Shown: piece after piece, positions 1-64,000 of the stretch
How positions within the stretch are numbered: position 1 is the stretch's first letter
Layout: every line of letters begins with the position of its first letter
Assembly: GCA_019894795.1 (NCBI GenBank)
Contig: JAGXNV010000001.1
Span: 10,996 to 74,995, forward strand
Direction of reading: 5' to 3'
From: Candidatus Heimdallarchaeota archaeon
GTDB taxonomy: Archaea > Asgardarchaeota > Heimdallarchaeia > Heimdallarchaeales > Heimdallarchaeaceae
Length of the DNA stretch: 64,000 nt
The notes under the pieces: model-generated
What the model saw: only the letters and a program-made list of their open reading frames with translations
Databases searched by the model: none
Told to the model about the DNA's origin: nothing
Translations under genes and position numbers: made by a program

Positions 1-11
1 TCCATATCCCT

Positions 12-1811
12 TTGAATTATAAAGGAGGGGGGCCAGTGTCTATAAAGTCATCTCATGTATCTACGAGTCTTCCTTCCGCATTTAAAGAACAAAATTTAAT
101 GGTTGTAGGACAGACAGTTGAAGGAGATGAAATCGGAAAAGATATCACAATTAATGTTAAGGATCTACTTCTAAATCTAGAAATCTTTGGAATGATAGGT
201 AGAGGTAAAACACGCCTTGTCTCATCTCTCCTTAAACAGATATTAGATTATAATATTAGTACATTAGTCTTTGACATTAAAGGCGAATATAGTAGAGCAT
301 TTGTTGATGACCCACGAGTTGAAATTTACACTATAGGTAAGCCACGCCCCTTGTGTCTCAACATTTTTGAAACTCAAGATGAAGATGATGTTCATAATAC
401 TCTCCTAATTATTGAGGAAATGATGATGTCTTCAAACCAGGAATTCACTCCTGCGATGAAGAACTTATTTGAAACTGCTCTTTTCTTAACTCATCGCTCT
501 CCAAAGAGAAACTTACAAACATTTGTAGAAAACGTATTCAAAGCAGCTGAAGATATCCAATCTCGTTCTAATAATACTTACATTCAACAGACAATTGACG
601 CGGTATTAAATCGCTTAAATTTCATTTTTAACCCTATTAATTATGAAATACTTGGATCTATCAGAACTACTTTAGATTTATCCTTACTTGAAAATGGAAA
701 AAGCATCATTCTGGATTTGAGCCAATTTCAAAAAAGGGCAGCTAGACCGTCGGACATCTTCCTCATTTGTAATCTTATCCTTAAGAAACTGTATCGTTTT
801 GCCTCCTCTAAAGAGATGACAAATGAACTTAGATACGTTGTTATTTTGGAGGAAGCCATCAATATAATCCCCAATTTCTATCACTTGGAGAGTTCTGCTT
901 CTTTAATTACTTCAGAGAATAATTTCTTATTGGGTAGAAGCTTGGGTATCGGTCATATCACAATTTCTCAATTATGGTCGAGTGTTAGTAACATAGTTCA
1001 TGGTAATTCTGCTACTAAGATAATCTTTCGCTCTAGTGAAAAAGCCGATGTCATTGGTAGATCAATCAACTTAACAGAAGAAGATATTAATCAGGTTCAT
1101 CGGTTGCCTACTCAACATTGTTACATTTTCTTTGAAGGTTCAGAAATGCCTCTCAAAATTAGAACATTAGATCTTTTAAACGAACCTATGAGCTTTGCTG
1201 AGTATCATACAAGAATTATCAAACGATATGGAAGAAGTGTTTTTCCGTTACTTTACAACAATTTTATTGAGATGAGAACCTCACTTTATCAAAAATATAA
1301 TTTACCCTCTAGAACGAAAGTAAGCATTAGCAGGCAGAATAAAAATATGGACAGTGCTCAGTCTAACTTGGATAATTTTCCGTTACAAGCCAAGAGTGTA
1401 AGTTTAACACGCAGTAATATTGAAGAAACTGTGGATGAACGGGAGACAATTGACCTTGTAAACTCCGCACATTTTATACCCGAGAACCTATTGTGCGAAC
1501 AATTATGCCCTGAAAAAAACCAAGGCAGAGATTGTATCAAATACAATATAGGGGCTAAAATCATCAAAACAATTATCACAAAAAACAGCTCTCCAAAAGA
1601 ATTGGCGTTTTTATTAGATAATCCTCCCCAGTTAATGTCAATAGTAAAGGAGTATGCTGAAAAGAGAAATCTTGAATATGATTCTTTCTTAGCTTTTTGT
1701 ACTGTTAAAAGTTTGACAATAGATCTTGTTTCAGGTGGGATTTTAACCTTTCAAGAAGCATATGAGTTTCTCAAGAAATTTTCCCCTCAAACTCAAACCA
1801 CAATGGCATAA
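12..1811 (+). CDS. HerA/DUF87-like P-loop ATPase (FtsK-HerA superfamily), possibly 5'-truncated by the window edge
   Basis: Walker A is GMIGRGKTRL and the Walker B-like stretch is YVVILEEA. The overall layout matches DUF87/HerA ATPases. There is no in-frame stop between position 1 and the TTG at 12, so the gene may start upstream of the window. Confidence 0.5.
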   Translation: MNYKGGGPVSIKSSHVSTSLPSAFKEQNLMVVGQTVEGDEIGKDITINVKDLLLNLEIFGMIGRGKTRLVSSLLKQILDYNISTLVFDIKGEYSRAFVDDPRVEIYTIGKPRPLCLNIFETQDEDDVHNTLLIIEEMMMSSNQEFTPAMKNLFETALFLTHRSPKRNLQTFVENVFKAAEDIQSRSNNTYIQQTIDAVLNRLNFIFNPINYEILGSIRTTLDLSLLENGKSIILDLSQFQKRAARPSDIFLICNLILKKLYRFASSKEMTNELRYVVILEEAINIIPNFYHLESSASLITSENNFLLGRSLGIGHITISQLWSSVSNIVHGNSATKIIFRSSEKADVIGRSINLTEEDINQVHRLPTQHCYIFFEGSEMPLKIRTLDLLNEPMSFAEYHTRIIKRYGRSVFPLLYNNFIEMRTSLYQKYNLPSRTKVSISRQNKNMDSAQSNLDNFPLQAKSVSLTRSNIEETVDERETIDLVNSAHFIPENLLCEQLCPEKNQGRDCIKYNIGAKIIKTIITKNSSPKELAFLLDNPPQLMSIVKEYAEKRNLEYDSFLAFCTVKSLTIDLVSGGILTFQEAYEFLKKFSPQTQTTMA

Positions 1812-1931
1812 GTCATTTCTTCTAAACTCTCAATTAACAAAATTTAAAAGTAGCCAATTTTTGCTTGTATCAAGTTCTGATCACGTTGACTGTTGATTAG
1901 TTTGACAACAGAAGTGGTAGAGGATGATATT

Positions 1932-2573
1932 ATGGTAGATAAAGAACTTAATACCGCTATTGAAAAGATGAAAGAGCAATCACCATCTCGCAAATTCGTG
2001 GAATCTATAGATGTAGCTATAAATCTTAAAGATATTAATCTTCAAGATCCTTCTAAAAGATTTCAATTAGATGTACAGTTACCTCACCCATTACCTAAAG
2101 ATGTAAAGGTGTGCGTATTAGCTGAGGGTTCTCAACTTGTTGAGGCAGAATCAGCTGGTGTAGCGAGAGTGATTGATAAAGACGAATTAGAGAACATTAG
2201 TAGAGACCCAAAGTTAGCAAAGAAAATAGCCAAACAATATGATTTTTTCCTTGCAAGTGCTCCTTTAATGCCTCTAATAGGACGAAATCTAGGTAAGTTT
2301 CTCGGACCACGAGGAAAAATGCCTAAACCTGTTCCTCCAAACGCTCCTATTGGACCTCTGTTAAAAAATTACCAATCTACTATTCAAATTCGATTGCGCC
2401 AATCCCCCGTGATTCATGCAAGGATTGGAACAATTGATATGAGTGGTGATGCTATTGCTGAAAATGTTCTTTCAGTATTAAGAAACATAGAGAGCAAACT
2501 GGAAAAAGGCGAGAATAACATTAAGTCGATCTATATCAAGACTACAATGGGTCCTGCCATAAAAGTAAAGTAG
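1932..2573 (+). CDS. rpl1: 50S ribosomal protein uL1
   Basis: The sequence is typical of L1 (SIDVAINLKDINLQDPSKRF, GKFLGPRGKMP). I prefer the ATG at 1932, which follows GGTAGAGG, over the TTG at 1893. It is followed by P0 and P1 as in the archaeal L1 operon. Confidence 0.9.
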   Translation: MVDKELNTAIEKMKEQSPSRKFVESIDVAINLKDINLQDPSKRFQLDVQLPHPLPKDVKVCVLAEGSQLVEAESAGVARVIDKDELENISRDPKLAKKIAKQYDFFLASAPLMPLIGRNLGKFLGPRGKMPKPVPPNAPIGPLLKNYQSTIQIRLRQSPVIHARIGTIDMSGDAIAENVLSVLRNIESKLEKGENNIKSIYIKTTMGPAIKVK

Positions 2574-2581
2574 GTGACAAA

Positions 2582-3583
2582 ATGTCTACAGTAATTTCAG
2601 AAAGAAAAATAGAGATTGTCGAAAATCTCAAAAAACAATTGTTATCCTACCCTATTATAGGCTTAGTTAAAATTGATAATATTAACGCACGAGTTGTACA
2701 AAATATACGCAAAGATCTACGCAAAGAAGCTAAGATTGTCATGGCTAAGAACACTTTGATGAAACTAGCCATAGATGAAGTTAAAAAAGATATCAAAGGT
2801 ATCGAAAAACTATTAGAGTATATTGTTGGATCTTGTGCGTTCTTGTTAACAAATACCAATCCCTACAAACTAGCCTCTTACATGGATGATAATAAAGTTC
2901 CAGCACCTGCAAAAGCAGGACAAGTAGCTTCGAATGATGTTATTATTAGACCAATGAATACAGGAATTCCTCCCGGACCGGTTATATCTGAACTTCAATC
3001 TCTGGGTTTGAAAACCAGAATTGAAGGTGGCCAGATTAAAATTGCTGAAGAAGCTGTGGTTACCAAAGAAGGTGAGCGTGTTAATAGAACAGTTGCACTC
3101 CTTCTTAGGAGATTGAACATTGAGCCTTTTCAAACAGGATTGAGTTTTGTAGTAGCTTTTGAGAATGGAGATCTCATTGCTGGTAAAGATTTAATTATTG
3201 ATTATGCCACTTATGAGCAGAATCTTAAATGGGCTTACACTTCAGCATTAAATCTAGCTGTTAGTGCTGGCATTCTTACTAAGCAAAGCGTTGCACTGGT
3301 TATAGCTAAGGCTAATCAATACGCCCTTAACCTTTCAGTTAAAGCTGGTATAATTAACAGTAAATCTTTACCCTTTATTTTATCTCGGGCTGTTCAAGGA
3401 TCTTTATCTGTTGCATCAAAAGTAGCAGAAAGAGATTCTAGTGCAGTATCAGATAAGATACAGGCAAAATTACAATCTGTGCCAAGAGCTCAACCTGTTG
3501 AATCAGTTAAAACTGAATCAAAAGAGGAAGTAAAGGAAGAAGAACCTGAGGAAGACTTAGGGTTAGGATCACTATTTGGTTAG
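2582..3583 (+). CDS. rplP0: ribosomal stalk protein P0 (uL10)
   Basis: The protein has an L10 N-terminal domain and the acidic stalk tail EEPEEDLGLGSLFG. A TAGGTGA Shine-Dalgarno sequence precedes the ATG. Confidence 0.9.
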   Translation: MSTVISERKIEIVENLKKQLLSYPIIGLVKIDNINARVVQNIRKDLRKEAKIVMAKNTLMKLAIDEVKKDIKGIEKLLEYIVGSCAFLLTNTNPYKLASYMDDNKVPAPAKAGQVASNDVIIRPMNTGIPPGPVISELQSLGLKTRIEGGQIKIAEEAVVTKEGERVNRTVALLLRRLNIEPFQTGLSFVVAFENGDLIAGKDLIIDYATYEQNLKWAYTSALNLAVSAGILTKQSVALVIAKANQYALNLSVKAGIINSKSLPFILSRAVQGSLSVASKVAERDSSAVSDKIQAKLQSVPRAQPVESVKTESKEEVKEEEPEEDLGLGSLFG

Positions 3584-3592
3584 GTGAAAAAT

Positions 3593-3901
3593 ATGGAATA
3601 TGTATATGCCGCATTAGTACTACATGAACTAGGAGAAAAAATTACACAAGCAAAAGTAAAAGGAATTCTTGAAGCTGCTGGAGCAACAGCAGATGATTCT
3701 CGTATTAAAGCTTTAGTGGCTGCTTTGAAAGAAGTCGATATTGAAGAAGCATTGAAAACAGCTGTTATGTCTGCAGCCGCTGCACCCGCAGCAGCTACTG
3801 CAGGAGCAACAAAGGACGCAGCAGCCCCAGCAAAAGAAGAAGCAGCTGAAGAAGAACCTGAAGAAGATACCGACTTAGGCTTAAGTGCTCTATTCGGATA
3901 A
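3593..3901 (+). CDS. rpl12: ribosomal stalk protein P1 (archaeal L12)
   Basis: The N-terminus is MEYVYAALVLHE, followed by an Ala-rich hinge and the tail EEPEEDTDLGLSALFG. A TAGGTGA Shine-Dalgarno sequence sits upstream of the ATG at 3593. Confidence 0.9.
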   Translation: MEYVYAALVLHELGEKITQAKVKGILEAAGATADDSRIKALVAALKEVDIEEALKTAVMSAAAAPAAATAGATKDAAAPAKEEAAEEEPEEDTDLGLSALFG

Positions 3902-3974
3902 TTCTTTCTTTTCTTATTTTTTCAAAAATTTAAATTTTGTAATTTTTTAATTTTTTTATCATTATTTGTTTTAT
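3902..3974. terminator. T-rich/A-rich spacer between convergent operons, likely a bidirectional oligo-T terminator region
   Basis: Runs such as TTCTTTCTTTTCTTATTTTTTC and TTTTTTAATTTTTTT lie directly after the P1 stop. On the other strand they lie after the 105-aa ORF stop. Archaeal termination uses oligo-T tracts. Confidence 0.4.
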
Positions 3975-4292
3975 CTATGTCTTCTTTAGAAAATCATTGA
4001 AAGCTTCGACAATATCATTGTATTCTTCTAAAATTTCATAATTTCCTAAAGATTCACCATCTTTTTCTATTACCGTATTTGAACTAAGTGACGCAACCCT
4101 GGATCTTCTTATTTGTCCTCTTCCATCAATGGATACAATTAGTGTGTGATCTTCTGCATGCATCAGAACAAAGTTAAACAACTGACTATCTCTAAGTTCC
4201 TCAATTTGCTTCTTATCTATTCGGCATTCTAACATTCTACCGCACTTTTCACAATTAAATGCTTTAATAACAAATTGATTCTCCATTTTCAT
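3975..4292 (-). CDS. hypothetical small protein (CxxC plus HxxxH), last gene of the GTPase operon
   Basis: This is a 105-aa ORF starting 25 nt downstream of the GTPase stop, with a TAGTGAT Shine-Dalgarno-like element. It contains CEKCGRMLEC followed by LMHAEDH. I recognise no family. Confidence 0.45.
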   Translation of the reverse strand: MKMENQFVIKAFNCEKCGRMLECRIDKKQIEELRDSQLFNFVLMHAEDHTLIVSIDGRGQIRRSRVASLSSNTVIEKDGESLGNYEILEEYNDIVEAFNDFLKKT

Positions 4293-4317
4293 TTAATATC
4301 ACTAAATTTTTTAATTA

Positions 4318-4914
4318 TTAAATATTAGAATACTTTGAAAGTAATTCTTCAGCTAGATTATCCTCTTTGTTTACAATTTGATTGACCATATATTCAAATG
4401 GTTCTGATACATTAGCAGAGAAAAGACCACTTACGAGGAAATGTTTGCGTATATCATGTGTTTTCATAAAATCATGGATGTCTTCTACTGTAACTTCTAC
4501 ATTATCTAAATCTAGTTTGTTTCCAACTAGAATTTCAGGAATCTTAGGATAATAGTGGTTTTTGAGATAATTTCGAGTTAGTTCCACAAATTCGCTTAGA
4601 TCAAATAGTGTCTCTATATCTGTTACATCATAAACGTACATTACCCCTTTAACACCTCGTAGAAATACATCTATCATAAATCTAAATTGCTTTTGACCTG
4701 CAAAGTCCCATATTTGCAAGGTAATTGCTTTATCAAGTTGAGCTATTCTCTTTATCGTAATGTCTACTCCTTTTGTCATTGAAATTTCGTTAGGATCAAT
4801 CATTTCACCTGTATAACCTTTTGATATTGTTGTTTTACCAACAGACCCTAAACCTAGAACTGCTACTTTCAGTATGTTTCCTTGGTTGGTATTGTGCGGT
4901 TGTCTAGCTATCAT
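4318..4914 (-). CDS. Ras/Rab-superfamily small GTPase
   Basis: G1 is GLGSVGKT, G3 is WDFAGQKQF and G4 is GNKLD. The length is 198 aa. An AGGAG Shine-Dalgarno sequence lies upstream. Confidence 0.85.
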   Translation of the reverse strand: MIARQPHNTNQGNILKVAVLGLGSVGKTTISKGYTGEMIDPNEISMTKGVDITIKRIAQLDKAITLQIWDFAGQKQFRFMIDVFLRGVKGVMYVYDVTDIETLFDLSEFVELTRNYLKNHYYPKIPEILVGNKLDLDNVEVTVEDIHDFMKTHDIRKHFLVSGLFSANVSEPFEYMVNQIVNKEDNLAEELLSKYSNI

Positions 4915-4937
4915 TGATATATACTCCTAATAAATAT

Positions 4938-6284
4938 TTAAAACACCACATTTTTTATGGTGGTTACATTTTCTCCAGCTATCATTCCATGAACTGAAAC
5001 AGCTGAAAATACAGGTTTTTTATTTATGACCGAAAATTCTCCTCCAGAATACATGGTTATGAAAGGTACATCTTTTCCAATAGCTTCTCTTATTGCTTCA
5101 TTCTCTTTTTCAATTTTATCTCCTGCTATGAGCAAACGATTGCTACAGTTCACAAACATCCCAAAGCGAGGTTTTTCTATATTCTGAGAGGCTTTCATTG
5201 CACATTCAAACGCTGATTTTTGAATTCCTGTTCCTGATTGAGTAAAGAAATCTGCTTTGATCTTTTTATTCTTTAACAATCTTTCTGGCATAGTAGTCAC
5301 AATTCCTTTCAAAATTGATTGAAATATGGAAACATAGGGCACATGGCCTTCATTCTCTACATCTAGAGCTGATAAGTATAGCAATGAGGCATTGGCGTAT
5401 CTAGCAAATGATTCGTTATACAAATCCTCAGATATACCAATTAAATCAAGAAATGCTTTGCCAGCAGGTTCATTATTGATTTTTTGTATATAACCACTAG
5501 TAAGAAATTCTGAAACGTCAAAATCCTTCAATTTATGTGATTTATCAAAAGTCCAATCCATATCAAAATCTATCTTATCGGATGAGAAAAATGTTCCAAC
5601 CATAGCATCTTTTAGTACTTTAGTTCCCTCAAATTGAAAACTTGTTTTCATGTCTAAATCTATTGTTCCCCCTCCGATCATATTCTTGACATTTTTCTTT
5701 GAAAGAATAGCAAGTATTTCATCTGCATAGTTTGCAGTTCCAAATCCATTCTTACCCATGTTTTTGTTTATGAGTTTCCCAATGACATTGAACATTCCTT
5801 TAAATTTATGTGCGAAGTAGGTATCTAGAATTTTCATTTGCTCAAATGCATCTGGTTCAAAAAACGGACCTGCGGTAAGGAATAATCCCATTCTGTTCTT
5901 TTGATTGATTTTTTTATAACTGTCTAGAATTATCTTAGCTCCTTTTTTTGGATTTATTCTTATATTTGAATATGAGAATGGAGTGTGAAACTTAATATCA
6001 TCAGATTGTATTGCCATTACAGAACATCCTTGTGTTGTTGGATATCCGTTTGAGGTTGCAACTCCTGGAAATGTTCCTCCAACAATATTCTTTGTTCCAC
6101 TTTCTTCGCCTAGTTTAACAAGAGCCTCTTCATAATCTTGTCTGCTCCTATAATTTGGTGTAAATGCTACTAATAGAAAATCAGAATTTCCATTTATGTC
6201 ACCAATTACATCTTTTATTATGTGTTTAGTCACTTGTTGTATGGATCTGTGACTTGCCGTTCCTGTAGCTATCTTCATGTTCAT
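4938..6284 (-). CDS. FIST-domain-like sensory protein (tentative)
   Basis: This 448-aa protein has an N-terminal pattern FLLVAFTPNY...IVGGTFPGV and a C-terminal pattern FITMYSGGEFS...VHGMIAG. These resemble FIST_N and FIST_C. The assignment rests on pattern memory only. Confidence 0.45.
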   Translation of the reverse strand: MNMKIATGTASHRSIQQVTKHIIKDVIGDINGNSDFLLVAFTPNYRSRQDYEEALVKLGEESGTKNIVGGTFPGVATSNGYPTTQGCSVMAIQSDDIKFHTPFSYSNIRINPKKGAKIILDSYKKINQKNRMGLFLTAGPFFEPDAFEQMKILDTYFAHKFKGMFNVIGKLINKNMGKNGFGTANYADEILAILSKKNVKNMIGGGTIDLDMKTSFQFEGTKVLKDAMVGTFFSSDKIDFDMDWTFDKSHKLKDFDVSEFLTSGYIQKINNEPAGKAFLDLIGISEDLYNESFARYANASLLYLSALDVENEGHVPYVSIFQSILKGIVTTMPERLLKNKKIKADFFTQSGTGIQKSAFECAMKASQNIEKPRFGMFVNCSNRLLIAGDKIEKENEAIREAIGKDVPFITMYSGGEFSVINKKPVFSAVSVHGMIAGENVTTIKNVVF

Positions 6285-6287
6285 ACC

Positions 6288-6647
6288 TCACAAACTCGCC
6301 AAAATCAACATTGATTTTCTTTTAGCTTCAATCGATAATAGACTTAAATTTGCTGTTCCAATTGCTAAAGTTGTTAAAACCATTACTTTGTTCACCACAG
6401 AAAATAACACGCAAAAGTTGTTTAGCTCATATGTTACCTTGGCTAAATTGTTTGTTTTCATTTCAAGTGATACTTTCTCTACATTAGCTTTGCACCATTG
6501 AATTGTTCTGAGAACCTCATTGGAATGTTGTTCCTTAAATGCTGAACTAATGACGTTTCCATCAATTCGAAATAGTATTGCAGCTTCAACATCATCTAAA
6601 TGAATCAAATCAGATAACTCTGAAGAGATTCCAGCATTATTTTTCAT
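6288..6647 (-). CDS. Roadblock/LC7 (MglB-like) domain protein
   Basis: This 119-aa protein contains VEAAILFRIDGNVISSAF, typical of Roadblock/LC7. Its start overlaps the upstream KaiC-like stop as ATGA. Confidence 0.7.
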   Translation of the reverse strand: MKNNAGISSELSDLIHLDDVEAAILFRIDGNVISSAFKEQHSNEVLRTIQWCKANVEKVSLEMKTNNLAKVTYELNNFCVLFSVVNKVMVLTTLAIGTANLSLLSIEAKRKSMLILASL

Positions 6648-7570
6648 TTTTTGACCTCTTGTAGCATTTGAGGGTTAGTTAATGCGTCTACAAGTTCAAT
6701 TTTGTCTCCTTTTTCTTGTCTATCATTAAGCAGATTATTAGCTATCTGTGCAATAATTCTCTTTTTTGGATCTTTGTCCTTTGACATTTGTTTGACTTTC
6801 TTCATCAATTCATTGTACCTAGTATCATAAACTAATGGTTCATCTACCTCTGCTTGAATAGAACTTGTATCAATTGAAATACCAGAACCATGAGCAAATT
6901 GCATTGGAAAAATACCTTCATGATGTGCAGTTCTTCTTGACTTAACAATTTTACCTGTTCTGTTGTATTTGCCTCCTAATCCTAGATTCTGTATGTGTAC
7001 TACAGTATCTGACAGATAAATTGGGACTCTTGTTTCTACTGCTCCAATATCTGTTTGACCAAAAGCATTAGGTTCTTCAACAGTTTGTAAAACAGTACCT
7101 AAAGAGCTCAGATGCTGGTATATTTTTGTTAATACTTTTCTTTGTTCCTTTTCAGATGGAAATTCCCAGAGTATTGGCGTAAGTGGATCTAAAATGATTC
7201 TTGTGTGTCGAACATTTTTATGCTTCAATTTTTGAGCTAAAGCAGGTAGAATGTTTGTCATAAATTCAACAATTTTCTCGCTCTCAACAAGGTGTATGAG
7301 ATCTGTAAAATTCTGTGATACATCTCGAATTCTTATTCCAAGAGACTCAGCTTCTGCCATTAATTTAGAAGGTGTTTCTTCGAAAGATAAATACAAAGTA
7401 TGATCTCCTTCGAGGAGTCCTTGATAAATATAAGCTAGTGCAAAGGTTGTTTTTCCTGTACCGCTACTCCCTACAATGGAATTGATTGAATTCTTAATCA
7501 TCCCACCTTGTAATAGTACATCTAATCCTTCAATGCCTGAAGAAATTCTTTCAGTAATTGACATATTCAT
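6644..7570 (-). CDS. KaiC-like RecA-superfamily ATPase (single domain)
   Basis: The N-terminus reads ISSGIEGLDVLLQGGMIKNSINSIVGSSGTGKTTFALAYIYQG, followed by TLYLSFEETP. This is the typical KaiC/RadA-like N-terminal signature. Confidence 0.8.
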   Translation of the reverse strand: MNMSITERISSGIEGLDVLLQGGMIKNSINSIVGSSGTGKTTFALAYIYQGLLEGDHTLYLSFEETPSKLMAEAESLGIRIRDVSQNFTDLIHLVESEKIVEFMTNILPALAQKLKHKNVRHTRIILDPLTPILWEFPSEKEQRKVLTKIYQHLSSLGTVLQTVEEPNAFGQTDIGAVETRVPIYLSDTVVHIQNLGLGGKYNRTGKIVKSRRTAHHEGIFPMQFAHGSGISIDTSSIQAEVDEPLVYDTRYNELMKKVKQMSKDKDPKKRIIAQIANNLLNDRQEKGDKIELVDALTNPQMLQEVKK

Positions 7571-7696
7571 CTATATTTCTACATGAGCAAGCTAAATAAA
7601 CTCCACAATTAATTTAACTATAAGCACAACTCTTATGTTTAGTTTAACTGAATGAAGTGACGTTGAGAGCAAGATTTTATAAAGAAACAAAAAAAG

Positions 7697-8470
7697 ATGT
7701 TCTTGAATATCATGACTTCCCTCTTAGCTAAAATTAAGGCGTTTTTCATATCCAAAGAGAAAAAATATATTACTGCCCTTTTTGAAGAACTAGAAAACAA
7801 GAACTTTGTTAATTTAAAGAAAATTCCTTCTAAGTTATCTTTAAATCAACGTTACAAAGTAATTAGCAAACTTCAATCATCTAAAGAATTACATGGAGTT
7901 TTGTTGAGGGAAAGAATGTTGTTCCTTTCTATAGATGAGGATAGTCTAAATGAATTGAAAGATAGAATCAAAAACATTGGAACGATTAAATTAACAGAAT
8001 TAAAGGAACGTTGGAAACTTAAGGACAACATTTTGGACAGTCTTCTACAACAATTTGAAAAGGGTATGTTTGGTGAAAAAGCATATTATACCATGAAATA
8101 TCTTCAAAATTATTACTCAACCAATCTGACAAAAGGAGATGAGCACGATTTAATGATGATGAGTGCTAAGTTAGGCTTGGAAACTTCTGACACTATTACC
8201 TATATCCAAAATATGATTGATGAAAATACTATTTCTGGGGTCATAAAAAACCAACAATTCTTTATTGATGTTCAATCATTTGAAACTTCATTTTCAGAAT
8301 ATCTTGAGGAGATTAGTGATGATATATTGGAAAAGAAATTCAGTGAGATTTCTTTAGACTTAGGGGTATCAACCTCTGTCATTGAACAATACTTAGTGAA
8401 ATATGTTGAAAGAGCACCAGGACGTTTTGTAGTTTATCCGCTTGAAAAGAAGGTTAGAATAAAAAGATAA
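7697..8470 (+). CDS. hypothetical protein with repeated winged-helix-like segments
   Basis: This 257-aa ORF has an ATG start. It shows repeated helix-turn-wing-like patterns (IKLTELKERWKL..., SAKLGLETSDTITYIQNMIDENTISGVI, ISLDLGVSTSVIEQYLVKYV). I can make no family assignment. Confidence 0.4.
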   Translation: MFLNIMTSLLAKIKAFFISKEKKYITALFEELENKNFVNLKKIPSKLSLNQRYKVISKLQSSKELHGVLLRERMLFLSIDEDSLNELKDRIKNIGTIKLTELKERWKLKDNILDSLLQQFEKGMFGEKAYYTMKYLQNYYSTNLTKGDEHDLMMMSAKLGLETSDTITYIQNMIDENTISGVIKNQQFFIDVQSFETSFSEYLEEISDDILEKKFSEISLDLGVSTSVIEQYLVKYVERAPGRFVVYPLEKKVRIKR

Positions 8471-8595
8471 ATTATTAGTACAAAACATCTTCGAGCAAAC
8501 TAAATTAATTACAAGTGTTCTCCCTTCAAATATCATGAATTATTATCTGTCGAAATCTTTAAAATAGTGTGTTGTTTCACGGACGATAGATAAAA

Positions 8596-9021
8596 ATGGC
8601 AAAGAAGCTACCATGGATATTTCCTGGAATCAGAAGACCAAATTTTAGTTTACATCAAATCTCAATTCGAATTCCTACACGAATTCCTCGTAGTGTCCTT
8701 TATATCTTGATTTATGCTATAGTTTTCTATATTTTTGCTGGAGGAGCCTATGATATTGTAAACAGAGAGAATCTTATCAGTATAGGTTCAGATGGGAATT
8801 CACCGGTCTTTATTGCTACTAATCAGCATGCTCAATACCTAATAGAAGGCATAGTTGCAGGATTTGTTTTCTCGTTCGCTGCAGCAAGTTTGTACCTTTT
8901 TGAACATGCAACAAAATATGCTTTTGATGTTAATACTGCTCAAAAAGTTGAAATGATTGCCACTATACTAGTTGTTGTATGGTTTGTAGTGATACTTCTA
9001 TTATTCAATGCCAAGGGCTAG
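8596..9021 (+). CDS. OSTC/DC2-like (OST3/OST6 superfamily) three-TM membrane protein
   Basis: This 141-aa protein has three hydrophobic segments. FAGGAYDIV, SPVFIA and AQYLIEGIVAGFVFSF align with the recalled human OSTC segments ITGGIIYDVI, RPVAFLA and GQYIMEGLASSFLFTM. Confidence 0.55.
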   Translation: MAKKLPWIFPGIRRPNFSLHQISIRIPTRIPRSVLYILIYAIVFYIFAGGAYDIVNRENLISIGSDGNSPVFIATNQHAQYLIEGIVAGFVFSFAAASLYLFEHATKYAFDVNTAQKVEMIATILVVVWFVVILLLFNAKG

Positions 9022-9041
9022 TAGCACTTACTTGATTTTAA

Positions 9042-9671
9042 TTATTTTATAAGTTCAATGCCTTGAGATGAAAGGGTGTAATACCCTTCTTCATCGTTGT
9101 ATTTTGCTCTCCACAATTTTTTATTAACATGTTCAAGCAAGATATTATAATTAGAATAGTTTGTTAATATTGAATTTGCAATTGGACGAATAATTTTTTG
9201 ATTATTTTCTCTATAAACGCTGACTTGATTTGTTAACACTATAGACAAACCAATTTTTTTGCTAATCATTTGCAAATAAGCCATCTGAAGAGATAATGAT
9301 TTATTCCACTTAGTTTCTTCTTCATTTAATGAATTAAATCTGAAATGATTGGTAAACCCATTGATTCCAACAAAAAACGGCTTTTCCTTTTTAAAAAAAC
9401 TATGCAATTTCATTAATGTCCTGATCTGATTCGCTTTATCTGCTACTCGTAAAACAATTATATCATGCAATTCAATATCTCTCCCAAGTGTTATTTCGCG
9501 GAGTCTACTTGCGCTAAAGTTTATTTCACAATCAAGAATAAATGCCTTGTATCCTTTCTTTAATCCTTTACAGAGATGGTAAAGCATAGTAGTTTTACCT
9601 GAATTTGGAGGCCCCGCTATGTGGGTAATACCCTCTGCTATTTTTGATTTTTCAAGAAATTTTGAAAGCAT
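9042..9671 (-). CDS. RecA-superfamily ATPase (RadB/KaiC-like)
   Basis: The Walker A context is ITHIAGPPNSGKTTMLYHLC. The length is 209 aa with the layout of a RadB-like core. Confidence 0.6.
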   Translation of the reverse strand: MLSKFLEKSKIAEGITHIAGPPNSGKTTMLYHLCKGLKKGYKAFILDCEINFSASRLREITLGRDIELHDIIVLRVADKANQIRTLMKLHSFFKKEKPFFVGINGFTNHFRFNSLNEEETKWNKSLSLQMAYLQMISKKIGLSIVLTNQVSVYRENNQKIIRPIANSILTNYSNYNILLEHVNKKLWRAKYNDEEGYYTLSSQGIELIK

Positions 9672-9809
9672 ATTTTTATCACATATTTTCTTTTTCTTAC
9701 AAAATTAGTGCTGTTTTTATCTATATTAAACCTTTGACTAAATTTTTAAACATAAAAACAATAGATTTTTCTTCATTTTATATTTTAAAAGAAAGCTATG
9801 AAAATAATT

Positions 9810-10073
9810 TTATGCAATTAGGATATATAGAATGAGAGAGACAAATATTATGCCTATACCTTTGCCAATAGCCGTTTCATTTCTCTTTCTTTCCTTATAG
9901 AGAAATGCTTTACTGGTTTTTTCAGTTGTAATCATTAAACCAATCCATATCCCTAATTTTGTAATATAGATTAAAGTAATATTCAGAATTGAAAGAAGGG
10001 ACTGAAGTAAATCGTTGCTAATGTCAGTAACCATTAATCTCATTATGCTATTTACATTAGGTTTTATATACAC
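9810..10073 (-). CDS. hypothetical small membrane protein
   Basis: This 87-aa ORF has two hydrophobic segments and runs in the same direction as both neighbours. It has no homology support. Confidence 0.3.
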   Translation of the reverse strand: MYIKPNVNSIMRLMVTDISNDLLQSLLSILNITLIYITKLGIWIGLMITTEKTSKAFLYKERKRNETAIGKGIGIIFVSLILYILIA

Positions 10074-10124
10074 ATCAAATTATGAACCACTTCTTCCTCT
10101 CAAAGTCTATCCGTTCTAATGTTG

Positions 10125-10910
10125 CTACTTTCTTTTGATTTGGAGGGTTTTGGGCATTCTTCTCTTATGTTGGCTATTTTCTATTAATTTTTTAATACGA
10201 ATAGATTGCTCTTTTACTAGTTGCAATTCTTTGATAAGAACTTCTTCTATCCCGTTGCTTTCTAAACCTATTAGGAATCTGTCAAGTTTTTCATAGGATA
10301 TCCCTATCTCCTTTTCATCCGTTTGTCCTTTCCATAAACCTGCTGTAGGTGGTTTTGTGATGATTTTATCGTTTACGCCTAATTTTCTGGCAATCTCATA
10401 TACTTCTGTTTTATATAATTGACCGATTGGCCATATATCTGCAGCCAGATCACCAAATTTCGTTCCATATCCTATTGATATCTCTGATTTGTTCGATGTC
10501 CCTACTACTAATCTGTTTTCCAAGTTTGCTATAGAATACAAAATTATTGCTCTAATTCTTGCCTTTAAGTTCCCTTTAGCTAAAGGGTTATCTTCCACAT
10601 CTGGTAGCAATTGAAAAGCACCGTTTAACATTGGTGATATGTTAATTGTTCGTAAGAGAATGTCCAAATCATCAGCTATAGACTGTGCATCGTTTGTATG
10701 GATTATATCAAGCTCCTCTTCAGGTAAGTGAACTAAGGCTACTTTATCTTTTCCCAAGGCATTTGATGCTAAATATGCAATGATTGCAGAATCAATCCCG
10801 CCACTCAACCCTATAACCACTCCTTTTGTATGTGAATTACTTATTTCATCTCTTATAAACTGCGTTGCCAATTCTATTATTTCAGCATAATTCTCAATAA
10901 ATTGAACCAT
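10125..10910 (-). CDS. nadE: NH3-dependent NAD+ synthetase
   Basis: It carries the PP-loop GLSGGIDSAI, plus GTSNKSE and the C-terminal QHKRRMP typical of NadE. Confidence 0.85.
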   Translation of the reverse strand: MVQFIENYAEIIELATQFIRDEISNSHTKGVVIGLSGGIDSAIIAYLASNALGKDKVALVHLPEEELDIIHTNDAQSIADDLDILLRTINISPMLNGAFQLLPDVEDNPLAKGNLKARIRAIILYSIANLENRLVVGTSNKSEISIGYGTKFGDLAADIWPIGQLYKTEVYEIARKLGVNDKIITKPPTAGLWKGQTDEKEIGISYEKLDRFLIGLESNGIEEVLIKELQLVKEQSIRIKKLIENSQHKRRMPKTLQIKRK

Positions 10911-10989
10911 GTTTCTTCATTCCTTAATAGCTTGATATATTTGTTGTTTTTAAATTTTCAGAAATGAAAAACCTCCCAAAAACTGTAAA

Positions 10990-11065
10990 TGGAGCCTCGA
11001 AGGGGGATTGAACCCCTGACCTTTACCTTACCAAGGTAACGCTCTACCAACTGAGCTATCGAGGC
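10990..11065 (-). tRNA. tRNA-Thr (anticodon GGU), CCA encoded
   Basis: I folded the cloverleaf by hand: acceptor GCCTCGA/TCGAGGC, D stem GCTC/GAGC, anticodon stem TTACC/GGTAA with loop TTGGTAA, T arm AGGGG-TTCAATC-CCCCT, discriminator U, then CCA. Confidence 0.9.
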
Positions 11066-11209
11066 TTACTTAATAAAGTGCGACGACTGAAATTTTTAAA
11101 AGTTGTGTTTTGTGTAGAAGATTTCATGTTTGTGATAAAATCCACATAGGGCGAAAAGTCTAAATATACTATCTTTAAAATCCTAACAAATTAATTGTTT
11201 CGTGATATT

Positions 11210-12274
11210 ATGAAAAAGCGTTCAATTGTATTACTATTTATCTATCTGTTCTCTACGACAAATATGTTTTTGTCTATACCACTAAATGCGGATACTACCA
11301 TTGAATATGTTATAATGTATGATGAATATCATGGACAATTCTTTGACCGAGAGTTGATGAGCAAAGCTCTTGATTCACTTAATGAATTAATAATATATAA
11401 CAATGAAACTAAAGAAAGAGTTGAAATCAAAATTGATTTGATATTCAATAATGAAACAGCATTTAATTCTACAAATCTTCAAGGTGTAGATTTGCTTATA
11501 ATGACGAATTTTGGCTTTGAAGAGGAGAATAATCTGTTACTTTCAGAAAGACTTGCAATACTTGATTTCATGGAACTTGGTGGTTCTCTTTTTGCATTGT
11601 GTAACCCCTTGTCTTATGATGTGAACATAACAGGTAATCCTGTACCACTAAATGTGTTCCTTAATGAAAGAGATTCAGCCCTAACTACGGCTCGAATACG
11701 AACCCCTAATACGGTTAACTCAACAGTATTGGTAGATGATTTCTCACACGTTTATGAAAATAATACCTTTATATCATTAAAGAACTACGAAAGCGACCAC
11801 ACAATCTTTGAACAGGAAGTTACAATATCTAACTTAACACTATATTCGAGCTCAATTGAATTGGGGAACGAGCTTAGAGACGTTGCTATTGGCAGAACAC
11901 TTAACACGACCTATTCCGTAAGTGAACCCTATGAAATTTTCAGAGACCCCGCAACTGGTTTTCTAACTTGGTTCCTATCTCAAAGTGTAGGTAATTCAAG
12001 ATTTGTTTTATCTGGTTCTACAATCATGTTTAGTGATCTAGATATCATTGATGGTGAGAAATGGATCGACCAAGATCAAAACTTGGACCTCTGGAAAAAC
12101 ACAATTCTGTGGCTTCTACGATATACTCCTCATCCAGAATTACCTGCACTTCCGTTGCTGCCCTTCTGGAGCTATGCCTTAATTGTTGTAGGTATTGCAG
12201 TAATAATCTTTGGAATGTCAGTATTGTTATACAGATATCGAATTAACAAAAAGACTGAGTTCAAAGTTAAATAA
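11210..12274 (+). CDS. secreted, C-terminally membrane-anchored protein with a possible GldG/IFT52-type (GIFT/DUF4350-like) domain
   Basis: A signal-like N-terminus (MKKRSIVLLFIYLF) and a C-terminal TM segment (YALIVVGIAVIIFGMSVLLY) flank the protein. The segment GVDLLIMTNFGFEEENNLLLSERLAILDFMELGGSLFAL resembles the GIFT/DUF4350 core. Confidence 0.4.
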   Translation: MKKRSIVLLFIYLFSTTNMFLSIPLNADTTIEYVIMYDEYHGQFFDRELMSKALDSLNELIIYNNETKERVEIKIDLIFNNETAFNSTNLQGVDLLIMTNFGFEEENNLLLSERLAILDFMELGGSLFALCNPLSYDVNITGNPVPLNVFLNERDSALTTARIRTPNTVNSTVLVDDFSHVYENNTFISLKNYESDHTIFEQEVTISNLTLYSSSIELGNELRDVAIGRTLNTTYSVSEPYEIFRDPATGFLTWFLSQSVGNSRFVLSGSTIMFSDLDIIDGEKWIDQDQNLDLWKNTILWLLRYTPHPELPALPLLPFWSYALIVVGIAVIIFGMSVLLYRYRINKKTEFKVK

Positions 12275-12334
12275 GAGTCATATCTCATACGATAAAAAGT
12301 GGAGTATAAATATTCAATTTTATTTAGTTTATTA

Positions 12335-13621
12335 ATGGAAAACAATAGAATCGTCATAAAAAATGACAAAGAATCATCATTAATCTCTTCTCTACTTGAA
12401 GGAGCTTCGGAAGTCAGTGATTTCCGTTTAGCTATCAATCAATTTTCAAAGACTAAAGTTACCAATCTTTTTCGGGATAGTTTTTCCAAATTTTCTTCTG
12501 GAGTGAAGGCAAAAATTACAGTTACTTTCAACAGATATTTTTTTAATGACACAAAAATCGATATAAATGAATTCTGGCGATTTGTCAATTTCAGGAATTT
12601 TTGGGCTGAATTGAGGAAGTTCCATGATATTGTTTATTCGCGAGATATGAGTTTGAATGAGGTTCTCAAGTATTTTGATAGAACACTCAACAGTACAAAA
12701 TCTCGATTAAATCTAAATTTCTTAGAAAAAAAGATAATTGAAAAGCTTGGAAAAACTCCCTCTGCCCTTTACAAACAAATAGCTGATGATTTAGATATAT
12801 CGGAGAAAAAGGTGAGTGTAACTCTTCAAGAATTAAACCTACGCGGCATCTATCTCGGTAGCTTAATCTCTTACAACTCACTTAATTTGTATGAATTTTT
12901 CTCTTTTAATCGAGTGGACGATTTTGGAGAAAATGTTGTGCTTATTGATAAATTCGTTCTCTTCCCAAATTTGAGGATAACGCATGGAATATTACCAATA
13001 AAAAAGCATGGGCCATCCTTCTATTATGTCAAGGATAAGAAGGTATTTTTCAATTATAATGTCTTGAACCAAGGTTTATCTATTCAAGATTGGAAAAAAC
13101 ATTCCTCTTTTTCTAAGCGAAAGAAATTAGTTGTTCAGACTAAAAACCCCACATCTGGGAGCATTTCTTCTGATAAGTATCCCTATATTACTCAACTATT
13201 GCGAAATTGTGAACTTGATTTCAAACGACCAAATGTACGGGACATTGCAGGATCCTATGATGTTTCCTCTAGAACACTTTTTAGAGTTAAATCTAAATTA
13301 ATAGAGGAACAAATCATTCAACCCAATTTGATGGTAGAAAACACCGATATGCTTCAAATATTTATTGTTTCGAAATCCGAATTAGTTGAATTGTATAATA
13401 AGGTACCTTTCATTAGTTCTTATCAAATTTCTGATGATTTTGGTGAGATAAGTTGGCTTTCTTACCTATCCCTTTTTATACCGGATTTCAAGTATCTATA
13501 CTCGCAGTTTAACCGCAGAACAGAGATTTTCCAGGTAATTGATAGGCAAATCACTGATTTAAATATTGATACTAACTCAACTGAATTTTTACATGCCAAT
13601 CACAAAATTTATACAAAGTAA
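12335..13621 (+). CDS. putative transcriptional regulator with two HTH/winged-helix segments
   Basis: One segment is EKKIIEKLGKTPSALYKQIADDLDISEKKVSVTLQELNLRG. The other is ITQLLRNCELDFKRPNVRDIAGSYDVSSRTLFRVKSKLIEEQII. Both resemble Lrp/AsnC-TrmB type HTH. The start is uncertain (GTG 12299 or ATG 12335). Confidence 0.45.
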   Translation: MENNRIVIKNDKESSLISSLLEGASEVSDFRLAINQFSKTKVTNLFRDSFSKFSSGVKAKITVTFNRYFFNDTKIDINEFWRFVNFRNFWAELRKFHDIVYSRDMSLNEVLKYFDRTLNSTKSRLNLNFLEKKIIEKLGKTPSALYKQIADDLDISEKKVSVTLQELNLRGIYLGSLISYNSLNLYEFFSFNRVDDFGENVVLIDKFVLFPNLRITHGILPIKKHGPSFYYVKDKKVFFNYNVLNQGLSIQDWKKHSSFSKRKKLVVQTKNPTSGSISSDKYPYITQLLRNCELDFKRPNVRDIAGSYDVSSRTLFRVKSKLIEEQIIQPNLMVENTDMLQIFIVSKSELVELYNKVPFISSYQISDDFGEISWLSYLSLFIPDFKYLYSQFNRRTEIFQVIDRQITDLNIDTNSTEFLHANHKIYTK

Positions 13622-13637
13622 AAGAAGTTGTCATTAT

Positions 13638-15758
13638 ATGTCAAACCAACGCTCATTAAAGGAAATTGTTGATATTATATCATCAGAAGCTGGCTTAGGA
13701 AAAGAAGAAATTAACCAATTAATCAACAACAAAATGGATGAATTAGGAGAGTTTGTTACAGCTCTAGGTGCAGCTCATATTGTTGCAAGAGAAATGGGCG
13801 TTGATCTTTCCTCTGAGCCAAAAGTTGCCGTCCCTCCTATGATAAGTGTAGATCAACTTGTACCCGAAATAACTAATGTTAACTTACTTGGTAGAATAAC
13901 TAGGGTTTATGATCAATTTACTTTCAAGAAGAAGGATGGTTCAGATGGGGTTCTTCAATCCATAATTTTAGAAGACAAAACAGGTACTATTCGAGTTGTA
14001 TTCTGGGATCAAAAAGCCGCTGAATTCCAAAATGGAAATTGTAGTGCTGGTGATCCAATTCGTATTTTAGGCGCATATACTCGTAAAGGAAAAGATGGTT
14101 CGACAGAGGTTCATTTAGGAATTAGAAGCCATCTTCAGATCCGACCTTCTGGAATTGATGATGAGAATTTACCTAAATCTAAGACTTCTTTCTCTAAGAT
14201 TAGCGACATGAAAGGGAACGAGGTCGATGTCTCAATTAAAGGAAAGGTCACTCAAATTGATGATATTCTCGAATTTGAACGCTCAGATGGTTCTAAAGGA
14301 ACAAAGAGAGGTTTAATTGTTGGAGATGAAACAGGAGAAGTTCTTGTGAACTTCTGGAATGAAAAATCAACCCAAGTAGAGAATTTGAAACTAGGTGCTG
14401 TTATTACCGTAGTTGGTTTGTCATCCAAAATTGGTTTGAAGGGTTTGATTGAGCTTCATTCTAACCGTTTTACTAATTTCACTAAGGAAGAAACTGCAGC
14501 TGATTTTATGGTTAAAAAAGGCTTAGTAGGGACGATGCAGAAAGAAGGCATTAAAATTGCAAAATTAAATGAGATTTCAGATATAAATCAACTTATATCA
14601 GTTAAGGGACTTATTATAAACGTAAACACTGTACATGAATTTTCAAGAGAAAGCGGCAATAAAGGAAAAGTACAAAACATCACGATATCAGACGATTCAG
14701 GGCTTATGCGAGTAGTTCTATGGGATGATAAAACAACCCTAATTGGTTCAAATGACACTGATAAAATGTTGAGTATAGTTAATGGCAATACAAGAAAAGG
14801 TCGTTTTACTGACATCGAAATTCATTGTGGAAATCAAACACAAGCTGATCTTGATGAAGTTGATATGGACATTATCAAGCAATATCAAGTAGCTTTTGCT
14901 AATCTTGCAGATATTACTCCTGAGGCAAGTGATGTGAACATAAGAGGCGCAATAACTGAACTTAATCCTGTTCAAGAGATTACTACAAAAGAAAATGAAA
15001 CTATTAAACTCCAAAGTTTTAAAATTAATGATCAAACTGCAGAAATTAAAATCACATGCTGGAGAGATAATATACACAAATTGGCTGATCTAAGTGCAGG
15101 AGAGAGGATTGAAATTTACCAAGCGAAGGTGAAAGAAGACACTGGATATGGGCATGAACTTACTATAACTGGAAACTCTTTTTTAAAAAAAGCTATACAC
15201 AATGATATGACACCTCAAGGTTTTGTTCCTAGTTCAACAATCTCAAATTTAGGTTCACAAATTATGTCAATAGATGACATAGAAGATATTAAGGAGGATG
15301 AAACTGTTACAATTCAAGCTACCGTTGTAAAACTAATTGAAAAACAGTTTGTATATCCACTCTGTCCTGAATGTAAGAAGAAAGTTCAAGTGCAAGATAA
15401 ACTTTACATCTGCAAAGATCATGGCGAGATTGAAAAACCAACTAACAAGATATTATTCTCATTTATTGTGAATGATGGCACAGGAAATATCAATATTTTA
15501 TGTGCTGGAAAATTAGCTGAAATGCTAATTGGAATGTCAGCAGATGCTGTTTCAAGAATGGTAGTAGAGCAGGAATCAGAAAAGGCACCATATTCAATAT
15601 TAAGGAATAAAGGTTTCGAAAATTCTGAACTAATTATTAATGGTAAAGTCAATAAAAATCAATACCTTAAAAGTTTGGAAATAATAGCAAAATCCATCGA
15701 AGAAGTAAGATATAAAGATGCTTCAAAAAATTTAGTTAAACAAATTTTTACTGAATAA
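13638..15758 (+). CDS. replication protein A (single-stranded DNA-binding protein) with multiple OB folds and a zinc ribbon
   Basis: It has the N-terminal helical module ...LGAAHIVAREMGV. Repeated OB-fold units follow (GRITRVY...F, GKVTQID...F, GLIINVN...F, GAITELN...). The zinc motif is CPECKKK...CKDHG. The ATG is at 13638. Confidence 0.8.
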   Translation: MSNQRSLKEIVDIISSEAGLGKEEINQLINNKMDELGEFVTALGAAHIVAREMGVDLSSEPKVAVPPMISVDQLVPEITNVNLLGRITRVYDQFTFKKKDGSDGVLQSIILEDKTGTIRVVFWDQKAAEFQNGNCSAGDPIRILGAYTRKGKDGSTEVHLGIRSHLQIRPSGIDDENLPKSKTSFSKISDMKGNEVDVSIKGKVTQIDDILEFERSDGSKGTKRGLIVGDETGEVLVNFWNEKSTQVENLKLGAVITVVGLSSKIGLKGLIELHSNRFTNFTKEETAADFMVKKGLVGTMQKEGIKIAKLNEISDINQLISVKGLIINVNTVHEFSRESGNKGKVQNITISDDSGLMRVVLWDDKTTLIGSNDTDKMLSIVNGNTRKGRFTDIEIHCGNQTQADLDEVDMDIIKQYQVAFANLADITPEASDVNIRGAITELNPVQEITTKENETIKLQSFKINDQTAEIKITCWRDNIHKLADLSAGERIEIYQAKVKEDTGYGHELTITGNSFLKKAIHNDMTPQGFVPSSTISNLGSQIMSIDDIEDIKEDETVTIQATVVKLIEKQFVYPLCPECKKKVQVQDKLYICKDHGEIEKPTNKILFSFIVNDGTGNINILCAGKLAEMLIGMSADAVSRMVVEQESEKAPYSILRNKGFENSELIINGKVNKNQYLKSLEIIAKSIEEVRYKDASKNLVKQIFTE

Positions 15759-15791
15759 TGCATTTTAACCCTCTATACCTTTCAGAAATCT

Positions 15792-15809
15792 AAAAGAGGA
15801 TTCTTTTTT
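15792..15809 (+). terminator. short hairpin plus T-tract after the RPA gene
   Basis: AAAAGA-GGAT-TCTTTT is followed by TTG, about 35 nt after the RPA stop. Confidence 0.3.
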
Positions 15810-15869
15810 GTGTTTGGCTTAATGTCGAAAAGCTTATTAATAGTTACATGACTGCTTCAACTGGTTGCG

Positions 15870-15980
15870 ATGGATTTCACTATATTACTAACTGTAACTA
15901 TAATCTTGGTTATTGTAGCAATTATTTTCGCATTATTCTATCATGCTTTTAGCATTGGGAAAGAAGAAGAAACAGAATAG
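15870..15980 (+). CDS. possible 36-aa single-TM micro-protein
   Basis: The translation is MDFTILLTVTIILVIVAIIFALFYHAFSIGKEEETE, a hydrophobic helix plus an acidic tail. It is below the ORF-track length cutoff and has no further support. Confidence 0.25.
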   Translation: MDFTILLTVTIILVIVAIIFALFYHAFSIGKEEETE

Positions 15981-15986
15981 TTTCTA

Positions 15987-18881
15987 CTATATTTCTAATA
16001 TCATACCCTTTTTCTTATTGTAAACTTTTACAATTGTTACTATAGTACCAACTAGAACACTAGAACTAGAAACAATTGGAACAACTATGCTTGAAATAGC
16101 ATTTGTATTCGATTGTTTAACTCCAACTAAATCCAAAATTAGATAACTTCCTTTAGCTATGTCAACATTAGATAACAAAACATAAAGATCATTTACCTGA
16201 AGTTCATAAGGCTCTGATACATCCTCATCTCTACTTGAAAATAGTTGCCATAGATACTCAGATGTTGAATAACTTTCATTCAAGTGATAAATCAGTGAGA
16301 TGTTTGTGTAACTTTTGGTTTTTGCATCTATAATAAAATGTATTTTTATTTCATCATTCTTTTCTTCAATACTTGTTAAAATATCGGGGCCCGTTGTTTC
16401 AATGATTAACTTATGATTCAAGTTGCTCTTTTCAGTTTCAATTTCCCAATAAATTATATTATCGTCCCAAAAAACTGGGATGCGTAATGTTTCTGCTTCG
16501 ATATAAGCACTTAAGATAGGAGCCATTTCTTCCTTTATAATCACAAACCATCTATCATGGTTTTCTGGATATTGAACAGTATAATCTAAGGTTATATTAT
16601 CAGAGCTTGCTTTTACTTCTCCGTCTTGTACTATATTCGCTTGTAAGTCGCTGAATTGCGCTATATAATGTTCTGTAAAAATTGGGCTATATTTATTAAT
16701 CACCGAGTAATTGATATAAATCTCCTTTTGATTCAAAGGTAGTTGTACCTCAAAAGCATATCCTCCAAGATTATCTGTTATTCCTGTAATAGTGCCTATT
16801 GTTTCTACATCTACTTTGATTGGCGCGTGGCCAACTGGAAAATCATTTGCAGTTATGCTAAAATCAAACTTATAATGTAATAATGTATCTATTTTTGTAT
16901 AGCTAAAAGTAGAATCAAAAGAGCTCTCAGTAACGTTTATTTTAATTATATTTAAAATTGAAGCATGCGTTTCCGATGTTACAAGCATATCTAATATAGA
17001 TTCTCCAACTTCAAGATAGAACGCTGATAGATATAATTTAAACATGTTTTCTTGAATTTCAACTGGAATTTCTTCATTATTTAAATATGCTATAATAGAC
17101 GGTTCTTCAATTGCTTGACCACTATTAAGATCTAAATAATTAATGCCTATCTCTTGAAGTGCAAATTGTGGAATTTCTGTTTGATCTATTACTATTAATT
17201 GTGCTGGTAGACGTAATAGATTGATTGTTGTGCTTGTATAACCTATATAATCTGTTTCTATTGCAATAAATATTATATCAAATATGCCGTTTTGAACCCA
17301 TGGGGGAAAATTAAGATTTAAATTTCCATTATCTATTTGTCCCTTCATTGAACCTTCCTCAATTCCTGACCAGAAAACTATGACCGGCACAGTATCTAAT
17401 GGTTGATTGAATTCAAGAGTTGCATTTATCATTTCAAACATAGTAAATTCAGTGAAAGTCGTTCTGTTTATCAAATTTTGAATATCAAATTGGCAGATAA
17501 GATCTGTTGTTCCTTCTATTTTCAGTAAGGTTAAAACTGTTTGATTTTCATTTATATTTTCAATACTCTGAACCTGAAAGTTCTCAACACTCCCATTCAG
17601 AGACCAAGTTTCAGGATAAGTAATACTAACTTGATCGATTTCTGCGCTTATTTGGTTTGTTGTTATCAGATATGAAAGCACGCTATCGCCAAAAACTTGT
17701 ATATTTTTATTAAACGGAATTTTTATTACGCCCGTTATATTTAGGGTGTATTCGGACCTAATTTCAAAACTTGAATTATGACTCCAAATTAATTCAATTT
17801 CGTTGTTCAAATTTGTTTCATTCACATCTGCAATAATCTCAGAAGCTCCAGAATTTACACTTATCGAATTAACTGGAAAACCATTTACTTCGAGATTAAT
17901 GTCTTCAGGTGATACAGATGACTTCACTTGAAAATTATCAATAAGCATCGAACACTCAGAATATTCGGGGGATATGACATAAAATCCTATAGATTTTAGC
18001 ATGGTAGGCAGATATGGGTTCCCTTGCTCAAAAAAGTCTAATATATTAAGAGAGTAAGAATTCCATTGATCGTCCCAACTACTGTTTTCTAAAAACCTGT
18101 AAACCACAAATGGTATGGTTGTATTTTCACCAATCTCAGGTGGATTGATATTTGTGTAGTGCCAATGAATTACCATAATCCTACATGTATCAAAGACTAA
18201 GTCTAAAATTAGAGAGGAATTGATAATATTTTGTAACGATGAATTAGATTCTAACAGATAGTTGTAGCTTATTGTCGTATCGTTTTGGTAGAGCTTAATA
18301 TTTTCTTGGTACAATGAATAAGTCATTGTTTCAGTGTTGCTTGAATAAAATTTCCACACGTTGTCCCCTTCTATACTCCTTGGGTCAGTTATTCTTTCCA
18401 AACTCAAACCTGCTTGTATGGCATTATCTGAGTAGAAAGACTGCAGTGTTTCAGCTCCGGAGTTCTGTAGATATTGAACTTCCATATTTGTAACTTCTCC
18501 TTCCAAGTTGTATATTCCTTGATTTGGAACAGAAATGATTGAGTTTCCATCCTCGATATTTCCTTCTATCAATCCTCCAGTATAATTTGCCTCAAGGCTA
18601 ATTCTTGGACTAAAACTGTCGAGTGTCTCCGTAAGAGAAATATTATTCTCCTCCCAAATCCCCTCTGTGTTGCTAATTACCTGTTCTGTATTGTAATCTA
18701 TACTCTTTTGATAATTATTTATGTCAACATTATTATCTAAGTCAATCACTATTGGTGCATTATTGTTGTTCCAATCATCATTGTAAACACTTGTTCCATG
18801 GTTTATTGATAAGAACCTTTGATTAATTATTGATAACCCGACAATGACCCAAATGACAAACAACAGTTTTGTGTATTTCAT
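15987..18881 (-). CDS. large surface protein: N-terminal signal/anchor, C-terminal TM anchor, very rich in N-x-S/T sequons
   Basis: This is a 964-aa protein. The N-terminus is MKYTKLLFVIWVIVGLSII. The C-terminus is VLVGTIVTIVKVYNKKKG. Many NxS/T sites are present (NISL, NYTG, NDTT, NSSL, NTTI, NETN, NHSS ...). Confidence 0.6.
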   Translation of the reverse strand: MKYTKLLFVIWVIVGLSIINQRFLSINHGTSVYNDDWNNNNAPIVIDLDNNVDINNYQKSIDYNTEQVISNTEGIWEENNISLTETLDSFSPRISLEANYTGGLIEGNIEDGNSIISVPNQGIYNLEGEVTNMEVQYLQNSGAETLQSFYSDNAIQAGLSLERITDPRSIEGDNVWKFYSSNTETMTYSLYQENIKLYQNDTTISYNYLLESNSSLQNIINSSLILDLVFDTCRIMVIHWHYTNINPPEIGENTTIPFVVYRFLENSSWDDQWNSYSLNILDFFEQGNPYLPTMLKSIGFYVISPEYSECSMLIDNFQVKSSVSPEDINLEVNGFPVNSISVNSGASEIIADVNETNLNNEIELIWSHNSSFEIRSEYTLNITGVIKIPFNKNIQVFGDSVLSYLITTNQISAEIDQVSITYPETWSLNGSVENFQVQSIENINENQTVLTLLKIEGTTDLICQFDIQNLINRTTFTEFTMFEMINATLEFNQPLDTVPVIVFWSGIEEGSMKGQIDNGNLNLNFPPWVQNGIFDIIFIAIETDYIGYTSTTINLLRLPAQLIVIDQTEIPQFALQEIGINYLDLNSGQAIEEPSIIAYLNNEEIPVEIQENMFKLYLSAFYLEVGESILDMLVTSETHASILNIIKINVTESSFDSTFSYTKIDTLLHYKFDFSITANDFPVGHAPIKVDVETIGTITGITDNLGGYAFEVQLPLNQKEIYINYSVINKYSPIFTEHYIAQFSDLQANIVQDGEVKASSDNITLDYTVQYPENHDRWFVIIKEEMAPILSAYIEAETLRIPVFWDDNIIYWEIETEKSNLNHKLIIETTGPDILTSIEEKNDEIKIHFIIDAKTKSYTNISLIYHLNESYSTSEYLWQLFSSRDEDVSEPYELQVNDLYVLLSNVDIAKGSYLILDLVGVKQSNTNAISSIVVPIVSSSSVLVGTIVTIVKVYNKKKGMILEI

Positions 18882-19168
18882 TTCATAATTTTATCTAAAC
18901 TTCATATTAAAAACAGCACATTTTTTTTTACTTTTTTCTAATTTTAGAGTATATGATTCGTATATTTATTTAGTATTGGAGTTTAAAAGTTAAACCTCTT
19001 TATCTCAAGCTAGTTCTTTTGAATACTTTCGGTCATCTGCCTCTTTTCGCTAGAAGTGTCAGTTACAGTTAGTTCAACACATATTAAACTTAATTTGATG
19101 GTTGTTTGAACTTTGTTTCAATCTTAACAATTTTCAATAGTTTTGCAGGCATTGTTGTTTTGAGTCAG

Positions 19169-20200
19169 ATGGAACATTATATGTGTGATGAGTGTAAGTC
19201 AAGAATAGTTAAAGAAAATGGACTATACGTGTGCCAAAAGTGTGGTTTAGTTCACGAAGCGGTTCTAGAAGCATCTTCTTTTCAACTGGGATCCGTTTCT
19301 AAAAGTAATCAACATAAGAGCCAACAGTATACCGCTATTAATAATCGATTAGCCGTTGTAAGTTCATTAGGTTCCTCTATAGGTTCTGTAGAGGAATATA
19401 TGTTTAGAGATGCCAATGGTTCACTATTAGATCAAGGTACTCAATCGAAATTTAGAAAATTTAAGAATTTTTACCACATCCCCGGTGCGATAAAAGGGAA
19501 GGAAACCGATTACAGAACAATAAAAATAATGAACGAAGTTTTCGCACGTCTTCAAGTTCCTGAAAAAATACGTAATCGCTCTTTGTTCTTATATCACAAA
19601 TACAAGGAAGAACATAAGGGTAAGATAACAAATCATGTGCTTTTATCAGCTTTATCTCTTCTTCTTAGTGTTCGTGAATTTAAACACAATTGTCCTTTAA
19701 CTCTTAAAGAGATAGTAGGAACATATAGAGAATTAGGTCATCGGGTTTTAGGTAAGAACTTACTTAGCTTGATGCAGGATTTAAACATTAAATCTCCTTC
19801 TTCAAATATAAGAAGAAGTGAAGAGTATGTCTTTCGAATATGCTCTCTTATATGTCAACACTCAGCAATAAAGGAAAGAATTGAGAAGAAATACTCTATC
19901 GACGTTTATGTATATGAAAAGATGCTTCAATTGCTTTGTTTACGTATACTAGAGCGCGTTTCTTATGTTGAACGTGGAGGAAGACGACCTTATCCTTTTT
20001 CTGCTGCTTCTGCTTATGTAGCTGATAAACTTCTGTCAAAGAAACTCAACAGTTCTTCAGCTTTGACTCAAAAATTCGTTGCACAATCAACTAATGTTGC
20101 TGAATTCACGATTAGAGACCATGCAGAGTTCATGTTTAGTTATGACTATGATGACATTATAACTGAAATTAGCAGAAGGCTTTCGTCAAGTTTTGAATAA
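19169..20200 (+). CDS. tfb: transcription initiation factor TFB (TFIIB family), divergent paralog
   Basis: The zinc ribbon is CDECKSRIVKENGLYVCQKCGLV. Two cyclin-like repeats follow (IMNEVFARLQVPEKIRNRSLFLY... and EEYVFRICSLI...). The ATG is at 19169. Confidence 0.7.
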   Translation: MEHYMCDECKSRIVKENGLYVCQKCGLVHEAVLEASSFQLGSVSKSNQHKSQQYTAINNRLAVVSSLGSSIGSVEEYMFRDANGSLLDQGTQSKFRKFKNFYHIPGAIKGKETDYRTIKIMNEVFARLQVPEKIRNRSLFLYHKYKEEHKGKITNHVLLSALSLLLSVREFKHNCPLTLKEIVGTYRELGHRVLGKNLLSLMQDLNIKSPSSNIRRSEEYVFRICSLICQHSAIKERIEKKYSIDVYVYEKMLQLLCLRILERVSYVERGGRRPYPFSAASAYVADKLLSKKLNSSSALTQKFVAQSTNVAEFTIRDHAEFMFSYDYDDIITEISRRLSSSFE

Positions 20201-20234
20201 CGTGAATCATTAAGATAAGCATTTTATGCATATC

Positions 20235-20858
20235 TTAAAACTTGATTAAGTTTGAAAAGAAAGACTGTACCATTATGACTATTGCTATATGAAGTATAAA
20301 TACTACTACCATTTTGAAAATCATCCGAGTTTCATTACTCATTTTCAAAAGATAATAGTTGTTTAGACAATTAATTATTAAAAAGGAAAATGACAAAAGA
20401 GACCAAATCGTAAAAGAAAAGGAGAACTCAAAATCACCTGCACTGATGAGTGAATAAAAATTGGAGAAAAGTGGTGAAAAACCTGCGATCATAGCAATTG
20501 TTATCAATGTAACATAGCGTATTATACGCATTCTTCTTCTATGTATCTTTAACAAATCATTCCTTTCTTCAAGAGCTTCTTCACGCATTCTGATTAGTTT
20601 TGAGGTCGATCTTAAACGCTCTACTACATCTTTTGTGTCCGCTTGAGCTGTTGAAGCAAATAAATTGGTTATTGTTGGATAATCTAATTCTAACGATGAA
20701 AGAATCTCTATTGCTTCCTCCCCTAGCTGCATTCGTAACAATAGCTCTTCAGGAAATCCCTCTATGGAAAAGATAGCTCTCTCTAAATTTTCCCCTTTCT
20801 CTATTTGTTGTGCTATTTCTTGAAGCAGGATGTGATCTGAAAATGATAATTTATACAT
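20235..20858 (-). CDS. type IV filament membrane platform protein (FlaJ/TadC/EpdK-like, T2SS-F domain)
   Basis: This is a 207-aa polytopic protein with a soluble helical N-domain followed by TM helices. It overlaps the upstream platform gene by 8 nt and lies in an operon with the FlaI-like ATPase. Confidence 0.55.
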   Translation of the reverse strand: MYKLSFSDHILLQEIAQQIEKGENLERAIFSIEGFPEELLLRMQLGEEAIEILSSLELDYPTITNLFASTAQADTKDVVERLRSTSKLIRMREEALEERNDLLKIHRRRMRIIRYVTLITIAMIAGFSPLFSNFYSLISAGDFEFSFSFTIWSLLSFSFLIINCLNNYYLLKMSNETRMIFKMVVVFILHIAIVIMVQSFFSNLIKF

Positions 20859-21660
20859 TTTTACCCTCCATACTCTTGTTCTGAATCAATCTAAGTGTAG
20901 CAGTACCAAACACTGCATAAAGAAAAGGAAATAGTAGCAATGTTGGTGAGGTTGGTGCTACTATAAGTGATAGGACTAAACTAAGAACTAAAGGTAATAA
21001 ACACGAAATGGCAACGAATATGACCATATTATCCTCAATCAGTTTTACCTCTCTCTTGAGTTTAATTAGAAAATCGGGATCTGTTTCGATAAAAGAGACA
21101 GGATTCTTCAAATTCTGGAAAGCATATCTATGCTTTTTATTCTGAAACATCCTTGAATTTTCATCGATTATTCTATCCTCATCAGCTCCAACATTAAATT
21201 TGAAGACCATTTCTTCAAAATATTCCTTGTAGAAATTATCAACTGTTCTTTTTTTTAATAAGAGTTCAATAGATTGAGGTAAAGATTGTGTTGATTTCAT
21301 GTTAATTGAGAGAGAATTGATAATCAGAAATGCCATCTCATCAAATAAGTGATGTCTTTTCATGATGTTTGACCTGATATAATCACTTGTAACAAAGAAG
21401 AAAGAGAGTGCAATGACAATTGAGACGAGAAGCGTGAAAATTATATTTAATTGAATTAGAAAATAGCAAAGGACAATTGATAAAAGAAAATTAAGAATTG
21501 AAAGATTACTAAACACAATTATTTTTGTTAAATCTCTTTCAGATATAAAATCTTTAGAGTGTCTTTTAATCTTTCCTAATATGATTTTATACAGAAATTC
21601 TTTTGGTATAAGACTAAATTGCATGGTTTTTTGCAATAATGATAAATAGCTCGTAGCCAC
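20851..21660 (-). CDS. type IV filament membrane platform protein (FlaJ/TadB/EpdJ-like, T2SS-F domain)
   Basis: This 269-aa protein has a TM - cytoplasmic helical domain - TM architecture. It abuts the stop codon of the ATPase gene. Confidence 0.55.
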   Translation of the reverse strand: MATSYLSLLQKTMQFSLIPKEFLYKIILGKIKRHSKDFISERDLTKIIVFSNLSILNFLLSIVLCYFLIQLNIIFTLLVSIVIALSFFFVTSDYIRSNIMKRHHLFDEMAFLIINSLSINMKSTQSLPQSIELLLKKRTVDNFYKEYFEEMVFKFNVGADEDRIIDENSRMFQNKKHRYAFQNLKNPVSFIETDPDFLIKLKREVKLIEDNMVIFVAISCLLPLVLSLVLSLIVAPTSPTLLLFPFLYAVFGTATLRLIQNKSMEGKNV

Positions 21661-23055
21661 TCATTTCACCGTTATTAATTGTTTATTTTTCTTGTTAATT
21701 TGTTCTTGCAACTGAATCTCTCCCTCAACAATTGAATCGATTTTTTCTTTGATGAAAGAAACCTCTTTTATTCTTGTGGTTGTTCTCTCTTTTTTCCAAG
21801 AAGAATCGTAAATTTTTTCCAAGAAACCATATTTTTCATCATTTTGGATATTTTCCGTCCTAACTTCATAAATTTCAGCTATGGTTCTGATAAAATTATT
21901 CTCTGTTATCTCTCGTTTCATAATAATAATTGTATCAAGAGATAGAAAATCTGTTACTGAAATCTTATGGAGATTTTCCCACCTTCTAAGTATTTTCTCT
22001 ATACTATCGGCATGAGCTGTTTGTATTCCTTTTAGACCCGCATTTAAAGCTTCAAACATAGCTCTTGTGTGCTCACTCGATTGTATTTCTCCCAAATAAA
22101 TCCAGTCTGGGGATCTATGCAGTAATTTCAAAATTTCCGATGTTTTAGTATAAAGAGATCTATTTGACTCAAAAGAATCAATTTGAATTAATAGCTGTTT
22201 ATAACCTAATTCTGTTTGATTAATTGATTCTATAGCATCTTCTATCGCGATTTTTCTCCAATGTTTAGGTGTATACAAGTCTATTGCATTTGCCAAAGTA
22301 GTTTTTCCAGAGTTTGGTTCTCCTATTACAGTGATATTTCTCCTTTCTTTGACTACTTCTATTAGATAAGAAGCGATGATTGGAGATAATGTTTTTAATT
22401 CTACCAAATCCACCAACTTCAAAGGATTCCTGTGAAACTTTCTAATATTAAATGTCGGTCCATTTGGTGATAATGGTGGAAAATCCATTGAAATTCTCAT
22501 GTGAAAATCATTTGTTTTAAACTCGATTTTGAGGGATGGTTTCTTTGTTGTGACACTTATAGGGTGTTCTAACTTTAATCTAGTTATCAAGCTCCTTATC
22601 TCTTCTTCTTCCAGAACTATTTTAGTATTACACCTGCCGAATATTTTATGATCAATATAAATTGGAGCATTCATCTGATCCAGATATATCTCATTCACTT
22701 TATCATCTAGAAAGAGCGGCATAATCCTATCTAATTTAATCAGCTTGAATATGAATAACTCTGCAAATAAATCTGGTTCAGTAGGTAGATCATCAATTTC
22801 CAATACTTTCCACATGAAAATTGATTTTAGTACACTGACTAATTCATCAAACTTGAGGATTTTTTCACCCAATCTCCCTTTATTTTTAAAAATGATAGAT
22901 GATAATTCCGCAAATACCAGTGGGTCTTGATCGAAATCAAAGTCGGGTTCCGCAGCATACATTAGATATTTATTTTCTTTAGCTATTTTGATTCTATAGC
23001 CTTTAACCTTGTATTTACTAATCCCGTCCTGTTTCAATTTAATTTCACCATTCAA
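21661..23055 (-). CDS. FlaI/PilB/TadA-family secretion ATPase
   Basis: Walker A is VIGEPNSGKTTLANAI. IAIEDAIE, YLGEIQSSEHTRAMFEALNAGLKGIQTAHADS and His-box-like motifs are typical of VirB11/FlaI ATPases. The apparent start codon is TTG. Confidence 0.8.
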   Translation of the reverse strand: MNGEIKLKQDGISKYKVKGYRIKIAKENKYLMYAAEPDFDFDQDPLVFAELSSIIFKNKGRLGEKILKFDELVSVLKSIFMWKVLEIDDLPTEPDLFAELFIFKLIKLDRIMPLFLDDKVNEIYLDQMNAPIYIDHKIFGRCNTKIVLEEEEIRSLITRLKLEHPISVTTKKPSLKIEFKTNDFHMRISMDFPPLSPNGPTFNIRKFHRNPLKLVDLVELKTLSPIIASYLIEVVKERRNITVIGEPNSGKTTLANAIDLYTPKHWRKIAIEDAIESINQTELGYKQLLIQIDSFESNRSLYTKTSEILKLLHRSPDWIYLGEIQSSEHTRAMFEALNAGLKGIQTAHADSIEKILRRWENLHKISVTDFLSLDTIIIMKREITENNFIRTIAEIYEVRTENIQNDEKYGFLEKIYDSSWKKERTTTRIKEVSFIKEKIDSIVEGEIQLQEQINKKNKQLITVK

Positions 23056-23573
23056 GTAATTTTGACTCTTTCTGCTGTATGTCGCTACTTTAACTACTAC
23101 TTAGTATATCAACACCACTTTTTTCATACACAAAATATTAATTCCATAAAAAAGCGAGCAACAACAAACAAGACTACATTTACAGAATATACCTATACAG
23201 GTCTCCTTATTGTTCAACAACTGTTCTCTCTTAAACGGTATGCGGAAATCTTTCCTCTTCTCAAGCAATATGAGAACAGGTTACAGCGAATTGAGGTTCT
23301 AGAGATGAGTATCTTCATGGAAGCGTTCACCCAAGTAGGGGCGTATAAGGATGGAGATCCTCTTGGGCCAGCTTTACAATATATGGCAATAAAGAAATGC
23401 AGACTCTATGGGTTCTCTAGATTGGAAAACAAATTACTTAATTACTTACAATTACAGCATAAGGAGATAACAAGAGCGATATAGCCTCAAGAAAAGGTTT
23501 TTTTATGTAATTTGGAGACTCTTTATCCTTTATGGATAAATAAAAGTATTTTTTCCACGTTTGTTTTGCGGAG

Positions 23574-23582
23574 TTTAAATAA
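23574..23582 (+). promoter_or_regulatory. TATA-box-like element upstream of the pilin ORF
   Basis: TTTAAATAA lies 27-35 nt upstream of the ATG at 23609. This spacing fits a leaderless or short-leader archaeal transcript. Confidence 0.35.
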
Positions 23583-23608
23583 CAAGCTTTAGATAAATAT
23601 CGAGAATT

Positions 23609-23785
23609 ATGTGGATGATATTTCAATTATTCAGAAATTTCAGGTTTAACAAAAAAAGAGGGTCTCCAATCCTTGAGGAGATTTTGCTTATTGGTATAGC
23701 TATACTTATCTTTGCTATTATTTTTGGTGTGATTCTAAATCTAATCGACTGGTCTACAACATCTATAGACGATTTGTTCGGTTGA
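23609..23785 (+). CDS. 58-aa class III signal peptide (type IV pilin-like) protein, absent from the ORF track
   Basis: The translation is MWMIFQLFRNFRFNKKRGSPILEEILLIGIAILIFAIIFGVILNLIDWSTTSIDDLFG. It has a basic stretch, then G/S, then a Glu about 5 residues after the putative cleavage site, then a long hydrophobic helix. It is divergent from the FlaI/FlaJ-like operon. Confidence 0.6.
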   Translation: MWMIFQLFRNFRFNKKRGSPILEEILLIGIAILIFAIIFGVILNLIDWSTTSIDDLFG

Positions 23786-23841
23786 TGGAAGTGGCTTAGA
23801 ACTAATACTGAAAACTTGAAGAAATGAACGTTTTTGATAAA

Positions 23842-23926
23842 TGGTGCGGAGAGGGAGATTCGAACTCCCGGATCACTAAGAACTAGATCCTCATTCTAGC
23901 GCCTTTGACCACTCGGCAATCTCCAC
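23842..23926 (-). tRNA. tRNA-Leu (anticodon GAG), long variable arm, CCA encoded
   Basis: Hand fold: acceptor GTGGAGA/TCTCCGC, anticodon stem CTAGA/TCTAG with loop ATGAGGA, long variable arm, T arm GGGAG-TTCGAAT-CTCCC, discriminator A, then CCA. Confidence 0.85.
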
Positions 23927-24139
23927 ATGTGTTGAATAAAACCGATAATAAGGATTATTAACTTTATCGGCATATGTTCAATATAACAAATCTGAATTAG
24001 ATGTGAATCAAAAAGAACACTTACAATATGAACGTTGTTTTCATCAAATCTGAAAATAACGACTAGGAACAATGAAGCTTGATTATAGGGGAATGCAAGA
24101 GGAAGATTTGATCATCACTTTCAGAGATGTCTGTCTGCT

Positions 24140-24150
24140 AAATATAAATA
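24140..24150 (+). promoter_or_regulatory. TATA-box-like element upstream of orc1/cdc6
   Basis: AAATATAAATA lies 32-42 nt upstream of the ATG at 24182. Confidence 0.35.
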
Positions 24151-24181
24151 GTAATTTCCCTTGAGGTATATTAGAGAGAGA

Positions 24182-25399
24182 ATGATGCCCAAATCTGATG
24201 AGGAATTTTTTAATTCCTTACTGAAAAAACCTACAGTGTTTAAGAATACAAGTTGTTTATCTGTTACATATATTCCTCCCCATTTACCACATAGGGAAGA
24301 AGAGCTCAGAACCTTAGCAAAATATTTCAAAACAATTTTCGCGGAAAAGGATGAACCCTTAAGAAAAATAAGCATAACAGGACCAACAGGATCAGGTAAA
24401 ACTACCTTAGCCAAGAGGTTTGGTCAAGTATTAGAAAACATAGATAAACAAAAAAATTTCCGCTTAGTTTACATTAATTGCCGGATTTACAAGAGTCCTT
24501 ACCTTATTATTAGTACATTAGCACGTCAATTGAACAAGGCTATTCCACCGAGAGGATACTCTTTTGAAGAATTACAAGATCTTTTGATTCGTTTGTTAGA
24601 TTTCTATTCACCCAAAATACTGCTCATTTTAGATGAAGTTGATTATCTTATCGCTCGTGCAGGAACAGATTTTCTCTACACTCTACTGAGAATAAGTGAA
24701 ATGACCAGCAAGCAGTGGATATCTTACATTTTCATTGCTAGAAACTTGAATTTTATTCATCAACTTGATGCAAGTACACAAAGTAGTTTTCAATCAAGCC
24801 ATATATCGTTGGACAGATATTCTGAACCAGATTTAAAGGATATCATCAAGTCTCGATCTGAATTAGCATTCTATGATGGTGTAATAACTGAAGACGCAAC
24901 AGAATTAATTGCAGATATTGCTAGTAAGTCAGGAGATGCACGTTACGCCATAGAGTTATTATGGGGAGCTGGGCAATGTGCAGATGATGAGAGTTCTCCA
25001 ATTATTTATCCAGATCATGTGAGAAAAGCCAAAGCTCTAATTCATCCAGAGGTTAGAAGAGAAGTTATTCTAACGCTGACGTTGCATCAGAAATTAGTTC
25101 TACTTGCAGTTATTAGAAAACTAAAACATACAAAGAATGCATATATTTCAACAAACGATGCAATTGGTTCTTACAAACTACTATGTGAGGAATATAAAGA
25201 AGATCCACGAAAACATACACAACTTTGGTCTTACTTGAAAGAATTATCAAAGCAAGATATCATCAGTACAAAAATTTCAGGTGAAGGAATGCGAGGCAAA
25301 ACAACACTCATAAGCATTCCTGACATCTCCGTTGAATCTATAGAAGCTTTCTTAGTTAAAACAATTGAAAACCAAAAGAAAATAATAGAGCATAGATAA
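24182..25399 (+). CDS. cdc6: Orc1/Cdc6 replication initiator
   Basis: PHREEELRTLAKYF is followed by Walker A ITGPTGSGKTT and Walker B ILILDEVD. The sensor region is GDARYAIELL. A C-terminal winged helix is present. Confidence 0.9.
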   Translation: MMPKSDEEFFNSLLKKPTVFKNTSCLSVTYIPPHLPHREEELRTLAKYFKTIFAEKDEPLRKISITGPTGSGKTTLAKRFGQVLENIDKQKNFRLVYINCRIYKSPYLIISTLARQLNKAIPPRGYSFEELQDLLIRLLDFYSPKILLILDEVDYLIARAGTDFLYTLLRISEMTSKQWISYIFIARNLNFIHQLDASTQSSFQSSHISLDRYSEPDLKDIIKSRSELAFYDGVITEDATELIADIASKSGDARYAIELLWGAGQCADDESSPIIYPDHVRKAKALIHPEVRREVILTLTLHQKLVLLAVIRKLKHTKNAYISTNDAIGSYKLLCEEYKEDPRKHTQLWSYLKELSKQDIISTKISGEGMRGKTTLISIPDISVESIEAFLVKTIENQKKIIEHR

Positions 25400-25410
25400 A
25401 AGGGAATAAA

Positions 25411-25716
25411 ATGGCAAATATAAGCGAAAAAGAAGAGATACAAAAACTCCTGATCGAGGATGTTTTATCGTCAAGAGGAAGGGTTAGAATTCTAAAATTA
25501 TTGGCAGAATTGGATGAGTTAAACGTATCCGCAATTTCAAGGAACATCAATTTAAATCACTCTGCAGTGAAACAACATCTGAAATTTTTGTGCAAAGCTG
25601 GTCTTATAAGAGAAAAGAAGTTTGGAAGAATTTTAATCTATCAGTATGATAATGAAAATATCTTGTCTTCCTCCTTGAAACAACTATTCGCTGTTTGGGA
25701 AGAGAAGAAGCAATAA
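25411..25716 (+). CDS. ArsR-family winged-helix protein
   Basis: This 101-aa protein contains SSRGRVRILKLLAELDELNVSAISRNINLNHSAVKQHLKFLCKAGLI, typical of ArsR/SmtB HTH. It starts 12 nt after the cdc6 stop. Confidence 0.7.
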   Translation: MANISEKEEIQKLLIEDVLSSRGRVRILKLLAELDELNVSAISRNINLNHSAVKQHLKFLCKAGLIREKKFGRILIYQYDNENILSSSLKQLFAVWEEKKQ

Positions 25717-25737
25717 ATCAAAATAATAAAGAAAATT

Positions 25738-25815
25738 TGGTGCCTCGACCGGGATTTGAACCCGGGTCTGCGGAGTGAGAGTCCGCAATGATTGGCCGAG
25801 CTACACCATCGAGGC
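25738..25815 (-). tRNA. tRNA-Glu (anticodon CUC), CCA encoded
   Basis: Hand fold: acceptor GCCTCGA/TCGAGGC, anticodon stem GCGGA/TCCGC with loop CTCTCAC, T arm CCGGG-TTCAAAT-CCCGG, discriminator A, then CCA. Confidence 0.9.
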
Positions 25816-25907
25816 AGTAAGATAATGAAGGGCATGGGGTTTTTTAATTTTTTTCTTTGTGTTACATTAGATTTTTAATTTCAAGAAAGATATAATAGTG
25901 GAAGATA

Positions 25908-26741
25908 ATGAGATACTTTGTGAGAGTTTTTTATGAAGGAGCTAATTATTTTGGTTATCAGAGACAGTCTAGTGTGTTCACAATAGAAGAAACCTTGATC
26001 AATGCACTCGAAGCGACTAATCATATTCTTTCGCCTCAGAAAAACCGATTCATTAGTGCAAGTAGAACAGATAAAAATGTAAATGCAATAGGTAATGTTA
26101 TTGGCTTTAATTCAGAAAAAGAGATAATTATAGATCAAATCAATGCAAAACTTCCTAGTGACAACTCAATTGTATGTTGGTCTTATAGTATCGTTGAAGA
26201 CGATTTTTCACCCAAGCATAGTTTGAAGAAGAAATATTGGTATTTAGTAAAAAAAGAATTATTTGAGGACAAAACAGAAACAACTATACAAGAAATACAG
26301 AAAATCTGTTCGTTTTTCGAAGGACAAAATGATTACAAACTATTCTGTAAAAAGGACCATCGAAACACTGTTAGAGAGATTGAGAAAATCAATATTTTGA
26401 AGGAAAAGGATTATTTAATTTTTGAATTTATAGCTCAATCTTTTTTGTGGGAGCAGGTTAGACGAATCGTAGGATATATTACGAATTATTGGAAACTCTC
26501 AGAGGAATTAAGAGATACAAAAAAGCTCCTTCAAGGAAGTACTGAAATTACAAACTTGAATATACAGCCAGCTGAACCAGAAAATTTAATTTTGATAGAG
26601 CATTTCTATGAAGGTTTAGAATGGATAATAAGTCAAAGAGCGATAATGATAATCAAAGACAAAATCAATACAGCCTTGAGAAAAATTGAACAAGAAGAAA
26701 TTCAAAAAAGGACCGTGTTTAGATATATCGAAGGACTGTAA
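25908..26741 (+). CDS. truA: tRNA pseudouridine synthase A (TruA/Pus1 family)
   Basis: The N-terminus is YFVRVFYEGANYFGYQRQ. The catalytic-Asp motif is ASRTDKNVNAIGNV. Confidence 0.75.
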   Translation: MRYFVRVFYEGANYFGYQRQSSVFTIEETLINALEATNHILSPQKNRFISASRTDKNVNAIGNVIGFNSEKEIIIDQINAKLPSDNSIVCWSYSIVEDDFSPKHSLKKKYWYLVKKELFEDKTETTIQEIQKICSFFEGQNDYKLFCKKDHRNTVREIEKINILKEKDYLIFEFIAQSFLWEQVRRIVGYITNYWKLSEELRDTKKLLQGSTEITNLNIQPAEPENLILIEHFYEGLEWIISQRAIMIIKDKINTALRKIEQEEIQKRTVFRYIEGL

Positions 26742-26762
26742 GAGAAATAGATAAGTTTCTTA

Positions 26763-27734
26763 CTACTCTTTATTGGATTCTTTCACCAATTTTGCTAAGA
26801 AAGAAGTCAATTGAATATTGCTGGAAGCTCCTTCAGAAATTCGAAAATCTATTTCAGCTAAGAATTCAGTAACCTCTAATTTCATATTATCTGAGATAGA
26901 AAGGGAAGATATTTCTCGATAAATTTGATGTGTTACATCTGTTCCTGATAAACCAAATTCTAGAATTAGTTGTTGTAAAACTTCTCTTGATTTTTCGAAT
27001 TTACCACTTAAAGCAAGGCTGAGCATTTCCTTGATTCGTTCTGGATCTGCATGTCCTACAGTTTTTAAAACAGTTATTCTTTCTACTGATTTACCCGAAG
27101 CTGCTGTAGATTGGAGAATATTTACTGCTTTTCTTAAATCTCCTTCACAAATATAAAGAACTGTGCTAAGTCCCTCTTCATCATAAACAAGCTTCTCATT
27201 ATCACAAATATATTTTAGAAACTCTCTAATGCTTTTTTCATCAAGAGGTTTGAACCGAAATATTGCACATCTTGATTGAATGGGTTCAATAATTTTACTT
27301 GAATAATTACAAATGAGGGCAAATCTACTTGTTTTAACATATCTTTCCATTGTTCTTCTTAGAGCATGTTGCGCAGCGGAGGTTAAACTATCAGCCTCAT
27401 CTAAGCAAATTATCTTGAAAGGTATGTCTCCATAAGAGGCCGTGCGAGCAAATTCTTTCACTTTTGTTCGAATGGCATCTATCCCACGGTCATCTGATGC
27501 ATTCATCTCCAACAGGTTACGAGAAACATTAGCATGACCATATAAATCAATAGCGAGAGCTAAGAGTGCAGATGTTTTACCAGTTCCTGGAGGTCCTGCA
27601 AATAAAAGGTGAGGTAAGTTCTTTCGTTCAACAAATCCTTTCAGACGTATGATAATGTCTTCATGACCCCTAAGATCATCAAGAGTCTTAGGCCTATATT
27701 TTTCTGTCCACATTACATCATATTTACTGGTCAT
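26763..27734 (-). CDS. rfcS: replication factor C small subunit
   Basis: Motifs present: WTEKYRPKTLDDL, LPHLLFAGPPGTGKTS, CLDEADSLT (DEAD-like), SRC motif QSRCAIFRF. Confidence 0.9.
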   Translation of the reverse strand: MTSKYDVMWTEKYRPKTLDDLRGHEDIIIRLKGFVERKNLPHLLFAGPPGTGKTSALLALAIDLYGHANVSRNLLEMNASDDRGIDAIRTKVKEFARTASYGDIPFKIICLDEADSLTSAAQHALRRTMERYVKTSRFALICNYSSKIIEPIQSRCAIFRFKPLDEKSIREFLKYICDNEKLVYDEEGLSTVLYICEGDLRKAVNILQSTAASGKSVERITVLKTVGHADPERIKEMLSLALSGKFEKSREVLQQLILEFGLSGTDVTHQIYREISSLSISDNMKLEVTEFLAEIDFRISEGASSNIQLTSFLAKLVKESNKE

Positions 27735-27981
27735 TTTCTCACATCATCATTTCTAAGTTTTTTCTATTTAAAGTTATTATATACAACGTTCAAAATTAAT
27801 TGTACATAGAACACATTTGAAGTGTTTTAATAAAATTTTACATTGAAATTAATTTTTTAATGTCTCACTTATTTGGTTATAATCATTCAGCATAATGATT
27901 TTTAAAATACTTGAGTATGGAAAACCTTTTTTATTATCATAAGTCGATGCGATATAGTATTAACCTTTCCTAGGTGCCACT

Positions 27982-28815
27982 ATGGATATAGAGCTTGTTG
28001 AAATATTTCCAAATTCGGTCAAATTCATCTTATCAGATGTTTCATTAGCTTTTGCTAATGCTATTAGACGTTTAGCTTTAGCTGAAGTCCCATCATTAGT
28101 TATAGAAGATGTTTATGTATTAAGAAACACATCACCACTCTTTGATGAATTTATAGCGCATAGATTGGGATTAATTCCCTTGAAATATGATGTTGATGAT
28201 CTTGATTTGAATTTCAGAGATAAATGTGATTGTGGAGGAATAGGGTGCAATTTATGCACAGTGACTTTGATGCTCTCGAAGGAAACTGATAATCAAACCA
28301 ATGCTGTTGTATACAGTGGAGATCTTGTATCAGCTCAAGAAGGTGTAGAACCTATAACCACAAAAATTCCTATAGTTAAATTAGGACCAAACCAAGCTCT
28401 TGAATTGGAATGTATGGCACAATTAGGAATTGGAAAAGAACATGCCAAGTGGCAACCGGTTTCTGCAATGGGATATCAAAAATTTCCAATTCTAGAAATT
28501 AATAAAGCTAAATGTACTAATTGTCTTGCTTGTATTGAGGCTTGTTACAGAGGAGTATATCAGAAAATAGGCGATGAAGTTCAAGTTGTAAATCCTCTAA
28601 GCTGCACATTGTGCAATTATTGTCTTGATTTTTGCAAACCTGAAGCAATTAAAATTGGAAGTGATTCCTCCAAAGTTATCTTTTCTTTTGAAACAAATGG
28701 TGGTATCCCACCTTCCAAGATACTTTCTAAAACAGGTGAAATACTTCTCACAAACATCGACGAATTCAAAAAGACATTAGAGTCATCGTTATTAGAAAAA
28801 GAAGTAAAAGAATGA
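27982..28815 (+). CDS. rpoD: DNA-directed RNA polymerase subunit D (Rpo3) with a ferredoxin-like Cys cluster domain
   Basis: The N-terminus contains FANAIRRLALAEVPS. Cys clusters are CTNCLACIEAC and CTLCNYCLDFC. It is followed by eL18-uL13-uS9 as in the conserved archaeal operon. Confidence 0.85.
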   Translation: MDIELVEIFPNSVKFILSDVSLAFANAIRRLALAEVPSLVIEDVYVLRNTSPLFDEFIAHRLGLIPLKYDVDDLDLNFRDKCDCGGIGCNLCTVTLMLSKETDNQTNAVVYSGDLVSAQEGVEPITTKIPIVKLGPNQALELECMAQLGIGKEHAKWQPVSAMGYQKFPILEINKAKCTNCLACIEACYRGVYQKIGDEVQVVNPLSCTLCNYCLDFCKPEAIKIGSDSSKVIFSFETNGGIPPSKILSKTGEILLTNIDEFKKTLESSLLEKEVKE

Positions 28816-28826
28816 AGTGAGCTTAA

Positions 28827-29192
28827 ATGCCAAGAAGAACAGGGCCAACAGATCCAAATATTATACAGTTAATTAATCAGCTAAAAAAGAAATCAGCTGA
28901 AACAAATGTTTCCATTTGGAAAACCATCGCTGAAAAAATAGAGAAACCTCGAAGAAAGAGAGCTGCTATTAATCTTAGCAAAATCAATCGGTTCTCCAAA
29001 GAAAATGAAATTATAATTGTTCCAGGATCTGTTCTAAGTTCAGGAAAACTTGATCATCCTGTTACAATTGCAGCTATAAAAACCTCTGAACAGACAAAAG
29101 AAAAGATTCGAGCAACAAATAGTAAATTCCTTACAATTCATGAATTACTAGACTCTAAGCATGAGGTTGGAAAAATGAGAATACTAATCTAA
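28827..29192 (+). CDS. rpl18e: 50S ribosomal protein eL18 (L18e)
   Basis: MPRRTGPTDPN...INLSKINR...VPGSVLSSGKL matches the L18e pattern, and the operon position fits. Confidence 0.85.
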   Translation: MPRRTGPTDPNIIQLINQLKKKSAETNVSIWKTIAEKIEKPRRKRAAINLSKINRFSKENEIIIVPGSVLSSGKLDHPVTIAAIKTSEQTKEKIRATNSKFLTIHELLDSKHEVGKMRILI

Positions 29193-29206
29193 TCAAGGTG
29201 AATTAA

Positions 29207-29677
29207 ATGGTAAAAACTGAAAAAAACATAGAAACACAGTTGGTAGCTTCTAAACTAATAATAGACGCAGAAAATGCGATTTTAGGTCGATTGTGTTCCG
29301 AAGTTGCCAAGCTTCTACTAGACGGTTATGCTGTAAATATTGTAAATTGTGAAAATGCAGTAATTTCAGGAAAACGACATTCGGTTTTAAACGAATATAG
29401 AAATATGCATAAAATTCACACTGCATCTAATCCCAGACGGGGACCTTTTCATCCTAAACGACCTGATAGATTAGTACGACGAACTGTGAGAGGAATGCTT
29501 CCTTGGAAAAAGAGCAAAGGTAGAACTGCATATCATAAACTTCTAACATATATTGGAGTACCCGACGAGTTTTCTGGTGCTGAAATCATTAAACCAAAAC
29601 ATGCTGATGCAAGCAAATTGGATTGTAAAACAATAACAGTTGGAAAATTATGTGAGGAATTTGGCTGGCAAAGATAA
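29207..29677 (+). CDS. rpl13: 50S ribosomal protein uL13
   Basis: IDAENAILGRLCSEVAKLL and GMLPWKKSKGR are present. An AAGGTGA Shine-Dalgarno sequence lies upstream. Confidence 0.9.
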   Translation: MVKTEKNIETQLVASKLIIDAENAILGRLCSEVAKLLLDGYAVNIVNCENAVISGKRHSVLNEYRNMHKIHTASNPRRGPFHPKRPDRLVRRTVRGMLPWKKSKGRTAYHKLLTYIGVPDEFSGAEIIKPKHADASKLDCKTITVGKLCEEFGWQR

Positions 29678-29689
29678 GGTGTGATTAAT

Positions 29690-30094
29690 ATGGGTAAAGT
29701 TATTGTTTCATCAGGAAAAAGAAAAACTGCTATTGCACGAGCAACTATTAAATTAGGAAAAGGAAGAATCAGAATAAATGGAGTCCCCTTAGAGGTTCTA
29801 CCAAATGAACTAAAAAGAGTTAAGATTAGCGAAATATTCGTTCTCGCAGGGGATGAGAAGAGAGATTCTGTTGATATTAGGGTAAAAGTAAGGGGAGGCG
29901 GATTTATGGGACAAGCTGAAGCGGTTCGCACCGCAATTGCTAGAGGCTTAATTGAATTTTTTGATGACATGGGTCTAAAAGAGAAATTCATAGATTACGA
30001 TAAAACAATTGTCTCTGGTGATCCAAGAAGAACTGAACCCAAACACTTTGGTGGTAAAAGTTCTCGTTCAAGATTCCAAAAATCCTACCGATAA
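29690..30094 (+). CDS. rps9: 30S ribosomal protein uS9
   Basis: [23 protein letters not shown] is present and the C-terminus is ...RFQKSYR. An AAGGTGTGAT Shine-Dalgarno sequence precedes the ATG at 29690. Confidence 0.9.
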
Positions 30095-30129
30095 CTTTTT
30101 CCCTTTCATTATTTATATTTTTAATTAAG

Positions 30130-31167
30130 ATGTCAGCTGTTTTAGATTGTTCTATTGGTGAAGGTGGAGGTTCAATTGTACGCATAGCTACTGCTTTGGC
30201 AGCAGCAACAAATTCTCCATTGAAGCTTGTCAACATACGTTCTAATAGACCAAATCCTGGGTTAAGATCTCAACATCTAGAAGCAATAAATGCTTTAAGA
30301 CAACTCTCTGGTTTCGAAGTTGTTGGAGCAAATTTGGGAAGTAAAGAATTGTCTTTTGATAAATATGGGAAAAGAAGGAATGATGCAACAGTTAAAATCA
30401 ACACAGCTGGGAGTATATCTCTTGTAGCTCAAGCTGTTCAATATTATGCTTTGAATAATGGGTCTCAAATTATTCTCAACATACAAGGAGGTGCAACTCA
30501 TGGCAAGTGGGCTCCTTCAGTTGAATTTGTTGAAAATGTAACTTTCAAGATTCTTGAAAAGATGAATAAACTAATTACTGTTGATATCAACCAATATGGA
30601 TATTATCCTAAGGGTGGGGCGCAGAGTCGCTTTATTTTCAAACCTCATAATAAAATAATACCGTTAGATTTAACAGAAAAAGGTACATTGGAAGAGATTT
30701 CTGTTTTTTCAACAGTTTCGTCTCATCTTAGAAAGAGAAATGTTGCAGAAAGGCAATTGGAAACATTTGCTAAATTAACAAAACAACCAGAAAAGATTGT
30801 TCCTCATATAAACTATGTAAATAGTAACTCTCCTGGTACTGGTCTAACAATTGTAAACAAATACTCGACTGGAGCCATTAAGGGATGTTTTACACCTGGA
30901 GAAAAATCAATAACCGCAGAGCAAGTTGGAGAAATGTGTTGGGAAAAATGGAAAGATTTAGAGAATAATGGTGCTGCTGTGGATTCCTTTACGGCTGATC
31001 AACTGATAGTAGCAATGGCATTAGCTGAGGGAAATTCGACAATAACAGTAGATAGCTTGACTAATCACACTAAAACAAACATTGATTTGATTCAGAAATT
31101 TATTTCAGTAACAATCAATGTAAAGAAAAGAAATGGATACTATCATGTAACCATAAAACCTCATTAA
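30130..31167 (+). CDS. rtcA: RNA 3'-terminal phosphate cyclase
   Basis: GEGGGSIVRIATALAAATNSPLKLVNIRSNRPNPGLRSQHL is present. The C-terminal motif NHTKTNIDLIQKF aligns with the E. coli RtcA nucleophile-His region (CHLLTNIAVVERF). Confidence 0.8.
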   Translation: MSAVLDCSIGEGGGSIVRIATALAAATNSPLKLVNIRSNRPNPGLRSQHLEAINALRQLSGFEVVGANLGSKELSFDKYGKRRNDATVKINTAGSISLVAQAVQYYALNNGSQIILNIQGGATHGKWAPSVEFVENVTFKILEKMNKLITVDINQYGYYPKGGAQSRFIFKPHNKIIPLDLTEKGTLEEISVFSTVSSHLRKRNVAERQLETFAKLTKQPEKIVPHINYVNSNSPGTGLTIVNKYSTGAIKGCFTPGEKSITAEQVGEMCWEKWKDLENNGAAVDSFTADQLIVAMALAEGNSTITVDSLTNHTKTNIDLIQKFISVTINVKKRNGYYHVTIKPH

Positions 31168-31339
31168 ACGTACCAGTTTTCGTTTTTCTTATTTCTTTCT
31201 TAACGACATATTTATATGATGCTATACAAGTCGGAGTACGACATTAGAGCATCTAATCTCTGTATAATTAGCTCTAATAGTCAATAAGATAAATTTAGTG
31301 AATTACACTAATTAAATAAAATATTAAGGACGTGAAAAT

Positions 31340-32341
31340 ATGGGGCATAGAAAGGCAAGCGCACCCCATCGATCATCATTAGGATATCGAAGGGTAAGAG
31401 CGCGACGAGTAGTACCTGCACCTCGCGCATGGCAAACATACGAGGGTGCTCCTAAGTTACTAGGTTTTCTTGGTATCAAAGCTGGGATGACGCATTGTGA
31501 ATATCTTGAAGATAAGCCAAGAAGCCATTTAGTAAATAGGGAAGTTACTGTAGCAGTAACTTGTATTGAGACACCACCAAATGTTGTATTTGGATTGCGT
31601 GGTTACAAAAAATCACCATATGGTCTCAAAATAGTTGCTGATTTAATTACAACTGAAACAAAAGAAGAGCTTAAAAGAAGAGTAAAACCTCCTAAACAAT
31701 ATGATCTTGAGAAAGCCAAGAAGGAATTTGAGAGTCATCTAGAAGAAATTGTTGAGTTACGTGCAATTATACACACTCAACCTTATCTTACAGGAATTGG
31801 TATGAAAACCCCTCAAATAGCTGAAATCAAGATTGGTTGTTCAAAAATAGCGGAAGGTTATCAATATGGTCTCTCTCTTCTAGGAAAAGAAGTACTTATT
31901 CGAGATGTTTTCAAAGCTGGCGAATTTGTAGATTCTATTGGTGTAACAAAAGGAAAAGGTTTCCAAGGACCCGTCAAGAGACATGGAATTAAAATTCTTC
32001 AACACAAATCTAAAGGGACAAAAAGAGGTGTTGGATCTATAGGTCCATGGCATCCTGCTAGGACAATGTGGACAATTCCACGATATGGTCAAATGGGTTT
32101 CAATGTGAGAACCGAGTATAATAAGCGAATTATGCAAATTGGTTCTGACGGAGCACAAATTGTTCCTAAAGGTGGTTTCGTGAAATATGGTGTTGTAAAG
32201 AACAATTATGTTCTGCTTAAAGGTTCTGTTCAAGGTCCTAAGAAGCGTACGATCATGTTAAGAGAACCTGTTAGGAAAGCTCCACAACCTGAGAAGGAAC
32301 CACAAATACTTTACATCTCAACAAAGAGTCAACAGGGTTAG
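31340..32341 (+). CDS. rpl3: 50S ribosomal protein uL3
   Basis: PRHGSLGY-type N-terminus (APHRSSLGYRR), and GKGFQGPVKRHG. Confidence 0.9.
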   Translation: MGHRKASAPHRSSLGYRRVRARRVVPAPRAWQTYEGAPKLLGFLGIKAGMTHCEYLEDKPRSHLVNREVTVAVTCIETPPNVVFGLRGYKKSPYGLKIVADLITTETKEELKRRVKPPKQYDLEKAKKEFESHLEEIVELRAIIHTQPYLTGIGMKTPQIAEIKIGCSKIAEGYQYGLSLLGKEVLIRDVFKAGEFVDSIGVTKGKGFQGPVKRHGIKILQHKSKGTKRGVGSIGPWHPARTMWTIPRYGQMGFNVRTEYNKRIMQIGSDGAQIVPKGGFVKYGVVKNNYVLLKGSVQGPKKRTIMLREPVRKAPQPEKEPQILYISTKSQQG

Positions 32342-32354
32342 GAATGAGGCGATA

Positions 32355-33155
32355 ATGATGAGTACAAAAATATATTCCATCAAAGGGAAAAAACTTTCAG
32401 AGACAATAGAGCTTCCTGAAGTTTTTCAGACACAATTACGACCAGACATAATTAAGAGAGCTGTACTAGCGGAACAAACCAGAAAAAGACAACCAAAAGG
32501 TGTTAGTCCTCTAGCTGGAAAGTTAGTCGGTGTAGAAAATTGGGGTACTGGTCGAGGTGCTGCAAGAGTGCCCAGAATTAAAGGTTCTAGAACACACAGT
32601 GCTCAAAGAACTGCATTCATTCCACAAGCACGAGGTGGTCATAGAGCCCATCCTCCTAAAGCTGAGAAAAAAATAGTGGAAAAAATCAATCGCAAAGAAC
32701 ATCTAATAGCTCTGAAATCTGCTATTGCATATACAGCACAAAAAGAATCAGTTGGCCAAAGAGGACATCGTTTTGATGATAAAACTGTCTTCCCAATCAT
32801 TGTTGAATCAAAGGCAGAAGAGCTAGAAAAAACTCAAGAAGTTATAACCTTATTAGATAATCTAGGTCTATCTTTAGAATTACTAAGAGTGAAATTCGGT
32901 AAAAATGTTCGCCCTGGTAAAGGTAAAAGACGAGGACGTAAATACAAAGTCCCCGTTGGACCATTGATTGTAATAGGTAATAGTGAATGCTCTTTAGCAA
33001 AAGCAGGAAGAAACATCCTAGGAACCAGTGTTGTTTCAGTAAATAAACTTACAACTGAATTATTAGCTCCTGGAACTCATCCTGGAAGATTGACAATTTG
33101 GACAGTAGATGCGATAAATTCGTTGAAAGAGCGCTTTACTTCAGGTGATAAATAA
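32355..33155 (+). CDS. rpl4: 50S ribosomal protein uL4
   Basis: RQPKGVSPLAGK...WGTGRGAARVPR...GGHRAHPPK matches uL4, and the gene order L3-L4-L23-L2 fits. Confidence 0.9.
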   Translation: MMSTKIYSIKGKKLSETIELPEVFQTQLRPDIIKRAVLAEQTRKRQPKGVSPLAGKLVGVENWGTGRGAARVPRIKGSRTHSAQRTAFIPQARGGHRAHPPKAEKKIVEKINRKEHLIALKSAIAYTAQKESVGQRGHRFDDKTVFPIIVESKAEELEKTQEVITLLDNLGLSLELLRVKFGKNVRPGKGKRRGRKYKVPVGPLIVIGNSECSLAKAGRNILGTSVVSVNKLTTELLAPGTHPGRLTIWTVDAINSLKERFTSGDK

Positions 33156-33415
33156 TGGATCCGTATAAAATAATAATAAAGCCCCTTATCTCTGAGAAAG
33201 ACTTTGAGCTAATAGAGAAAGAAAATAAATTGGTTATCCAAGTTGCTTTGAATGCTACAAAACACCAAATCAAAGAGGCTATGGAAAAACTGTACGAGGT
33301 TCAAGTTCTCAAAGTGAACACATTGATCACACCAAAAGGAACAAAGAAGGCTTATGTCAAATTAAGTCAATTTGACGATGCAGCTGACATAGCTTCAAGA
33401 ATGGGATTATTCTAA
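33155..33415 (+). CDS. rpl23: 50S ribosomal protein uL23
   Basis: This 86-aa protein contains IKPLISEK...KKAYVKL. Its start overlaps the L4 stop (TAATG). Confidence 0.9.
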   Translation: MDPYKIIIKPLISEKDFELIEKENKLVIQVALNATKHQIKEAMEKLYEVQVLKVNTLITPKGTKKAYVKLSQFDDAADIASRMGLF

Positions 33416-33429
33416 AGGAAGTGAATTAA

Positions 33430-34167
33430 ATGGGTAAGAAAATATTAGTTCAACGAAGAGGTAGAGGAACATCACAATTCCGCGCAGCTTCCCATAAGAG
33501 AAAAGGTAGTATTAAATATAGAAAAATCACTAAAATTGAATATACTGATGAGAAAATAATCGGTTCAGTTAAAGATCTTGTACATGACCCTGGAAGAGGT
33601 GCTCCTGTAGCTATAGTTCTGTTTCAAGATGGATTGAAAAAAGTAATATTACCTTCCGAAGGATTAAGAGTAGGGCAAACAATAGAGTATGGTGCTGGTG
33701 CATCAGTTGTTATAGGAAACACGATGCCCTTACAATCTATTCCTGATGGTTCCCCTGTTTTTAATATTGAATTGACACCTGGAGACGGCGGTCGATTAAT
33801 CCGTGCTAGTGGTGGATACGCAACCATTTTAGGCCGTGATAAAGGCAAAGTAACACTTCAATTACCAAGTGGTGAAATGAAAGAAATTCCTCAAAGATGT
33901 CGAGCAACAATTGGTATTGTTGCTGGAGGAGGAAGAACTGAAAAACCATTTGTTAAAGCAGGAAACAAACATTATCTCAAAAAAGCAAAAGGTCACTATT
34001 ATCCAAGAGTGAGAGGTGTTGCAATGAATGCTGTATCTCATCCACATGGTGGTGGAGCACATCAAAGCCCTCCACGTGCAACAACAGTTTCAAGACATGC
34101 TCAGCCTGGAAGAAAAGTCGGTCTAATAGCAGCAAGAAGAAGTGGAAGAAGAAGAGGCAAAAAGTAG
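33430..34167 (+). CDS. rpl2: 50S ribosomal protein uL2
   Basis: Motifs present: GRGAPVA, GGRTEKP, VRGVAMNAVSHPHGGG. The C-terminal tail is basic. Confidence 0.95.
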   Translation: MGKKILVQRRGRGTSQFRAASHKRKGSIKYRKITKIEYTDEKIIGSVKDLVHDPGRGAPVAIVLFQDGLKKVILPSEGLRVGQTIEYGAGASVVIGNTMPLQSIPDGSPVFNIELTPGDGGRLIRASGGYATILGRDKGKVTLQLPSGEMKEIPQRCRATIGIVAGGGRTEKPFVKAGNKHYLKKAKGHYYPRVRGVAMNAVSHPHGGGAHQSPPRATTVSRHAQPGRKVGLIAARRSGRRRGKK

Positions 34168-34207
34168 TTTTGCCCTTTAAGTTTTTTTATTTTTTTTACT
34201 TTTTAAA
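34168..34207 (+). terminator. oligo-T terminator region after rpl2
   Basis: GTTTTTTTATTTTTTTTACTTTTT lies directly downstream of the L2 stop. Confidence 0.4.
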
Positions 34208-34260
34208 TAACATAGTCATTAAAAACTGAAAACCATGATATACAATTAAGGAGTATTAGA

Positions 34261-35004
34261 ATGCAAAACAAGAAAACATACGGAGATGTCGAATTTATAT
34301 TTGAAAAACCTCAAAACTTTGAAGGTTGTGTTCTATTAAATGGTTGGCATGGGATTGGAGAATGCGGTTTTATATCAATGAGTCATTTAGTTGAAAACTT
34401 AAAATTAGAACGAATCGGCTTTATTGTTACAAATAATATACCTCAGTTTATTTCTATCAAAAATGAGCAAATTACATTTCCTTTTGAAATCTATCGCAAA
34501 GATAACTTAGTTGTAATATTACCCATTTTTGAACCAATAAAATCTGAGCATTTGATTTTTACCAAGACTATAGTTGAATGGTCTATTGAAGAGAAATTCC
34601 AACAAGCCATTCTTATTGGCGGCTTAGATAAACGTTTACAAGATGAACACTCTGTCAAAGGTATTTACACTCGTTCCTTTAAACGAGGAGAAAACACCTC
34701 CGCAATCCCTGTTCTTGATGAGGGGTTGTATGTTACAGGTCCTTTAGCTTACATGCTGATGTTTTATGAACTTAATCAGTTTCCAGCTGTGGCGCTTTTA
34801 CCGTATGCTGAGAGATCAAGACCTGATCCCGTTGCTGCGAGTGCAGCTATAGAGCAAATAAATATCCTTCTTGGTACAAGTATTGATACAGAAGGTTTGT
34901 TAAAAGAAGCTGAAAAGATAGAAAAGGAAATAGAGTCCCTAATTCAAGCAAGCAAGCCAAAACAAGATAGAGATAAAGATTCTGACCAAGGAATGTTTGT
35001 TTAA
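34261..35004 (+). CDS. PAC2-family proteasome assembly chaperone (PbaA/PbaB-like)
   Basis: CVLLNGWHGIGECGFISMSHLVENL is typical of PAC2/DUF75. The C-terminus ends ...QGMFV (hydrophobic-aromatic-X). Confidence 0.65.
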   Translation: MQNKKTYGDVEFIFEKPQNFEGCVLLNGWHGIGECGFISMSHLVENLKLERIGFIVTNNIPQFISIKNEQITFPFEIYRKDNLVVILPIFEPIKSEHLIFTKTIVEWSIEEKFQQAILIGGLDKRLQDEHSVKGIYTRSFKRGENTSAIPVLDEGLYVTGPLAYMLMFYELNQFPAVALLPYAERSRPDPVAASAAIEQINILLGTSIDTEGLLKEAEKIEKEIESLIQASKPKQDRDKDSDQGMFV

Positions 35005-35017
35005 AGATAAAAAAAAT

Positions 35018-35108
35018 TGGCGGACCAAGCAGGATTTGAACCTGCGAATTCCGGCTTTCTTCCTAATTTCCGGAGGCCGGAGCCTTATCCATACTAGACT
35101 ATTGGTCC
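35018..35108 (-). tRNA. tRNA-Arg (anticodon CCG) with a 13-nt intron at the canonical 37/38 position, CCA encoded
   Basis: Hand fold: acceptor GGACCAA/TTGGTCC, U8, D stem GTCT/AGGC, anticodon stem CCGGC ... GCCGG. The stem halves are separated by 20 nt (7-nt loop CTCCGG..A plus AAATTAGGAAGAA). T arm is GCAGG-TTCAAAT-CCTGC, discriminator G, then CCA. Confidence 0.75.
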
Positions 35109-35161
35109 CTCTTTCTTTTAACTACTAAAAACCCCATTTCTATTAATTTTACCAAAAACCA

Positions 35162-36280
35162 CTAGATATCGTAAGAGAAATCTTCCTTTTCCTTTTGAAG
35201 TAAAAACTCTTCAGAAATTGATAATTTAGCAACATCTTTGAATTTGTCCTTTGTTTTGAGCAAATCTAATGTTAAAATCTTTAATCTCTCTACGAGACTC
35301 TCTAACCCTTTTTCTTTTAGAGTAGAAATTTGAAACTCTGTATCAAACTCTTCATTGGCTTTTGCAATTTGGTCTTTGGAAAGAATATCAACCTTATTGA
35401 GAACTCGAATGGTAGGATTATCGGTAAACTCCTTGGAAATATCTTCAAGTAAGTGATTTTGTTCTTCTATTGATAATTCAGCATCTTTTGAATAGTCAAA
35501 CAAATAGACAATAATGTCCGAGATATAGTTGATCGAAGCGATACTCTGACGCTCAATTAAGTTACGTTCTTCAAAAGGACGATCCAACAAACCAGGGGTG
35601 TCAACTACTTGAACGAGCGTTAAACCAAAATTTGCATGACCAAAAACTACCTCTTTTGTTGTAAAAGGATATTCTCCAATTTCAGGAGAGCCAGAAGATA
35701 TGCATCTAACAAGAGAAGATTTGCCAACATTAGGTGCACCAGCAATGACTATGGTTGGAAGAGTGGTGTTGAAATCGGGAACAGCTTTAAGTTTTTTAAC
35801 AATCCGTATAAGATATTTCACATCACCTTGAGCTTTTTTAACAAGAGAAACATATCTCCCGCTTGTTGCTTTTCTTATCGAAGCCATAACATTAGGGTGA
35901 TTGGTATCATATAATTTCTGCAATTCTTCTCGTTCAATCTCTTGTAATTGATTTGATATACCCTTTAATCTACCAAGAATTTGCTTAATCTTATCAACAC
36001 TACCAATTAAGTTAATTATCTCTTGATAGAAAGGATGAATATCCTCAACCCAAGGAAATTGATCGATAATACTATCTATTTTTCTTGTTAACTCATAGGT
36101 TAAAGTTGTGATTTTATCTTTCTCAAGAAAGTATAACTTTCGTTCTCTGCTGATTCTTTTCTTAATTCGCGTTCTTCTAACCGCAGCACTCTGTTGAAAG
36201 GCATTAGAAATGATTTCACTTACAGGGGAAATATATGCAACATTTCTGAATGGATTGCTAGTTTTCGATTGCTTTCTCAA
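35162..36280 (-). CDS. Nog1-family (Obg-like) GTPase
   Basis: It has a NOG1-type N-terminal domain. G1 is IAGAPNVGKSS, G2 is FTTKE, G3 is DTPGLLDRP and G4 is NKVD. Confidence 0.8.
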   Translation of the reverse strand: MRKQSKTSNPFRNVAYISPVSEIISNAFQQSAAVRRTRIKKRISRERKLYFLEKDKITTLTYELTRKIDSIIDQFPWVEDIHPFYQEIINLIGSVDKIKQILGRLKGISNQLQEIEREELQKLYDTNHPNVMASIRKATSGRYVSLVKKAQGDVKYLIRIVKKLKAVPDFNTTLPTIVIAGAPNVGKSSLVRCISSGSPEIGEYPFTTKEVVFGHANFGLTLVQVVDTPGLLDRPFEERNLIERQSIASINYISDIIVYLFDYSKDAELSIEEQNHLLEDISKEFTDNPTIRVLNKVDILSKDQIAKANEEFDTEFQISTLKEKGLESLVERLKILTLDLLKTKDKFKDVAKLSISEEFLLQKEKEDFSYDI

Positions 36281-36282
36281 TA

Positions 36283-37413
36283 TTAATCACTTTCTGAATC
36301 TAGTATGGTCATATCAATTTCATGCTCAAAATATTCGGGAAGATTCTTCATTACTTCTTTTCTTCGAATTAGGTACTCCTCCTGATATTTCAAGACCATC
36401 TTTAATAAGCGAGGTTTACAATCAAGGCCACAAATGAGCCTACCACCAAGACAACCTTGGCGAGTTTCTTCTAAATCCTTGTCATCTTGAATGAAATACT
36501 TCTCAAACCAATCGAAAACAGTACAGATGTATGGATTTGCACCAAGTTCTCTTTGTTCTTGAATTGTAGCTCTTCCCCCAGTAAATGCACTCATAATCTT
36601 CTTTTTAACGGTTTTAGCATCATCTCTTAAGAATACACAGGTCTCTGGAGCTGAAGAAGACATAGGCCCTCCAGTGAGTCCTTTCATGTATTTAATGTAC
36701 AAAGAAGCAGGTAAAGGGATTTTTCTCTTCCTTGCTATATCTCTGGTTAAACGCATGTAAACGTCTTGATCGAGACCGATAGGAACAACGACAGGAAACC
36801 CATCGTCAACCGTTGGTTGAAGGATGTGAGCAGCTTGAATACAAGTATAAAAGACAGTTCCTGCATTTTCATCTCCGTTTAAACCTAGAGCCGCTTTAAT
36901 TGCGTTATATGTTTGATTGATTGAAAATGTTAAAGCTAGGTATTGGATTCTAGGTGTAACGCTTGAAATATATGCATGAACATTTTCCGGTTGAAAACCA
37001 AGTGCAAAAATGTCAATAGCATTTTCTAATGCTGGTCTAGCTGTGTTTTCTAAGCTGTCAACTTTGCGAAAAACATATTTCTCGTCATCAGATAAGGGCA
37101 TATAGTAATTACAGTTATATTTTGTTTGCAAGTAGCGAATTAATTCAAAAAGAATCAAGTGCCCAAAATGTAAATCATTTGAAGGACCTCGACCGCTGAT
37201 AATTGCGAATCCTTTATTCTGCTCAACTCTATCAAGTATTTTATCAAAATCTCTGTGGGCAAAAACAACACCTCTTCTAAAGAATAAATGGTCTTTACCT
37301 ACTCGTGACACAATATTGTCAGTTTTAGCTATACCAAATTCTTTGAGAATGACCTCATAGTCGGTTCTTTTCTCTATGTCTTGGTTTTCTGCATTTTTGC
37401 TCATTCTAAACAC
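36283..37413 (-). CDS. trpS: tryptophanyl-tRNA synthetase
   Basis: SGRGPSNDLHFGHLILF is the HIGH motif. LSDDEKY is present. GPMSSSAPE is the KMSKS-type motif. The context is archaeal/eukaryotic TrpRS-like. Confidence 0.85.
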   Translation of the reverse strand: MFRMSKNAENQDIEKRTDYEVILKEFGIAKTDNIVSRVGKDHLFFRRGVVFAHRDFDKILDRVEQNKGFAIISGRGPSNDLHFGHLILFELIRYLQTKYNCNYYMPLSDDEKYVFRKVDSLENTARPALENAIDIFALGFQPENVHAYISSVTPRIQYLALTFSINQTYNAIKAALGLNGDENAGTVFYTCIQAAHILQPTVDDGFPVVVPIGLDQDVYMRLTRDIARKRKIPLPASLYIKYMKGLTGGPMSSSAPETCVFLRDDAKTVKKKIMSAFTGGRATIQEQRELGANPYICTVFDWFEKYFIQDDKDLEETRQGCLGGRLICGLDCKPRLLKMVLKYQEEYLIRRKEVMKNLPEYFEHEIDMTILDSESD

Positions 37414-37583
37414 CTCTTAAAAAATGAGATTAAAATTCTTTTCAAAGAATAGCGATTTGGTCTGTCACCTATAAAATGTTTGAAATAGAAAAAGTCGGGG
37501 AATGTCAATACCAGTCCAAGTTATCACGCTCAATATTCTATACAAAAAAATCTTTATAAGATTATCTAACAGAAAGGGTGAAG

Positions 37584-39005
37584 ATGAACACTTGGGAAAA
37601 TAGTTATCTAGAAGCGTCTAAATTAGTTGACAATACTACTATCAATTCCAAGGGTGTTTTATTAGGATTTAATGTCAACTTAGACAAAGTTATAGAGTTA
37701 AATCCTGTGTCATTTGCAAATGTCTTAAGAAAAACAGAGGATATTGGCAATCTATACGCTGATCACTTACCTAGCAAAATCGCAACAATTAAGGATTTAT
37801 TTGTGTGCTTAATCCATTCTATTAAGGAAGGAAAAGCAAATGAAGTGCTTATTAGTTCTGAAGAAGTTGCTAAATGGATAGAGAATACTTTTGTTATTTC
37901 AAGAACTGTAATTGGTGGACAAGCTGGTATAATGGCAAATTTGTTGAAAGCTGTACAGATAACTCCTGTTCTACTTAGCACTCCAATTGCAAGTACGAGA
38001 TTACTTGAACTATTAGATCCCTCCATAATAGTACCTGGTGCAAGTTATCCCAGTTCATCTTTAAAATCAGGAGAAGGAATTGATAAAATCGAGCAAATAA
38101 CCCACTATGTCTTTGAATTCAGTGAGGGTCAATATGATTTAGGAAACAAAGTAATTAAATGCTTGAGATCAAATCGTTTTATAGGCTCATATGACAAAGT
38201 AAATTCATTGTTGGCGTTTTCCGATGAATTTAGAGAATATAGTGAAAGTAACATTTTAAATTTCTCCCTTGGTGTTATTTCGGGATTTCATCTAATTGAT
38301 ACAGAACTTCATCCTTCAAAGTCTTTTTCTGAAATTTTTAAACCAGTTTTGCATTTGATAAAGAAATGGAAAGAAAGAAACCCAAAGTTAATTATACATC
38401 TTGAACTTGCTGCGGTAAATGATGTGGATTTGAAAAACAAAATAGTAAGTTATCTCTTTCCTCTAGTAAATTCTATTGGATTAAATGAGCAAGAGCTTAT
38501 ATCCTATTTGAGTAGCATTGATGCCACGCTTTCGAACAGCATCAAATTCGAATTATCTTCAGTTAGTCTTTTCAGGGGTATACATGCTATTTTTTCCAGG
38601 TACCCTCATCTTAGAATACATCTTCATTATCTTAATTATAATTTAATTCTGTCACCATTAATATCAGAAGACACCATCCTTCTAAGAAAAAACAGTCTGA
38701 TGATTTCTTCAATTTTTGCAGCAGTAAAAGCAAAAAACGGACTTATTAAAGGAAGAAAGGATGTTACTGAGATAGATTACAACGTCTCAAAAACGGGTTT
38801 AGAGGAATTACAAAGACTAGATACTTACCTCAAGAACGAATTTAATGGAGAAGAATCTTTGTTAAAAAAAGGTTATCTGATAACTGAATCCTTTGCAATT
38901 TTTGGCATCCCTACCATTGTCATCCCTTCTCCGAAGCAATTAACAGGTCTTGGAGATACTATTTCCTTAACATCAATTCTGTTTGAAATGGTTGAATCTA
39001 AGTAG
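37584..39005 (+). CDS. ADP-dependent sugar kinase (ADP-GK/ADP-PFK family)
   Basis: GGQAGIMANLL is present, and the C-terminal motif is TGLGDTISL. The length is about 470 aa. A GGGTGA Shine-Dalgarno sequence precedes the ATG at 37584. Confidence 0.75.
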   Translation: MNTWENSYLEASKLVDNTTINSKGVLLGFNVNLDKVIELNPVSFANVLRKTEDIGNLYADHLPSKIATIKDLFVCLIHSIKEGKANEVLISSEEVAKWIENTFVISRTVIGGQAGIMANLLKAVQITPVLLSTPIASTRLLELLDPSIIVPGASYPSSSLKSGEGIDKIEQITHYVFEFSEGQYDLGNKVIKCLRSNRFIGSYDKVNSLLAFSDEFREYSESNILNFSLGVISGFHLIDTELHPSKSFSEIFKPVLHLIKKWKERNPKLIIHLELAAVNDVDLKNKIVSYLFPLVNSIGLNEQELISYLSSIDATLSNSIKFELSSVSLFRGIHAIFSRYPHLRIHLHYLNYNLILSPLISEDTILLRKNSLMISSIFAAVKAKNGLIKGRKDVTEIDYNVSKTGLEELQRLDTYLKNEFNGEESLLKKGYLITESFAIFGIPTIVIPSPKQLTGLGDTISLTSILFEMVESK

Positions 39006-39123
39006 TTGAAAGACCCTATCTTACAAATTTTCAAAGAATATGAATTGATTTCTCGGTGTTTAAATAACTTCTTCAAATTAATATAATAAGTTTCTATTCA
39101 GATTAACAGATTATAAGTTGACG

Positions 39124-40527
39124 ATGATAATGGTTGTGAGATATCTTTCTAATGAAAAACAGAATTCTATCGATTGGAAGCAAAATAATGATAGAATCAC
39201 AATGCAAATCTTTGAGATTAATTCAAATGGAAATAAGGATCAGCTTGTAAATTTATTAACGGAGTTAAAATCAAAGAACCTTATGTTCTCTATTAAAATC
39301 TCAAAAAAGAGCCAGTTTCTATTGATATATTCTTATAATAATTCAAAGAATAATTTGAATGAATCAGATTTAATTGAGCATTTGACGAAAACCTATCCCT
39401 TACAATCCGCAGTAAATGCAGATGAGTTTTTCACTAAGCCTGTAAAGAAAGTAGTTCAACATGAAAATATTCTCCAGCTTAACTTGGAAAATGGGAAACA
39501 ATCTTATGCTCTTTGCTATCTGCTCTCATCAATAGTTCTGGATTCCCAGACCTTTCCAAAGCGTTTTACTAATTTTATAATTGATTTGATAAGAGCTGAT
39601 ATATTTTCGGTAGTTATTTCATCAATCCCTTTAAAGAGTAAAGTTTTACAAAACCAACCAAGATGGGGATTACTGCTTCTTGCACAAGATGATAATCGAA
39701 GTTTGGTAGTGAAAAAAGAGAAATTGTTCCATAGATTTCTAAATACAAATTCTACAAAATTGAATTGCAAATTATCCCTTATAACAAAAAAAGATTTTGT
39801 GAGACATAGAACAAATTTTAGGTATCTTGTTCCTTGGCAATATATCAACGGTGACTTCACAGATAAAGTCGAAATTAAAAAATTATTCGGTATTGAGATT
39901 TCTAGTATAGTTCCACCTACTGATCATTATACGCAAGCTACCAATGAGATTCAGCAAGAAGCTCTTCAAAAGAAGCCTGAAAGCGCAGAAAGTAGGTTGG
40001 TTAGACCGCCTTTTCCATCAGTGAAAACACCTCTTCCTAATAGTCAAGAACCAGTTTATGCGTCTTCGAAACTAGAGATAAAATCTACTAAACCTAAGAA
40101 AAAGAGGAAAACCTATTTGATAAGCAACCTCAATGATATAGCCATCCCGGTACCAAAAGCAATGAACGTTGTATTTGATATAGAATATTTGAAAGTGCGA
40201 ATAAATAAAATGTTTAAAGACTTTGAATTCAAAGAAACAGTGATTTTTGAAGATAACTTTGACTTAGTTCTTCGGAAAGATTCTTTCTATATATTTGTTA
40301 AGTTCTATAAGGAGATTCTTAACCAAACAGATGCTAACAGAGTAATTGAAAACTTAAGTAGCATTGCTGGATTGAGGAATCAATTCTTGTGCATTGTTGT
40401 TGCTGATACTATTGAAGAGAATTCCATGAAAATACTAAATGAGTTCAATGTACTTCATTTAACTTTAAATGACGTTCTGCTTGAAGACACATTAAAGAGC
40501 AAAATATACAATACTATTCTAACATAG
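39124..40527 (+). CDS. hypothetical protein
   Basis: This is a 467-aa ORF. The middle linker is Pro/Lys-rich. The C-terminal ~130 aa (FEDNFDLVLRKDSFYIFVKFYKE...FLCIVVAD...NVLHLTL) has an alternating strand/helix pattern reminiscent of Mrr/NERD-like nuclease folds, but no clear catalytic acid is visible. Confidence 0.4.
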   Translation: MIMVVRYLSNEKQNSIDWKQNNDRITMQIFEINSNGNKDQLVNLLTELKSKNLMFSIKISKKSQFLLIYSYNNSKNNLNESDLIEHLTKTYPLQSAVNADEFFTKPVKKVVQHENILQLNLENGKQSYALCYLLSSIVLDSQTFPKRFTNFIIDLIRADIFSVVISSIPLKSKVLQNQPRWGLLLLAQDDNRSLVVKKEKLFHRFLNTNSTKLNCKLSLITKKDFVRHRTNFRYLVPWQYINGDFTDKVEIKKLFGIEISSIVPPTDHYTQATNEIQQEALQKKPESAESRLVRPPFPSVKTPLPNSQEPVYASSKLEIKSTKPKKKRKTYLISNLNDIAIPVPKAMNVVFDIEYLKVRINKMFKDFEFKETVIFEDNFDLVLRKDSFYIFVKFYKEILNQTDANRVIENLSSIAGLRNQFLCIVVADTIEENSMKILNEFNVLHLTLNDVLLEDTLKSKIYNTILT

Positions 40528-40669
40528 AAACCAGAACACACTTTACTCCCATTGTTTAAATGTTTAATATATACTGTATTTAAATTTTCTTTGGGAATTG
40601 TTTGATACATTCACTTCACAGTTTGTGTATTACAGAAAGTTATCAGTCATAAAGATAAGAGTCATCATT

Positions 40670-41065
40670 ATGGGGGCAAAATCAAAATTAATAACTTTGT
40701 ATATCGCTAGTATTGTTAAAAAATACTTGCCAAAAAATGAGGAAATTATTCATAGCAGCCTATTTCTAATCTCTACTAAAGAAGAAAGACTGAAAATTCC
40801 TGATTGGTATCATAATGGCTATTCAGTAATTTCGGAAACCGTATCCAGTTATCTCCAAACACTTTGTATGGAAAAAACGCTTAAATTTACAAATGATGGC
40901 ATGTACTTATTTGTTGAAAATCAAGAAAAAATTACAAGTGAAGATCTCAAAAGTGCGGTTTCTAATGTTGATCATATATTATCAGATTGTGATTCAGGAA
41001 TAAAAATATTAAAAGAAGCCAATAGAGAGTTCAAACTACAACATTTTGGCATTGTTGGACAATAG
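40670..41065 (+). CDS. hypothetical protein
   Basis: This is a 131-aa ORF from the ATG at 40670, co-directional with the preceding gene. A winged-helix segment is possible (VSSYLQTLCMEKTLKFTNDGMYLF). Confidence 0.35.
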   Translation: MGAKSKLITLYIASIVKKYLPKNEEIIHSSLFLISTKEERLKIPDWYHNGYSVISETVSSYLQTLCMEKTLKFTNDGMYLFVENQEKITSEDLKSAVSNVDHILSDCDSGIKILKEANREFKLQHFGIVGQ

Positions 41066-41067
41066 CA

Positions 41068-42444
41068 TTAGTATGATGTTACAGAAATATCTCTTTCTTT
41101 ATCTTCGACACTAGGTCGAATTTTCTTCCATATGTCTGATATTATATTGGATTCGTCTGGATGAGCATATACTCGAACAAGTGTAAACAAGGAACGATAT
41201 GCTCTAGGTCCTGAGAATGTTGTAATATACGTTGTAGTGTTGAGAGCCTCATTTAATGTAAATGAACTACTTCCTGAACGTATGCGGTCGTGAGGGTCGT
41301 AAATATAAATATTGGAAGCTTGAAATTCTTGTTCGTTAATGGTTGAAAGCTTGTATGTGGAGTCTATTTTCATCTTATTCTCAAGCGAGAGGTTATTTTC
41401 TTTACAATATTGGTCAATTCTTTTAATGAATGACTCTTGGGCAGTCAGTTTACACAGACCTTCAACGGTAATTCCTAGATTTTCAGCAGTTGATTCATCT
41501 ATGATTTTTTCCCAAACTGACTTATAGAGACGTCTATCAAAGAGATCCTTAGCAAGTTGTTTTGCTTTTTTGAGATCATCTAATTCCTTTGAGAAAATCT
41601 CTCCAATGAGCGTGTATTCATTTAAATAAGTATATTCAGCTAAATCATTAGTACGTTCTATAAGATTCAATGGTTCACATGCTTCTCTTAACATCTCATG
41701 GATGGTAATATCGGCTGCTCTTGCAGTTTTGTGGAAATAGACATTTTTGTATTCAAAAAACCTGCCAATTAATGAGGAATAAATGTCATCTAAACATTTC
41801 CAGTTGTAGTGAATGGCATCTTTATCGAGATGTTTTCTTATAGTTGTGTTATTAATGATTCTATTTACTGCAATAATCCCAAAGTGCAGTGTTCCTGCAA
41901 AGAATGAATCTCTAAGCATGAAATCTAAACGATCTGCACCTAAAGCTCCTTGAATTAGAGGGTGTAATAGATAATCCTCACCATTCCAAATCTGCATTAG
42001 TTTTTTCGGTTCGGTGAATTCTTCTATTATTGGTAGTAGAAATTCTGACATCACCATCTTATCACGATGTACATCATGACCATGAGGTGCTTTAGGATAT
42101 ACTTGTTTGAAAACAACATCATCATAAGTATGACTGAATGGTCCATGACCTATATCATGGAGCAATCCTGCAATACGTGCTAATTGCACCTTCTCAACAA
42201 CATCATCATCTTTTCTAAATACTTCTTCAGTATATCTACCAGCTAAATGCATGACTCCAACGCTGTGTGTAAATCGAGTATGAACGGCTGAAGGATATAC
42301 TTGACGAACACCTGATAATTGGCTAATCCATCTTAATCTTTGAAAAATTGGTGTGTCAACAATTTTGTTTTCTAATTCCGTCATCCGTATTTCGTCGTAT
42401 ATAGGATCCCTTATTGTTCGGATGAAGTTTAGAACGTTCTTCAT
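41068..42444 (-). CDS. HD-domain dNTP triphosphohydrolase-like protein (dGTPase/SAMHD1 family)
   Basis: Motifs present: RFTHSVGVMHLAG, LLHDIGHGPFSH, GADRLDFMLRDS. Confidence 0.75.
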   Translation of the reverse strand: MKNVLNFIRTIRDPIYDEIRMTELENKIVDTPIFQRLRWISQLSGVRQVYPSAVHTRFTHSVGVMHLAGRYTEEVFRKDDDVVEKVQLARIAGLLHDIGHGPFSHTYDDVVFKQVYPKAPHGHDVHRDKMVMSEFLLPIIEEFTEPKKLMQIWNGEDYLLHPLIQGALGADRLDFMLRDSFFAGTLHFGIIAVNRIINNTTIRKHLDKDAIHYNWKCLDDIYSSLIGRFFEYKNVYFHKTARAADITIHEMLREACEPLNLIERTNDLAEYTYLNEYTLIGEIFSKELDDLKKAKQLAKDLFDRRLYKSVWEKIIDESTAENLGITVEGLCKLTAQESFIKRIDQYCKENNLSLENKMKIDSTYKLSTINEQEFQASNIYIYDPHDRIRSGSSSFTLNEALNTTTYITTFSGPRAYRSLFTLVRVYAHPDESNIISDIWKKIRPSVEDKERDISVTSY

Positions 42445-42596
42445 ATCAATTCCTCTTTATTTATCTATTGTTTATTTAATATTACAACCTTTTAATCTTT
42501 TTCCTCTTGCCCAAAACCACGACAAAAAAAGTATTGGCGCCTCTAATGGCGAAAATCAATTATTAAATATGTGGCTTTCAATCATGAAAATATTAT

Positions 42597-42673
42597 TGGT
42601 GGACCGACCGGGATTTGAACCCGGGGCCTCTTCATTGCGAACGAAGCGATCTGCCAGTCTGATCTATCGACCC
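42597..42673 (-). tRNA. tRNA-Ala (anticodon CGC), CCA encoded
   Basis: Hand fold: acceptor GGGTCGA/TCGGTCC including the G3:U70 identity pair, D stem GATC/GATC, anticodon stem CTTCG/TGAAG with loop TTCGCAA, T arm CCGGG-TTCAAAT-CCCGG, discriminator A, then CCA. Confidence 0.9.
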
Positions 42674-42786
42674 ACTCTTAATGTATTCTCTCTAATTGTG
42701 AACTTTATTCTTTAGACAACCTAGTTGATGATTATACCGCGCAATATTGATTATTTAATGAGAAAAAGAAAAGGTTGATGGTTAAA

Positions 42787-43200
42787 CTAAGAAGCTGGTT
42801 TGACTCTCATGATTTTTCTTTTACCTATGGCATTCCAATATTCAACTTCAGCTCCTTCTGAGAGTATTTTTCTCAGTTCTTCTTCAGTTGGAAGTGCAGC
42901 TTCAAATGTATTATAGGTTTCAAGATCCATTAATTGAACGCTATCATCACTTAGAGAGATAACTTGTGCGTTTCTTTTGTCAATAATGGGGGATTGCAGT
43001 TTTGTGTCACCAGGAATAGAGATTTCCGTTTTGCTACCGGTGAAAATGTTTTCAATCTTCAGTCTACACTTAGAACTTCCGTGTTTTCCGGTTTTAGATT
43101 TTTCAATTCCACGAACTAGAAAAACCTCGTTATTTTGAATTATATAGTAACCTTCTTTGACTTGACCAGCTTTAATTGGTGTAACATCTTGTTCTGACAT
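42787..43200 (-). CDS. eif5a: translation initiation factor 5A (aIF5A)
   Basis: The hypusine-loop motif is SKTGKHGSSKCRL. The ATG at 43200 gives an N-terminus MSEQDVTPIKAGQVKEG. Confidence 0.9.
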   Translation of the reverse strand: MSEQDVTPIKAGQVKEGYYIIQNNEVFLVRGIEKSKTGKHGSSKCRLKIENIFTGSKTEISIPGDTKLQSPIIDKRNAQVISLSDDSVQLMDLETYNTFEAALPTEEELRKILSEGAEVEYWNAIGKRKIMRVKPAS

Positions 43201-43466
43201 ATATTTCTCCTCTTTTTTTTTGATTTTGGTAACTATTCTAAACAATGAATTTCTACATTACATGTTAAGGAGTACCATATATATGATTATTAATCTTGTT
43301 TTATTTTCATTATATTTAAAGGATTTTGGTTTTATTCTCACTGTAAAATGATTTTATGGTTAAATGGTTATATATAATCAAATCCTAATGTTGCGAAATA
43401 GAAAATTAGAATTTTAATAAGATATATATTGAAAAACAGCGGATAAAAGAAGAAGGAAGAAAAATA

Positions 43467-43910
43467 TTATCTTTGGGGTTTAGCTTTACGACCAGTTACT
43501 AATTGACTAACAGCAACTCCATTAACGTGTGTAACTTGCCATTTAACTCCAGGAATATCACCCATAGCTCCCTTTTGTGCTCCTCCAATACTGCATACAA
43601 GAACTTCATCATGTTCATCAATATATAGAAGGCCTCCATCATGAGGAACAAAGGCACCTACTTGTTTTCCATTTTTGGTTAGCCTTACCCTAACACATTT
43701 TCGTAAAGCGGAATTAGGTTGTTTACTTTCAACACCATATTTCTCAACAACAATTCCTCTTGCAGCTGGACTACCTTCAAGTGGATCAGTTTTCTTATCT
43801 AATCTTAACATTCTTCGTTTGTAATGAATATCCTTCCAGCGAAAATGCTTTCTCTTGTTTGATAGTTTTCGTGCAGCAAATTCTCCTTTTGGACTTTTTG
43901 AACCTGTCAT
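43467..43910 (-). CDS. rps12: 30S ribosomal protein uS12
   Basis: [27 protein letters not shown] and the C-terminal basic tail match uS12. An AGTGAT Shine-Dalgarno sequence lies upstream. Confidence 0.95.
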
Positions 43911-44120
43911 CGTTTTATCACTTATTAAACATCAATTATGAATACAGAGACTAAACTAATCGTGTCTTTTTTATACTCTCAAGTCTTCCCTCTTGAATTT
44001 TATTAAAAAACTTTTGATGCTCAACATAATTCTGTATGTGATTTTTTGTAAAATAATAATATTGTTTTAAGCTCTTGCCATCATAAAAAAATGAATACTA
44101 AAAAATACTCCACTGTATTC

Positions 44121-45506
44121 TTATACTCGCGTTTTTCTGCCTACCCACTTTAGAAAAATATCCCAATTATACTGAACATCACTGGAAACATCACTAGAAA
44201 AACTCACACTCTTTGTATCCTTTTTTAGCTTAGAGATGATTTCTTTAAGATAAGAGTTGTAGTTTGGGAAAAGCTTTATTGATTCCTTTTCAGGTTTAAT
44301 TCTCCAGTGCTTTACAGATTTACTAGGGGCCTTCATATTTGCTAAGCCAAGCGAAACATTTTCTTCAAATTTTCTAATGATACCATCTGTATGTTGAGCT
44401 ATGTATCTGATTTTTACTGCACTATTTTTTAGTATCTCTAATTTATCTATCTTGAGTTCCCATCCTTCTACCCTTAGACTACCATATCCGACAGAAGGCA
44501 ATCCATGATAATTCTTCTTATATAATTTGAGAAAATCAAAGATAGCAGATGTAAACATTTGCCATTGATAGTAGTATTCAGAAATGCAAAAGATGAAGTT
44601 TTTAACCCCAAATAGAAGATTATCAGAAATCGATAAGCAAGATTCTTTGGAGTTTTCTAAGTAATCAATAAAAGCTAACATCTTCAAATCAGAACTAAAA
44701 ACCTGTTTCATTCTTTTGATGTATTCTAATTTTGCTGAACTAGCGTTAATATTTTTCTCAGTACCAGCACTTCTTAGGAAGAATATCTTGAATTTTCCTC
44801 GTTCGATTCGATAATCAATAGGAAAGCTGCCTAAAATCCTTTCATTTATGTGGGGATATTGTTGTATTATATCATAAGGTTTTAGCATAAAATTCACATA
44901 TGGATCTCGTACATTAATTGAAGAATCTAAGTTCCATTTAATTGGCTTGAATTTTGAATCAAGAAAAACAAGAGCTCGATAATCTAGGTTTTTGTTCCCT
45001 GAACCAACAAACATTCTCATAGGTAGCCCTTCGGGCGATGTGAAAATCCTTAGAAATAGCATCATTGCTACAATTGATATATCCGGCGTGTTTTTGTTTG
45101 TGGTTCTATTGATGAGGGTTACCAATTCTTTTTTTAACAGAGTGTTACTTTTCAATTCTAGTACATTGGTTAGGGAATTATTGCCCATTACTTTTAGGAA
45201 TAATTTGTGTAGAGCAATATTATTTCCCAATTGTATGTCTGTATCCGCTCTTTGATCAAACTGGTTTTTGAATGGAAAATACCATGAATGTATTGAATCA
45301 TAGGGTGTTGTTGTAAACAATTGTTCTTTTGAGGATAACCAACATTCATATTTTCTAGGTGAAGTGTTTCCTAATATAATTGATGTTTTTACTTTTCGAT
45401 TTTTAAGAATTTCAAAATTTTGAAATTGAGAAAGTAAGCCATTAAAGACTAAATTAGCCATTTCGGCATACTTAATTAGAAAAGCATCTTCGTGCTGAAA
45501 AATCAT
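44121..45506 (-). CDS. hypothetical protein (orphan cassette gene 4)
   Basis: This is a 461-aa ORF with no Walker, RT, recombinase or Cys-cluster motif. A single Rx4H occurs (RYIAQH). A 75-nt gap separates it from the preceding ORF. Confidence 0.5.
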   Translation of the reverse strand: MIFQHEDAFLIKYAEMANLVFNGLLSQFQNFEILKNRKVKTSIILGNTSPRKYECWLSSKEQLFTTTPYDSIHSWYFPFKNQFDQRADTDIQLGNNIALHKLFLKVMGNNSLTNVLELKSNTLLKKELVTLINRTTNKNTPDISIVAMMLFLRIFTSPEGLPMRMFVGSGNKNLDYRALVFLDSKFKPIKWNLDSSINVRDPYVNFMLKPYDIIQQYPHINERILGSFPIDYRIERGKFKIFFLRSAGTEKNINASSAKLEYIKRMKQVFSSDLKMLAFIDYLENSKESCLSISDNLLFGVKNFIFCISEYYYQWQMFTSAIFDFLKLYKKNYHGLPSVGYGSLRVEGWELKIDKLEILKNSAVKIRYIAQHTDGIIRKFEENVSLGLANMKAPSKSVKHWRIKPEKESIKLFPNYNSYLKEIISKLKKDTKSVSFSSDVSSDVQYNWDIFLKWVGRKTRV

Positions 45507-45581
45507 GAGTATGTCATCTATATGTCTCTGTTTTACAAAATTAATACTATCTCGAATGTTTTTATCTACTAATTTGTATAA

Positions 45582-45998
45582 TTACCACTTCAGAGGATTT
45601 CTTCTTCGATCTATTCCATTTTCTTTTAATAAATCATCTGAGAACCCTTCAAAATCTAAATAACCCCCCTGAGAATCATATGATATTTTGAGATGAAATG
45701 CGCTCCCCATTATATTTATGGGTAATTCAGTGTTTTCATGTTGTATTTGAAGCATTACTGAATCTTTGATTCCCCTCTCATCAAATGCTTTAAGCGCTCC
45801 ATGCTGAATTAATGAATAAAGTTTTGCTTGACTTTTAATCGCTTCATAGAGGCTATTGGCATCTTTCACTCCAATTCTTAGAACTAAACTATTATAGAAC
45901 TCTGGTGAATTTTCAAGTTTGTGTAGTAAATGTTGACCAATTGTATCAGAACATGTTAATCTCCGTTCAGTTAATGACAATGTAATCTTGCGAATCAA
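45582..45998 (-). CDS. hypothetical protein (orphan cassette gene 3)
   Basis: This is a 138-aa ORF whose start overlaps the upstream ORF stop by 4 nt. Confidence 0.45.
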   Translation of the reverse strand: MIRKITLSLTERRLTCSDTIGQHLLHKLENSPEFYNSLVLRIGVKDANSLYEAIKSQAKLYSLIQHGALKAFDERGIKDSVMLQIQHENTELPINIMGSAFHLKISYDSQGGYLDFEGFSDDLLKENGIDRRRNPLKW

Positions 45999-46726
45999 TT
46001 CGTTGTTGATATTACCCCCGATTCTAGTGCTATATGGAAGTGTTTTCCATAGTGATGAGACATTGTTTTTATTAAATAATCATTAAAATCTCTTAACGAT
46101 TCATATTTTTCAATTCGTTTTATTAAATCGTATGCACCCGATTGTACCTTTAACTCTCCAAAATTTACATTATATTGGGTTTCTTCTTTTGTTATAAAAT
46201 ATAAATCAATACCATATTCATTTGGTCTCCTTTTCATTGTATGAGAATCTATAATAATATCTTTTGAATTGTTTTTCTTGACATTGTAGTAAGCTCTATG
46301 GAACTGATCTGAATTCTTATTGACTTTTAGCCACGCTTTAATCCAATATTCATCCATATTTTGAGAATTTATGTAGATCATGCCTTTGTCTAATCCAGAC
46401 ATTTTAGCTAAATATTTTACATAAACATCAGTTTCTTCTTCTGTTAATTCATGTCTGAGCTTATAAAATTCCATTATTGATTTTTTATTCTTTTCAAGGA
46501 ATTTGAATGTATTTTCACCTATATTCTTAGAATCAAGGACATTTTGATATTCTGTAAAAAGCATATTGTTTATATCAATTAAATTTTGTTCAAATATTAA
46601 CCGAGCTAAATTAATATCACCAGTAAATATACTCCTTTCAATGGAAGATACAATGCTTTTCCATCGTTTATTTGCAGTTGATCCATGTTTAGTTATGTGC
46701 TCCCAATCAGTATTTGGGAAAATCAT
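45995..46726 (-). CDS. hypothetical protein with a possible PD-(D/E)xK nuclease core (orphan cassette gene 2)
   Basis: This is a 243-aa ORF. GIDLYFITKEETQYNVNFGELKVQ gives a D-x16-E-x-K spacing. An AGGT Shine-Dalgarno-like element lies upstream. Confidence 0.45.
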   Translation of the reverse strand: MIFPNTDWEHITKHGSTANKRWKSIVSSIERSIFTGDINLARLIFEQNLIDINNMLFTEYQNVLDSKNIGENTFKFLEKNKKSIMEFYKLRHELTEEETDVYVKYLAKMSGLDKGMIYINSQNMDEYWIKAWLKVNKNSDQFHRAYYNVKKNNSKDIIIDSHTMKRRPNEYGIDLYFITKEETQYNVNFGELKVQSGAYDLIKRIEKYESLRDFNDYLIKTMSHHYGKHFHIALESGVISTTN

Positions 46727-46761
46727 AGCTTTTACCTGTTCTATTACATCTAATTGAGCTT

Positions 46762-47301
46762 TCAGTAAATCGTTTCTAGATGCTGCTTTATTTCTTGTAA
46801 AATTTTGCGGATATCTTGCTCAATTGTTTGTGTACTCTTGTTCTTGAAATATGATATATTTTTTAAATTTCTTATTTCTAAGGCTCCAATTCCATTATTA
46901 GTTAATCTAGTAGATTGATCCTGTAAATAATCATCACTGTTTGAACATGACCTCTCTGTGTTAGAAGATTGAGATAAAATTGTTTGTACACCTTTCTTCT
47001 TTTCTACAACTGTATCTTGATTTTCATTATTAAACCACACATTTTCATGTTCTGATTTTTCAAATAATTTATCTTGTTTTAGTTGTGTACTCGATAGCTC
47101 CAAACCATTAAGATCTGACAGCGTTAAGTGTGAAAGATCTGGCAATTTAGATTTTTTTTGAATTTTTGATATTTGCTTCTTTATCTGAATTATGTTTATC
47201 AGTTCTTCATCTATTTTGCTTTTCAATTCTTCATAAAATTCATCGCTAACTCCTTTCAGATTATTTTTTACTTCAACTTCAGTAATTCCAGCTTTTGCCA
47301 T
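46762..47301 (-). CDS. hypothetical coiled-coil / low-complexity protein (orphan cassette gene 1)
   Basis: The ORF is 179 aa from the ATG at 47301, or 186 aa from the TTG at 47322. The N-terminal half is Lys/Glu-rich heptad-like and the C-terminal half is Ser/Asn/Gln-rich. Confidence 0.4.
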   Translation of the reverse strand: MAKAGITEVEVKNNLKGVSDEFYEELKSKIDEELINIIQIKKQISKIQKKSKLPDLSHLTLSDLNGLELSSTQLKQDKLFEKSEHENVWFNNENQDTVVEKKKGVQTILSQSSNTERSCSNSDDYLQDQSTRLTNNGIGALEIRNLKNISYFKNKSTQTIEQDIRKILQEIKQHLETIY

Positions 47302-47326
47302 TTTCAACTTATTATCCTTCAATTCG

Positions 47327-47334
47327 TATTTAAA
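47327..47334 (-). promoter_or_regulatory. TATA-box-like element for the orphan cassette
   Basis: The minus strand reads TTTAAATA, centred about 29 nt upstream of the ATG at 47301. This spacing fits a leaderless transcript. Confidence 0.4.
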
Positions 47335-47633
47335 GGGGGTAGACGAAGAATTAACTTAAAACAACCTTCTGTTTACAAACTTCCTTGATAAAAAACAATA
47401 GCACTATGCAATCACATTTTATTTTATTTACATAAAAAACATATTTCAACTAATCATCCAGTTTGTAGAATTAGAGTTTGAATTTACGATATATGCAAAG
47501 ATCAAATGATCCAAGATTCCAATGTTTTGGAAAATGTAAGCAATTTCCTTGACGATGCTTTAAAGGACTTACAGTTAAAACATCAATATTTAGAATAAAA
47601 AATAAGAAAGGAAATTAAAGAAAACTATTTTTT

Positions 47634-51541
<3,908 letters not shown>

Positions 51542-51769
51542 TTTTATTCTCCAAAAACCTTTGAATCTCTACACTAATTTAACATAATGTAGCTAACCCT
51601 ATTCCTCCTCCTTAGCGATTTGATAAAAATCTTTTGATTCCCAACCAGTTTTCATAATTGTTGTTAAGAACAAATTTGATCAATTTTGTGTAATTAGTGA
51701 CAATAAATTCTGTAACTACTTAGAATTTATTAAGTGGTTCTCGAATCGTATAAACGTTAAGTGACAAAG

Positions 51770-52723
51770 ATGAGTTTGAAAGAAGGAAAATCGAAGAAAA
51801 TTGATGGTAGATTATTTGCACAAGAATATTTAGAAAAAGTACTAATACCACGCTGCAAAATATTTAAAGAGGTTTACAAAAAACTACCAAAACTATCAAC
51901 AATTCTTGTTGGAGAGAATCCCGCGTCGGAATCTTATCTAAAGCTTAAAGGAAAGTTTTTTACCAAATTGTGCGTTAAATCAGAGGTATTCCGTTTACCT
52001 AAAGAAACTACAGAAGAAGAATTATTAGAATTTATTAACAAACAAAATAATAATGATCAAATTGATGGGATTTTGGTCCAAGTACCACTTCCATCGCATA
52101 TAAACGAAGACACAATTGCTGAAAGTATCGCACCAAGTAAAGATGTTGAAGGTCTTTCTCCTGGTAATGTTCATTCATGGGCTAAATCTCTTCCAAACCT
52201 AGTTCCTGCAACCGCTTTAGGAGTTTTAGCACTACTAAAATACTATAAAATAACAATTGAAGGTAAACACGTTGTAGTTGTTGGAAGAAGTATGATTGTT
52301 GGTAAGCCTGTTGCACATTTATTGTTAAAGGAAAACGCAACAGTTACAATGTGTCATTCTAAATCAAAACCTCTTGAGGAGTATACGCGACAAGCTGATA
52401 TCCTAATTGCTGCTGTAGGACGCCCTCATTTAATTAAGAAGGGCATGATAAAGGATGGAGCTATTGTAGTAGATGTAGGAATAAACTTTGAAGATGGTAA
52501 AATGATGGGGGATGTTGATTATGACGATCTCTTGGAAACAGCAAGCTATATCACACCCGTTCCTGGTGGTAGTGGACCTGCAACTGTTTGTATGTTGGTT
52601 AGTAATTTATTACTTGCATTTGAACTTAACCAAGCCAAGAGAAACGAAGAGCGGCTTGATTGTTTAAGGGATTATTATGGAAATTATGATACAATAGGTG
52701 AATCAGGGTTTTGTATAGGATAA
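51770..52723 (+). CDS. folD: bifunctional 5,10-methylene-tetrahydrofolate dehydrogenase/cyclohydrolase
   Basis: Motifs present: ESYLKLKGK, DGILVQVPLP, VVVVGRSMIVGKPVA, TPVPGGSGPATV. A C-terminal extension of about 30 aa follows the conserved core. Confidence 0.85.
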   Translation: MSLKEGKSKKIDGRLFAQEYLEKVLIPRCKIFKEVYKKLPKLSTILVGENPASESYLKLKGKFFTKLCVKSEVFRLPKETTEEELLEFINKQNNNDQIDGILVQVPLPSHINEDTIAESIAPSKDVEGLSPGNVHSWAKSLPNLVPATALGVLALLKYYKITIEGKHVVVVGRSMIVGKPVAHLLLKENATVTMCHSKSKPLEEYTRQADILIAAVGRPHLIKKGMIKDGAIVVDVGINFEDGKMMGDVDYDDLLETASYITPVPGGSGPATVCMLVSNLLLAFELNQAKRNEERLDCLRDYYGNYDTIGESGFCIG

Positions 52724-52806
52724 ATAAACAGATTACACCATTTTTTCCTTCTTTTTTCTCCCATTTTTAGATAAAAGTTTTAGTTATAATCGTATCTGTA
52801 TGAATA

Positions 52807-53154
52807 ATGAGTGAAATAACAGAATCAAAATCCTTTAAGATTGAAGATAGACCTTTTGAATCAATTTTGACATCTTTTGAAAATGCAATAGCTCTATACA
52901 TTTACGAAGAAATTCCACGAATAGGAACTTTTGGGGTTTCAGTTCCTGGCACTTCCATAATGCCAGCTTCAACACTTTACATTACTGGAGCAAAGAATGA
53001 GCACTATGCGAAAATGATAGGTGAAAGATTAGCTACAAAGCTTCAGAAATTAGTTCTAATCTCATTGAGTGTGAAAGATATTAATACTGAATTAATCGTA
53101 GAACTTATGCAGAAAATTGAATCAACTTTCTTTGATAAAAAAAGTGAAAATTAA
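52807..53154 (+). CDS. small protein resembling proteasome assembly chaperone PAC4/Pba4 (tentative)
   Basis: This is a 115-aa protein. TFGVSVPGTSIMPASTLYITG...IGERLATKLQKLVLISLSV...ELIVELMQKIES parallels the recalled human PSMG4 segment NLAVAM...IPVSTSLLGD...LAQRLARKTNKQVFVSYNL...ALLVENRIKEE. Confidence 0.4.
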   Translation: MSEITESKSFKIEDRPFESILTSFENAIALYIYEEIPRIGTFGVSVPGTSIMPASTLYITGAKNEHYAKMIGERLATKLQKLVLISLSVKDINTELIVELMQKIESTFFDKKSEN

Positions 53155-53202
53155 ACATTTGATTGAATTAAATAATGAAAAAGAGGGTAAGTATTTTGAT
53201 GA

Positions 53203-54531
53203 TTATTTCAAAATTGATAACCCTGGATATAATGGGAATTGCTTGGTAAGTTCAAGAATGTTCTTTTTTACTCCTTCACATACTTCTGCGTCTCCCTTCG
53301 ATTTAATGACTTTCGATATGCCCTCTGCAATCACCTTCATTTCAGATTCTTTCATTCCTCTTGAGGTTACTGCGGGTGTCCCCAGTCTAAGTCCTGATGG
53401 GTGGAATGGACTTGAAGGTTCATATGGAACTGTGTTTTTGTTAACTGTTATACCCGCTTCATCCAAAGCATTTTGAAGTGGACCACCCTTTCCAGTTAAA
53501 TCTTCAGGGCGCAAATCAATGAGAATCAGATGGTTGTCAGTACCATTTGTAACCAGTTTAATACCAAGAGACATTAATTCATCAGCTAGTGCTTTAGAGT
53601 TTTGGACAATTTGTATTGCATAATCCTTAAACTCAGGTTTAAGAGCTTCAGCAAAAGCAACAGCTTTAGCAGCTGTAGCATTATCATGAGGACCTCCTTG
53701 CAAACCTGGAAACACTGCAGAATCTATTAATCTTGCTAAACTAAATGGCTCCCCTGCTTTTGTCTTCTTGTTTGGATGATGAATTTCGTGCAACCTATCC
53801 TCTGTTTTAGACATTATAATTGCTCCACGAGGTCCTCTAAGGCTTTTGTGAGTTGTAGTTGTTACAACATCGGCATATGGGATAGGACTTGGATGGGCTC
53901 CACCCACAACTAAACCAGCGATGTGCGATATATCAGCAAGTTGGTAAGCATCAACTTCTTCAGCGATTTCCTGAAAAACTTTAAAATCAATCTCTCTAGG
54001 ATACGCAGTTAGACCAGATATAATCATTTCTGGTTTTTCCTTTTTAGCTAATTCATGAATGACAGCCATATCCAACATTTCTGTCTTTTTGTCAACATCA
54101 TAGCTAATACAAACATAATTCTTACCTGAGAAGTTTACGTGGCTTCCATGTGTAAGATGACCTCCAGATGTAAGACTGAAACCAAGAAACTTATCGTGGA
54201 GGTTTAGCAACGCAAAGAATACTGCTTGATTAGCAGGCGAGCCTGAATAGGGCTGAACATTAACATGTTCACATCCAAAGAGTTCTTTGGCACGCTCTAT
54301 GGCCAATATTTCAACTTCATCAACAATTTCATTTCCACCATAATACCTTTTCTTAGGATAACCTTCAGAGTATTTGTTTGTGAAAACACTGCCCATTGCT
54401 TGAAGAACAGATCGATACGTGTAGTTTTCAGAAGGAATAAGTTCAATACCTTCTTCTTGACGTTTTAATTCCCTTAAAAGCATATCCGCAACTTCTGGGT
54501 CGGAATTTGCCAAATCATTCATTAAATTCAT
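53203..54531 (-). CDS. glyA: serine hydroxymethyltransferase
   Basis: IELIPSENY and YSEGYPKKRYYGG are present. The PLP-Lys motif is VVTTTTHKSLRGPRG. Confidence 0.95.
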   Translation of the reverse strand: MNLMNDLANSDPEVADMLLRELKRQEEGIELIPSENYTYRSVLQAMGSVFTNKYSEGYPKKRYYGGNEIVDEVEILAIERAKELFGCEHVNVQPYSGSPANQAVFFALLNLHDKFLGFSLTSGGHLTHGSHVNFSGKNYVCISYDVDKKTEMLDMAVIHELAKKEKPEMIISGLTAYPREIDFKVFQEIAEEVDAYQLADISHIAGLVVGGAHPSPIPYADVVTTTTHKSLRGPRGAIIMSKTEDRLHEIHHPNKKTKAGEPFSLARLIDSAVFPGLQGGPHDNATAAKAVAFAEALKPEFKDYAIQIVQNSKALADELMSLGIKLVTNGTDNHLILIDLRPEDLTGKGGPLQNALDEAGITVNKNTVPYEPSSPFHPSGLRLGTPAVTSRGMKESEMKVIAEGISKVIKSKGDAEVCEGVKKNILELTKQFPLYPGLSILK

Positions 54532-54715
54532 AAGTAATCCTCAAAAGAATATCAAATTGTTTTCTTTAAATGTTTTTTCAATCGCCCTACTTTGCAGAAT
54601 TATAGTTTACAAAATCTTACCACGTATAATTATTAATATGTGGTAAGATTTTCATTTTTTATGTTGCTTGTTCATTTTTTGCTGTATGATTGAGAAAAAT
54701 CCTGTTACTGAGTCA

Positions 54716-55996
54716 TTAGAAAGGTATAACTCTATCATATCCTGTTTTACCTTTCTTTTTTGTTGCGTCAATTATTACTTTAATTGAAGTATCATTATCT
54801 CTATTTCGTGAAGGATCTAGAGAGGATCCTTTAATATTTTTAAGAATTGTAATATCGTTAGTTCCGGCTCTAGTAATCCTTGCCCATTCCACTGCTTTGT
54901 TATTGTAAATGTCTATATCTTCATTCACAACCGTACACCATTTGAGAGAAGGATGCGCTTGAAAAGCTGTTAAACCAACTTTTTTAGCATCTCCAGCATT
55001 TTCTGTTGTTACGGAAATTACAGCATTTAACCATCCACATCCACTTGGTGTTAGATAGACACCATGTACTTTAGGGACAATTTTACTTACACAATTATGA
55101 ATCTCTGCTTCTCGTGGAAATCCCATAAGAATAAAATGTTCTTCATATGCAGGAAGAATTGTTTGGAAGATTGCATTATCCCTAAACAACACATCATCAA
55201 ACTGAACAATAGGTTGATTACGAATATCATCAAATGTGCCTGTAATATCAACAAAAGGTCCTTCTACTGTCTCTTCTTCGGCTAATATTCGCCCCTCTAG
55301 AATAAATTCTACATCAGAAGGAACGCTAATACCATATCGAGGAGTTTGGACAATTGAAAGTTCTCCCTTCATAAGAGAATTGGCCAAATCAAGTTCAGAT
55401 TTACCAGAAGGGGTAGGAGATGACGCAGCTAAAGCAAGAATAGGATGATACCCATTAATTACAGCAATAGGTGTATCTAAACCATTTTTCTTGTTCTCTA
55501 GAAAAATCTTGTGCAAATCTCGTGGGACAATACGCATGGTTCCTCTTTGATTGTCAAGGACCATAATTCGATGTATGCTCATATTGGGTGCATCTGTATT
55601 GGGAAATTGTGCAAAAACGATGACAGATGAGAGATATCTGCCACCATCACCAGGGAAGAATTTTGGAATAGGAAGATGAGAGAAATTAGCTTGTTTCTTA
55701 TTAGAGAAAGTAAGACTGGTCTCTACCTCAGTTGGTTGTTTTGGGTTGATTAGTGATTGTTGAAAGAAACTATAGTAGTTCTCATGTTCATTCAAAACGA
55801 ATTTAAGTTGCTCACGAGACGTAAGGCTATTTCCTATTAAAGGAAAGTGTGATTTTTCAACATTGGTAAACAGAACTGTTTTATTATTATTTGTTTGAAG
55901 ATACTCAGTAATTTCATATTCTTGTTTAACTTTATCATGAATTTCAACTAAAAAATTAGATTCTTTGAGCATTTCAAGATAGGGTCGTAAACTCAT
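54716..55996 (-). CDS. UbiD-family (prFMN-dependent) decarboxylase
   Basis: Motifs present: MSIHRIMV, GYHPILALAA, EGPFVDITGTFD. The length is 426 aa. Confidence 0.7.
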   Translation of the reverse strand: MSLRPYLEMLKESNFLVEIHDKVKQEYEITEYLQTNNNKTVLFTNVEKSHFPLIGNSLTSREQLKFVLNEHENYYSFFQQSLINPKQPTEVETSLTFSNKKQANFSHLPIPKFFPGDGGRYLSSVIVFAQFPNTDAPNMSIHRIMVLDNQRGTMRIVPRDLHKIFLENKKNGLDTPIAVINGYHPILALAASSPTPSGKSELDLANSLMKGELSIVQTPRYGISVPSDVEFILEGRILAEEETVEGPFVDITGTFDDIRNQPIVQFDDVLFRDNAIFQTILPAYEEHFILMGFPREAEIHNCVSKIVPKVHGVYLTPSGCGWLNAVISVTTENAGDAKKVGLTAFQAHPSLKWCTVVNEDIDIYNNKAVEWARITRAGTNDITILKNIKGSSLDPSRNRDNDTSIKVIIDATKKKGKTGYDRVIPF

Positions 55997-56086
55997 TACT
56001 CACTACTTCCTTTGAATAACAAGACATAAGATACAATGATTTAAATATCTTGTTGGAAAAAAGACTCTGAAATTTAATCTTCATTA

Positions 56087-56171
56087 GCGGGGATTGCCGA
56101 GTGGTCAAAGGCGCTAGATTCAGGTTCTAGTCCTTAGTGGTCCGGGAGTTCGAATCTCCCTCCCCGCACCA
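56087..56171 (+). tRNA. tRNA-Leu (anticodon CAG), long variable arm, CCA encoded
   Basis: Hand fold: acceptor GCGGGGA/TCCCCGC, anticodon stem CTAGA/TCTAG with loop TTCAGGT, long variable arm, T arm GGGAG-TTCGAAT-CTCCC, discriminator A, then CCA. Confidence 0.9.
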
Positions 56172-56272
56172 TTCCCTAAAATCAAAACTATTTTTAACTT
56201 GAAGTTAAATTTCAGAGAAAGCAGAAAGTTAATTTTTCTGTTACACGACTAAAAGAAGCGATTGATTAGATA

Positions 56273-57439
56273 ATGCCTATTGACATACCATTGATCTCAG
56301 AAGAATTGAAGAATTATTTGAAAGAATTATTCGGTGATAATATCGCACAAAAATATCTTCAGAAAATTGTTTCGCCTATGGAGGAATATAGCCTCCATGT
56401 ATATAGAGATGTTTCCATAATAGATGTGATACTTGAGAATCTTCGTGAGAATGGTTTTGAAGCAAGACAACATAATGACTTTCCAAATATGGTAGTTGTT
56501 TCTCCGAAAGGACCATTTGAGTTATCGTTGAAAGAAGATTCCAAGGAGATTGTTGTCGATAATAGAGCAGCTGAAATGATTTATCAAGGATCAGATGTGT
56601 TCGCCCCAGGTGTCAAACGTGCAAATCGAGTAAAGGCAGGTGATATTGTTAATATTGTCAATCAAAACGATATCTTCGTTGCCCAAGCGGAAGCAGTCAT
56701 GAGCCATAATCAAATGATGGTGGAGAAGAAAGGAATCGCTGCAAAGAATATTCTTTCTCCTTATATTGTTCCTAGTTTAGAATCACTGGATAATAAGAGT
56801 CTTCCTGTTTACTTTCAGAGTCTTCCTGCTTATCTTGCAGTTATGAATCTCGATCCTCAACCAGATGAAAGGATTCTTGATTGCTGTGCTGCACCGGGAA
56901 ATAAAACTTTACATCTAAATGAACTTACAAAAGATCAAGCACGAATTGTGGCTGTAGACCGGTCTAAAAGAAGAATACAGAAGATTCAAGAGAAAATCGA
57001 GACGTTCAAGACATCAAACATAATAACAAAGGTTGGTAACATTATTGCACTCAGCAAAGAATGGGGCGTTAAATTCGATAAAATTCTAGTAGACCCCCCT
57101 TGTTCTTCATTGGGGTTAAGACCACGTTTAGTTCATGACATTAGTACAAACACTATAAAATCGATTGCTGATTACCAGAAAGCTATTTTCTATGCTTGTG
57201 ATAATCTGTTGAAATCCAAAGGAATTTTGGTATATTCAACCTGTACAATCACTAAAGAAGAAAACGAAGAGATAATTAATTATGCTGTTCAAAAGTTGAA
57301 TTATACTGTTCTTGAACAAAATTTTATGTATTCTAAGGCTGATGTACCTATTGGTAATTTCAATTTTCCTGTGCAAAGATTTATCCCCGGAATAGATAAA
57401 ACTCTGGGTTATTTTATAGCGAAACTTAAAAAATCATAA
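56273..57439 (+). CDS. PUA-domain RNA (cytosine-5) methyltransferase, NOL1/NOP2/Sun family
   Basis: The PUA-like segment is GSDVFAPGVKRANRVKAGDIVNIV. The SAM motif is LDCCAAPGNKT. The catalytic Cys motifs are VDPPCSSLG and YSTCT. Confidence 0.8.
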   Translation: MPIDIPLISEELKNYLKELFGDNIAQKYLQKIVSPMEEYSLHVYRDVSIIDVILENLRENGFEARQHNDFPNMVVVSPKGPFELSLKEDSKEIVVDNRAAEMIYQGSDVFAPGVKRANRVKAGDIVNIVNQNDIFVAQAEAVMSHNQMMVEKKGIAAKNILSPYIVPSLESLDNKSLPVYFQSLPAYLAVMNLDPQPDERILDCCAAPGNKTLHLNELTKDQARIVAVDRSKRRIQKIQEKIETFKTSNIITKVGNIIALSKEWGVKFDKILVDPPCSSLGLRPRLVHDISTNTIKSIADYQKAIFYACDNLLKSKGILVYSTCTITKEENEEIINYAVQKLNYTVLEQNFMYSKADVPIGNFNFPVQRFIPGIDKTLGYFIAKLKKS

Positions 57440-57492
57440 AGTTAAAACCGAATTATTTTTAATGCTTGTTCTTTCTTTTGATTTGATGCCCA

Positions 57493-58344
57493 TTGGTTTC
57501 TAAAGATTCTTGTATCCTAATAACGAGTTCAAATCAAGAAAAAACAAAAGAAGTAGCACTCGCGGCCTATGATTGTTTAAAGAAAAGAGAGTATAACGTT
57601 TACCTTGATTTTTTTCTAGCTGAGAAAAGGGATGATTTAGACCCAATATGTTCAGAAATAACTGTCGAACTAGTTTTGGTTTATGGTGGAGATGGAACAA
57701 TATTAAAGACTTTTAAAACTTGGAAAAACATTCCAATTTTAGGTGTTAACTGCGGGAGAGTTGGTTTTCTTTGTGAAATAGAGCCTGAAGAATTGGATGA
57801 AGCTTTCGATAAAATAGAACGAAATGAGTTTTTCACAGAATTTTATTCAGCTTTAGCTGTTTCAACAGAAACATCTCCAACAATATCCGCAGCAAACGAT
57901 GTTATTGTTACATCAGATAAGGTAGGTCAATTAATAACTCTTAAGGTTCAGATAAATGATAGATATTTATACACTTTAAATGGAGACGGTTTGATTGTTT
58001 CAACTTGTGTAGGATCTAGTGCGTACTCTCTCTCAGCAGGCGGTTCTTTAGTAATGCCAAACATTGATGCTTTCAGTTTGGTACCTATCTGTCCTTTTTC
58101 AAGAAGGATTATACCTCTAGTTATTTCATCTAATGTTCGAATAACAATAACCAATTTGAGTGTTTACAGAGCTGGACATGTAGTGATTGATGGTGCAACA
58201 TATTATAGTCTCGGAAATGGAGAATCTATTTCAGTAGTTAGATCAACAGATAAAATTGGTTTTTTAAGATTTTCAGATAACTACGTAGAACGTGTAAGGG
58301 ACAAATTACTAAAATACAATCCTGATGATTTTAATGAACAATAA
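57493..58344 (+). CDS. nadK: NAD kinase
   Basis: Motifs present: VYGGDGTILK, GVNCGRVGFL, NGDGLIVSTCVGSSAYSLSAGG. The apparent start codon is TTG. Confidence 0.85.
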   Translation: MVSKDSCILITSSNQEKTKEVALAAYDCLKKREYNVYLDFFLAEKRDDLDPICSEITVELVLVYGGDGTILKTFKTWKNIPILGVNCGRVGFLCEIEPEELDEAFDKIERNEFFTEFYSALAVSTETSPTISAANDVIVTSDKVGQLITLKVQINDRYLYTLNGDGLIVSTCVGSSAYSLSAGGSLVMPNIDAFSLVPICPFSRRIIPLVISSNVRITITNLSVYRAGHVVIDGATYYSLGNGESISVVRSTDKIGFLRFSDNYVERVRDKLLKYNPDDFNEQ

Positions 58345-58852
58345 TAAGGATGAAAAAAAAACTTATGTCATTGATTCTACTGCTATTATGCATTTTTTTC
58401 CAAATGAACAATTAGCAAACGAGGACACTTACCTTATAATCCCTGAAAAATTGAAATCTGAAATTAAATCCTTTCAAGCTAAAGCAGTGTTAGAAGTGAT
58501 GGATGCTGATCAACGCCTCATTTATACATCCCCTTCCGACCATTCGATAAAGATAGTTAAGGAAAAAGCTATATCATCAGGGGATATTTCCTCATTATCT
58601 GAAACAGATATTCACGTAATTGCTACAGCTCTGGATTTTCCTGGATCACGAGTTATAAGTGATGACAACGCGGTGCAGAACCTATGCGCTTTTTTGAATA
58701 TAGATGTTGAAACTTTCTTATTCAAAATTAAAACAAGACGAGTTTATTTCTGGAAATGTGTTGGTTGCAATAACACCATCAAGACAAAGCTTAATGTGTG
58801 TCCTGAATGTGGTAACAGATTGAAACGATTTTACAAAAAGAAAAAGATATAG
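58325..58852 (+). CDS. nob1: PIN-domain endonuclease with C-terminal zinc ribbon (Nob1-like)
   Basis: The PIN N-terminus is YVIDSTAIMHFF, with ETDIHVIATAL later. The zinc ribbon is CVGCNNTIKTKLNVCPECGNRL. The gene overlaps the nadK 3' end. Confidence 0.7.
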   Translation: MILMNNNKDEKKTYVIDSTAIMHFFPNEQLANEDTYLIIPEKLKSEIKSFQAKAVLEVMDADQRLIYTSPSDHSIKIVKEKAISSGDISSLSETDIHVIATALDFPGSRVISDDNAVQNLCAFLNIDVETFLFKIKTRRVYFWKCVGCNNTIKTKLNVCPECGNRLKRFYKKKKI

Positions 58853-58876
58853 AATCAAATCTACAATTATATGGTG

Positions 58877-59989
58877 CTAAAGTATGGATTCCAAAATCTC
58901 CACAATCGCCATAATTATTTTATCATTAATATCCGCATCACCTAGTGTCACTAAAAACGATTTATTACTGTCCTTAAATGCTGGATAGTTTTCAAACGTT
59001 TGAATTATAATTCCTTTACTACAAAGCTGCTCAAATAATTCCTTTACATCTTCTGTAAATTGAATAAGTAGAAAATTTGTATCACTTCTATGTACTTTTA
59101 GACCCTTTAACATTCGAAGATGTTCTATAACTCTTTTACGTTCAGCTATGAAAATGTTAATTAATTCAACAAATCGGTAAGGAGCTTGAAGTATATAGTT
59201 TGTTGCAAGTAAGTGGATAGGTGGGATTTCTTCTATAATATAATTCTCTTTCAAAGCCTCAATATTCTTCACATTTGAAACCAAAAAGGCTGAAGAAAAC
59301 GCTCCCAATCCCCATGCTTTGGAAAAAGATCTTACTATTGTTAAATTATTAAAGCTCTGAACTTGGTTCACCAATGAGTATTTTCCAAATTCAACATAAG
59401 ATTCATCTATTATTACAGGTATTTCGGTCTCTTTGGCTAATGTTAATACATCTTCTTCCTTAAACTGATTAGCAGTTGGATAATGAGGAGATGAAAACAC
59501 AAGGGCTTTAGAATCTTCCTTCTTTATCTGTTCCAAAATACAATTGACATCAAGTTCATAATTGGACGTCAAATCAGTTGTAACAATATTCAATTGTTGA
59601 TTTTTAGCAAATTGATAGTAAATATCTTTGTCAGGAACAATCAAAGAAATGGCATTTTCCGGTTTTGCAACGACTCTAACTATTCTCTGAATTAGTTGAT
59701 TATGTGTTAACCCAGGGTAAACTGTAGATGTCTCTACTCCAACGAACCTTGCAATTTCTTCGATTAATGAGAAGTAATCAATTGGATACTGTTCTCTAGG
59801 ATCTATTGACTGAATCTCTTTGATGATTATATTTTGAATTAAATCGGGTGGTATGAACAAATTGTCCCCTATACTTAAATCAAGAATCTGTTCCAAGGAT
59901 AGATTATATTTCTTTGCAACTTTTTGACGCGTTATTAGTCGGTCTAGAGCATATTTCGTTTCAGAGATTCTATTAGACAGTTGTTTCAC
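58877..59989 (-). CDS. class I/II aminotransferase (histidinol-phosphate aminotransferase-like)
   Basis: The PLP-Lys motif is RSFSKAWGLGAFSSAF. IIDESYVEF is present. The length is 370 aa. Confidence 0.65.
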   Translation of the reverse strand: MKQLSNRISETKYALDRLITRQKVAKKYNLSLEQILDLSIGDNLFIPPDLIQNIIIKEIQSIDPREQYPIDYFSLIEEIARFVGVETSTVYPGLTHNQLIQRIVRVVAKPENAISLIVPDKDIYYQFAKNQQLNIVTTDLTSNYELDVNCILEQIKKEDSKALVFSSPHYPTANQFKEEDVLTLAKETEIPVIIDESYVEFGKYSLVNQVQSFNNLTIVRSFSKAWGLGAFSSAFLVSNVKNIEALKENYIIEEIPPIHLLATNYILQAPYRFVELINIFIAERKRVIEHLRMLKGLKVHRSDTNFLLIQFTEDVKELFEQLCSKGIIIQTFENYPAFKDSNKSFLVTLGDADINDKIIMAIVEILESIL

Positions 59990-60190
59990 CCATATCCCAT
60001 GGATTAATATTGTATCCGGACAGAATTAAAAAAACTATTGGTCAAGATAACGCACGTCTCTTGACTTTATGAAAATTCTTCATTTTACAAAAGAAGAAAC
60101 TACACAAAAAACAAATATAGGAGCAATATTAAAAAGAACTGTTGAAGAGCATTAATGCGACAATAATCTCTGTCATTAAAGGTGAAATCG

Positions 60191-61081
60191 ATGGTTCATA
60201 AATTCACAGTTGAATTCCCTGAAAGAATTTGGAAAGCAATTAGAGATAAAAAAGGTCAAGGTTCAATTAAGGATTTTCTAATTAAACTTATCGAAAAGGA
60301 ATTTGAACTTAGAAAAATCAAAGCCTTTATTCTAGCTGGAGGAGAAGGTGCTAGACTAAAACCTTTAACAGAAGCAATCCCAAAAGCAATGATCCCTGTT
60401 GGATATAAACCTCTTCTTGAGTATAATTTGGAACTAATATCAAAAAGTGGAATAACAGATGTAGTGATTCTGATTGGAAAACTGGGTGACAGAATAATGA
60501 AGCATTTCGGGCAGAACTGGAATGGTCTTGATATAAGCTACGTAAGTGAATCAACAACGCTTGACACTGCTGGTGCAATACACAATGCCAAAAATTTTGT
60601 ATCTGGTACTTTTCTTGTTATGAACTCAGATATTCTTACAGATATCAACCTATCCAATATAATCGATTTCCACAAGAATCAGAGAAAAGATTGTATAGCA
60701 ACCGTATGTGGTGTGGGAGTTAATGAGTATTTTCAATTAATGGGTAGAACAAGTGATAAAGGGGTATTTACAGATTATGGTGTGTTTTATATGGATGACC
60801 AATTGAATAATAAGGTTAACAAATTTGAGGAGACACCAACCAAAGCTCAACAAAGTGGCTATATTAATACCGGAATATATGTTTTTGAACCTGAAATTAT
60901 GGATTATTTGGCTGATTCTGAAGGTAGGTCAATCTCACGTGATATCATCCCCCTTTTGATAAAAGATAAAAAATTGCAAGGTTATATCTGTCCGAGAAAT
61001 GTGTTTTGGATTGATGTTGCCCATCCAGATCGTTGGAGTAAAGCATGGGATGTCTTGTTTTCTGGAGCTATGGAAGTTTGA
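60191..61081 (+). CDS. sugar-1-phosphate nucleotidyltransferase with an N-terminal ribbon-helix-helix-like extension
   Basis: The NTP-transferase motif is AFILAGGEGARLKPLTEAIPKAMIPV. It is preceded by about 40 aa (KFTVEFPERIWKAIRDKKGQGSIKDFLIKLIEKEF) with a strand-helix-helix pattern. An AAGGTGA Shine-Dalgarno sequence lies 7 nt before the ATG at 60191. Confidence 0.7.
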   Translation: MVHKFTVEFPERIWKAIRDKKGQGSIKDFLIKLIEKEFELRKIKAFILAGGEGARLKPLTEAIPKAMIPVGYKPLLEYNLELISKSGITDVVILIGKLGDRIMKHFGQNWNGLDISYVSESTTLDTAGAIHNAKNFVSGTFLVMNSDILTDINLSNIIDFHKNQRKDCIATVCGVGVNEYFQLMGRTSDKGVFTDYGVFYMDDQLNNKVNKFEETPTKAQQSGYINTGIYVFEPEIMDYLADSEGRSISRDIIPLLIKDKKLQGYICPRNVFWIDVAHPDRWSKAWDVLFSGAMEV

Positions 61082-61209
61082 CCTTTTGTACTTTAACTTG
61101 AGATTTTTTCTTCATAATTGTATATTTTTAACAATTTATTCTCAAAAGTAAAAATATTTAATAATTTGGGCATTGAAACAGCATCAAGTAGATATATTGG
61201 TGATAATTA

Positions 61210-61512
61210 ATGGATTTGAACAGAAGCATTAGAATTGCTGTAGACACTGGAAAAGTTTTCTATGGTGGAGACTCAGCTAAAAACGCTCTATTAAACAAAC
61301 AAGCAAAGTTAGTTATAATTGCAAAGAATACTCCTGATGATTTGAAAGAAGATATTACAAGATATGCATCTTTATCAGATGTACCTATCCTAGAATATTC
61401 AGGTTCGTCTCTAGATCTCGGTGGGATATGTGGTCGGCCACATTTTGTTGCTGCGCTGGCAATAGTAGAATTGGGAGATAGCGATATTTTAAAAGCTGTT
61501 GAGAAAAAATAA
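61210..61512 (+). CDS. rpl30e: 50S ribosomal protein eL30 (L30e)
   Basis: AKLVIIAKNTPDDLKEDITRYASLSDVPILEYSGSSLDLGGICGRPHFVAALAI matches the archaeal L30e pattern. Confidence 0.85.
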   Translation: MDLNRSIRIAVDTGKVFYGGDSAKNALLNKQAKLVIIAKNTPDDLKEDITRYASLSDVPILEYSGSSLDLGGICGRPHFVAALAIVELGDSDILKAVEKK

Positions 61513-61724
61513 CAGAAGGTGAATTTATTTTTTCTTTTAGATTTTCTTTGTATGATACACTTCACAAATGTCTAACTTCGAGTTTAGACGCTATAAAAGT
61601 AAGATTCTATACATCTTTAAATAGTTTTTAATACAAGGAAAAAGTAAGGATTACTAATACATTTATAAAGACCAGTAAAACAATTCAAAACAAGCAACTA
61701 CTATAATTAAGTCTTACAAAATGG

Positions 61725-62168
61725 ATGAATAATATGCCAGCAGTCAAACTATCTCAAACAGAAATGCAATTTATTACAATATTTCAAGGAATTGTTAATG
61801 TAATAATTAAGGACTGTCTAATAGACGAAGAAGATAATAAAGTTACTTTTGTAGTCTCAGAGGGACAAGCAGGTTTAGCTATCGGAAAAAGAGGAACTAA
61901 TATTAATAGATTAAAGGAGTTAATTGCAAAGGATGTAGAAATAATTGAATATTCTTTAGATCCTGCTAAATTTATTAAAAATTGTTTCTTGCCTATTGTT
62001 ACCAGAGAAGTAACCTTTTTGAATCGTAAAAATGGACGAGCAGCAACAGTTGAGGTAGACAATAGAGATAAGGGAAGAGCAATAGGGCGAAACGGCAAGA
62101 ACATTAACAAAGTCAAAAATCTAGTTTTAAGACAATTCGAAATCGTTGATGTAATGATCAAACAATGA
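61725..62168 (+). CDS. nusA: archaeal NusA-like protein (two KH domains)
   Basis: The KH GxxG motifs are IGKRGTNINRLKEL and IGRNGKNINKVKNL. The length is about 145 aa. It follows rpl30e as in the conserved operon. Confidence 0.85.
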   Translation: MNNMPAVKLSQTEMQFITIFQGIVNVIIKDCLIDEEDNKVTFVVSEGQAGLAIGKRGTNINRLKELIAKDVEIIEYSLDPAKFIKNCFLPIVTREVTFLNRKNGRAATVEVDNRDKGRAIGRNGKNINKVKNLVLRQFEIVDVMIKQ

Positions 62169-62260
62169 AACAACTACTATTTCTCTTGAAACATATTTTC
62201 ATTCTCTACTACTCAATTTTGAAGAAAAATTAAAATAAGAAGGAGAGGAGGTAAGTTTAC

Positions 62261-62665
62261 ATGACCCCATCTTCTGACGAAAGGAAATTGAAAGAATTAA
62301 TGTCAATAATTGGAAACGAGAAGTCGTTAACTGAAGCTTCAGAGAATGAAATCTTGTCTATTTTTAATTCAAGAGGGGAAAACGCTATAACAATACTCAA
62401 TGAGAAGAAGTTACGAAAATTAATTCTAGATGAAAATATAAGCATTTGGGAGGTAAAAGGTAGAAGTAAAGATTATATTATTATTGAGGATAACTTCTGT
62501 GAATGCACTGATTTTCAGTTTCGTGTGTTAAGAAAAGGACAAAAAACTTTGTGTTATCACCTTTTAGCTAAAATATTAGGTGAAAAACTTGAGTTATATG
62601 ATTCAAGCAACCTATCAAGTGATGATTACGATAAAATATTAGAAAAAAGAATAAAAACAAAATGA
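62261..62665 (+). CDS. SWIM zinc-finger protein
   Basis: CECTDFQFRVLRKGQKTLCYH matches the CxCxnCxH SWIM signature. The length is 134 aa. Confidence 0.6.
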   Translation: MTPSSDERKLKELMSIIGNEKSLTEASENEILSIFNSRGENAITILNEKKLRKLILDENISIWEVKGRSKDYIIIEDNFCECTDFQFRVLRKGQKTLCYHLLAKILGEKLELYDSSNLSSDDYDKILEKRIKTK

Positions 62666-62677
62666 AATTAGAAGATT

Positions 62678-64000
62678 TCACGCAATATCTTCTAATTCAA
62701 CATGGGGTGCAATACCTAAACTCATCAATTCTTGAAGTAATAATTTGAAAGCATAGCTTATTACAACTTTAGCTACAGTTGTTTCTTCTTTACAAATAGG
62801 GCAATGATATTTATCTCGATTTCTGTCATACATTGCTAGGAAGCCACATTTTGAACAAATGAGAGCATCGGTTTTATCAGATTCATCAAGTAATCTTTCT
62901 TTGAGTAGAATAGATGTTCCATGACCTATGAGACAATCGCGTTCCATCTCTCCAAACCTTAAACCTCCTTCTCTTGCTCTTCCTTCTGTAGGTTGTCTTG
63001 TGAGCATTTGTATTGGTCCTCTTGCTCTTGCGTGAATTTTATCTTGCACTAAATGGTGAAGTTTTTGATAGAACTGGGAGCCAACAAAGATATTACCTTC
63101 CAATCTCTTTCCTGTTTTCCCATCGTACATAACTTCTCTTCCGTATGGATACATACCTATTTCTTTTAGTGCATCATGTAAATCATCAAGCTTGGTTTTA
63201 CTGAAGGCAGTACCATATATGGCTGAACCTTGTTGAGCTGCTACTTTACCAGCAAGAAGTTCCATTAACATTCCAATAGTCATTCTTGATGGAACCGCGT
63301 GTGGATTAATTATAATATCAGGAACAATCCCCGATTCAGTGAAAGGCATGTCTTCTTGGGGAATAATCAATCCTATAACACCCTTTTGTCCATGTCTTGA
63401 AGCAAACTTATCTCCTATTTCAGGGACCCTTTCGGATCTAACCCGAACTTTTACAAGACGATTTCCTTCATTAGTGTCTGTTAATACAACAACATCTGAA
63501 ATACCCTTTTCACCATGTCTCATAGCTTTGCTAGTTTCTCTTCTATTCTGGGGTGGAACGTCAAATTCTGTGTATTCTTCCAAAAATCTAGGAGGACTTG
63601 TCCGGCCGATTAATACTTCGCCTCTACTTCCATCTACGCTAATTTCTGGTTCAATAACTCCATCTTCACCTAAATGAACATATTGAGATTCATCTTTGTA
63701 TCCTCTTACGGTATCGTCTGGAATTTCAAATGTGTCTTCTTGCCCATTAGGATATTTACGCTCTTCAGCATCATAGGTTCTAAAGAAAGTACTTCTTCCT
63801 AGTCCTCTTTCTATTGCCGCTTTATTTATTAACAAAGCATCTTCCATATTATAGCCTTCATAAGATAGGATTGAGACAATGAAATTCTGACCTGCTGGTC
63901 TACTCTCAAAATGAATAGTATCCATTCCATGGGTTTTTACTAATGGTTTTTGAGGATAGTGTAGGATGTGTGCTCTAGTATCCATTCGAAATCTGTAATT
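62678..64000 (-). CDS. rpoB: DNA-directed RNA polymerase subunit B (Rpo2), 3' part; continues beyond the window edge
   Basis: Motifs present: YPQKPLV, GYNMEDA, SRHGQKGV, FGEMERDCLIGHG. The C-terminal zinc ribbon is CSKCG...CPICK. The frame stays open upstream of the Met at 63985 (NYRFRMDTR...). Confidence 0.95.
   Translation of the reverse strand, partial: NYRFRMDTRAHILHYPQKPLVKTHGMDTIHFESRPAGQNFIVSILSYEGYNMEDALLINKAAIERGLGRSTFFRTYDAEERKYPNGQEDTFEIPDDTVRGYKDESQYVHLGEDGVIEPEISVDGSRGEVLIGRTSPPRFLEEYTEFDVPPQNRRETSKAMRHGEKGISDVVVLTDTNEGNRLVKVRVRSERVPEIGDKFASRHGQKGVIGLIIPQEDMPFTESGIVPDIIINPHAVPSRMTIGMLMELLAGKVAAQQGSAIYGTAFSKTKLDDLHDALKEIGMYPYGREVMYDGKTGKRLEGNIFVGSQFYQKLHHLVQDKIHARARGPIQMLTRQPTEGRAREGGLRFGEMERDCLIGHGTSILLKERLLDESDKTDALICSKCGFLAMYDRNRDKYHCPICKEETTVAKVVISYAFKLLLQELMSLGIAPHVELEDIA

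Follow-up and report, generated by a model that had tools for sequence, protein, structure and literature searches.

The four co-directional open reading frames (ORFs) between rpoA'' and rps12 are in all likelihood (a probability of about 0.8) the pieces of one orphan gene of roughly 1,060 residues, an accessory gene that has its own promoter and was recently inactivated by two frameshifts and a stop codon. In the window, meaning the whole 64,000-nt stretch of Candidatus Heimdallarchaeota DNA that was analysed, about 3.57 kb of extra minus-strand DNA lies between the two flanking genes, and the spacer of the closest relatives is without it. Four co-directional ORFs had been described here in a reading made from the sequence alone, and their sizes and spacings (a 35-nt gap, a 4-nt overlap and a 75-nt gap) are borne out on the minus strand. 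The locus has the following parts.

47634-48842, flank: RpoA'', with Pfam Rpb1 domain 5
44019..47590, minus strand: inserted segment, boundaries approximate; empty-site homology stops near 47597 (left) and restarts at the rps12 promoter motif (right)
46762-47322, minus strand: g1 (fragment 1), 186 aa from a TTG or 179 aa from the ATG at 47301
45995-46726, minus strand: g2, 243 aa
45582-45998, minus strand: g3, 138 aa, with a TTG start
44121-45506, minus strand: g4, 461 aa
43467-43910, flank: S12 (rps12), confirmed

Each of the four ORFs scores as coding in its proper frame, the codon usage is like the host's, and the four segments hold 0 stop codons against a mean of 12-39 in composition-matched shuffles. 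The frames extend beyond the ORFs. A single TAA is all that divides g3 from g4, which share one frame, and upstream of the g2 ATG the frame is still open and homologous for 20 codons. The homologous segments besides g1, which corresponds to the N-terminus of the ancestral protein and has a long helix and a KLPDLSHLT motif, are then:

45995..46786, minus strand: fragment 2, g2 plus the 20 homologous upstream codons; aligns to P0004 165-418
45585..46013, minus strand: fragment 3, g3 in the frame of fragment 4; one alignment to P0004 428-1032 covers g3 and g4
44121..45581, minus strand: fragment 4, the 25 codons of the "75-nt gap" plus g4, making up the C-terminal 486 codons

What had been taken for a four-gene operon is a single gene, because an intact homolog, P0004 (1,065 aa, from another metagenome), is colinear with all the fragments in three frames, inter-ORF stretches included; the match takes in both the 75-nt "gap" and the 20 codons before the g2 ATG. 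With the two 1-nt frameshifts and the TAA mended, the cassette encodes 1,066 aa, and residues 1-1031 of this repaired protein form a single alignment with P0004 1-1032 at 27% identity (E 1.6e-111). Identity is higher in g1, at 46% to P0004 residues 1-116 and, over the N-terminus alone, 49% to the first ~124 residues of P0005, whose distant subfamily also consists of single ORFs (947-970 aa). At none of the homologous loci do the components persist as distinct ORFs, each with a start codon of its own. The family is small. A HMMER scan with g4, which covered 1.84 billion representative proteins in full, matched P0004, P0003 and g4 itself only, word-indexed homolog searches, run with g4 and with g2, gave back nothing but the queries, and a metagenome scan gave only a P0005-type contig that was already known. 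The contigs seen so far with the family are low in GC (29-34%), and those that can be placed are all from Heimdallarchaeota.

Three lesions separate the fragments.

46786..46790, minus strand: frameshift 1 (-1), where P0004 homology leaves the g1 frame at ..LQEIK and resumes in the g2 frame with AASRND..
46015..46019, minus strand: frameshift 2 (-1), in a GGGGG run, from ..HIALES to GNINNELIRK..
45582..45584, minus strand: in-frame TAA, aligned to Gln in P0004 and to Gly in the second copy L034; seen in one assembly only

Beyond each frameshift an out-of-frame tail of 7 codons is followed by a stop, giving the ends of g1 and g2, and the TAA at 45582-45584 is consistent, as judged from the aligned residues, with a CAA to TAA change. 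It is highly improbable that these are assembly or sequencing artefacts and that the true genome has an intact single gene. One frameshift is indeed held by a G5 homopolymer and the TAA is found in one assembly only, but frameshift 1 is outside any homopolymer, the third lesion is a substitution, and three separate errors in 1.2 kb of an otherwise clean contig would be unlikely. In addition, L028 (ENA ERZ27271168), a contig from another assembly record, is identical over 47195-45615 and therefore reproduces both frameshifts. A further second-assembly contig, L035, matches 45340-43604 except in its first ~45 nt. The window and both contigs may share one sequencing project, so that the contigs are not fully independent of it. 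The lesions of L034 are at other positions than the window's, and P0004 and P0005 are intact. On these comparisons the window's lesions are taken to be real and lineage-specific, with the TAA part resting on one assembly.

The same lesions could in principle be signals rather than damage, with two programmed -1 ribosomal frameshifts and read-through of the TAA together yielding the full-length protein. That both shifts are -1 and that P0004 has Gln at the position of the TAA would suit such recoding, but it is extremely unlikely: as read from the sequence, a slippery X XXY YYZ heptamer is missing from both shift sites, and none of the lesions is kept in L034, P0004 or P0005. Further, g4 and other genes of the window stop at ordinary TAA or TAG, and the genetic code is therefore standard.

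L034 is a second copy upstream of rps12, 50-58% identical to the cassette, and it gives a measure of past selection. In all parts pN/pS against it is 0.32-0.40 (fragment 2, 0.32 at 58% identity; fragment 3, 0.40; the 25 "gap" codons before g4, 0.36 at 48% identity), in comparison with 0.6-0.8 in out-of-frame controls, and hence the gene was under selection until recently. The g2-g3 region of L034 appears to be one continuous frame once a 10-N scaffold gap, flanked by duplicated ACTTAA, is collapsed. The idea that L034 represents a conserved split operon was considered and dropped, as two of its frame changes are in N runs and the others are at different positions.

L034 also bears on functional gene fission, the proposal that an ancestral gene split into four genes whose products still cooperate as subunits encoded by an operon. 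The ATG codons of g2 and g4 both coincide with Met in L034, so that expression of some of the fragments is possible; the promoter is intact, and the coding statistics of all four ORFs are host-like. Fission is nevertheless very unlikely, since the break points in the window differ from those in L034 (where g2-g3 appears continuous), and there is no ATG, GTG or TTG in the 25 codons before the g4 ATG or the 20 before that of g2, yet the protein is conserved through both. The TTG start of g3 falls inside a continuing frame, and the frameshifted frames each run on for just their 7 out-of-frame codons.

Transcription signals are present at both ends of the broken gene.

47327-47334, minus strand: TATA box TTTAAATA, preceded by a C-rich stretch and conserved in position in homologs
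47299..47301, minus strand: probable start codon (ATG), lying 25 nt beyond the TATA box; the mRNA would be leaderless
44085..44105, minus strand: two oligo-T runs, a T6 and a T7, past the stop codon, read from the sequence
44001..44018, minus strand: rps12 promoter motif ATCAAAAGTTTTTTAAT(A/G), present in the window, L021, L034, L025 and L017

The TTTAAATA octamer occurs 16 times in the window, where 16.07 are expected by chance; distant homologs nevertheless have it in the same position. For an archaeal TATA box serving a leaderless mRNA, the criterion used was that homologs keep a box whose centre lies about 26-30 nt before the start codon, and comparison with homologs finds this arrangement in the window gene. 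In the window, L029 and L031/L033 alike, a C(C)TTTA(A/T)ATA element lies at one and the same distance from the start codon, with unrelated DNA further upstream, and a TATA box followed ~25 nt on by ATG or GTG is kept in three subfamilies. The start codon is ATG in the window and GTG at the equivalent position in L029 and L031/L033; the database proteins P0006 and P0009 of the P0005 subfamily start at that GTG. The suggestion in the sequence-only reading of an independent promoter and a leaderless transcript is thus backed by an arrangement common to three subfamilies, which would favour the 179-aa start. At the other end the oligo-T runs look like a putative archaeal terminator. An 18-nt similarity between the DNA upstream of g1 and that upstream of rps12 is not significant (216 of 1,000 shuffles reach its score). 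Rfam at a permissive threshold had no match in the locus, and scans for sigma-70 promoters and intrinsic terminators, models that are not informative for an archaeon, gave chance-level counts.

The spacer itself is variable. In about 17 related Heimdallarchaeota genomes the distance from rpoA'' to rps12 is just 139-174 nt, and the segment's absence from the closest relatives is what the proposed synteny comparison was meant to reveal. The gene is missing from L002, L004 and L024, which are closest to the window, and also from L021, though its rps12 DNA is 96.7% identical to that of L034. L025 has a 50-codon remnant with a stop codon, L030 has a 5′-truncated copy adjoining a P-loop NTPase gene, and L017 has other, unrelated membrane-protein genes at the site. 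ATCAAAAGTTTTTTAAT(A/G) is the right edge of every insertion there. The view that the cassette interrupts one of the most conserved archaeal gene strings does not apply in this lineage, where the string is already dispersed: there is no rpoB upstream of rpoA', aIF5A comes after rps12, and the usual order in the clade is rpoA'' followed directly by rps12, without rpl30e or nusA.

Such patchiness could reflect gain rather than loss: the cassette would then be mobile or defence cargo acquired recently, a one-gene element inserted site-specifically or spread by recombination between its flanks. Two distant lineages have the gene while close relatives of both lack it, family members at other loci have the same promoter, and the unrelated cargo in L017 and the NTPase neighbour of the truncated L030 copy are in keeping with this. 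It is still rather unlikely. No integrase, transposase or recombinase was found at the locus, searches there for terminal inverted or direct repeats and for a target-site duplication gave none that was convincing, codon usage is host-like, relatives are lacking in collections of viral contigs, phages and plasmids, and PADLOC is empty. Nor is the synonymous divergence of the cassette from L034 (pS 0.64-0.74) below that of the adjacent rps12 (0.63). This fits co-divergence of the cassette with its locus by vertical descent, although synonymous sites are saturated and the comparison does not cleanly separate descent from an old transfer. Wu et al. 2022 on Heimdallarchaeum mobile elements (PMC8813620) contains no mention of rpoA, RNA polymerase, pseudogene or frameshift, and its passages on "integration site" and "hypervariable" do not deal with this locus. 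In having the spacer empty, with the gene, with a remnant or with unrelated membrane-protein genes, the site is like accessory-gene hotspots between core genes, but it is unlike them in being without an integrase, tRNA or repeat. Recurrent loss fits the pattern at least as well as recurrent gain.

The history that best accommodates one broken gene starts from a single transcription unit with its TATA box at 47327-47334 and a leaderless start at 47301, originally encoding one cytoplasmic protein of ~1,059 aa. It is placed after the rpoA'' terminator and before the rps12 promoter, in a spacer that tolerates accessory DNA in this clade. The gene was probably already in an ancestor and lost lineage by lineage, the states of decay being a broken copy (the window), a differently broken one (L034), a 5′-truncated one (L030), a 50-codon remnant (L025) and absence elsewhere. 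In the window three small mutations, two -1 frameshifts and one TAA, cut it into four ORFs. From the promoter only the 179-aa N-terminal fragment would now be made reliably, and the downstream pieces would be remnants rather than subunits. The lack of further stops, and inter-ORF stretches that still resemble conserved coding sequence, suggest that inactivation was recent.

What the intact protein did is a matter for tentative suggestion. That the four ORFs belong to no known family, as had been noted from the sequence, agrees with Pfam, PADLOC, PHROGs and NCBIfam, none of which gave a significant match to any of them; the best match in PADLOC-DB 2.0 (E 0.017, 13.8 bits) is on the low-complexity g1. 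Profile searches on P0004, P0005 and their neighbouring genes likewise gave nothing significant, PADLOC was empty for both proteins, and PDB profile searches with the whole family and with its two halves were empty. The proposed defence or toxin module accordingly finds no PADLOC, Pfam or PDB signal, even from intact homologs. AlphaFold2 models of P0004 with 11 rows (pLDDT 40.5) and of g4 with 8 rows (38.8) were unusable, and Foldseek with the P0004 model at that confidence found no match in the PDB at E <= 0.001 (TM about 0.04).

Two motifs had been put forward as functional hints. The D-x16-ExK spacing, offered as compatible with a PD-(D/E)xK nuclease, is a weak hint. Its Asp (D373) is invariant and three of four lineages have ExK, but in the P0005 subfamily the Glu is missing (V/S-M-K); the region has a pLDDT of 26-34 in the AlphaFold2 model, and the resemblance to these nucleases has no profile or structural support. 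The single Rx4H of the 461-aa protein, a motif recalling HEPN (Rx4-6H) RNases, is not conserved in homologs: RYIAQH becomes TYYMSR in P0004 and KYEACH in L034, R changing to T or K and H to R, and it is absent in P0005. Here too profile and structural support are lacking.

The best guess, made with low confidence, is that the intact protein is not a housekeeping factor but an accessory or conflict-type one, dispensable and evolving fast. A more specific proposal, that the intact family (P0004, P0005 and the ancestor at this locus) is a hitherto undescribed conflict module of Asgard archaea made up of a single gene, defence-like or selfish, is rather unlikely; were it true, the window would hold a freshly disabled copy. 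That proposal draws on the family's own leaderless promoter, its varied loci, its fast evolution and its repeated inactivation or deletion.

The broken copy resembles other prokaryotic frameshift and nonsense pseudogenes in having an intact colinear homolog, 1-nt indels (one in a homopolymer) and one premature stop, with fragments that as co-directional, tightly packed ORFs mimic an operon. Unlike the usual case, the parent family is an uncharacterised orphan family, and for this reason its inactivation is not linkable to loss of a known function. P0004 and P0005, annotated "hypothetical protein" (e.g. MBA7527845.1) and about 950-1,065 aa long, are colinear with the window gene at full length and have in common with it the N-terminal helix, the KLPDLSHLT(W)SQLE motif and the TATA-to-start arrangement. 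They differ in being intact and at other loci, either adjoining PPDK or between NosD-like and M32 peptidase genes.

What the window contains is thus an orphan gene of restricted lineage distribution that became a pseudogene recently, in a spacer of variable content; its broken copy shows no new mechanism and is not a new multi-gene system. For annotation, a tidy series of co-directional orphan ORFs can be one broken gene, and a check for an intact colinear homolog should come before any claim of a new system. For genome organisation, the classical rpoA''-rpl30e-nusA-rps12 string is absent in this Heimdallarchaeota clade, and the spacer in its place is a variable site. What is newly defined is a small family of orphan proteins whose genes share a conserved promoter; it is accessible through its intact members.

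What lies between the genes for RpoA'' and ribosomal protein S12 in the window is most likely a pseudogene, and probably a recent one: one copy of an orphan gene restricted to the lineage, in a permissive spacer. The sequence-only reading had seen four co-directional ORFs there (g1–g4), and this observation as such is confirmed, with the spacings it had reported.

47634-48842, RpoA'' gene, flank, Pfam-confirmed
46762-47322, minus strand, g1, 186 aa from TTG or 179 aa from ATG at 47301
45995-46726, minus strand, g2, 243 aa
45582-45998, minus strand, g3, 138 aa
44121-45506, minus strand, g4, 461 aa
43467-43910, ribosomal protein S12 gene, other flank, Pfam-confirmed

Coding scores of g1–g4 in their own frame fall within the range of host genes while other frames are strongly negative, and the segments hold no stop codon against means of 12–39 in shuffles. 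Pfam, PADLOC, PHROGs and NCBIfam gave zero matches, which upholds the assignment of all four to no known family.

With g4 and g2 as queries, word-indexed searches across 5.8 billion proteins gave back nothing beyond the queries themselves. g4 was also put through an exhaustive HMMER scan, which covered 1.84 billion representatives and gave two relatives: P0003, a database protein of 165 aa with 49% identity to the g4 C-terminus, and P0004, an uncharacterised protein of 1,065 aa whose residues 601–1039 match g4. By tblastn P0004 is colinear with the whole cassette: residues 1–116 correspond to the g1 frame, 165–418 to the g2 frame from 20 codons upstream of its ATG, and 428–1032 form one alignment covering both g3 and g4 together with the in-frame stop codon and the presumed 75-nt gap between them. 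Three lesions (placed by three-frame inspection) separate the ORFs, and the old frame closes within 7 codons of each frameshift.

Near 46786-46790, minus strand, frameshift 1, −1 (..LQEIK / AASRND..)
46015-46019, minus strand, frameshift 2, −1 in a G5 run (..HIALES / GNINNELIRK..)
45582-45584, minus strand, in-frame TAA, Gln at the same place in P0004

Their repair yields a 1,066-aa protein, which BLASTP matches to P0004 in one alignment (1–1031 / 1–1032, 27% identity, E 1.6e-111). A profile search added the P0005 subfamily, nine members of 947–970 aa, all ‘hypothetical’ and all single ORFs, in which the N-terminal ~115–125 residues are 53% identical to P0004 and 49% to the window copy, with weak colinearity beyond. 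Judged by these alignments, g1–g4 are one gene, broken; the colinearity of P0004 across ORFs and gaps, and the single protein restored by repair, replace the four-gene operon.

A second assembly record, L028 (ENA ERZ27271168), is identical to window 47195–45615 and thus contains both frameshifts, and L035 (ERZ27271186) matches 45340–43604, confirming the g4–rps12 junction; the TAA is in neither. L034 (JGI 3300039051 scaffold) has a second cassette copy of 50–58% protein identity, again directly upstream of rps12. A first reading of it as a conserved split operon was rejected: two frame changes lie in N runs, and its genuine lesions are placed elsewhere than those of the window. At the first gap ACTTAA is duplicated on either side and, once this is collapsed, g2–g3 is a continuous ORF. 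The genuine lesions are two: one combines a deletion with a +1 shift and directly precedes an MFPNT motif; the other shifts the frame in another G5 run, slightly upstream of the place where the window has its TAA and L034 has Gly. Nei-Gojobori estimates of pN/pS between window and L034 are 0.32–0.40 for g2, g3 and both g4 halves and 0.36 for 25 ‘intergenic’ codons (controls: 0.6–0.8 out of frame, 0.05 for rps12). These values, the ‘intergenic’ codons included, led to the deduction that one ORF was under constraint for nearly all the time since the two copies split. The gene appears to have been disabled independently in the two lineages, and probably recently, as there is one nonsense codon and no further stop in 3.2 kb. 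[The metagenome of L034 also has, on L036 (5176–7120), a P0005-type paralog that differs from P0005 by a 24-codon gap and, at ~6746, a change of frame, along with an N run; it is either a further decaying copy or an assembly problem.]

The TTTAAATA box at 47327–47334 belongs to a motif whose count in the window is that of chance. When 90 nt upstream of family members were aligned, the sole common element was C(C)TTTA(A/T)ATA followed after 25 nt by ATG (window) or GTG (L029, which carries P0004, and the P0005-type loci L031/L033). This phylogenetic footprint supports the TATA box and leaderless start proposed for 47301, which would make g1 179 aa. In the database, part of the P0005 subfamily (P0006, P0009) starts at the same GTG, and the TTG at 47322, just 4 nt from the TATA box, is an unlikely start. 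L029 has a second CCCCTTTATATA box ~75 nt upstream of the first.

RpoA'' of the window (33.6% GC) is 75–95% identical to that of 27 loci, nearly all annotated as Candidatus Heimdallarchaeota MAGs. A tblastn map of neighbouring proteins puts rps12 139–174 nt from rpoA'' in ~17 loci, with aIF5A and then an HD-domain gene 3′ of it; neither rpl30e nor nusA was found between rpoA'' and rps12 in these loci, and a divergent FolD gene, not rpoB, is upstream of rpoA'. The classical rpoA''-rpl30e-nusA-rps12 string was thus already broken up in this lineage, its genes dispersed, and does not hold as the background to the cassette. The RNA polymerase/ribosomal-protein cluster is likewise dispersed in the window (42787–43245, 51761–52723 and the rpo region), with aIF5A and the HD-domain protein at the place expected for rps7 and EF-2. 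In a more distant relative (L023, CAZHRF010000001.1, 11455–14038) the rps12-aIF5A-HD block is inverted relative to rpoA''. The L024 rpoA'' (DAOVER010000014.1, 8438–10000) is a 928-aa ORF into which ~526 aa are inserted between GEPGTQM and TLQTFH; with its LAGLIDADG-type motifs (GWFIGAYLAEGN, LRGYFDGDGN) the insert resembles an intein that carries a homing endonuclease, and it is missing from the window rpoA''. One contig (L003, JAUWPI010000014.1) ends at ~11215–11419 in tandem copies of an ~11-nt unit (TTTTAATTTCC) directly downstream of rpoA'', in place of the usual spacer sequence and probably the cause of the assembly break. Elsewhere in the window, an 88-nt tRNA (35021–35108, minus strand; Rfam 51.4 bits) missed by ARAGORN may have an intron inside.

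Relative to the three closest genomes spanning the site (L002, L004, L024; RpoA'' 94–95% identical), the window has 3.57 kb of extra DNA, from ~47590 to 44019. The spacer occurs in several states.

Empty: ~17 genomes
Broken full-length copy: window, L034
5′-truncated copy adjoining a reverse-strand P-loop NTPase gene: L030 (JGI 3300030453, 1-444; 3′-end copy, 97% identical to L034)
50-codon 3′-end remnant with an in-frame stop codon: L025 (CAZPXJ010000001.1, 11351-11500; 441-nt enlarged spacer, 36% identity to g4 C-terminus)
Two unrelated genes, 366 aa and 406 aa: L017 (JAEOSZ010000026.1, 11210-13870; different 2.7-kb insertion, convergent orphan genes)

The neighbour in L030 is a gene fragment (weak AAA, T2SSE and NACHT matches) missing from L034, and most of the cassette may there have been displaced by another accessory gene. 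The 366-aa L017 protein has hydrophobic segments near both ends, including the N-terminus, and the 406-aa protein several; Pfam and PADLOC gave no matches to either. The variable presence that had been suspected is borne out: L002, L004 and L024 are without the gene, as is L021, though its rps12 DNA is 96.7% identical to that of L034, so that presence varies within two distant lineages. Every insertion at the site has the conserved rps12 promoter motif ATCAAAAGTTTTTTAAT as its common end. Neither a recombinase gene nor terminal repeats were found at the cassette, nor were viral or plasmid relatives of its gene. Since pS of the cassette (0.64–0.74) is not below that of the adjacent rps12 (0.63), ancestral presence at the site followed by recurrent decay and deletion is favoured by the sequence comparison, though with synonymous sites saturated an old transfer via the conserved flanks is a tenable alternative.

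Intact relatives occupy other loci. P0004 is beside PPDK; upstream of it are a MazE-like gene in divergent orientation and a 293-aa orphan ORF, and ~5.4 kb downstream is rpoB (L029 321–497, 688–1569, 10335–11387). P0005 has a NosD-like gene on one side and an M32 peptidase gene on the other. PDB profile searches with the whole family and its halves found nothing, and two AlphaFold2 models (pLDDT 40.5 and 38.8) were too low for use; Foldseek gave zero matches at E <= 0.001. As to the D-x16-ExK hint of a nuclease, a four-lineage alignment has the Asp of GIDLYF invariant, but P0005 lacks the Glu of ExK; conservation of Rx4H is not seen. Predicted secondary structure is mostly helical, with a 57-residue N-terminal helix and a few small beta-sheet segments, and as no hydrophobic N-terminal segment is seen by eye the protein is taken as cytoplasmic. 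A four-gene operon with a nuclease, forming a defence system, is not supported. From its patchy distribution, fast evolution, repeated inactivation and own promoter, the family would seem to resemble dispensable accessory or conflict genes.
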